A stretch of 63,946 nt of DNA, filler included, from Octopus bimaculoides (taxonomy: Eukaryota), in assembly GCF_001194135.2 (NCBI RefSeq). It is 7 parts of 6 records of this genome, joined end to end, with 100 filler letters (N's around TTAATTAATTAA, not from the genome) between each part and the next. Parts side by side here need not be neighbours in the genome. Positions count along the whole stretch, not along the records: positions 27,587 to 36,185 come from NC_069005.1; 6 more parts are not named here. The stretch is one strand, 5' to 3'. A program made the position numbers and the translations under genes. This document shows, one piece after another, positions 1 to 63,946 of this stretch. Positions within the stretch are counted from its first letter, which is position 1, and every line of letters begins with the position of its first letter. The notes under the pieces were generated by a model, which was not told the DNA's origin, did no database searches, and saw nothing but the letters and a program-made list of their open reading frames with translations.

Positions 1-644
1 TATATATAATTATTACCTATGAGGTTTTTATTCCCATGCTAGGCACTTGTATTTTATATATATATATATAAAATATTACATGTACATATTAAATATTATT
101 TTCAAATATTTCATAAATATTTTATTTAAATACACAAAAAAAACTATATGAATATAAAACATTTGATATGTTTTATATATAAGTTGGCCGACACTCGATA
201 CTTTGTGTGCGCGGCTATTGAAATATCTGTGAAACCTATTGAAAGATTGTCGAAATCTGGAGTTAGCTTTGGGAAATCTGATACTCTCGAAATAGACGTC
301 TTTAAAGTTAGGTAGGATATTCTCAATTTGGCGACTATGAAATTAAGCGGACAGGTAATGAAGTTGGTGCCTGTAAGAATTTGTTAAACAAGTACTTCTC
401 AAGTTCATGACTATAGAATTTGTTAGACTGCTTCTCCTCATGTTGACAACTGTAAAGATAGGTGGCACTTCCCAAGCTGACGATTCCAAAAGGTGACAGA
501 TACTCCTCATGTTGACGGCTATACAATTAAGTAGAGAGGGTCAGCGTATAAGTAGTTTAGTTAGACAAGGTGACTGTGTGAATAGTTCCATTATTGTCGA
601 GTTCTATAAAAATATTTCAATTTTCTAGTGTTGACTCATGAAAA

Positions 645-840
645 ACTGAAAGGCAATTCCACTTCGGTGGAATTTGAACTTAGAACATAAAGAAGATGAA
701 ATGATGTTCAGCATCTTGTCCAGCGTGCTAAAGATCTTCCTACCTTAATAATGATAATAATGATCCTTTCTACTATAGACACAAGGCCTGAAATTTTGAG
801 GGAGGGGCCTAGTCGATTACATCGGCCCCAGTGTTTCAAA
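645..840 (-). mobile_element. tRNA-derived SINE, family B (two partial copies)
   Basis: Reverse complement of the head (gttcaaattcc B-box) and tail (gtaatcgactag...aatttcaggccttgtg) shared with other copies in the window. Confidence 0.7.
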
Positions 841-1276
841 ATTCCTTCTTCAGATATCCCTAGGAATTGATGGAGTCGTTGCTATAACCGGTTTTCTAAC
901 GGCTTTCCCCCTTTTTTTTTGGAAGCGTCTCAGCAGTGGTGTCACGAAGCTCCTTCCGGAATTCCCATTAGAGGTGCGTGAGGTCGACCATGTCTCAATC
1001 TCATGTGTGCTGGCATATCCGTAGCGCTGCTATTAAGTTATGTGTCATACGTGCAGCTTCCTTGTTTTTCCCTTCTTTTTTTTTTACTCTTTGTTTTTGT
1101 TATAAACAATACATGAGCATGTTATCAAGAATGAACCTACAGGCACCCTGATGTAGTTAAATAATTATTGATTACCAACCTCCAGCCTGTTGTTAATTTG
1201 GGGTCCTAGTCTGTATATGAGTATAGCTTCCTTAATTCTTAAATTACCCAAATTATAATAAATAATAACAATAATA

Positions 1277-1563
1277 CGAAGGTTGTGGTCAATGAAGAGA
1301 GTAGATGTGATACCAATAGTAATTGGTGCACTTGGAAGTATCAGCCCTCAACTACCAACATGGCTGAAAAAGATCGGTGCAAGTGTGGAGGTAGAACTCC
1401 TACAAAAATCAGCACTGCTTGGAACTGCAAGAATTCTTCGCAGGGTTCTTGAAGCATGAGCAGTAAACAAGAGTCATCTTAGTCTGCTGGCTGTGAACAG
1501 CAGACGCTTCCCATCATACCCAGCAAAATAAGCTATGAATTTTCATATAATAATAATAATAAT
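1277..1563 (+). mobile_element. Dong/R4 non-LTR retrotransposon, 5'-truncated 3' end
   Basis: Translates RRLWSMKRVDVIPIVIGALGSI...LLQKSALLGTARILRRVLEA*, the C-terminus of an R4/Dong restriction-like endonuclease ORF. Flanked by (TAA)n on both sides. Confidence 0.85.
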
Positions 1564-1699
1564 TTTCTCTTTATTCACTACCATAGGTTCACTAAAAAAT
1601 CTTTGGGAAAGGTACAGGACAATACAATATGGGGTCATATAAAAAGAAACATTTAAACAATGAAAACGATAAAATAAATTTTTACAATTTTAACAACGA

Positions 1700-1975
1700 A
1701 AAATTCCACCTAAAAGGGAGATTTTGTAGGGTTGCGCTGGACCAAAAACCAAAAACCACGGTTACCCTCTCCACATCGTGTTCATTCAATCTATATACGT
1801 ATGCTTAAAATAGGCAGTTTCCGCTCTACCTTCACTCTCCATTTCAAGTGAAACTTGAAAAAGTTGATGGGAGCTTGGCCAAAGAGGAAAGTATCTGTCT
1901 TCAGCCCTTTCAATTTGGTCTACCATACAGCTTCTTTCGCACGACATCTGGCTTAGTTGTTCGATGATGAGCTGC
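1700..1975 (-). mobile_element. L1/Tx1-like LINE 3' fragment (decayed)
   Basis: Minus-strand translation gives KEAVW.T.LKGLKTDTFLFGQ..INFFKFHLKWRVKVERK, resembling Tx1/L1 ORF2 C-termini. Confidence 0.5.
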
Positions 1976-2144
1976 TTTTGTAACGTTTGATACTTGCAGA
2001 AGTAACAAAAAGAAATAGATATACCAACAATTCCAGTGGATTAAATCTGCATTTCGAACATATGCAGTTTTCTGATTTCGGAAATACTGATATAGATTTT
2101 GGCAGAAATAACAGTAGTGTTTCTGATAGGTTGTCCAACCTCTC

Positions 2145-2300
2145 TCCCTACCTACCTACCTACGTACCTACCTACCTACCTACCTACCTACCTACCTACC
2201 TACTTGCCTACCTACCTACTTGCCTGCCTGCCTGCTTGCCTGCTTGTTTGCTTGCCTGCCTGTCTGTCTGTTCATCTATCTATCCCTCCATCTACATACA
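2145..2300. repeat. Compound tetranucleotide microsatellite (CCTA)n/(CCTG)n
   Basis: Direct reading of the sequence. Confidence 0.9.
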
Positions 2301-2309
2301 TACATACGT

Positions 2310-2515
2310 ATTGATTTCAAATTTTGGCATAAGACCAGCAATTTTGAGGGAAGGAACTAGTCGCTTAAATTGCCCTCAGTGCTCAACTACTTCTTATTTT
2401 ATCGACCGTGAAAGGCAAAGTAGACCTCGGCAGAATTTGAACTCAGAGCGTAAAGACGGACGAAATGCCGCAAAACATTTTGCCCGGAGTGCTAACGACT
2501 CTGCCGGATCGCCTT
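2310..2515 (-). mobile_element. tRNA-derived SINE, family B
   Basis: cggcagaatttgaactcagagcgt...gctaacgactctgcc is the reverse complement of the family B head. Confidence 0.8.
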
Positions 2516-2635
2516 ATATGAGGATATTTACCGGAGGGAAAGCCGTAGCATGTGACTTTTAAACAACGCATTTACGTTAAGTATAGTGAATTGATAATAT
2601 TTTATTACAGAGCAGTATATTATAAAATTCGGATA

Positions 2636-2652
2636 CACACAGACACACATAC

Positions 2653-2696
<44 letters not shown>

Positions 2697-2718
2697 ATAT
2701 GTATATCAGTGTGTGCGT

Positions 2719-2749
<31 letters not shown>

Positions 2750-3025
2750 CGTGCGTATGTGTGTGTACTTGCGTAGATATGTACATTTGTTTATATATAC
2801 ATATATTTACATACACACGTTACACACACACATACAAACATACGCACACATGTAAACGTAAACAGATACATACACACTCCAATATATAAACGTGCGCATG
2901 TTTTTGCATTTGTTTATACATAGAGTTATTGCATACACACACATGAACACACACACACACATGCACACACATACACATATGTACATACATACATACATAC
3001 ATACACTTCAAATGCACACATAATA
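2636..3025. repeat. Compound (TA)n/(TG)n/(CA)n/(CATA)n microsatellite
   Basis: Direct reading; explains the overlapping low-complexity ORFs. Confidence 0.9.
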
Positions 3026-3527
3026 TGATGGTTGTAATATTTTTGTTTTTATTGCTTTTAAGTATAAGTTGCGCATACGTTGTTGTATCGTGGAGAAAGA
3101 AAATTATAAACTAAAATCTCAGAAATAGCGGAATTTATTTTCTATTAACTGGAGAAAAAAAACAGAGAAAGAATATTAGGATGGAAAAGAAAAGTCACTA
3201 AGTAACGTTATTCGAGAAAAAAAAAGTCGAATTGTTTTTAAGTTTGTACATTTTCTGCCGGTTCTGGCTATATTTATTGCTTTGTAAGACTAGCATTGTA
3301 TTAATTCTGTTTAGAATAACTGCGCAATAACACGGAATGAAATTCTATACATGATAAGGTAGTTGTATTATTTTGACGGTGACTTCTGAAGTACGGAAGC
3401 AAAAATTTATGGAAACAAAGCCTTTGGTTCTTTGTGATTTCACATTTGAAGTTATTTTAGTTCCAATTGCACAGTTGAAAAGGCATTGTAGCCAATAAGC
3501 CGACCCATACCGTTACACTGACCCTTA

Positions 3528-3529
3528 CC

Positions 3530-3567
<38 letters not shown>

Positions 3568-3640
3568 GCTGTTGTTGTTGTTGTTGTTGTTGTTGTTATT
3601 ATTATTATTATATTCCTCCTCCTCCTCATCATCATCATCA
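3528..3640. repeat. Compound trinucleotide microsatellite (TTA)n(TTG)n(TCC)n(TCA)n
   Basis: Direct reading. Confidence 0.9.
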
Positions 3641-4569
3641 CAAAATGATATGCTATCATTAATTGGAAGTGTAGGCAAAACTGCTGATGAAGCAACATCC
3701 ATATCTACGTTTGGAGACAGTGACTACACTGAAATGTATGATTTTAATCAATACGGTGCCTAGCTTAATTGACAACAAAAGCAATGGAAACTATTCATAT
3801 CAAATGAAAACTATTGAATAGGAGAACACTTTTGGTGTGATTATTGTTAAGGAATTGTAATTCTAAAAGCAAACTGCAGCTGCAGCAACTAGCATCAACT
3901 TGTATACGTGATAAGCACTTCCTATAGTGATCGACAATGATCATCCTTTCAATACAATTAAAAATTACTGGTGAGACCACACTGTGAATGTACTGAAATC
4001 ATTTGGCTACCAGACCTCATTAAAGATCAGTAGAAAACATGTAGAACTAAGCCACCTAATCAACATGGATGACTCACCATATGAAGACAATATTACAGCT
4101 GTTTCATATATCAGAAATGCTTCGGAAATTTAAGAACATAGACATAATTTATGGTATCTCCGTATAAGATAGTAACAGTTACACTTAGTCTCCATAATGG
4201 TGATGCCTTGCGGTTCCATTATAATTCCAACTGAGTCAATTCATGTAAATTATTCAAGAAGTAATGTAGTATAATACAGGATATGTTCTTAAACATAATC
4301 CATACTAGCTAGAAGATTGAAAAACAACAAATGAATTCAAGGATATACTTGATAAACAGTGAAACGGCATAACATTTGAAACATCCGTCTTGTGACAAAT
4401 AAATCGTTATTTATAACATTTCGTCATTAACCTGAAGTCAACATAATAACTTGTGAGTGCATGTTGTTAGACAGGAACTGCAAAAAATCGACTGGCCGGA
4501 TATAGATAGAAGAAAATATCAAGGAATAGGGAAAGAGGAGGAAAGATAAAGAAAGAAAAATAGAGAGAA

Positions 4570-5150
4570 CACAGCGCTTTCGTTGGTCAGGTCTTGTAGT
4601 ATTTTGATGGGTGAGTTATTAGCAATCATTCGGGCAGCTTTCTTTCGGATGCGGTCTAGAGTGTTTGTTTATAACAGTAGTACTTTCATAAATGTGGGAT
4701 GCAATACTCTGTTGAAGGCCTTAATCTTGTAATCATTGTTGAGAGGTCAACCTTTTGACAGAACCATTGACACATCAGAAAAATTTCTGCTACGTTTTTT
4801 AACAATTTCGGCGTCGCTAAAATAAAGAGTTAGTTATCAGTTGGAATCAATGGTATCAACTAAACCCCAAACCTAAGTTTTAAGCATTGTGATTATACTT
4901 GAAGCGATTATTTTGTAATATTGTTTATCGTCGGGTTAGCCACCTTTAAACAAACAAATGATCAAAGAATCCCAACTTTGACTATCTCATATATTCTCAG
5001 ATGCAGTGTATGTAGGACTACATTATTGAATGTAATATTGAGGATCCTATTCTTTTTAAATACGATGGTTCAGATTCAGTGGAATTTGGTTATTAGTTAT
5101 AGTGGGTAGCATAAGCATGCTGGGACATTTTTTGTTGTCCGTTACACCTT
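4570..5150 (-). mobile_element. L2/Crack/CR1-like LINE ORF2 3' fragment (decayed)
   Basis: Minus strand gives RPSTEYC and TLDRIRKKAARMIANNSPIKILQDL, similar to the RP.LEYC..W...LDRVQ.RA.R motif. Confidence 0.55.
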
Positions 5151-6082
5151 TGTTATTGGCGCTGAAGTTGCTGTATAACAAGATTGAATTAGCGAAGGCA
5201 AGTTGAAAATATATTTTCTTCTCTATAAACTGCTAAACCCAATTCATTTCATTTTTGCATTTAATGGCCGAGAGAATTGTGTAAAGGTTACAAAATTACA
5301 TTCTCTCTTCTTTAAACACCTGAGCTTATTTAGAGAGTTAAGAAATAATATTTCTTTATCGTTGTTAAGTCTCACTGTAAACATTTATCATTCAACTAAG
5401 GTAGTAGTTGAATAATGTTCTTAAGGCTGCAATTTACTCACATGCAGCATGTTCAGAGCTTGTCGCTTATTCAGTTCTTAACCAAATCGAAAACTGTTAA
5501 CACTTCTGAAGAGGACTGGTCCCTAGATACATTTTGGCATAAAAGATTGAGATTTGATCCATTAGATAAAAGTTTACATCAAAATTTGTAGCAACGTTAT
5601 AGGAGAGTAAGTAACGCTACCAATCAAGATTAGATCTAAATAACTTTTTTTCTCTTAAAAGTAAAATATATTTATCTTAGCTTCAATGATAGAAGAAAGC
5701 ATGAAGAATTTTATGGTTTTGGCTCCATGCAACAAAAAATTGTATCAAATAAGTTGTGAGGCAAACTATCATGAAAAAATATAAGTAATGTAAAAAAGTG
5801 GATTTAAGTATAATTAACTTATTTATTTTAAAAACAAACTATATTTTAATTAAGCTTAAATGATAGGGCTCAATTCGAGGAATTTCATGGTAGCAATCTC
5901 ATGCAATGAATTTTTAAAAGATAAACGTTACGAGTGTTTATTTCTCAAATTTGAGGGTGATAATATAGTTCTATACTTTTTTATGAACTTTTAATATATG
6001 TCACCGGGTTCATTGAAATAAGAAAAAAATTATCAACGACACCGCTAGTTGACACATTTGACACATTATTAATTACATGGAT

Positions 6083-6905
6083 TACATGGCAAAATGCAAG
6101 CAAGAGAAATAATAAACCCGGAAAATTACAGGACAAGTTATTACACTTGGAAAGGTTCAGGACAACTTATTACATCTGGTAAAGTATAGAACAAGAAAAT
6201 TTTTACTTAAAATATTGCAGGTAAGGATAAAATTCGAATAGTAAAAATTATTTGATTTTATTTAATCTACAAAGTAACATTATAATTAAAAAAGGTACGA
6301 TCATTTTGTTAAAATATTGACACACTAGAATACTTAAAAAATGAGAACCAGAAGTAACAATATAGCTAAAGTTTTATGGAATAGTATGGTAGGCAAATTC
6401 ATTATGTAAAAGATAGGCATTAGGTCAAGACTAAAAATGTGAAGACTTGGCAATAACTTAGGCAATAACTCAAGCAAATTTTACTGTGAATTTGTTGTTA
6501 TAGGTAAATTTTACTGTAATATATAACTAATTTTTGTATTATTCTATATATTGTACTAATTATATTCTAGTATTATATTTTATAATTTATTTTCAAATTT
6601 CTAATTATCAGTTAATAATTAAAAAAATTAATTTTTTAAAGTGCAAAAGATATTTTAATTGAGTTATTTTAAATTTTTAATAGAAGTAACAATTCATAAC
6701 AAATAGAAGTAATAGCTTGTAATAAAATGTTTAGTTTTAATAACTAAATCTAAATATTTTATTTGAATATTTTAAGTAAAAATTTTCTTGTTCTGCACTT
6801 TACCAAATGTAATAAGTTGTTTTGAACTTTTCCAAGCATAATAACTAATTTTCCAGGTTCATAATCTTAAGAATATTTCTCTTGCTCGCATTTTTCCATG
6901 TAATG
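6083..6905. mobile_element. AT-rich foldback/MITE-like element with about 200-bp imperfect inverted arms
   Basis: 6083-6290 (attacatggcaaaatgcaagcaagagaaata...caagaaaatttttacttaaaatatt) is the reverse complement of about 6710-6905. Confidence 0.6.
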
Positions 6906-7114
6906 TATTTATGCGCACAGTTTATTTATTCTGAAGCTATAATTTCATCAAATTGTATGCGGATATTTGTTTTAAATTTTGTGGGGAAGTCTTTCTTTGT
7001 TTTATATTTTGGAGGGGAATCTTTCTTTAATTCATTTTTACTAGATTTTCATTTTTACCTAAAGGGCTTTATAAATTTCTCTTTATAAATATTGCTTTTT
7101 ATAAAACTGTGCAC

Positions 7115-7320
7115 TAGCGGAATCGTTAGAACACCGGCCAAAATTCTTAGCGGCATTTCGTCAGTTTTTACGATCTGAGTTCAAATTCCGCTGAAGTCGA
7201 CTTTGTTTTTTATCCTTTCAGGGTCGATAAAATAAACAGCAGTTGAGCACTGAGGTTGATGTAATCCATTCACCCACTCCCTGAAATTGCTGGCTCTGTG
7301 CCAACATTTGAAACCAATAC
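7115..7320 (+). mobile_element. tRNA-derived SINE, family B
   Basis: gcggaatcgttagaac...ctgagttcaaattccgc...gggtcgataaaat...gatgtaatc. Confidence 0.8.
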
Positions 7321-7371
7321 TTTTGTTTTGTTTTTACTCAGTTGAACTGCCTATTGTATAAATCAGTATAT

Positions 7372-7530
7372 AGAGGCGTGGCTGTATGTCTAAGAAGTTC
7401 ACTTCCTGGATACAGAATTTTGAATTGAATCTCAGTACAAATATTTATGGCCCTGGATCGAACTAAATTCCTCTGAATGAAATTTTGTTCATAGAAACTA
7501 CACGGAAGCCTGTCAAAAGAACTATTCCTC
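7372..7530 (+). mobile_element. tRNA-derived SINE, family A (degenerate 5' part)
   Basis: ggcgtggctgt...taagaagtt...gaaactacacggaagcc, similar to the family A head. Confidence 0.55.
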
Positions 7531-8436
7531 TCCCTCCATGCTAGACATGATCAATCACCCGGTGTAACACCACCACTGGACTGTTGGGTGTGAATTTATG
7601 AGAATCCACTCACTCTCATATAAATTTTCGAATCTAGTCAGTGGCCTGAGCATAACATCCACACTTTAACCCACTGATTTTGGGGGTCATGAAAATTGTC
7701 ATAGATACTGCCCCTCATCCTCTGACTAAATGATAAAAAAATGTGGAAATTATTTTTATCAGTAAGAAAATACAACATTGAAGGGCATGATCTAATTTAG
7801 ACAACACCCTAAGCAATAATCGAAAACCATTTATCATTTAACTCGGCGTTTTACTGCTCTATTTATACCATCTATAGCAGTGTTTAATATTGATATCACT
7901 TTAATATATTGCTGCGTTCCCATTGATATTTAGATAAAGTTGTAAGGCATATTTTAGTGAAATTTCCTCTTACCTCTTTCTGATATATAGAGAATCAATT
8001 ACATTCAGCGAATTGAAGTGTTTCCTTTAATATCTTTCCATAAGAGCTCATTCAATTTTGTCATTATTCCTCGTATTTCTATAGCGATTTGATATAGCTA
8101 AAATGCTGTTAGTCAGTCACAATTACTGGGTAACCAGATTGAGTCGACAGTTGCTGATAAATAAATTTTCCGGGCTGTGTGATCCTCAAAGAATATATAT
8201 GAAAATATATTTTGCTTTACAGTAACTACATTTTATGCTGGATTATATCTATATATTTGCCATTTCTCAAACTTAGAAACCTTTTAGTCACTGATGATTA
8301 TTATGTTGTGTATAAGGTAATCGACTCAACTATAATTTCATAAACTACTTTCCGTTGCAATTACTTTTTACTCTTTTAGCGATATTTTCATGGCCGCAGA
8401 TGGATATACGCGTGTATGTAAAATATTATTATTGAA

Positions 8437-8655
8437 GGCGGTGAGCTAGGAGATTTGTTAGTGCGTTGGATAGAATGCTTAGCGATGTTCCTTCTGTTTC
8501 TTTACATTATGATATCAAATTGAGCCAAGGTCATTTTATCCTTCATCCTTTCGAGGTCGATAACATTAAGTATCATCCAGGTAGTTGGATCGATGTAACC
8601 AACTGACACCTCCTCCTAAAACTATTGGCCTTGTGCCAAAATCGGAAAGTGTTAT
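8437..8655 (+). mobile_element. tRNA-derived SINE, family B
   Basis: ggcggtgagct...aatgcttagcg...catcctttcgaggtcgata...ggccttgtgcc. Confidence 0.75.
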
Positions 8656-11160
8656 TTTTGTTATAATACTATAAAAGCTATTACATGCTTTATTAATTAG
8701 CTGAGAGGTCACCTAGAGGTTTCGTAACACCGAATCTCCTCAAATCTCATGACACATTAGAATTCTTGCAGAATACTGGATTGCACATTTCTGCAAGTCG
8801 AAGATGCGATTCTCAATTTCAATATCCTTTAGTCTTTTAGGTAGCAATTTGCGTGTTGTGCGAAGTTCATCAATTACTTCAGGAGTAATCACCATCTTAG
8901 CCTTCCACAATGTTTTCATGTCTCTGGCTACCTTCACATATTTCTCAATTTTCTCATTTTGTTACGTATTCACTCTATTACTACATGGTATTGCTAAGCC
9001 TATGAGGTTACACTGTCCAGTTTTCGTCCTCAACAAACATTTCTGGTCTTCGTGCTACAATAATATGGTCATCTGTATGGGGAAATTCCTATAAAGTCAT
9101 GTAATTATAATTCTGCATCGCACCGTCTGGCTCGGGTTCATATCAGTTTTCTGTTACTTTGAATTCGCATCTTAGCTAATGTCCCTGTGTATTCTTTTAC
9201 TGACAGTGTAATGCATGTGTTTTACTCTTTTTGTGCTAGCTTACTGCATTTATATTAAGAAATAGTTAATACTTTCCTTTCCTTTCCAACAGATTCTGCT
9301 TTTGCTCTCTGACTTTTATCAATTGTTGCCTTCATCAAATTCATTCTGATTGTTGCAGCTGTAATTAACGGTTCGATTTCTCGTTTCTGGTTTCCTTCCG
9401 TCAACCACAACCAGTGTCCTTTACTTCTAACATTATTGGTTCATTGCATGAATTGAATATGTAATTTCTTTGCTTTCCGGTTACTTGTCCTGCTGTTCTT
9501 CCATCTGTTGTATTATTCTTTATTCACTATGTACAACACCTTTTGCAAACACAATATCGCAGTACTAATGGTATCTTCTGCTTCCTCCCTTTCTTGGTAG
9601 GTAGAGCCTGTTGATGTTACTTTTAGGGTAGTGCGTGTTATACATTGTAAAAAGCTTCCCAATTTTTCTATCTCAATCCTGTGATTCTGCGTTTGTCCAG
9701 TTTACAAAAGGACATGGTTCATGTATTCATTGCTCTGATAATATTCCTTCCATTTGAGTTTATCCTAGCACCTTACTAAGTCTCCTCTTGTACTCTTTAG
9801 AGATTTTCTCTCTTATTTCTTCTTCATTCTGCAGTAACCCCAGGTAATCTTATCCCCATTACTCTTCGACGATCTAATAATACCATCTTGTAATTATATG
9901 CCACCAGAATTTATTTTTTGGTCTATTTTCATAAATAACATTGCACACTTATTTACCCCAAAGTGTATACCAATATCCTTAATAAAAAGTCTAACTGTTT
10001 GGATAAGAGAATCCAGGTCTCTTTGATTTTTGTGTATACAGTTTGAAGTCATTCATACGTAACAAATTGTTTATTTTCGCTCAGGTTTTGGCAAACTCAA
10101 ACAGAGGTCTGGGTTTTATCAGTATGCTCGTCCGAGGGATTAATGCAATAATGTAAAATAATACAAAAGACAAGTTTCACTACAATATATCCCTACGTTT
10201 CTTCAAGTTTCCTAACGATTCATTTGCACATGTTAGTTATTCTTCTCAAGATCTCTTTGCTTATTCTAAAAGGTAATTTATTTTCTCATTCACCCCGAGC
10301 GTCCTTCGGTACTGCAAGAGCCAGGTATGTGGAAGATTATTGTAAGCTTTCTTATAGTCTATCGGGCGAACAGCAAGTTCTTTCTTATTCGTACTTCATT
10401 TAATTTCACACTATCAATATGCAGCTGATCAGTATTTCCCCTTAGCTTTTCTCTGCATCCTTTCTGCTCCTCTGGCAGTTGATTCTTCATTCCCAGAAAG
10501 CTGCTATGAAGCCAGTTTATAATTTCCAGATTAATGGTGAGCATGTAATAGATCTATAAGTACTAGCTTTCCTTCCCTTTTCCTCTTCTGTATTAGCGCT
10601 GTCTTTTTCGTCCAACATTTTGGTGTTCCGGTTTCAATATAGCCCGCAAAAAAGGTATATGGCTGTGCATTTTTGAGAGAATTTTGAGATAGAATCCCTG
10701 AAAACCATCTGGTCCAGAGACTTTCCAATTTGATACTTTCTCTTATTTACTCATCTGTAATATTTATATCTTTTACTTTGATGTATTTTCCAGTTCACTT
10801 TTACATCTCCATAATGAGTCTACTTCCGAATTATATTGAACTTTGCTCCAAATATCTGACAAAAAGTTTCTTGCAGCACATCATCCCCCAGATGTTCATA
10901 CCCATTGTTTAGCTGTTAGTAAAATTTCCTTTCATTTTCTCTGAAGACCCTAATCTGCCGTATAGTAATTTTTTAAACTTGATATTGCTTTAATTATTTT
11001 CCCTTTACTTTTTCATTAACTATGTATGATCCGCCGTGTCTAATGCTGAACTTCTTTTGGGCATCTTTTCCCGCGTCTTTCCTTCACTATCTTCTTTTCA
11101 ATTATTGCGTTTATCATCCCAAGATCTCTATTGAGTGTTCTTGAGTGTTTTGCTTATGAT
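8650..11160 (-). mobile_element. Dong/R4 non-LTR retrotransposon, long decayed copy (RT and RLE remnants)
   Basis: Minus-strand fragments: TKKTALIQKRKREG (RT domain 0/1), NQLPEEQKGCR..LRGNTDQLHID...RKAY, and the C-terminal MKTLWKAKMVITPEVIDELRT...LQKCAIQYSARIL. Many stops and frameshifts. Confidence 0.8.
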
Positions 11161-11984
11161 TCTAAATTTGTTTTAGGTATTGGTAAATAACAAGATCACA
11201 CAAGCATAAGCTTTAACATGTGAAAACAATAACGTTTCGTTTTCTAATGCTACTAGTACGACTCTAAAAGTAAATGGGGAAAGTAACAGAGAAAATGTCG
11301 CATGACAGCGAAAAGAAAGTGCCATCCTCTGACCATCTTACTAAGGAGTGAGTAAGAAAACAAATCACATATATCTGTTTCGCCAGTGATACAGTGAGAA
11401 GTGTTTTCGACGTGGTAAGGAAGCAAGAACTACAGGCAACAAGATACGGTTGGGAGAATTTACCTCATATAACAGAGCCAATGCGTACGGGTCTGTGTAT
11501 AGCTTTCGGAAATAATGACAAATCACACAAAGAAGCTGAGCTGGTTCTTCTTTAAAGGGCTTATAATTTATTGACTGACCTTTACTTTTTATAAGGTTTG
11601 TGTGTATATGGAAATGCTACTGTTGTATTTGTTGTTGATGCTGTTGTTATTATCAGACGAAGCATTAAATTCACCTTTGGTGCTGGAAAAATTATTATTT
11701 CTGCTTTACGAAATGTTCATGTCGGTGCGAATACATAGGTTATTTTTGTCTTTATTTAGAGCTGGGAGAAAACTTTATAGTTTATTTGAGGAGTTGTACA
11801 CATGTTGCTTTTCCTGGTTGCCTTATACTTAAGATACAACAGACATTAAAAATGTCAGAAATTAAACAGGAAATCATAAAATACAAACCTTGTTTTTGTC
11901 TGGGAACAGGTATTGGGAGAGGATGTCTACTGGCAACTAAACCATATTAGCAAGTACTTAGAGAAGAATATTCGTTTCATAACA

Positions 11985-12245
11985 CTTCAAATTATTCCTA
12001 GGACGACTATCCTTCCCGTGTCATATAGATCCATTGGGCTGGTTTCCCAGTTTCCATGGTGCATATATTCCAAACTAGATGGGACGTCGGTACCTTGCAG
12101 GATTACTCATATTTGCCAGCTGGAGTGGACTGAAGCAACGTGAAATTAAGTGTTCTGTTCAAGAACACAACTCGTCGCCCGGTCCAGGAATCGAAACCAC
12201 AATCTTATGATCATGAGTTCAACAAAGCTGCGCGCCTGCACGGGA
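11985..12245 (-). mobile_element. tRNA-derived SINE with CORE-like central domain
   Basis: Reverse complement: gtggtttcgattcctggaccgggcg...ttgtgttcttgaac...cacgttgcttcagtccactccagctggcaaatatgagta. Confidence 0.65.
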
Positions 12246-12824
12246 CAATTATAGCAACAAAAATAATGAGAAAAAAACAACAAAAAAACAACAAAAAAAA
12301 AAGCAAAACAAGAAAAGGCATCGGAGGGAGATGCCTACCCTGCGCGCAGATAAATGTTTTTCGCAAATTATAGTGTGGCTTACAATGCATTGCTTACCCA
12401 TGCTTTTTAATTGAACTGAATAAAGCTTTGTAAGTGTTCGACTAAAAAGGATTAGAAGCCTAAGTAAATGACAGCTAAAAATAAACTTGGTCGATGCCTT
12501 TGCCAAGCCGATGTGTGTAAAATTTGCATATAACTAAATAAATGATTATTCAAATAATAATCATGATTATGAAAAAGAAAGTAAACAAAATGAAATAATT
12601 ATTGAAAATGTTGCATTGAGAAGTGTTTTCAACGTCTTTCAAATGATGGCAGACGAATCAAACGTTCTGTAGTTCGTTGTAGGATATAAATAATATGGCC
12701 GCCTGCTTATCGGGAAATTTGTAAGTTCGATTTATTTTAATTAAAATTTTCTTTATAAGTATCACCATTACAGGTATTTATACTCTGGTGAAATTAAGAA
12801 ATCAACTCATAAACAAAACCCACG

Positions 12825-12924
12825 NNNNNNNNNNNNNNNNNNNNNNNNNNNNNNNNNNNNNNNNNNNNTTAATTAATTAANNNNNNNNNNNNNNNNNNNN
12901 NNNNNNNNNNNNNNNNNNNNNNNN
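12825..12924. other. Assembly spacer (N44-TTAATTAATTAA-N44)
   Basis: Fixed 100-bp spacer with a six-frame stop linker; identical design at five other sites. Confidence 0.95.
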
Positions 12925-12929
12925 TATAT

Positions 12930-13165
12930 ATATATATATTAACTGGTGAAGTATATTTGCCACTTAAATGTGGTTGACCCCTAAGGGTGGATGTTACTAT
13001 TGATTTTAGCCCCAGGAGAGCATCTCCTCCAGCTGGCTATTGACACACATCTGTGTCCTGTCTGTATTTGCAAAGGGAAGTCATCCTTCCCATCTTGATC
13101 TGCGATACGCACGGACTTGAGTTTCTGGGTATTTACCCGTCCTCAGCGTTCAGAGATTTAACATA
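12930..13165 (-). repeat. Interspersed repeat, probably a LINE 3' end (second copy at 39040-39298)
   Basis: gtgaagtatatttgccacttaaatgtgg...ttagccccagga...catctcctccagctggc is shared with 39047-39140; both copies abut (TA)n. Strand and class are inferred. Confidence 0.6.
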
Positions 13166-13179
13166 TATAATAACTCTTT

Positions 13180-13695
13180 TACTTGTTTCAGTCATTTGAC
13201 TGCGGCCATGCTGGAGCATCGCCTTTAGTCGAGAAAATCAACCCCAGGACTTATTCTTTGTAAGCCTAGTACTTAATCTATCGGTCTCTTTTTGCCGAAC
13301 CGCTAAGTTAGGGGAACGTAAACACACCAGCATCGGTTGTCAAGCGATGGTGGAGGGGACAAACACAGACAAAAACACACATACATNNNNNNNNNNNNNN
13401 NNNNNNNNNNNNNNNNNNNNNNNNNNNNNNNNNNNNNNNNNNNNNNNNNNNNNNNNNNNNNNNNNNNNNNNNNNNNNNNNNNNNNNNNNNNNNNNNNNNN
13501 NNNNNNNNNNNNNNNNNNATATATATATATATACGACAGGCTTCTTTCAGTTTCCGTCTACCAAATCCACTCACAAGGCTTTGGTCGGCCCGAGGCTATA
13601 GTAGAAGACACTTGCCCAAGGTGCCGCGCAGTGGGACTGAACCCGGAACCATGTGGTTGGCAAGCAAGCTACTTACCACACAGCCACTCCTGCGC
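13180..13695 (-). mobile_element. tRNA-derived SINE, family A (full length, gap in internal microsatellite)
   Basis: tcttttacttgtttcagtcatttgactgcggccatgctggagc ... cacttgcccaaggtgccgcgcagtgggactgaacccggaaccatgtggttgg...cttaccacacagccac. Confidence 0.85.
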
Positions 13696-13704
13696 CTATA
13701 ATAA

Positions 13705-14312
13705 TATATATACTCCGATTTAAAAGCGACATTTATATATGAACAATTGACTGAAAAATGATGAGCTAACCCAGGCTAGAAGAGAACACACAAATCAACG
13801 CTTATACGGCTCCTTGCGCATCCGATTGGACCAAGTGCTCACCCATCAACTTTAGCCAAAGTTTATAAATATATATTTTAACTGTCCAATACTCCATATA
13901 ATATCTGCAAACAAACCAGAAGGCTTTGTAAATTATGGTGATAGAGTGACTCTGAAAGTTTATGAGTACAATAATATCATACTAGTCATAATAATATATC
14001 ATAATAAGGATAGATATATTCCCAGTTAAAGCAACATTTATATATAAACATTTAACTGAAAAATTAAGACATAACCCAGGCCTGAATCGAACACGCAGTT
14101 ATAGTATATATTCATAAAAATTGTCTGAAATTGATGGATGAGAGTTTGGCGCAATCGGATGCGAAAGTAGCCATGTAAGCGTTGATTCGTGGGTTCTATT
14201 CTGGCCTGAGTTAGCTCATCATTTATTATGATATATTATTATATACTTATTGTACCAATAGACTTCCATAGTAGCTCTATCTCCGTAATTTACAAACCCT
14301 TCAGGGTTGTTT
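13705..14312. repeat. About 310-bp unit in tandem plus an inverted copy (rearranged foldback)
   Basis: 13705-13790 recurs directly at 14012-14097. 13758-13882 is the reverse complement of 14098-14222. 13908-14005 is the reverse complement of 14222-14312. Confidence 0.75.
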
Positions 14313-14759
14313 ACTCCTCCTCCTCCTCTTCCTCCTCTCTGCCGTTCTTGAACCTCTTGTACCAGTGAAAAAAATTAATCCATAAGCAGTTACTGATCAT
14401 TTCATATGCTTCTGTAGTGTTTTCTCCCAGCTTAACACAAAATTTTGTTGTATAGCAAGCTTAGAATCGTCCTGACTACATTCTGCAATTCAGTCAGCTA
14501 TAGGGTGTGTTCAAAGTTACTTAAAAGTTATTTCAATCCTTCAATCTGGAATAACAGAAGTTGACATGTCAGCTTATTAGATGTATACGAGTGATATACT
14601 AAAATTACAACAGTGTAGAACAGTTATAACTGCTTCTTCTAAAAAATCTAAAAGTTTCTGGAATGAACCGTGTACATACTCGGAGTGTGTATTTGACTGT
14701 ATTGAATGTGGATGTACCAGATCTATATTTCTGCTTGCTTGCTTACTTCTTCAGTAACA

Positions 14760-15005
14760 AATATTCACATTACCACATGCCAAGCAAACTTTGGCTGCTA
14801 GCTGATATGGTTAAACATTGAATGTAAGATTACTAGTGCTGTATTTAGCCGGCAGGCAGGGCAAAATTTCAGAAATCTAGATCTAGCAATTCCAATACGT
14901 GCTGCTAGCTGATTCCACCTACTAATGATATTTTTCCCTGCTTTACAACACTTTATGTATATAAAAGATACTTGCTCAAGACGAATATCGCAGTTTAGAA
15001 GACTT
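14760..15005 (-). mobile_element. RTE-like LINE RT fragment (decayed)
   Basis: DIRLEQVSFIY...ARIGIARSRFLKF resembles the RTE LE.V..F.YLGS...RIG.AR..F.KL motif. Confidence 0.5.
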
Positions 15006-15104
15006 TCAATAGTATACACACTTTATGTATACAGATCGCTAATTTTGAACTAATACAGCTTCCGTCGCTAATAATGAATTATACACACACACATACACAC
15101 ACAT

Positions 15105-15137
<33 letters not shown>

Positions 15138-15325
15138 CAAAGTAATATACATAATCATATCTAAAATATTATGCATAGACACATACATACATACATACAT
15201 ACATACATAAACGATCTAATCCTTGGCGGGACTAAAATGTCTTACCTGACTCAGACATCGAAGCTGATTAAACCAAATAGATTTTGAGATCCTTATAGAT
15301 TGAAACCTACGGGGGAGACTGTCAA

Positions 15326-15358
<33 letters not shown>

Positions 15359-16477
15359 ACACACAGAGGCATGCACGCACCCACATACACGCACACACGT
15401 ACACACGCGCACACACGCATACGCACACACACATACCGTTGTGTTAAGAGCATTTTATTTCAAAAATATACTCTTCTGTAGAAATAGACCATAACCACAG
15501 ATTTTATGCAACATTACATTAACTAATGTAAACATTTCGTTCTTATGTACATTATTTTCTTGAAGAGAAAAAGGAAAAAAAGAGACCAGCAAACATACCA
15601 AACGGTAAGTTCAGCCTTGATCCAGTAGGTGCATGATGAAAGACGTTTTCCCTTTACCCATTTCAATTCTTGTGCTACATCGTTCATTGTTTTTTCCATT
15701 TTTAAGATGATTGGGTGTGCTTTTAGTATATTGAATGCATTAGAACAACCAGCTTCCCAAATATACGAAATAATAAGCCTAATTTCTAATGACTAAATAT
15801 GTAAATGGACCAGTGTTAGTAAGACGTATTTATTAAAATATATGCTGTGAAACAAGGCATGGTCATGATATGCAAAGGCCAATGCGACTTTTGCATTTAG
15901 AGTTTCCAAATTAGTTGAAAACAAATGTCAGCTAAACGTGTATTGCCAGCTAAACGTGTAACGAAAGTTCATATAGCCGAATTGGTAGAGCATGGAATAG
16001 TGCATCGGGAAACAACAGATCTGTAACGAAATGACTGCTAAGTGGTTCGTGTATTGTTGTATTGTACCTAGAACTATAAGTGAACTCTAAAATGTCGAGT
16101 TAACTAGTTCAAGCGAGATGCAATCTATAGTACGGCTTCCAACAGTCAATTTGGCTTACTGCAGTCAGTTTCTTTTCACCGAGAAAAATTAACAGGGTAA
16201 GCACTCGATTTGATAGTTCGGCCTCTTAAAAATAATATGTATATTCTATATCAAATCAAACATTTAAAATATACAGATTTTATTATATAATACACCGTGG
16301 CCTTGGATGTACTATATCTTCATGAAAGATAGTATAGTCACTGATAGAAAAACTTTGATCGTAAGTGAACTCAGTCATGGCTAACGTGGGTCATCACAAT
16401 AACAACAATTAAACAGCAATTTCTCTAACTGCAGTTGTTTTAAAGGAGGATTCTCTTCGTAATTTCTTGACCTACTA

Positions 16478-16865
16478 GGTGGTTGGCACTCCGTCGGTTA
16501 CGACGACGAGTGTTCCAGTTGATCCGATCAACGGAACAGCCTGCTCGTGAAATTAACGTGCAAGTGGCTGAGCACTCCACAGACACGTGTACCCTTAACG
16601 TAGTTCTTAGGGAGATTCAGCCTGACACAGAGTATGACAAGGCTGGTCCTTTGAAATACAGGTACAACAGAAACAGGAAGAAAGAGTGAGAGAAAGTTGT
16701 GGTGAAAGAGTACAGCAGGGTTCGCCACCATCCCCTGCCGGAGCCTTGTGGAACTTAAGGTGTTTTCGCTCAATAAACACTCACAACGCCCGGTCTGGGA
16801 ATCGAAACCGCCATCCTACGACCGCGAGTCTGATGCCCTAACCAGTGAGCCATTGCGCCTCCACG
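16478..16865 (-). mobile_element. tRNA-derived SINE, family C (near full length)
   Basis: Reverse complement starts ggaggcgcaatggctcactggttagggcatcagactcgcggtcgtaggatggcggtttcgattcccagaccg (A and B boxes), then a conserved body (agaactacgttaagggtacacgtgtctgtggagtgctcagccacttgcacgttaatttcacgagcaggctg). Confidence 0.85.
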
Positions 16866-16914
16866 CTGACCTACTAGAAATAGCAACCAAATTCTCTTTA
16901 AAATCTCCATTAAG

Positions 16915-17135
16915 TAACGTATTGGTTTCAAATTTTGCTACAAGACCAGCGATTTCGGGGAAAGAGGATAAGTCGATTACGTCGACCACAGTGCTCAACT
17001 GCTACTTATTTTACCGACCCCAAAGGATGAAAGGCAATGTCAACCTCGGCGGAATTTGAACACAAAACGTGCAGACGGACAAAATGCCGCTAAGCACTCT
17101 GTCGGCGTGCTAACGATTCTGCCAGCTCACCGCTC
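16915..17135 (-). mobile_element. tRNA-derived SINE, family B
   Basis: attggtttcaaattttg...gtcgattacgtcgacc...cggcggaatttgaac...gctaacgattctgccagctcaccgc. Confidence 0.8.
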
Positions 17136-18634
17136 TACTAAAAGCATTGATATTGTGACTATTATTCATCATTATTTTTTTTCTTTGTAAAATAACCGAT
17201 CATTAATTATATAGAGCTGATAGGACTAAACAGTTGTAATGTTTGATGAGTGCTGGAAATATAAAAGTAGGTCATTTATTTTCACTAAGAATAATATATG
17301 CGTATTCGTATATTCATAAAACATCTTTGAAGTTTTAAGCCTTGTACTATTCCTCCAATAAAGTTGCCCTTACCAAGCAAGGTGGCGAGTCAAGAAGTGG
17401 ACTGCATAATTGCTTGATAAGCGAGAAACGGCTGCCAAATCTCCACTGAGGCACATCTTGCCACCTCAAAAGGTAATACATTGAAAAAGGCAAACCTGGA
17501 CGTATTAAAAAAATGGAATAAGCCTGGCAGGAATAACTTTGGCTGTAAATATGATGGATCGATGTTGACCTTGTTAAGCAGTAACAATAACAGCAACCAA
17601 CCTTTTGTAGGCTGACACTGATATCGAGAATATTGAAATAATATCACTTAACAAAACGGGTCAGGAATGGTCAATGGGAGTGGTGTTTCATCAGAAAACT
17701 AAATCGGACATAGAAAACAACGGATATACATATGAGTAAAGGAGTGGATGTATGAATTGACATGATCGACTAAATACAGCGAATATTTATGTACGTAGTT
17801 TTAGACTTTAAATTTTATATCTATATATATTTATAGTCAACAGATGAGATCCAGAGATTCTCGTTATAGAAAAGACATAGTAGTGCTCAAATGATTCGAA
17901 CTTAGACTCCGATGTCTTTACGAGGGGCTAATTCCGCGAAGTAAAGAGTGGCTATAGGAGGAATTAAGGTGAGCAGATTTGGAGGTAATCATGTATATCA
18001 AGCCAAAGTTGTTATATTGAATTTGTTTATCTGTATAATTGCCTCTATACGTATTTATATTCATATATGCCTATATTCAACTATGTTTGTACTAACACTA
18101 GAAACTTAAATCTTGTCTGAACGTTTTCATGAAACACTGGAACAGAATTTGGCCATAAAAAATGTTCTTATCTTGTTAGAGGTAAAATCGTTGAGCAGAC
18201 AACACTGGTATTGAAAGTCTATGTGTCTTGTTTGGCTAAATAACGAATGCTAAAAGTATATCAGAATAAACGAGTTCGTATTGCTGTTGCTTAATCGAAA
18301 GCTCAGCTCTGAATCAGCAGAACTATGATTTATATTGAAGCGCTCTCCAGTCATGACATACTAATCTTTACACATTCATACAAGCATTGTTTTTTTTTTC
18401 TTTTTCTTTTTGTTAGATGTGCCTTTTCTTCTTTCTTTTCTTTTCTTTTCTTTATTTTGTAAGGTTAGTAGGCTGTCATATCAGAAAGATTTGGCTGCTA
18501 TTTCTAACAAATCACACGACCACCTAAATGCCCCTTATTGGCTCTATCGTTAATGAAATCTTTGACTAAGTAGTTCTTGTAAAAATTGCTAGAATTAGGA
18601 AAGAATACTCCAACAGTCTTCAAATGTTATATAG

Positions 18635-19150
18635 TTGGCGCTCTCCCAATTCAACAAGTTTGAATCTAATAACACTTATAATTCTATAAATGTAGTATCC
18701 GAGACAGTAACCAGAATTTGTGGCAGAGTCCTAGATACTTCAAGAAATACACAATTTGGACCTCAGGACAAAACACCGATGATTTTTGTATTTAACAGTA
18801 ACGAAAACAAAATAGAACTTAAACGGAAGAACGTAGGCTAGATATATTATCATTGTACACACTATATGAGTTTAATCTAAATGTCCAGATACTACATGTG
18901 ATCTAAAGTGGAACTGACCTACTTGAAAAAAACTTAGAGGAGAAATATTGAATAAATCAACAGGAAACTAATACATGAGTGTGTATAAAAAGCTAGAAAA
19001 TGACAACAATATTAACAGAGAGAGCAGCTTCTATCAAGTCAATGATAGATGCGTTACAATCCACCTAGAAAGATACGCCCTTTTTGTTTTCATAACAGAA
19101 GATAACTTCTAAATACTTTCATCAACAATGCAGATAAGGAGCTAATGAAG
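18635..19150 (+). mobile_element. Dong/R4-like ORF N-terminal fragment (decayed)
   Basis: NTYNSINVVSETVTRICG...NENKIELKRKNVG resembles the N-terminal region of Dong ORFs; no intact frame. Confidence 0.35.
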
Positions 19151-19324
19151 GAACTTCTAAGTTGTCGCTCGACCTGCTAGCAATAATAGGCAAGTCTCCT
19201 TTTAAATACATAGTAGTGTTGTTTTGCTTTTGTTTGGATTTGTTTTGTTGTGTCTTTGTAAACAAAACAAAAGAAAACGACGAACAAAATAAATGTAATC
19301 TTAAATATACTAATCTTTTATTCT

Positions 19325-19503
19325 TTTACTTGTTTCAGTAATAAGACTGTGGCCATGCTGGAGCACCGCCTTTAGTCGAACAAATCGACCCCAGGACTTA
19401 TTCTCTGTAAGCGTAGTACTTATTCTATCGGTATCTTTTGCCGAACCGCTAGGTTACGGGGACGTGAACACACCAACATCGGTTGTCAAGCAATGGTGGG
19501 TGG

Positions 19504-19540
<37 letters not shown>

Positions 19541-19557
19541 NNNNNNNNNNNNNNNNN

Positions 19558-19594
<37 letters not shown>

Positions 19595-19755
19595 ACGGGC
19601 TTCTTTCAGTTTCCGTTTGCCAAAATCCACTCACAAGGCTTTGGTCGGCCCGAGGCTACAGTAGAAGGCACTTGCCCAAAGTGCCATGCAGTGGGACTGA
19701 ACCTGGAACCATGTGATTGATAAGCAAGATACTTACCACACAGCCACGCCTGCGC
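19325..19755 (-). mobile_element. tRNA-derived SINE, family A (full length)
   Basis: Same head, body and tail as 13180-13695, with internal (CA)n/(TA)n. Confidence 0.85.
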
Positions 19756-20033
19756 TTATGTTCAATTCAGAAAAATAGGTGATTCACGATTGGAATGCAA
19801 TTGATTATGTGTCTGCTCAATCGGAACTGATTCGGAGCAGCATCAACAGCGACGACGACGACAACAATAACAACAAACACAACAACAGCAGCAGCAATCA
19901 CAAGAACAAGAGAGATAGACATTTTTCTTTCTACCAGTAAAGAAGATGACAACCACATCATCAGTAGCTTCTCAAAATATCCGAGAGATACTACCTTGTT
20001 AAAGCTATATAATATTGTTGCAAAAACTATATA

Positions 20034-20241
20034 CAGGGTGTCCATAAATTACCTTTAGAATTTGAAAAATTCAGAGAAAAATGAAAAATAAGGGTAACTC
20101 AGCAGAGTTTGTTGAAAAACAGGCAAACAAATAAAGTTTTATTACAAGCATCAGAACACTTCCACATGTCTCCATCGGCTGCACGTAATAAGTCGGTACA
20201 ATAAATTGTAGAAGCTGTAAGTATAATTTATGGACACCTTA
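20034..20241. mobile_element. Tc1/mariner-type MITE
   Basis: TA|CAGGGTGTCCATAAATTA ... TAATTTATGGACACCTTA: 18-bp TIRs with 2 mismatches and a left TA target. Confidence 0.75.
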
Positions 20242-20679
20242 TGCAATGCAGCTTTTAGGAAAGATTATCCTGGAAGCTGTATCAGACGCACATTATGAAA
20301 CTGAATGTATTCACACCTTTAAACTAAATAATACTAGTGAAACATAAAGCAATCAACCCGATGTAAACAAAAAAATAAGCTTCATATTACTCCCAGGATT
20401 AAGAGCAAAAGCTTTGCATTTAGGGAGAGATCAACTTTCCTGCAGGTGTAAATATCTCGTCTAACGTTACAGAGTAGTATAACACCTGCGGTGAACCTCG
20501 GCGAAGCCAAGAGCTCTTTCACTCTGGTAATAAATTCTCATTTATACTCTAAGTCAAATGTAGACTACATTATGGAACTGTCTATTTATGCCGTATCCAG
20601 AAAATACTGACTTGCTGCGGGATCAAATGAACATCTCGAACGCATTCTAAAGGTTCGCCATTCGTTGTTGCCAGAGGGC

Positions 20680-21360
20680 ATACATACATTCTTTGCATAT
20701 GTGTGCATATACAGACACGTGCATACAGACATACATAAATTACATACATACCTACACATGTACGCATGCACATACATACAAACATGTGTATGTCTGTACA
20801 TACATACACAATCTTGCACTTACGTATACAGAAACGCTTTGGAGAGTATTTCAGCTGCACAAATTAAAATCACGTATAAGCACATACTTATATACATGCA
20901 TGCATGCAAACATACATACAAACATGCATTCATGCATGCGTACAAACATACATGCATACGTACATGCATACATGCATACATACATGCATACATGCATATA
21001 TATATATACATATATGCATGCATATATACATATATATATATATATANNNNNNNNNNNNNNNNNNNNNNNNNNNNNNNNNNNNNNNNNNNNNNNNNNNNNN
21101 NNNNNNNNNNNNNNNNNNNNNNNNNNNNNNNNNNNNNNNNNNNNNNNNNNNNNNNNNNNNNNNNNNNNNNNNNNNNNNNNNNNNNNNNNNNNNNNNNNNN
21201 NNNNNNNNNNNNNNNNNNNNNNNNNNNNNNNNNNNNNNNNNNNNTATATATATATATATATATATATGCATGATTACAGGTGTGCTTAAGCGCAAGAAAG
21301 TATACACCCACATATATGCACACATGGTCTTACATTCATGTATATATTTATATGTCTAGT
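20680..21360. repeat. Degenerate (CATA)n/(TA)n low-complexity tract with gap
   Basis: Direct reading. Confidence 0.85.
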
Positions 21361-23137
21361 AATATTAGTTAGTTTTCATGAGACACCTGAAACCAGACAA
21401 AAGCTGCTGGAGAAGAAAGCGGCGAAAATATATAAACTCTACCACTCCCTACGTTATTGCAGTCACCTTCGCTGATACAAGCACTTATAATTATATAACA
21501 GTGATTAGACACGGACGGCTGCATAATCTGCGAAACCTTAAAATAATAATTGAAAACTGTAATGTGGCGGCAACTTCTCTAAAATTTTCAAATTAATATA
21601 AAGTAACAGAGAATTTTGATGGGAAGCGAGTAAAATCCAGCCATTCAAATGTATGAGATTCTACGCGATCACTCCTTCTGTTAGAAATAATAACCACACC
21701 TTCCTTGAATCATACCCTTCCTCCTTTATAAAATGGGGCAATATATATCGGATAAAGTAACTGCTATTCAATACCTAAGAAAAGAAATGTTAGCAAGACA
21801 ATCCCTTTGCTCTTACGAAAATTAACTTACCCTTGGTTTATCTTAACTATAACGAGTAAACCTTCAAGTGTGAATACGCCAAATCGTAGTGTTCTCGTAG
21901 GCAACAGATAAAATCGCACCATTCAGTCATTGAACCCTTATATTACTCAATACTTTTCCAAGAGTATTTATTTCCCTACTAGAGTTTTCTAGTTTTTCTC
22001 CTCTATTAACAAGTGTAAATCTATTTTGCGTTAAAGTTTCCTGACAAATATAGTTATGTCAAATACCATGCAACAAAAAGAATCGATTTATTGAAATTAC
22101 CTCAGCCTTTATAGGATGGATCATAATTATAATCAATCTCTCGGGATTAAAACATTCTCGTAAGGGGACATGCCATGAAGAAAATGGATAGGTTTAATAA
22201 GAAGGCAGTCGTAGACACGCTTTTCTGCCTCAGTAGCTTTCATTAGCACGGCAATTGTCCGACCTTGTCTTCCAATGGCCAAAGAACTTAGAATTTCACA
22301 GAACAGTGTAGAAAGCAGGTAATTTGCATAATATAAACAAAAATGAGTTAAGAGAAATAACTTGAAGTGGCTAGCGGCATATATTTGAATAACATTGGCA
22401 AAAACCGATATGTGAAATACCATGAGCTAAATTATATCTGAATGGACAGGAAGGTCATGACTAGAAAACCTTTGTAAACCATCACTCTGACATAGGATTA
22501 AAAAACAACGAAGTACATTTATCTTTCCAGATATTGGCAGTGTGCTACATGCTATCTGTAAACAAGCCATAACACGTATTTGACAAGAATGCCGGGTTTT
22601 ATTGTTTTATTTTTACAGTGACTATTATTTGGAACAGCACCTACTAGGTATTTTCTAATGCACATTGTAAGTGAATTACCCGGTGTAAACCACCTAGGTA
22701 GATAGCAAAACTACAAGAATTCAGAGTCTGCGGTGTAGAATCAGACATTTAAGATTACCAATAATTTCATAACTAAAATTAAAACAGCAAAAAAAAAACA
22801 ACCTAAATGCAATTGTTTAAAATGTTTCTAAAACTCTACAATAGTTTAAATCACCTGATTTAAGATAAATAAGAATATTGGATGTTTTACAGATTTGTTA
22901 AGTTTACGTTTGAAGAGAAAAAAAAAATGAAACTTAGCAGGCGGTGATGGCAGACTAACATCCTTCTTAAGTGGAGTTAAAGATAAAATAAATATATGGC
23001 AGTCTAAACTGATATGCGTTTAGCTTTGGTGTAAAAAGTAAATTTATATGAATGCGTATGTATGGAAGAGCTCTTGATTTTATACGTTTATATGTGAGTG
23101 AGCGTGTGTGGGTCAGTGTATTTTCATTTGAATGTAT

Positions 23138-23209
<72 letters not shown>

Positions 23210-23449
23210 AAATGTGGGTCTTTTCGAATGTATCTTCTTTTTTTTTCTCCTTTTCTTTTATATTCAAAGACGTGAAAAATGTGGCAAAATATTTAAGCCA
23301 AAGCAGAGAAAGAAATGTTGAAAATGTCTGCTGTGTGGTTAAGGAGCTCACTTTGAAAACAATGCGGCACCTTGGGCAAATGTTTTCTAATAGAGCAATG
23401 AGTCAGTCAATGCCTTCTGAGTGAATTAAACAGATGTGTAGAAGCCCAT

Positions 23450-23770
23450 CGAATATGTGTATTCGTTATGTTTGTGACCTTCATCGCTTGACAACTATTG
23501 CTGGTTTGTTTACGTACTCGTAACTTAGCGGTTCGGCAAAAGTGACCGATAGAATAAGTACTAGGCTTCCAAAGAATAAGTCCTGGGGTCAATTTGCTCG
23601 ACTAAAGGCGATGCTCCAGCATGGCCACAGTCAAATGACTGAAACAAGTAAAAGAGAGTAAAAGAGAAAAAGAGAGTATGACTAAACCCTTCAATGCGGT
23701 CCCCTAGCATGACCCCGGTCCAATGAATGAAGCAAGCAACAAGTAAAGATGAAAAAAAAAAAAAAAGGAA
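23450..23770 (+). mobile_element. SINE family A, 3' part
   Basis: cgtaacttagcggttcggcaaaag...gaataagtcctggggtc...tgctccagcatggccacagtcaaatgactgaaacaagtaaaag, with a partial repeat of the tail. Confidence 0.8.
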
Positions 23771-24002
23771 ATAACTGATGACATTTCTAAAAAAAAAAAA
23801 AGCACACACACAAGTACAGACGGACACCACTAGCATCCCTCGCAACAATTAAAAAAAATATCAGTTGTGTTAAAAACATTTACAGCTCTGTGTTGCTTTC
23901 GTACAGGGAGAATACAGATTTACAGCATTTTATTAAATAAAGTTTAGTTAATAATATCTTAAAAATAGTTTGGTATATTTTCTAGAGGGTTTGTAAGTTG
24001 AT

Positions 24003-24004
<2 letters not shown>

Positions 24005-24075
<71 letters not shown>

Positions 24076-24110
24076 CTCTCTCTGTCTCTCTCTCTGTCTC
24101 TGTCTCTCTG

Positions 24111-24146
<36 letters not shown>

Positions 24147-24165
24147 GTGTGTGTGTGTGTGTGAT
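24005..24165. repeat. (CT)n/(CA)n/(TG)n microsatellite
   Basis: Direct reading. Confidence 0.9.
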
Positions 24166-25104
24166 CATACTGGCACGTTAAATGTGTCTATGTATGTAGT
24201 GAAGGTGTTGTGTGCATGTCTTTGCATGAAGAATGCGTATGTGTTGGTAGGTCTGTGCAAATCTTGGTTTACAGTACAAATGTTAAATGTAGGTATGAAT
24301 GCATGTAGATATCTATTTCCAGAAAGTATTTCGACAGCGGGTAAATGTATAAATGTTGTTGTTTCCAGTCTGCTAATAGAGAAAAGAAATTCGATCAATT
24401 TTCTTTTTCTCCTTTTCAATTATTTTATTATTTTATTATTTTTAATGGACATCCTGCTATCGTTAGTAATTTGGAAGTTTAGCTTTAAATAGTAGGAGCA
24501 AAGAAAAAGAAACATATAGGAAAGAAAACTTTTATGAGGTCGGTAAAAACAGTGAAAGTCCATTAAGTCGCAGAATGGAATTTTGTCGAGTTATTTGCAG
24601 AGAGATGGATAGCAATTGGTGGATTAATTTGGCGAAAAAAAAAAAAAAACTTAGTGAGCACAATAAAAAACGAAATTAGAATTAAAAAAATAAATAATAA
24701 TGATGATGAGAAAATACGATGCATATTAAATTTAGCAGAGGAAATATCTGTAACCATACTTTCTTGTATATTTAACATTTTAGAAACGCAGCTGCCCGAG
24801 ACGATTAAGTATTGACCATTTGTTTGAAAGTTCGAGTCTTCATACGTATGCAAGACAAATTATTCTCACTGGCTAGGTCCAATTAACTATTATCAGTATT
24901 AACAGTTAGTATGATTCCTCGCTTTAAGAATCTTGTATAAATAACTTGTTTTGTTACTTTACTTTATTGAACTAAAATCTTGAGAGAAGTTTGTATACTG
25001 CAACAAAAAGAAAAAAAAAACTCTTAATTTTGGTTTCATACTAAAATCCTCAATCGGCTTTTTGTTAACAACTGAAGATTTTGAGACGAATGTAAAACCT
25101 TGTC

Positions 25105-25285
25105 ACCCACCACTGTTTAACAACCGGTGTTGGTGTGTTTACGTCCTCATAACTAAACGGCTCGGTAAAGAAACCGATAGAATAAGTACCAGGCTTTAAA
25201 AAAAAAGTACTAGGGAGATTCGTTTGGCTAGAATTTTCATGCATGCTCGCAGTCTAATGACTGAAACATGTAAGAGATAAAAGAA
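25105..25285 (+). mobile_element. SINE family A, 3' part
   Basis: acaaccggtgttggtgtgtttacgtcc...gatagaataagtacc...gcagtctaatgactgaaac. Confidence 0.7.
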
Positions 25286-26199
25286 AAATTATACTCAAAA
25301 TGAATTGAAGATCCTTACTAATGGAAGGAAGGCACATTTGCAAAAAGATGGTGAAATCTGAACTGCCTGAATACAAGGAAACAAAAACGCTTAGTAAAAT
25401 AAAAGGGCATAGAACATTGATATCTCTTGACTGGTGGAGCCAATGAAAAATATCCATATAAAAAGATAAAGAGTACATTGAATCGATATTAATATATTAT
25501 TGGTACTTATTCTACTACACTCAAGTGGACGAGAGGTAAGTACGACCTCGTATGAATTATGTTTTGGAACGAGGTTAAAAGGAGGACATAAACCGGACGA
25601 CATTTTCGCTTGTATTTAGTTTCATTATTTTATATTCTGCGAGTAAATAGTTACGATGACTAATTTGGGGACTTTATCGTTATTATCTCGCATCACATGT
25701 CCTGACTAAATATAAACATCATTCTTATTTCGCATTTCTAAATAGAACAGCATGCAAAAGATAGAAAAACTGTTTTGCGAAGTACTTTTAGTGGGATATG
25801 ATCTTTATACAAGATTTGGATACTGTGACGTTTAATGATCGTAACCCATTAAAAATACTTCACAAATACGGTTATTATTTTCTTTTCTAAGAAAAAAAAT
25901 TGAAACCTTGATACTTTCCTTTTTATTATATATTTTATAATAATCTTTTATTCATTCGTTTTGTTTTATTTTGATGTACTGTGCAATAACAAAGTGAAAT
26001 TAATGTTTTATGAGTTGCTCTGACATGTGATGCGGAATAATAACGATGAAGCGCTATACATCATTAATAATAGCGGTGAAGAACAAATAGCATTCAAGCA
26101 CTGTACTAGGAGCGATTTAATCTTCTACACTCCCGCTTCTCAAAAAAGGTTTGGCCTTATACATATAATAAAAATTGATTTTATTTATCCCATAATTTT

Positions 26200-26565
26200 A
26201 TTAACTCCGCCTTTGCTAAAGCGGAAGTATTGTTTCAGTCGTGTTTGTTTGTTTGTCCGTGGACAAGATATCTCAAGAACCGCTGGATGAATTCGGATGA
26301 AACTTTAGGGATGTCTGCCTTCGTGATTGGCACGAACTGATTAGATTTGGGGATTGATCCGGTACCGGATAAGGATTCTGGACGATTTTTCCGAGGTTTT
26401 TTTTCACTTAATTTTTGGGAGCGGTTGGGTTCATTTTCGTATTCTTGTTTGTGAGAGCAGTCGAGTTTATTTCAGATATCCTCATTTTAAAAATCATCTC
26501 TAGCTAATCGTTGGGAGGACGTTGGTGTTGCCTTGGCGGAGGTCTCCACTCTTTCAGTGCTCTTA
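26200..26565 (+). mobile_element. Helentron-associated non-autonomous element (HINE/DINE-1-like)
   Basis: Starts ttaactccgcc...ggaagtattgtttcagtcgtgtttgtttgtttgtccgt...gatatctc; ends ttggcggaggtctccactctttcagtgctctt. Sub-terminal inverted ccgcc/ggcgg, a (TTTG)n tract and a 3' stem are typical of HINEs. Confidence 0.65.
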
Positions 26566-27077
26566 TTTTTATTGCGTCTTCTCGCTACATTAGCAGCGCA
26601 ACTCTCTATTGGATTTGTGTGAATTACTTTGAGTCTTTATTTTCCAAAGATAACAAATCCACTTATTCTCAGTATGTTATGCCAGATTTGAAGGTGAATA
26701 TCTCATCGATGTTGTTTTTCATCATCGGAGAGAATCTCCTCTCTTTTGACAATGTGCATTCATAACACATGCAATTCGCTGTCGTAAATGGACTTTGAGA
26801 CACCGTGATGTTTCGATGTTATTGTGTTCTCTTAATTCAAAGCTACCCTGGCCCAATGGATTTAATAAGATTACAGGCTTTTTTTTTATAGAATTAACAA
26901 ACAAACGATTTGCTAATATGTGCTAATGACTGCCAAACATAATAATCCATGAGCATGAATCAACTCGCATCAGTACGCATTATAATGTGTATACTGATAT
27001 TTTTCTTAATAAGAATTTCTGAAATTATCGTTATCAAAATTAATTTTTGTAAAGGTTTCCATAGGAAATTAATGTTA

Positions 27078-27103
27078 TCTATATATATAAAAATGAGAAT
27101 GTG

Positions 27104-27134
<31 letters not shown>

Positions 27135-27370
27135 GTGAATCCCTAAAACTCGAGAACTACGCAACCAATTTCATTCAAATTTTACAGATGCCTTACTTAG
27201 GGTTCCAGTTGTGTTTTAGTCAAAAAAAAAATTTTTATTCTTGCAGAGTTCGAGCCCACGGCAACATAATATCTCCTCCACTATTCAAGTATTACGTGTC
27301 AAAAGTGAAACAAAAACACTCATGTCAAATACTTTCACTTTAAAAATGAAACTATTCTACTAACTGAAAC
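27078..27370 (+). mobile_element. Helitron 5' end
   Basis: A|TCTATATATATAAAAATGAGAATGTGTGTCTGTCTG...; near-identical inverted copy at 36286-36603. Confidence 0.75.
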
Positions 27371-27486
27371 AATCACATTTCGATACTGTAATGACAGATA
27401 CTTTCAGAGAGAGAGAAAAAGAGAGAAAGAGAGAAAGAGAGAGAGAGAGAGAGAGATGTATATGTATACATATCGATGTATATGTA

Positions 27487-27586
27487 NNNNNNNNNNNNNN
27501 NNNNNNNNNNNNNNNNNNNNNNNNNNNNNNTTAATTAATTAANNNNNNNNNNNNNNNNNNNNNNNNNNNNNNNNNNNNNNNNNNNN
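27487..27586. other. Assembly spacer (N44-TTAATTAATTAA-N44)
   Basis: Fixed 100-bp spacer. Confidence 0.95.
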
Positions 27587-27587
27587 A

Positions 27588-27770
27588 GCACTCTGGATGA
27601 AATGCTACGTTCTGAGTTCAAATTCCATCAAAGTTGACTTTTCCTTTCATCCTTTTGGGGTTGATAAATTAAGTACCAGTAAAACACTGGGATTGATGTA
27701 ATCGACTAGTCCCCCCCACTATATTTCAGGCCTTGTGCCTTTACTAGAAAGGATTATTATTATTATTGTA
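27588..27770 (+). mobile_element. tRNA-derived SINE, family B
   Basis: ctacgttctgagttcaaattcc...gataaattaagtaccag...gatgtaatcgactagtcc...tttcaggccttgtgcc...gaaaggattatt. Confidence 0.8.
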
Positions 27771-28520
27771 ACTTACTTTTAATCTGCATGTTTGTTACAA
27801 TCACTTGCCGAGACACACCCAGCATCCTAGGGTGAGTGAAAAATAAGAGATGTTACAATAAGACTGAAAGCTTGGGGAGGGGAAGCGGCAGGGGTAGTAG
27901 CAAAATGTCTTCATGCAATACAACACAGACATTTAAAATGATAGGGTTTTTCTAAGGATGTGGCCAGTACTTGTCAGCACAATCTTTTGAATTTCTCTGA
28001 GACATAGTTCTCCTGGGATTTTATCTAGATGTTTCTGACATCCCTTTTATTTTTATCATACCTAGAGCGTCTATTATACAATAACAGGAACAGTTCTTGT
28101 TTTAAGATGCTGCATGTCTTGTATTTCAATTTCCAGGTCCTTATATTTACTTAATTTGTCAAATTCCTTTACAGATATATTTTTATCAGTGGGAAAACTT
28201 ACATCTATTAATCTACAAGTATTTTCTTCCCTGTTTTCAATAATTATGTCTGGTCGAATAGCCGGGATCGTTCTGTCGGTGTTGACAGAAAAATCCCAGA
28301 GGATAGTGACATTTTTACCTTCAACAACTGGCTCAGGATGATGTTGATAACAATAAGCAGGAGTGCTGATTTTGTAGTGTTTACATATTTTCCAATGTGG
28401 TAGGGCCGTCAGCCAAGACCTGTTTTAGGGCATCTGTGACTAGTGAGGAAGTTGTCCTCTGATTGGGTTCTGGGTCTGAATACTTGTAACAGAGTCTGTT
28501 CAAGGGCCAGGTGGGGAAAA
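27745..28520 (-). mobile_element. Dong/R4 retrotransposon 3' fragment (RLE domain)
   Basis: Minus strand: VVEGKNVTILWDFSVNTDRTIPAIRPDIIIENREENTCRLIDVSFPTDKNISVKEFDKLSKYKDLEIEIQDMQHLKTRTVPV..ALGMIK...EIQKIVLTSTGHILRKTL*. The 3' UTR ends in (TAA)n. Confidence 0.88.
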
Positions 28521-28974
28521 CTAGAGGACAGACTATATCAAGTTAGGAATCAATAGGAATGCTGTTATTTTTGTAATTATTGTTGTTATGGTTGTAGTGG
28601 TTGCCGCAGCTGCTGTTGTTTAATTGCTAATCAGCCCCATTTAATTAATCCTATGATCAAAGCATTTTGGCCATGACTCCAAAATTGTATGTAGATGTTA
28701 TATTTTCATGAGGTATGCATAAGAGTTGAAAAATACTGGAAAATAGTTTTGGCAGAATAATTACATATCAAAACAGAAGACTGGAAAAAAATTTTGGCAT
28801 TAATTATCCCCGATTACACTTGTTTCATTTTGTATTATTTTAATTATGAATTTCTTATAGGAGATGTCTTGCATGTTTTTTCTACATGAATATCTTTGTA
28901 ACTCCTATTAGGAAATGAAACATGTGTAATGGGGAATAAATAATACCAAACTATTTCTCCAATCTTCTGTTTTG

Positions 28975-29148
28975 ATATGTATATGTGTGTGTGTGTGTGT
29001 GTGTGTGCGTATAGAATTGTGTGTGCATGTGTGTGGATGGGTGTGTGTATATGAGTGCATGCATGTATGTGTGTGTATGTGTGTGTATGTGTGTGTGTGT
29101 GTGTGTGTGCATATAGGTGTGTGTGTGTATGCTTGCATGTGTGTTTGT
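28975..29148. repeat. Degenerate (TG)n microsatellite upstream of the first visible MMP exon
   Basis: Direct reading. Confidence 0.85.
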
Positions 29149-29189
29149 GGAGAAATTATATATTTTTAATTCTCTTCTTACTTTTTCAG

Positions 29190-29421
29190 GTTTGGAGCAA
29201 TATAACATTTCTACAGTTTACGTGGAAGCCAAGGGATATTGTAGACATCAACATCCGGTTCCTGTCTGGTAACCATGGTGATGGGATGCCATTTGATGGG
29301 CCAGATGGAATCACAGCTCATGCTTTCTTCCCAAACAGCAACAACGATGACTTTGATGGAGACATTCATTTTGATGCTGATGAAAACTGGGTGCTGAGTA
29401 ATAAAGCTGACCAAAAATCAG
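29190..29421 (+). CDS. Matrix metalloproteinase (M10A) exon: N-terminal/central catalytic domain with structural Zn and Ca sites
   Basis: Acceptor ctttttcag|GTT, donor TCAG|gtattt. Translates VWSNITFLQF...NHGDGMPFDGPDGITAHAFFP...DGDIHFDADENW, matching the MMP HGD..PFDG...AHAF.P...GD.HFD.DE.W signature. Phase 0 in, phase 1 out. Confidence 0.95.
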
Positions 29422-29491
29422 GTATTTGGGTAGATTCAGTCAATTCCATCCCTTCCTCATGGTGCCAAAGTTAAAAACCATTATTGTAAAG

Positions 29492-29680
29492 GCAGGTGTG
29501 GTTGTGTGGTTAAGAAATTTGCTCCCTAACTACATGGTTACAGGTTCAGCCCCAATGTGTGACCCCGTGGGCAAGTATCTTCTACTATAGCCTTGCGCCA
29601 ACCAAAGCCTTGTGAGTGGAGTTTGAGAATGGAAACTGAAAGAAGCCCATCATGTATATATGCCTGTATGTGTGTTTGTG
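29492..29680 (+). mobile_element. SINE family A, 5' part (intronic)
   Basis: gcaggtgtggttgtgtggttaagaa...ggttcagccc...ttctactatagcc...caaagccttgtgagtgga...ggaaactgaaagaagccc. Confidence 0.75.
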
Positions 29681-30079
29681 TGTGACTGAAAGAGAGAGTA
29701 GTGTAAGGCTGCAAGAATGGCAAGGAGAAAAATGCATAATGCATGAAGAAAAGATGCAGTTTGGTTCATTGGGATGGTGTGTGTGAATTAATGGAATACA
29801 AGGCACTTCTAGTACTCAGTTTTACTGAGGTGGGTGGGTCTCCCCATGGACCTCATTTTGCCAGACATCTCAGTCCATTGTCGTCTCCTCTGTGAGGTCC
29901 AACGTCTGATTGTACCTCACTACTCTATCCCATGTCTTCCTGAGCCTCCCTCTTCCACTTTAAGTGATCAGCACTTCTTTATACAGCTGGACCAACTGCT
30001 AGAATAGAGTAGACTGTAGGAAGACACCTATCAAGGTGGCTTAAAGATCAACTCCAAGGAAACCAGTGGATAAGGAGGG

Positions 30080-30640
30080 ACACACATTCTTGTGAAGCAA
30101 GAATCCATTAAAGAAGTCACCAATTTCACCTACTTGGGCAGTGTTATCATTACAGAAGTGGGTATAGGGTAGATGTCAACTCTAGAATTGGGCATGCAAC
30201 AGCAGTGTTCAGAGGAATAATCAAGATTTGGGCCAGCACTTTGATTAGGAACTGTATGAAGATCCTGCTGTACCAGAGCATTGTCTTGCCAACAACAATC
30301 TATGCAAGAGAAACTTTTGAAATGACTACCAAGATTATTCAGAGGATGAATGTCTACATGGAATACTCAAGATCACTCACCGAGACAAAATCACAATCTC
30401 TGAAGTCTTGAGAAGTGCAAATCTGTGCAGCCTGCAGGAGATTGAGGTCAAAAGAAGAGCGAGACTTGCAGTTTCTGTTTTCTGACTGCCAGAAGGATGA
30501 ATACCCAAGACAGCTATCTATACAACCACCAGAGGGACAAAGTAAAAGAGAGAAACCCAAAAAGACATGCTATGTATGGTATACAACTTTCAAATAAGAT
30601 CTAAAGCAACTTAACATGACCTGGGAAGCTCAAGCTGCGA
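30080..30640 (+). mobile_element. RTE-like LINE RT C-terminal fragment (intronic)
   Basis: VKQESIKEVTNFTYLGSVI...VNSRIGHATAVFRGIIKIWAS...KILLYQSIVLPTTIYARETFEMT. Confidence 0.8.
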
Positions 30641-30870
30641 TTATTAGAGATGTCAGTCAGAAGACACAGGTCAACCAGAACATGATGTTATTGGTGAATT
30701 GCATAGTCACTGTTGACTGTGACAAAAAGAATCCCAAAGTTTTGTGCAATCTTACACTGGCTAAGACCACCCACAGATTGACCCACAATACACCCTCTTT
30801 GAAAATCAGACAACTCTTTTGCTTCTGGTGCTCATGGCATGGCTAGTTGCTATAAACATTTAATATAATG

Positions 30871-31410
30871 AGAGGTAATATTTATACCCCCTTAAATTCA
30901 GATGTTCTTTTAGAACAAACTATACTGTGGTAGATACTATGAGAGAAACTCTCATATTGGCCTTTTGATGCAAAACACACTCTTGTTTATGTTGCTAGTG
31001 GAGTGATCTGGATCCACCAAGACCAGTGCTGAGATATCAGATCACATGATTTCGATTTTCGTTAGTCTAATCAATGAGGATGTTTGACTGCTAGAGATAG
31101 CAGCGACTCACCTCCCTGACAGTGATATATAGAATAACAGTGCCAGAACAAGTGCTGGTGTCGTTATTAGCCAGTGAGCTTGTTAAAAAGTATACTAGCA
31201 ACATGGGCAGTATTAATACCAAGAGGTAATATTTATCCCCACTTAAATGTGGATGTTCTGTTAGAACAAACTATTCTGTGATAGATGCCATGAGAGAAGC
31301 TCTCATATTGGCTTTTGGTGAATAATGCACTCTTGTTTATATCACTAGCAGACAGATAAATCCATGCCATCTCCAGTGCCAAGACCATCAGATCATGTGA
31401 TTTTGAATTT
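30871..31410. repeat. Diverged direct duplication, about 190-bp unit, period 351 bp
   Basis: agaggtaatatttat...ttagaacaaactat...gagagaa.ctctcatattggc...cactcttgtttat...atcagatca at 30871 and at 31222. Confidence 0.8.
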
Positions 31411-31516
31411 CCTTGGTCTTGTCAATATGTAATAAGAAATGGACAATAATAACATATTAACAAATTTGAAGCACCGGATAGTGTCTGCACAGATAAAACA
31501 GTGTAAAGAGAAGATT

Positions 31517-31535
31517 CTATTTATTTTTGAGATGG

Positions 31536-31612
<77 letters not shown>
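31517..31612. repeat. (TG)n microsatellite
   Basis: Direct reading. Confidence 0.95.
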
Positions 31613-31615
<3 letters not shown>

Positions 31616-31734
31616 CTTCTTGTCCTGACATTGCATGATATTTGTAAATGAATGTCACTGTCATAGAAGTGATGTTTTTCATTTCCATTCTTCTGTGAAA
31701 ACACGTCTGATCATGGGGAAATGGAAATGAGTGA

Positions 31735-31860
31735 GGATTAGTAGACAGGAAAAGCATCAGGCTGTAGAAAAATCTGCCTGAAACACATTCTGGTGTACCC
31801 ATGCAAGCATGAAAAAGTGGATGTGAAAATAAGGAGGAGGAGGAGGAGGAGGAGGAGAAT
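31735..31860 (+). mobile_element. SINE fragment with Meta/MESC-like core (degenerate)
   Basis: aggaaaagcatcaggctgtagaaaaatctgcc...acccatgcaagcatgaaaaagtggatgt matches the reverse complement of 42147-42327. Confidence 0.5.
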
Positions 31861-31870
31861 ACATTTAAGT

Positions 31871-31942
31871 GGTTTCGTGGAGTAGTGGTCATCATATCTG
31901 CTTTACATGCAGAAGTCTACAAGTTTGAACCTTGCCAGAACC
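31871..31942 (+). tRNA. tRNA-Val(TAC)-like gene or pseudogene (intronic)
   Basis: GGTTTCG...GAGTAGTGGTCATCATATCTGC-TTTACAT-GCAGAAGTCTACAAG-TTTGAAC-CTTG..CAGAACC. The anticodon arm is perfect (TAC at 31904-31906). The T-loop reads TTT instead of TTC and the acceptor stem has a mismatch. A T-run follows. Confidence 0.6.
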
Positions 31943-32009
31943 TACTTTATTTTTGAGGGTTGCAGGTTGAAGTCCCTCTGCAGGCGTATATTTGTTTTAT
32001 TTTAAAGAT

Positions 32010-32181
32010 GCAGGCGTGGCTGTGTGGTAAGAAGCTTGCTGTCTAACCACATGGCTTAGGGTTCAGTCCCACTGTGTGGTACCTTGGGCAACTGTCTTCT
32101 ACTATAACCTTGGGCTGACCAAATCCTTGTGAGAGGATTTAGTAGATGGAAACTGAAAGAAGCCATCGTATGTGTGTGTGC

Positions 32182-32237
<56 letters not shown>

Positions 32238-32445
32238 CAATGTGTGTGAGTTTTTGTGTTTGTCCTCCTGCCACCACTTGACAACCAGTGTCTGTGTGTT
32301 TACACCCCTGTAACTTAGAAGTTCAGCAAAAGAGACTGACAGAATAAGTATCAGGCTTTGAAAAATAAGTACTGGGGTCAATACATTCGCCTAAAAGTTC
32401 TTCAAAGTGGTGCCCCAGCATGGTCACAAGTAAAAGATAAAAGAA
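32010..32445 (+). mobile_element. tRNA-derived SINE, family A (full length, intronic)
   Basis: gcaggcgtggctgtgtggtaagaagcttgct...gggttcagtcccactg...gtaacttagaagttcagcaaaagagac...ccccagcatggtcacaagtaaaagataaaag. Confidence 0.85.
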
Positions 32446-32608
32446 GATTACAAAATGAAAGTGAATGTGGTTTATTATATGTCTATCTTTTAAGTAGATG
32501 TCATGACATTTTCATGATGTAATTGTCTCAACTCACCAAACAACAAAAGGTTCAACTAAAAATATTGCTAATTGTTATATTGATTAATTAACCTGTTTGT
32601 TTTAAAAG

Positions 32609-32767
32609 GTCAGATCAGTCTACTGTGTCAAGCAATCCACCAAATTGGTCACTCATTAGGATTATTCCACTCTGAGAGCACTTCAGCACAAATGTGGCCA
32701 TACATCATGGAATGTAATGGCACTTCAGTGCATGCTGATGACATTCAAGCATTACAGTCACTCTACA
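32609..32767 (+). CDS. MMP exon carrying the catalytic-zinc motif (HQIGHSLGLFH, Glu to Gln) and Met-turn
   Basis: Acceptor tttaaaag|GT, donor TACA|gtaagt; in phase with the previous exon (G+GT=Gly). Translates GQISLLCQAIHQIGHSLGLFHSESTSAQMWPYIMECNGTSVHADDIQALQSLY. Not in the ORF track because it is short. Confidence 0.93.
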
Positions 32768-32808
32768 GTAAGTATAGCATCTGCATCCTCTACCCCTTCT
32801 ACAACAGC

Positions 32809-33327
32809 CTCTGCTGTGTTGGACATAAGTTATAACAGCCTATCTCGTTGGTGTTAAATATCTGATGACTTGTTTCATGAAGATAAAATTTTATGAGAAA
32901 CATTTCCCTTTAAACTTCATTTGAGGAGGAATGGAAAACACTCTGTAGTGTATTTATTGGTAACAATAATCTGATAAGCGATAGATACAGAGTTTAAGTC
33001 CCATTAGAAGAACTGCTGCTTTTTTCTGTTTCAATTTGGTGTTTTTAAAATTCTAATAATATTTGCAATAAACTCTCTGCTATGTTGGACATGAGTAATA
33101 ACATCCTGTCTTGTTGGTGTTAAATAGCTGATGACTTGTTTCATGGAGATAAAATTTTATCAGAAACGTTTCCATAAAAATTAATTTGAGAAGAAGTGAA
33201 AAACACTCTCTAGTGGCAATAATTATATTTGATAAACAATAGATACAGGGTTTATGTCCCCTTAGAAGACCTGCTGCATTTTTTGTTCCAATTTGGTGTT
33301 AAACTTTTTATAATGTTTACAATAAAT
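32809..33327. repeat. Tandem duplication (period 266 bp) filling most of the MMP intron
   Basis: ctctgct.tgttggacat...gttggtgttaaata.ctgatgacttgtttcatg.agataaaattttat...aaaacactct.tagtg...tagaaga.ctgctgc...aatttggtgtt...caataaa occurs at 32809 and at 33075. Confidence 0.9.
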
Positions 33328-33377
33328 GCTGCAAAGCTAATTCATAATTTTGAATATGTTATATTTTTAATCAACAG

Positions 33378-33734
33378 GTCCATCTGAGGGCATCCAAACT
33401 GCAGTTTCTAGTAATATGTCAACCAGCAAGGATGAGAACTTTGAAGACGATCATTCAGGGTCACAGGGTTCAAGTTCTACGACAGTCAGCAGCTCCCACT
33501 TGACCAGCCCATCAATGTCAGCTGGAGATAGATTCTGGTGGACACACAGCCAAGACACACAGACAGAACGACAAACCTATCCATATTGGTACCGTTTCTC
33601 CAGACTGGGGCCATCAACAACCTCACCATCGGCCTTACTGACATCAGCTCAAACTACAGTTAGGCCAAAGTACTGTGATGGCAGATTGGATGCTATCACT
33701 GTTGCAACAGATCACCTGACCTATGGATTTAGAG
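33378..33734 (+). CDS. MMP exon: Ser/Thr-rich linker and start of hemopexin repeat 1
   Basis: Acceptor tcaacag|GT; in phase with the previous exon (A+GT=Ser) and with ORF 33416. Ends ...PKYCDGRLDAITVATDHLTYGFR(G)|gttgga, matching the hemopexin C-x3-DA...Y/F-FKG start at a phase-1 intron position typical of MMPs. Confidence 0.88.
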
Positions 33735-34367
33735 GTTGGATTTAAAAAAAAATTTCTTTTTCTTTTTTAAAAGATGGATTAGTGGTTTTGTGGCTGAGTG
33801 TAACATTAGAGTGATGAGTTCAAATCATAGTCATGATTCAGAACATTCCTATGCTTTAATTTTTTATTGTTGTTTTTAAGAATGGTTGTCATAATGTTAA
33901 GGTTATAAGATAAGGTCAGGGGTTACATGAGAGAGGGAGGTCATGGAGTATTATCATGACAAGAGTTCATAAAGAGAAGAGGTCATAGAATGAGGTTATA
34001 CAGCAGTATCAGAGAGCAGTCAAAAAGGGAATAGGTCAAAGAAAAAGATCATTAAGTAAAGACTATGGGATTAGATAAAGACTGATAGATCAGAGATCAT
34101 AGTGTAACAGTCTCCACCATTATCCAATCTACTTCTGTATGTCTATAGATTCTGGTGGTAACCACAGCAAGGTAAATGTGTAGGTTGCTTTTGAGTGCAA
34201 CTGGTAACATGTAACCTAATAAAACCTATTGCATTGTCAAGTCATTGGGGAGTAAACTAGCAACACCAATAAGGTTGTTTGGTGAGCAAGGTAGATTTTG
34301 GACACCCTGTGGGATGAAAAACAGACCTGTGGCTGAACTCAGGAAAGTTAACAGCTGTCCAACTGCA

Positions 34368-34391
<24 letters not shown>

Positions 34392-34414
<23 letters not shown>

Positions 34415-34591
34415 AACATGGGCTGTGACTGCTGAGGACATGCGTAAGCTCGCAAGGAATGAAGCCAGTATGCTCCGCTGGATGTGTAATGTAAATGTGC
34501 ATACCCGTCAGAGTGTAAGTATCTTGAGAGAAAAGCTGAACATAAGAAGCGTCAGTAGTGGTGTGCAAGAGAGACGATTGCGCTGGTTTGG
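34392..34591 (+). mobile_element. RTE LINE ORF 3' fragment
   Basis: SETWAVTAEDMRKLARNEASMLRWMCNV...LREKLNIRSVSSGVQERRLRWFG; runs into a gap. Confidence 0.85.
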
Positions 34592-35612
34592 NNNNNNNNN
34601 NNNNNNNNNNNNNNNNNNNNNNNNNNNNNNNNNNNNNNNNNNNNNNNNNNNNNNNNNNNNNNNNNNNNNNNNNNNNNNNNNNNNNNNNNNNNNNNNNNNN
34701 NNNNNNNNNNNNNNNNNNNNNNNNNNNNNNNNNNNNNNNNNNNNNNNNNNNNNNNNNNNNNNNNNNNNNNNNNNNNNNNNNNNNNNNNNNNNNNNNNNNN
34801 NNNNNNNNNNNNNNNNNNNNNNNNNNNNNNNNNNNNNNNNNNNNNNNNNNNNNNNNNNNNNNNNNNNNNNNNNNNNNNNNNNNNNNNNNNNNNNNNNNNN
34901 NNNNNNNNNNNNNNNNNNNNNNNNNNNNNNNNNNNNNNNNNNNNNNNNNNNNNNNNNNNNNNNNNNNNNNNNNNNNNNNNNNNNNNNNNNNNNNNNNNNN
35001 NNNNNNNNNNNNNNNNNNNNNNNNNNNNNNNNNNNNNNNNNNNNNNNNNNNNNNNNNNNNNNNNNNNNNNNNNNNNNNNNNNNNNNNNNNNNNNNNNNNN
35101 NNNNNNNNNNNNNNNNNNNNNNNNNNNNNNNNNNNNNNNNNNNNNNNNNNNNNNNNNNNNNNNNNNNNNNNNNNNNNNNNNNNNNNNNNNNNNNNNNNNN
35201 NNNNNNNNNNNNNNNNNNNNNNNNNNNNNNNNNNNNNNNNNNNNNNNNNNNNNNNNNNNNNNNNNNNNNNNNNNNNNNNNNNNNNNNNNNNNNNNNNNNN
35301 NNNNNNNNNNNNNNNNNNNNNNNNNNNNNNNNNNNNNNNNNNNNNNNNNNNNNNNNNNNNNNNNNNNNNNNNNNNNNNNNNNNNNNNNNNNNNNNNNNNN
35401 NNNNNNNNNNNNNNNNNNNNNNNNNNNNNNNNNNNNNNNNNNNNNNNNNNNNNNNNNNNNNNNNNNNNNNNNNNNNNNNNNNGATACCAAGCTGAAGTGA
35501 TGCATTTTGAGAAGATATGAATAATAACAATAAATGGAGCAAAACGCATATAAATGTAACATCTTAGCTCATAAGTTACCTCATCATTTCGCATTTGTCT
35601 TGCTTTTATATG

Positions 35613-35705
35613 TTGATTCCCTGAAGATGAATATATGTGGAATTCCAGCAGCTCTTACTTCTTTGGAGGAGAGCACACATATTTTGAAACATGTGTAGGA
35701 ATTAA
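35613..35705 (+). ncRNA. Type I hammerhead ribozyme-like motif (Penelope-type)
   Basis: Stem I TTGATTCC/GGAATTAA; core CTGAAGA at 35621-35627; stem II aatat.tgtg/caca.atatt; GAAAC at 35686-35690; short stem III ACA/TGT; GUA cleavage triplet ending at 35697. Confidence 0.65.
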
Positions 35706-35834
35706 AGGAACTTTTATTTATATGCGTTTTGCTCCATTTATTGTTATTACACCTTCATTGCTTCAATAATATTGGTTTCAAAGTCTAACAGTTTTTTCAC
35801 TCTTATTATCTTTTATATATATATATATATATTC

Positions 35835-36185
35835 ATGAGTACAGCAATGAATTCCAGGTAGAGGTAGGGGTCCACCAAGGTTCCGTCCTCAGCCCCCTCT
35901 TATTTATCATAGTCCTCCAAGCAATCACAGAGGAGTTCAAGACAGGTTGCCCCTGGGAGCTCCTCTATGCTGATGACCTTGCCCTAATTGCGGAGTCACT
36001 ATCAGAACTAGAGGAGAAGTTTCAGGTGTGGAAGCAAGGTCTAGAATTGAAGGGCCTTAGAGTCAACCTAGCTAAAACCAAAATCCTAATAAGTAGGAAG
36101 GTAGATAAAACACAAACCCCTTCAGGTAGATGGCACTGCTCAGTATGTAGAAAAGGAGTAGGTAGTAACTCTATAAGATGTACCC
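35835..36185 (+). mobile_element. RTE LINE reverse transcriptase fragment
   Basis: VGVHQGSVLSPLLFIIVLQAITEEFKTGCPWELLYADDLALIAES...KGLRVNLAKTK...CSVCRKGVGSNSIRCT. Confidence 0.92.
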
Positions 36186-36285
36186 NNNNNNNNNNNNNNN
36201 NNNNNNNNNNNNNNNNNNNNNNNNNNNNNTTAATTAATTAANNNNNNNNNNNNNNNNNNNNNNNNNNNNNNNNNNNNNNNNNNNN
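36186..36285. other. Assembly spacer (N44-TTAATTAATTAA-N44)
   Basis: Fixed 100-bp spacer. Confidence 0.95.
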
Positions 36286-36514
36286 GTTAGTGGAATAGTT
36301 TCATTTTTAAAGTGAAAGTATTTGACATGAGTGTTTTTGTTTCACTTTTGACACGTAATACTTAAATAGTGGAGGAGATATTATGTTGCCGTGGGCTCGA
36401 ACTCTGCAAGAAGTTAAAATTTTTTTTGACTAAAACACAACTGGAACCCTAAGTAAGGCATCTGTAAAATTTGAATGAAATTGGTTGCATAGTTCTCGAG
36501 TTTTAGGGATTCAC

Positions 36515-36577
<63 letters not shown>

Positions 36578-61166: not shown

Positions 61167-62429
61167 GGGCAATATACAGTTTAAGCACCGGTCACGAAAA
61201 AAAAAAAAAAACAAGTCTACTACGTGCAATAAAATGTGTTGATGAATATGCAAACAAAAAATTGCGCAAACGATTTTTTTTTTATTTTCAGAAAACTGAC
61301 AAGATCCGATTTTCCCCTCATAACTTTCAGGAAAATGGATGTATATATTAATGAAATGTTATAGGAATGCCGTTCGAATGGTACAAATTACGATTATAAA
61401 GAAATTTCTGGGGGAAATGTTTTCCGAAGTGTTGGGAAGAGGATTTCCAAAAATTTACACGATCCGATTTTTACCCTCATAGCTTCCAGGAAAATGGATA
61501 TTTTTTCATAGGATTTAACAGAAACNNNNNNNNNNNNNNNNNNNNNNNNNNNNNNNNNNNNNNNNNNNNNNNNNNNNNNNNNNNNNNNNNNNNNNNNNNN
61601 NNNNNNNNNNNNNNNNNNNNNNNNNNNNNNNNNNNNNNNNNNNNNNNNNNNNNNNNNNNNNNNNNNNNNNNNNNNNNNNNNNNNNNNNNNNNNNNNNNNN
61701 NNNNNNNNNNNNNNNNNNNNNNNNNNNNNNNNNNNNNNNNNNNNNNNNNNNAAAAAAAAAAAGATAACGTGTAGAAAATGAATATGCAAGCAAAAATTTG
61801 AGCAAACGAATGTGGAGTGGAGAGGAATTTCTGGAAACTCACATGATCCGATTTTTTCCTACATAACTTTCAGGAAAATGGATTTCTTTTAATGAAATTT
61901 TACAGAAACATATTTCAAACAGCATAGATTAGGATTACAAAGAAATTTGTGGCGAAAATAGTTTCCGAAAAGCTGGGGACAGAGGCAACTAAGTTATACA
62001 TTCATCTCTCGAACCATTAACAACCATGATGAAGGTATGTACATGTATGTTTGCACATTTTGTTTTCATATTCGTTTTCTACACGTTTTTTTTTACACAT
62101 ATTAGTATTGTTTTTAACGTTTGGATGACCGGGCGCTAAAGTAGATCCTGAAAGTTATGATGGAAAAAAAAAACGGATTGTGTGAACTTTCCTATTGTCC
62201 CCTTCGGAAAACATTTTCCCCACAAATTTCTGTAAATTTTCATCAAAAGATATTCAATTACCTGAATGTTATAATGGAAAAGATTGGATCTTGAGAATTT
62301 TCTGAAAGTCTTCTCCTCACCCAACCGCGTTCATTTTCGCAAACCTTTCTTTGTATGTTCCTTTACTACACATGTTATTACACCACATACGCTGTTTTTT
62401 TGTACCGGAGCTTAAACTGTATATTGACC
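61167..62429. mobile_element. Foldback/MULE-like non-autonomous DNA transposon with modular TIRs
   Basis: GGGCAATATACAGTTTAAGCACCGG ... CCGGAGCTTAAACTGTATATTGACC; flanked by the direct repeat GAAAATA. Internal about 170-bp units (gatccgattttt...cataactttcaggaaaatgga) run direct on the left and inverted on the right. Confidence 0.8.
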
Positions 62430-62690
62430 GAAAATATATTTAGAAAAGAGACAAGGAATCTACATGAGACGATGACAGAGTGAATACGATTTAGAAGAAA
62501 GATCAGAACGAATAGCATTACAAAACCGGCGTTGAATGCGCTCCAACAGAGTTAAACAATGAGCAGGAACCCGGCCCATATGTGACAACAGTACTCAATG
62601 TAGGGGCGAATGATGAACTTATAAAGATAAAGGATAGTCTCAGGAGTGAGATAACTCATTGAAAGAAGGAGTGAGCCTAACTTTATTGCA
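62430..62690 (-). mobile_element. L2/Crack-like LINE ORF2 (5' half of the split copy)
   Basis: Minus strand: YLTPETILYLYKFIIRPYIEYCCHIWAG...LLERIQRRFCNAI...SLCHR..VDSLSLFSK, continuing into YFHGHC on the other side of the insertion. Confidence 0.8.
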
Positions 62691-62694
62691 CCCG

Positions 62695-62734
<40 letters not shown>

Positions 62735-62834
62735 NNNNNNNNNNNNNNNNNNNNNNNNNNNNNNNNNNNNNNNNNNNNTTAATTAATTAANNNNNNNNNN
62801 NNNNNNNNNNNNNNNNNNNNNNNNNNNNNNNNNN
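62735..62834. other. Assembly spacer (N44-TTAATTAATTAA-N44)
   Basis: Fixed 100-bp spacer. Confidence 0.95.
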
Positions 62835-62929
62835 TGTGTGTGTGTGAGTTATAAAAATGTGCTTTTAAATGCATTTATGCACGCTAATGCAATCAGACCT
62901 CACCGCTACCGCAGTCATCTATATATTTA

Positions 62930-63214
62930 TGCCACAGGCACACACGCACATACGCACACACGCATACAGATATACCCCACCCACACGCATATATACGCGC
63001 ACACACACCTGCACGCATGTATGATCTTAGCAACATTATCCCCAAAAGCCATTACGTGTATACACACCGGAAAGTATCGTAATGCATACAAATAACTAAA
63101 GCTATGCGCATATACATACATACGTGTGTATACACACACACGCACATATATATATATATATATATATGCAATTGTGTCAACGTATACGTATGCATGTGTA
63201 TATCTATATACCAA

Positions 63215-63260
<46 letters not shown>

Positions 63261-63285
63261 NNNNNNNNNNNNNNNNNNNNNNNNN

Positions 63286-63328
<43 letters not shown>

Positions 63329-63946
63329 CAAGTATGTATATATGTGTGTGTATTATATGTTTATATATATATATGTGTATATGTATATATGTATTATATA
63401 TGTATATATATGCGCATATGAATATATATATGTATATATTTGAATATATGTATATATGTATAAAACTATATATAGGTTTGTACACTTGGATGTGTACGTG
63501 TGTGTGCGTGTGTGTGTGTGCGCTTGGCGTGTGTACGTTATAATCTCTGCAAAGTACAATTCCATCAGCCATTTTGAAATTGGTCCATCAATGTCACCAG
63601 AACGTATTTACGTATTTACTTTAGCTTTCTATTTCAGGAGCGGGGAAGATTATCTCTCTCTCTCTCACACACACATATACATACATATATACACATACAT
63701 ATATGCACATACACACATACATCACATTCATATGCAAATTTATATATGAATTCATGCAGACACACAAACACAAACACCCTTGCACATATATATTTGTATA
63801 TATACATAAACATTGAATAATTTTTCGCTCAAACACGCACACATGCATGCATATACACTTACGTACACACACATGTTCCTATCTAGTTGCCTATCTCTAT
63901 ATATGTTCTCTCTTTGTGTGTGTGTGTGTGTATGTATATATATATA
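62930..63946. repeat. Degenerate (CA)n/(TA)n/(TG)n low-complexity tract
   Basis: Direct reading. Confidence 0.85.

What the first reader, a model, noticed from the sequence alone, without database searches (positions are those of the whole stretch)
32638..32670. MMP with the catalytic glutamate replaced by glutamine (HQIGHSLGLFH): candidate pseudo-protease
Seen: the codon after the first zinc His is CAA (32641-32643, Gln). All three catalytic-zinc His, the Gly, the Met-turn (AQMWP), the structural-zinc ligands (HGD, AHA, DIH) and the Ca loop (FDGPDG) are kept. The three exons splice in phase with no stop over 249 codons. Known: in matrixins the HExxHxxGxxH Glu is the general base, and E-to-Q is a standard inactivating mutation. 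A-to-I editing, extensive in coleoids, cannot convert CAA to a Glu codon. Inference: this is a maintained, catalytically dead or very weak MMP-fold protein, possibly a substrate or TIMP trap, scaffold or matrix-binding decoy, rather than a pseudogene.
Basis: partly seen in the sequence, partly recalled or inferred. Interest (0 to 1): 0.85.

Follow-up and report, generated by a model that had tools for sequence, protein, structure and literature searches.

The report
Conserved octopus MMP lacking catalytic glutamate
This octopus matrix-metalloproteinase gene has glutamine in place of its catalytic glutamate, a change kept under strong selection in at least six related lineages, so it is probably a natural non-cleaving or barely cleaving MMP, a type not yet described for this enzyme family.

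Summary
Window 32638-32670 encodes HQIGHSLGLFH, and CAA (Gln) at 32641-32643 sits where matrixins have the catalytic Glu. The piece is 100% identical to CM046625.1.

The Gln is not an assembly error, a rare allele or pseudogene decay:
- O. sinensis, O. vulgaris, Argonauta hians and two unidentified, more distant lineages all encode the same 11 residues. One of these is a spliced transcript and the other a genomic contig.
- The DNA under the motif differs at synonymous sites. The Gln codon itself is CAA or CAG.
- dN/dS for the catalytic domain is 0.06-0.08.
- All zinc and calcium ligands, the Met-turn, the cysteine switch and a furin site are kept.
- The hemopexin domain is more conserved than the catalytic domain. 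This is the reverse of the gastropod relatives, which keep HE.

Best reading: a secreted, zinc-binding MMP homologue without its general base, working mainly by binding. Loss of activity is inferred from engineered E-to-Q MMPs, ADAM7 and ACE3; it was not measured. The ligand and the tissue of expression are unknown. It is a new variant of a known kind and of moderate interest.

The parts
29190..29421 (+). Exon 5 of 10. It encodes the middle of the catalytic domain (VWSNITF...ADQKS + 1 base).
   Evidence: AG/GT boundaries. Identical to the exon obtained by mapping XP_014775865.1 onto CM046625.1. Within the Pfam Peptidase_M10 match.
29274..29384 (+). Block of structural-zinc and calcium ligands: HGD, FDGPDG, AHA, GDIHFDADE.
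   Evidence: Coordinates. These residues are invariant or conservatively kept in all HQ lineages and in active MMPs.
32609..32767 (+). Exon 6 of 10. It encodes the active-site helix, the Met-turn, the S1' loop and the last helix of the catalytic domain.
   Evidence: The orthologous exon was found in O. sinensis, O. vulgaris, Argonauta and ENA contig L006.
32638..32670 (+). Zinc-binding motif HQIGHSLGLFH. The three zinc His and the Gly are kept; the general-base Glu is replaced by Gln.
   Evidence: The amino-acid sequence is identical in six lineages while the DNA differs at synonymous sites. The best PDB sequence match is the engineered MMP-12 chain that carries HQIGHSLGL.
32641..32643 (+). 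CAA, the Gln codon at the catalytic-Glu position. It corresponds to CM046625.1:20524704-20524706.
   Evidence: The record coordinate is derived. The codon is CAA in three Octopus species and in L001, and CAG in Argonauta and L006.
32686..32700 (+). Met-turn AQMWP. The Met codon is 32692-32694.
   Evidence: Met is kept in the octopods and in L006; it is Leu in the L001 transcripts.
32626..32628 (+). First Cys of a subfamily-specific Cys pair (LLC, four residues before the first zinc His).
   Evidence: The C...H[EQ]..H..G..H...C signature occurs only in the HQ clade and its HE gastropod relatives among 283 fetched MMPs. A disulfide between the two Cys is inferred, not shown.
32713..32724 (+). 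Second Cys of the pair (32713-32715), followed by an N-x-T sequon (NGT in octopods, NKT in the distant lineages) in the S1' loop region.
   Evidence: Glycosylation of the sequon is inferred only.
33378..33734 (+). Exon 7 of 10. It encodes the Ser/Thr-rich linker and the first strand of the hemopexin domain.
   Evidence: AlphaFold2 predicts the linker as disordered, with pLDDT below 50.
33527..33604 (+). Aromatic linker motifs specific to the HQ clade: DRFWW (33527-33541) and YPYWYRFSR (33578-33604).
   Evidence: Conserved in Octopus, Argonauta, L001 (DKYWW ... WPYWYRISR) and L006; absent from the gastropod relatives.
33674..33733 (+). Start of the hemopexin domain (CDGRLDAITVATDHLTYGFR), including the first Cys of the domain-closing Cys pair.
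   Evidence: Pfam Hemopexin matches the full-length protein. The model shows a confident beta-propeller over residues about 463-661.

Best explanation
**What it is.**
- The window holds exons 5-7 of a 10-exon Octopus bimaculoides gene annotated 'collagenase 3'.
- The gene encodes a 689-aa secreted pre-pro-matrixin. In order, it has a signal peptide, a propeptide with a cysteine switch (KRCGVPD) and a furin site (RRKRR|F), a catalytic domain, a Ser/Thr-rich linker, a four-blade hemopexin domain and a short acidic tail.
- Every metal ligand of the catalytic domain is kept. The general-base Glu of HExxHxxGxxH is Gln.

**When the change arose.** It arose after this lineage split from gastropods, whose relatives keep HE. 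It has since been held by purifying selection in octopods and in two more distant, probably decapodiform, lineages.

**Proposed mechanism (inferred).**
- The protein folds, binds zinc and calcium, and is secreted and furin-processed like an MMP.
- It cannot efficiently deprotonate the zinc-bound water, so it holds ligands in its cleft rather than cutting them, or cuts them orders of magnitude more slowly.
- Its main work is protein binding through the exceptionally conserved hemopexin domain and linker.

**Shown:** the sequence, the gene model, the conservation, the selection and the fold prediction.

**Inferred:** loss of activity, secretion and processing, and a binding function.
For: **Sequence and gene model**
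- The motif and the Gln codon are read directly from the sequence.
- The piece is 100% identical to O. bimaculoides CM046625.1, and its exons equal exons 5-7 of XP_014775865.1.
- Pfam finds Peptidase_M10 at E = 5.3e-46, plus Hemopexin and the PG_binding_1 propeptide domain, in the full-length protein.
- In the AlphaFold2 model the pro, catalytic and hemopexin domains mostly have pLDDT 80-98. The best Foldseek matches are proMMP-1, proMMP-2 and proMMP-9.

**Conservation of HQ**
- HQIGHSLGLFH is present in O. sinensis, O. vulgaris, Argonauta hians, the Logan transcript L001 and the ENA contig L006.
- The DNA under the motif differs at synonymous sites, and the Gln codon is CAA or CAG.

**Selection**
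- Catalytic-domain dN/dS is 0.080 (O. bimaculoides vs O. sinensis) and 0.064 (vs O. vulgaris). Hemopexin dN/dS is 0.021-0.026.
- Between O. bimaculoides and Argonauta, the catalytic domain has 39 nonsynonymous against 83 synonymous differences.
- Binomial tests against neutrality give P = 7e-5 to 1e-87.
- The octopus protein keeps 65 of 98 positions that are at least 85% conserved in 69 other MMPs. Its HE gastropod relatives keep 58 and 54, so the domain is not decayed.
- Catalytic vs hemopexin identity is 82 vs 96% (Octopus-Argonauta) and 50 vs 82% (Octopus-L001). In HE gastropods the order is reversed: 72 vs 63% and 45 vs 36%.

**Ancestral state**
- Haliotis, Lottia and Patella proteins share the Cys-pair signature and have HE.

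**Effect of E-to-Q**
- The top PDB sequence match is an MMP-12 chain carrying HQIGHSLGL.
- A proMMP-2 E404Q mutant is in the PDB.
- ADAM7 (HQLGHNLGMQHD) is listed as a pseudopeptidase in PMC11266112.
- ACE3 has HQxxH. That paper reports that the same mutation abolished activity in endopeptidase-24.15 and, as unpublished data it mentions, in ACE (PMC1925091).
Against: - No activity, metal content, secretion, processing or ligand was measured.
- From my own recollection of the matrilysin mutagenesis literature (not retrieved here), E-to-Q MMPs keep a small residual activity, roughly 0.1-1% of kcat/Km. 'Dead' may therefore really mean 'slow'.
- All three zinc His and the Gln itself are perfectly conserved. 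This suggests the zinc site is still used, which fits both a ligand trap and a slow or specialised hydrolase.
- No expression evidence for the octopus gene itself was obtained. Transcript evidence exists only for the unidentified L001 lineage.
- The two distant lineages are not identified to species.
- The catalytic-versus-hemopexin contrast rests on a few pairwise comparisons, not on a codon-model test over a tree.
Confidence: 0.72

Rival explanations
1. It is still a working protease. Either the residual activity of an HQ site is enough for a slow or very specific cleavage, or another group or a post-translational change (for example Gln deamidation to Glu) supplies the general base.
For: - All zinc and calcium ligands, the Met-turn, the cysteine switch and the furin site are kept, so the whole zymogen and activation apparatus is intact.
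- The active-site helix is the best-conserved part of the catalytic domain: 11 of 11 residues are identical while the domain overall is 50% identical.
- From my memory of the literature, E-to-Q matrilysin is impaired but not fully inactive.
Against: - Glu occupies this position in 326 of the 343 motif matches among the 283 fetched MMP-type proteins.
- E-to-Q is the standard inactivating mutation used to trap substrates.
- ADAM7 and ACE3, which have the same change, are treated as inactive.
- No clade-specific acidic residue that could replace the Glu was evident in the alignment.
- The hemopexin domain is more constrained than the catalytic domain, unlike in the HE relatives.
Confidence: 0.2
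2. The Gln is an artefact or a sign of decay: an assembly or sequencing error, a rare allele, or a recently inactivated pseudogene.
For: Nothing beyond the prior expectation that a catalytic-residue change in a single genome could be an error. The piece does contain an assembly gap (34592-35482), but that gap lies in an intron.
Against: - The same Gln is present in four independent genome assemblies, one ENA contig and five Logan transcript variants.
- The Gln codon shows a synonymous CAA/CAG difference between lineages.
- The 10-exon ORFs are intact.
- dN/dS is far below 1.
Confidence: 0.01
3. The codon is recoded at the RNA level. Coleoid A-to-I editing would turn CAA into CGA or CGG, so the protein would carry Arg (HR) rather than Gln in some tissues.
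For: Coleoids recode many transcripts (general knowledge). The middle A of CAA could in principle be edited.
Against: - Editing cannot create a Glu codon, so it would not restore activity.
- The five assembled transcript variants of the L001 lineage all read Gln. The codon is CAA in the L001 contig, the only one of the five whose DNA was fetched.
- No octopus RNA data were available to test this.
Confidence: 0.04

Closest known systems
Canonical matrixins (MEROPS M10A), especially secreted furin-activated MMPs with a hemopexin domain (MMP-11 / MMP-28 type)
   Same: - The domain order is the same: propeptide with a cysteine switch and an RxKR furin site, catalytic domain, linker, hemopexin domain.
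- The three catalytic-zinc His, the Gly, the Met-turn and the structural zinc and calcium ligands are all present.
- The predicted fold matches.
   Different: - The general-base Glu is Gln.
- There is an extra Cys pair flanking the active-site helix.
- The linker carries clade-specific aromatic motifs.
- The hemopexin domain is more conserved than the catalytic domain.
- No specific orthology to any one human MMP: MMP-12, -8, -13, -9, -16 and -11 all score about equally. The database name 'collagenase 3' is therefore arbitrary.
Gastropod relatives with HE: Haliotis XP_067667989.1, Lottia XP_009053959.1, Patella 'stromelysin-3' P0163, and P0017
   Same: - They share the subfamily Cys-pair signature.
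- The start of the hemopexin domain is similar (C..DG[KR][LI]D).
- Lottia and Patella have a similar C-terminal tail.
- All have a furin-type site.
   Different: - They keep Glu (HEIGH or HEFGH).
- They lack the WW / YPYWYR linker motifs.
- Their catalytic domain is more conserved than their hemopexin domain.
ADAM7 (M12B), a pseudopeptidase with HQLGHNLGMQHD
   Same: It is a metzincin with all three zinc His and the Met-turn kept, in which only the general-base Glu is replaced by Gln. It is regarded as non-catalytic and as acting through protein interactions (PMC11266112).
   Different: It belongs to a different family (an adamalysin, membrane-anchored, with disintegrin and Cys-rich domains). 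It is vertebrate and has a role in sperm maturation. It is only distantly related to matrixins.
ACE3 (M2) of mouse, rat, cow and dog, with HQMGH
   Same: It is a natural, expressed HExxH-to-HQxxH homologue that is predicted to be inactive (PMC1925091).
   Different: It is a gluzincin rather than a metzincin. It carries several other active-site substitutions, and it is a pseudogene in humans.
Engineered E-to-Q MMPs (an MMP-12 chain with HQIGHSLGL, such as 5i2z; proMMP-2 E404Q, 1eak)
   Same: They carry the same substitution at the same position. The MMP-12 mutant shares HQIGHSLGL residue for residue.
   Different: They are laboratory mutants made to stop catalysis. The octopus protein is a natural, selected version.
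Onthophagus taurus 'matrilysin-like / 50 kDa hatching enzyme-like' protein (XP_022906005.1, HQIGHNLGLIH)
   Same: It is another natural matrixin with E-to-Q and all three His kept.
   Different: It is an independent event in a beetle. It lacks the Cys pair, and its conservation in other species was not examined.

Membership tests
Matrixin / MMP (Pfam PF00413, MEROPS M10A) | Significant match to the matrixin catalytic-domain profile | tested here: met
   - The window product matches PF00413 at E = 8.9e-36.
- The full-length protein matches at E = 5.3e-46 over profile positions 1-158 of 159.
- PDB MMP catalytic domains match at E about 1e-24.
Matrixin / MMP (Pfam PF00413, MEROPS M10A) | HExxHxxGxxH: three zinc-binding His and the Gly | tested here: met
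   In HQIGHSLGLFH, the His at motif positions 1, 5 and 11 and the Gly at position 8 are present.
Matrixin / MMP (Pfam PF00413, MEROPS M10A) | Catalytic general-base Glu after the first zinc His | tested here: not met
   - The residue is Gln (CAA, 32641-32643).
- It is Gln in all six lineages.
- Glu occupies this position in 326 of the 343 motif matches among the 283 fetched proteins.
Matrixin / MMP (Pfam PF00413, MEROPS M10A) | Met-turn below the catalytic zinc | tested here: met
   - AQMWP at 32686-32700.
- Met is kept in the octopods and in L006; it is Leu in the L001 transcripts.
Matrixin / MMP (Pfam PF00413, MEROPS M10A) | Structural-zinc ligands (His, Asp, His, His) and calcium-site residues | tested here: met
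   HGD, FDGPDG, AHA and GDIHFDADE align with the ligand positions of MMP-12 and other MMPs. This is met by alignment only; metal binding was not measured.
Matrixin / MMP (Pfam PF00413, MEROPS M10A) | Propeptide cysteine switch (PRCGxPD) | tested here: met
   KRCGVPD is present in the full-length Octopus proteins, KRCGVTD in Argonauta and SRCGVPD in L001. It lies outside the window piece.
Matrixin / MMP (Pfam PF00413, MEROPS M10A) | C-terminal hemopexin domain closed by a Cys-Cys pair | tested here: met
   - Pfam Hemopexin matches at E = 7.7e-14.
- The two Cys are invariant in the alignment.
- The model shows a confident beta-propeller.
- Only the first strand lies in the window (33674-33733).
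Matrixin / MMP (Pfam PF00413, MEROPS M10A) | Zinc-dependent endopeptidase activity | not testable with these tools
   This needs recombinant protein and an activity assay.
Pseudopeptidase (inactive metallopeptidase homologue) | Clear homology to an active peptidase family together with loss of a residue essential for catalysis | tested here: met
   The substitution is the same type as in ADAM7 and ACE3.
Pseudopeptidase (inactive metallopeptidase homologue) | Maintained by purifying selection (not a pseudogene) | tested here: met
   - dN/dS is 0.05-0.10.
- Neutrality is rejected.
- The ORFs are intact in four genomes.
- The Gln codon varies synonymously.
Pseudopeptidase (inactive metallopeptidase homologue) | Experimentally shown lack of catalysis | not testable with these tools
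   This rests only on inference from E-to-Q mutants and natural analogues.
Vertebrate collagenase 3 (MMP-13), the database name | Specific orthology to MMP-13 | tested here: not met
   - MMP-12, -8, -13, -9, -16 and -11 all match with near-equal scores.
- The closest relatives are mollusc proteins carrying automatic names borrowed from several different MMPs (MMP-14-like, MMP-9-like, stromelysin-3).
- MMP-13 has no furin site and no Cys pair (general knowledge).

The most novel reading that the evidence does not exclude
The HQ site is not merely dead but repurposed. The zinc-binding helix, including an invariant Gln, has been frozen across lineages whose catalytic domains are only 50% identical. 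The protein may therefore use an intact zinc cleft as a non-cleaving, high-affinity ligand-capture site that works together with its hyper-conserved hemopexin domain. It would be a natural 'substrate-trap' MMP, and the first ancient pseudo-enzyme lineage within the matrixins. It would offer a natural model for the non-proteolytic functions of MMPs.
Probability: 0.3. Interest if true: 0.7.

Novelty: new variant of a known kind. Interest (0 to 1): 0.5.

Why it matters
- **A gap in the pseudo-enzyme literature.** Non-proteolytic functions of MMPs are usually studied with engineered E-to-A or E-to-Q mutants, and I know of no human MMP that is a natural pseudo-enzyme. A 2024 review of metallopeptidase pseudo-enzymes lists no M10 member.
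- **A natural experiment.** An MMP that lost only its general base, kept every metal ligand and its activation machinery, and has been held under strong selection shows what an MMP fold can do without cutting.
- **An annotation error.** The current database name, 'collagenase 3', implies an activity the protein probably lacks.
- **Why the interest is only moderate.** Pseudo-enzymes are common in enzyme families generally, the same change is known in ADAM7 and ACE3, and nothing is yet known about this protein's ligand, tissue or phenotype.

Tried and rejected
- **First homologue search.** The 249-aa window product found only two distant hits and missed the 99-100% identical octopus proteins. 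The word index is lossy. The exhaustive representative search and a profile search were needed.
- **Hemopexin-profile search.** It again missed the known orthologues. It did return P0281, an exon-8 ORF, which led to the genomic contig L006.
- **Upstream exons in the piece.** tblastn with two MMPs found none. The piece starts inside intron 4.
- **Species of L001 (SRR24189505) and L006 (ERZ21867824).** Literature searches for these accessions found nothing. 'Probably decapodiform' is my inference from relative divergence and from the shared linker and tail motifs.
- **Prior reports of this protein.** Searches for its accessions found nothing in the searchable main texts. The cephalopod and MMP papers I looked at do not mention an HQ MMP. 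A squid haemocyte 'MMP/vitronectin' hemopexin protein (PMC3349304) could not be linked to this gene.
- **Kinetics of E-to-Q MMP mutants.** The search was unproductive, so the residual-activity figure rests on my memory.
- **JGI metagenome scan for DNA encoding HQIGHSLGLFHS.** It gave one hit. That hit is an unrelated protein with HQIGHWFGLFHTF in an ORF with no resemblance to this gene, not an orthologue.
- **Pseudogene or assembly error.** Rejected on the comparative data.
- **RNA editing restoring Glu.** Rejected on codon logic.
- **A decayed catalytic domain.** Rejected. The octopus protein keeps more canonical positions (65 of 98) than its HE gastropod relatives.
- **Non-coding RNAs.** Rfam found no family in the piece. 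ARAGORN found one tRNA-Val-like element.

Full report
**1. The observation**

- The + strand at 32638-32670 reads CAC CAA ATT GGT CAC TCA TTA GGA TTA TTC CAC, which is HQIGHSLGLFH. CAA (Gln) at 32641-32643 occupies the position of the matrixin catalytic Glu.
  - HGD at 29274-29282
  - FDGPDG at 29292-29309
  - AHA at 29316-29324
  - DIHFDADE at 29361-29384
  - Met-turn AQMWP at 32686-32700
- The three exons are 29190-29421, 32609-32767 and 33378-33734. All have AG/GT boundaries and join in phase into 748 nt, or 249 codons, with no stop.
- The product matches Pfam Peptidase_M10 at E = 8.9e-36 over profile positions 33-158 of 159.
- Its best PDB sequence match is an MMP-12 chain that carries the identical string HQIGHSLGL (5i2z group).

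**2. What the locus is**

- The piece is 100% identical to Octopus bimaculoides GCA_001194135.2, chromosome record CM046625.1. Window coordinate = L002 coordinate minus 1934.
- I mapped the annotated protein XP_014775865.1 ('collagenase 3', 689 aa) back onto the genome. This gives a 10-exon gene spanning 35 kb.
- No upstream exon lies in the piece.
- The full-length protein contains:
  - a hydrophobic N-terminal signal-like segment;
  - a low-complexity stretch;
  - a propeptide (Pfam PG_binding_1) with the cysteine switch KRCGVPD and a furin-type site RRKRR|F;
  - the catalytic domain (Peptidase_M10, E = 5.3e-46);
  - a Ser/Thr-rich linker;
  - a hemopexin domain closed by a Cys pair;
  - a short hydrophilic tail, with no membrane anchor evident.
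- An AlphaFold2 model of the O. sinensis orthologue (99% identical over the window's 249 residues) gives mostly confident pro, catalytic and hemopexin domains (block pLDDT about 80-98). The linker and part of the metal-binding loop region (residues 263-284) fall below 50. Foldseek finds proMMP-1, proMMP-2 and proMMP-9 as the best structural matches.

**3. Is the Gln real and maintained?**

The orthologues found were:
- O. sinensis XP_029650943.1
- O. vulgaris CAI9740650.1
- Argonauta hians GAB1608138.1
- a cluster of five near-identical 627-642-aa proteins from Logan assemblies, one of them on L001, a 2.9-kb contig whose ORF is uninterrupted and which is therefore a spliced transcript
- an ENA genomic contig (L006) that carries exons 5-9 of a related species

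Evidence that the Gln is maintained:
- All orthologues encode exactly HQIGHSLGLFH.
- The underlying DNA differs at many synonymous sites. The Gln codon is CAA in the three Octopus species and L001, and CAG in Argonauta and L006.
- Nei-Gojobori estimates among Octopus species give catalytic-domain dN/dS of 0.080 and 0.064, hemopexin 0.021-0.026, and whole gene about 0.09-0.10.
- Between O. bimaculoides and Argonauta, synonymous sites are saturated. The catalytic domain has only 39 nonsynonymous against 83 synonymous differences.
- Binomial tests against neutral expectation give P from 7e-5 (catalytic domain, closest pair) down to 1e-87 (mature protein, Octopus-Argonauta).

Assembly error, rare allele and pseudogene are therefore excluded.

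**4. Ancestral state and rarity**

- A Cys pair flanks the active-site helix (C...H[EQ]..H..G..H...C). Among 283 fetched MMP-type proteins it marks a small subfamily: the HQ proteins plus gastropod proteins from Haliotis, Lottia and Patella, and P0017. All of the gastropod proteins have HE.
- Gln is therefore derived. It arose after the split from gastropods and before the octopod lineage separated from the L001/L006 lineage.
- Across the same set, the catalytic position is Glu in 326 of the 343 motif matches.
- Gln occurs only in this orthogroup and, independently, in a beetle protein (Onthophagus taurus XP_022906005.1, HQIGHNLGLIH).

**5. Pattern of constraint**

- The catalytic domain is not decayed. 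Of 98 catalytic positions that are at least 85% conserved in 69 other MMPs, the octopus protein keeps 65. Its HE gastropod relatives keep 58 and 54.
- The metal-binding segments and the active-site helix are the best-conserved parts of the domain.
- The usual order of domain conservation is nevertheless reversed:

| Pair | Catalytic identity | Hemopexin identity |
|---|---|---|
| Octopus - Argonauta (HQ) | 82% | 96% |
| Octopus - L001 (HQ) | 50% | 82% |
| Lottia - Patella (HE) | 72% | 63% |
| Haliotis - Lottia (HE) | 45% | 36% |

- The HQ clade also has conserved aromatic motifs in the linker that the gastropod proteins lack. These are DRFWW at 33527-33541 and YPYWYRFSR at 33578-33604.
- The weight of selection therefore lies on the hemopexin domain and linker, with the zinc site preserved as well.

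**6. How it most likely works**

- In matrixins the Glu polarises the zinc-bound water and shuttles the proton to the leaving group. This is established knowledge.
- E-to-Q keeps zinc and substrate binding but removes the base. That is why it is used to obtain uncleaved complexes and stable zymogens: an MMP-12 chain with HQIGHSLGL and proMMP-2 E404Q.
- Natural metalloprotease homologues with the same change are regarded as inactive:
  - ADAM7, HQLGHNLGMQHD (PMC11266112).
  - ACE3, HQMGH. That paper reports that the equivalent mutation abolished activity in endopeptidase-24.15, and mentions the same for ACE as unpublished data (PMC1925091).
- I therefore propose that the protein is secreted, furin-processed and metal-loaded like an MMP, but binds rather than cleaves. 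The hemopexin domain and linker would provide the main interaction surface, and the intact cleft possibly acts as a trap.
- These steps are inferred, not shown.
- From memory, E-to-Q matrilysin retains a fraction of a percent of activity. A slow-protease reading therefore stays open, at about 0.2.
- The TIMP-trap idea is possible but has no support here. Cephalopods have at most one canonical TIMP gene according to PMC10755359.

**7. Comparison with what is known, and novelty**

- By profile, fold, metal ligands, Met-turn, cysteine switch and hemopexin domain, the protein is a matrixin. It fails the one defining catalytic feature, the Glu.
- It is best described as a natural M10A non-peptidase homologue, analogous to ADAM7 in M12B.
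- It is not specifically related to vertebrate MMP-13, so the database name is misleading.
- The 2024 review of metallopeptidase pseudo-enzymes lists no M10 member.
- I found no paper mentioning this protein or an HQ cephalopod MMP.
- I rate it a new variant of a known kind, of moderate interest.

**8. Limits**

- No activity, expression or ligand data were obtained for the octopus gene.
- The species behind L001 and L006 are unknown, so 'coleoid-wide' is likely but unproven.
- The selection analysis is pairwise.
- Disulfide formation and glycosylation are inferred.

Noticed in passing
window 29511-29647 and 32028-32164: Two copies (80% identical over 137 nt) of a short interspersed element. 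One lies about 90 nt downstream of exon 5 and the other in intron 5. The sequence (GCAGGCGTGGCTGTGTGGTAAGAAGCTTGC...GGTTCAGTCCCACTG) looks like a tRNA-derived SINE of the kind abundant in octopus genomes; that identification is from memory.
   Followed up: partly
window 31871-31943 (+): ARAGORN calls a tRNA-Val(TAC) here, in intron 5, just after an (AGG)8.7 repeat. Rfam's tRNA model does not reach its threshold, so it is probably a degenerate tRNA-derived element rather than a working gene.
   Followed up: partly
window 35789-36184 (+): An open frame in intron 7 matches the Pfam reverse-transcriptase family RVT_1 (E = 9e-15) and runs off the end of the piece. An 86% identical copy lies in the 10 kb flank upstream of the gene (L002 2485-2797). 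Other retroelement-like open frames at 28077-28424 (-) and 30112-30594 (+) gave no Pfam match.
   Followed up: partly
window 28984-29149; 31537-31612; 32197-32237; 34370-34410: Several long dinucleotide repeats sit in the introns. An impure (TG)n tract ends about 40 nt upstream of the exon 5 acceptor. There is also a perfect (TG)38, a (TA)20 and an (AT)20.
   Followed up: no
window 34592-35482: An assembly gap of 891 N lies inside intron 7. It does not touch coding sequence.
   Followed up: yes
L001 (P0004 cluster) versus L006 exon 6: The Met-turn Met is replaced by Leu in all five Logan transcript variants (AYLWPF). It is Met in the related ENA contig (AYMWPF) and in all octopods. This is a second departure from the metzincin consensus in one lineage.
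   Followed up: partly
P0154, P0155 versus P0004 (Logan transcript cluster): Transcript variants of the distant orthologue end differently after the last hemopexin Cys (...GCTDRKSVV or ...GCTKVPDRKSVV, versus the long acidic tail ...PHIRQPFENDEEWDLELNK). This suggests alternative 3' exons that drop the conserved tail.
   Followed up: no
P0103 / P0284 (Onthophagus taurus XP_022906005.1, XP_071057017.1): A dung-beetle MMP-family protein independently has HQIGHNLGLIH with all three zinc His kept. Whether this is conserved in other beetles was not checked.
   Followed up: no
L007 737-771 (-), JGI contig Ga0302325_10673010: A metagenome ORF encodes LVHQIGHWFGLFHTF, an HQxxH zinc-motif variant in a sequence unrelated to this gene. 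It was found only because it fits the degenerate DNA pattern.
   Followed up: no
window 30871-31007 / 31222-31357 and 32809-32914 / 33075-33180: Two pairs of nearby direct repeats (74-88% identical; start-to-start spacing 350-351 and 266 nt) lie in introns 5 and 6. They look like local duplications or adjacent copies of one element.
   Followed up: no
L005 22949-23591 (-), O. vulgaris locus: The nearest called gene downstream of the O. vulgaris orthologue is a trypsin-domain gene on the opposite strand. Whether this neighbour is shared in the other species was not examined.
   Followed up: no
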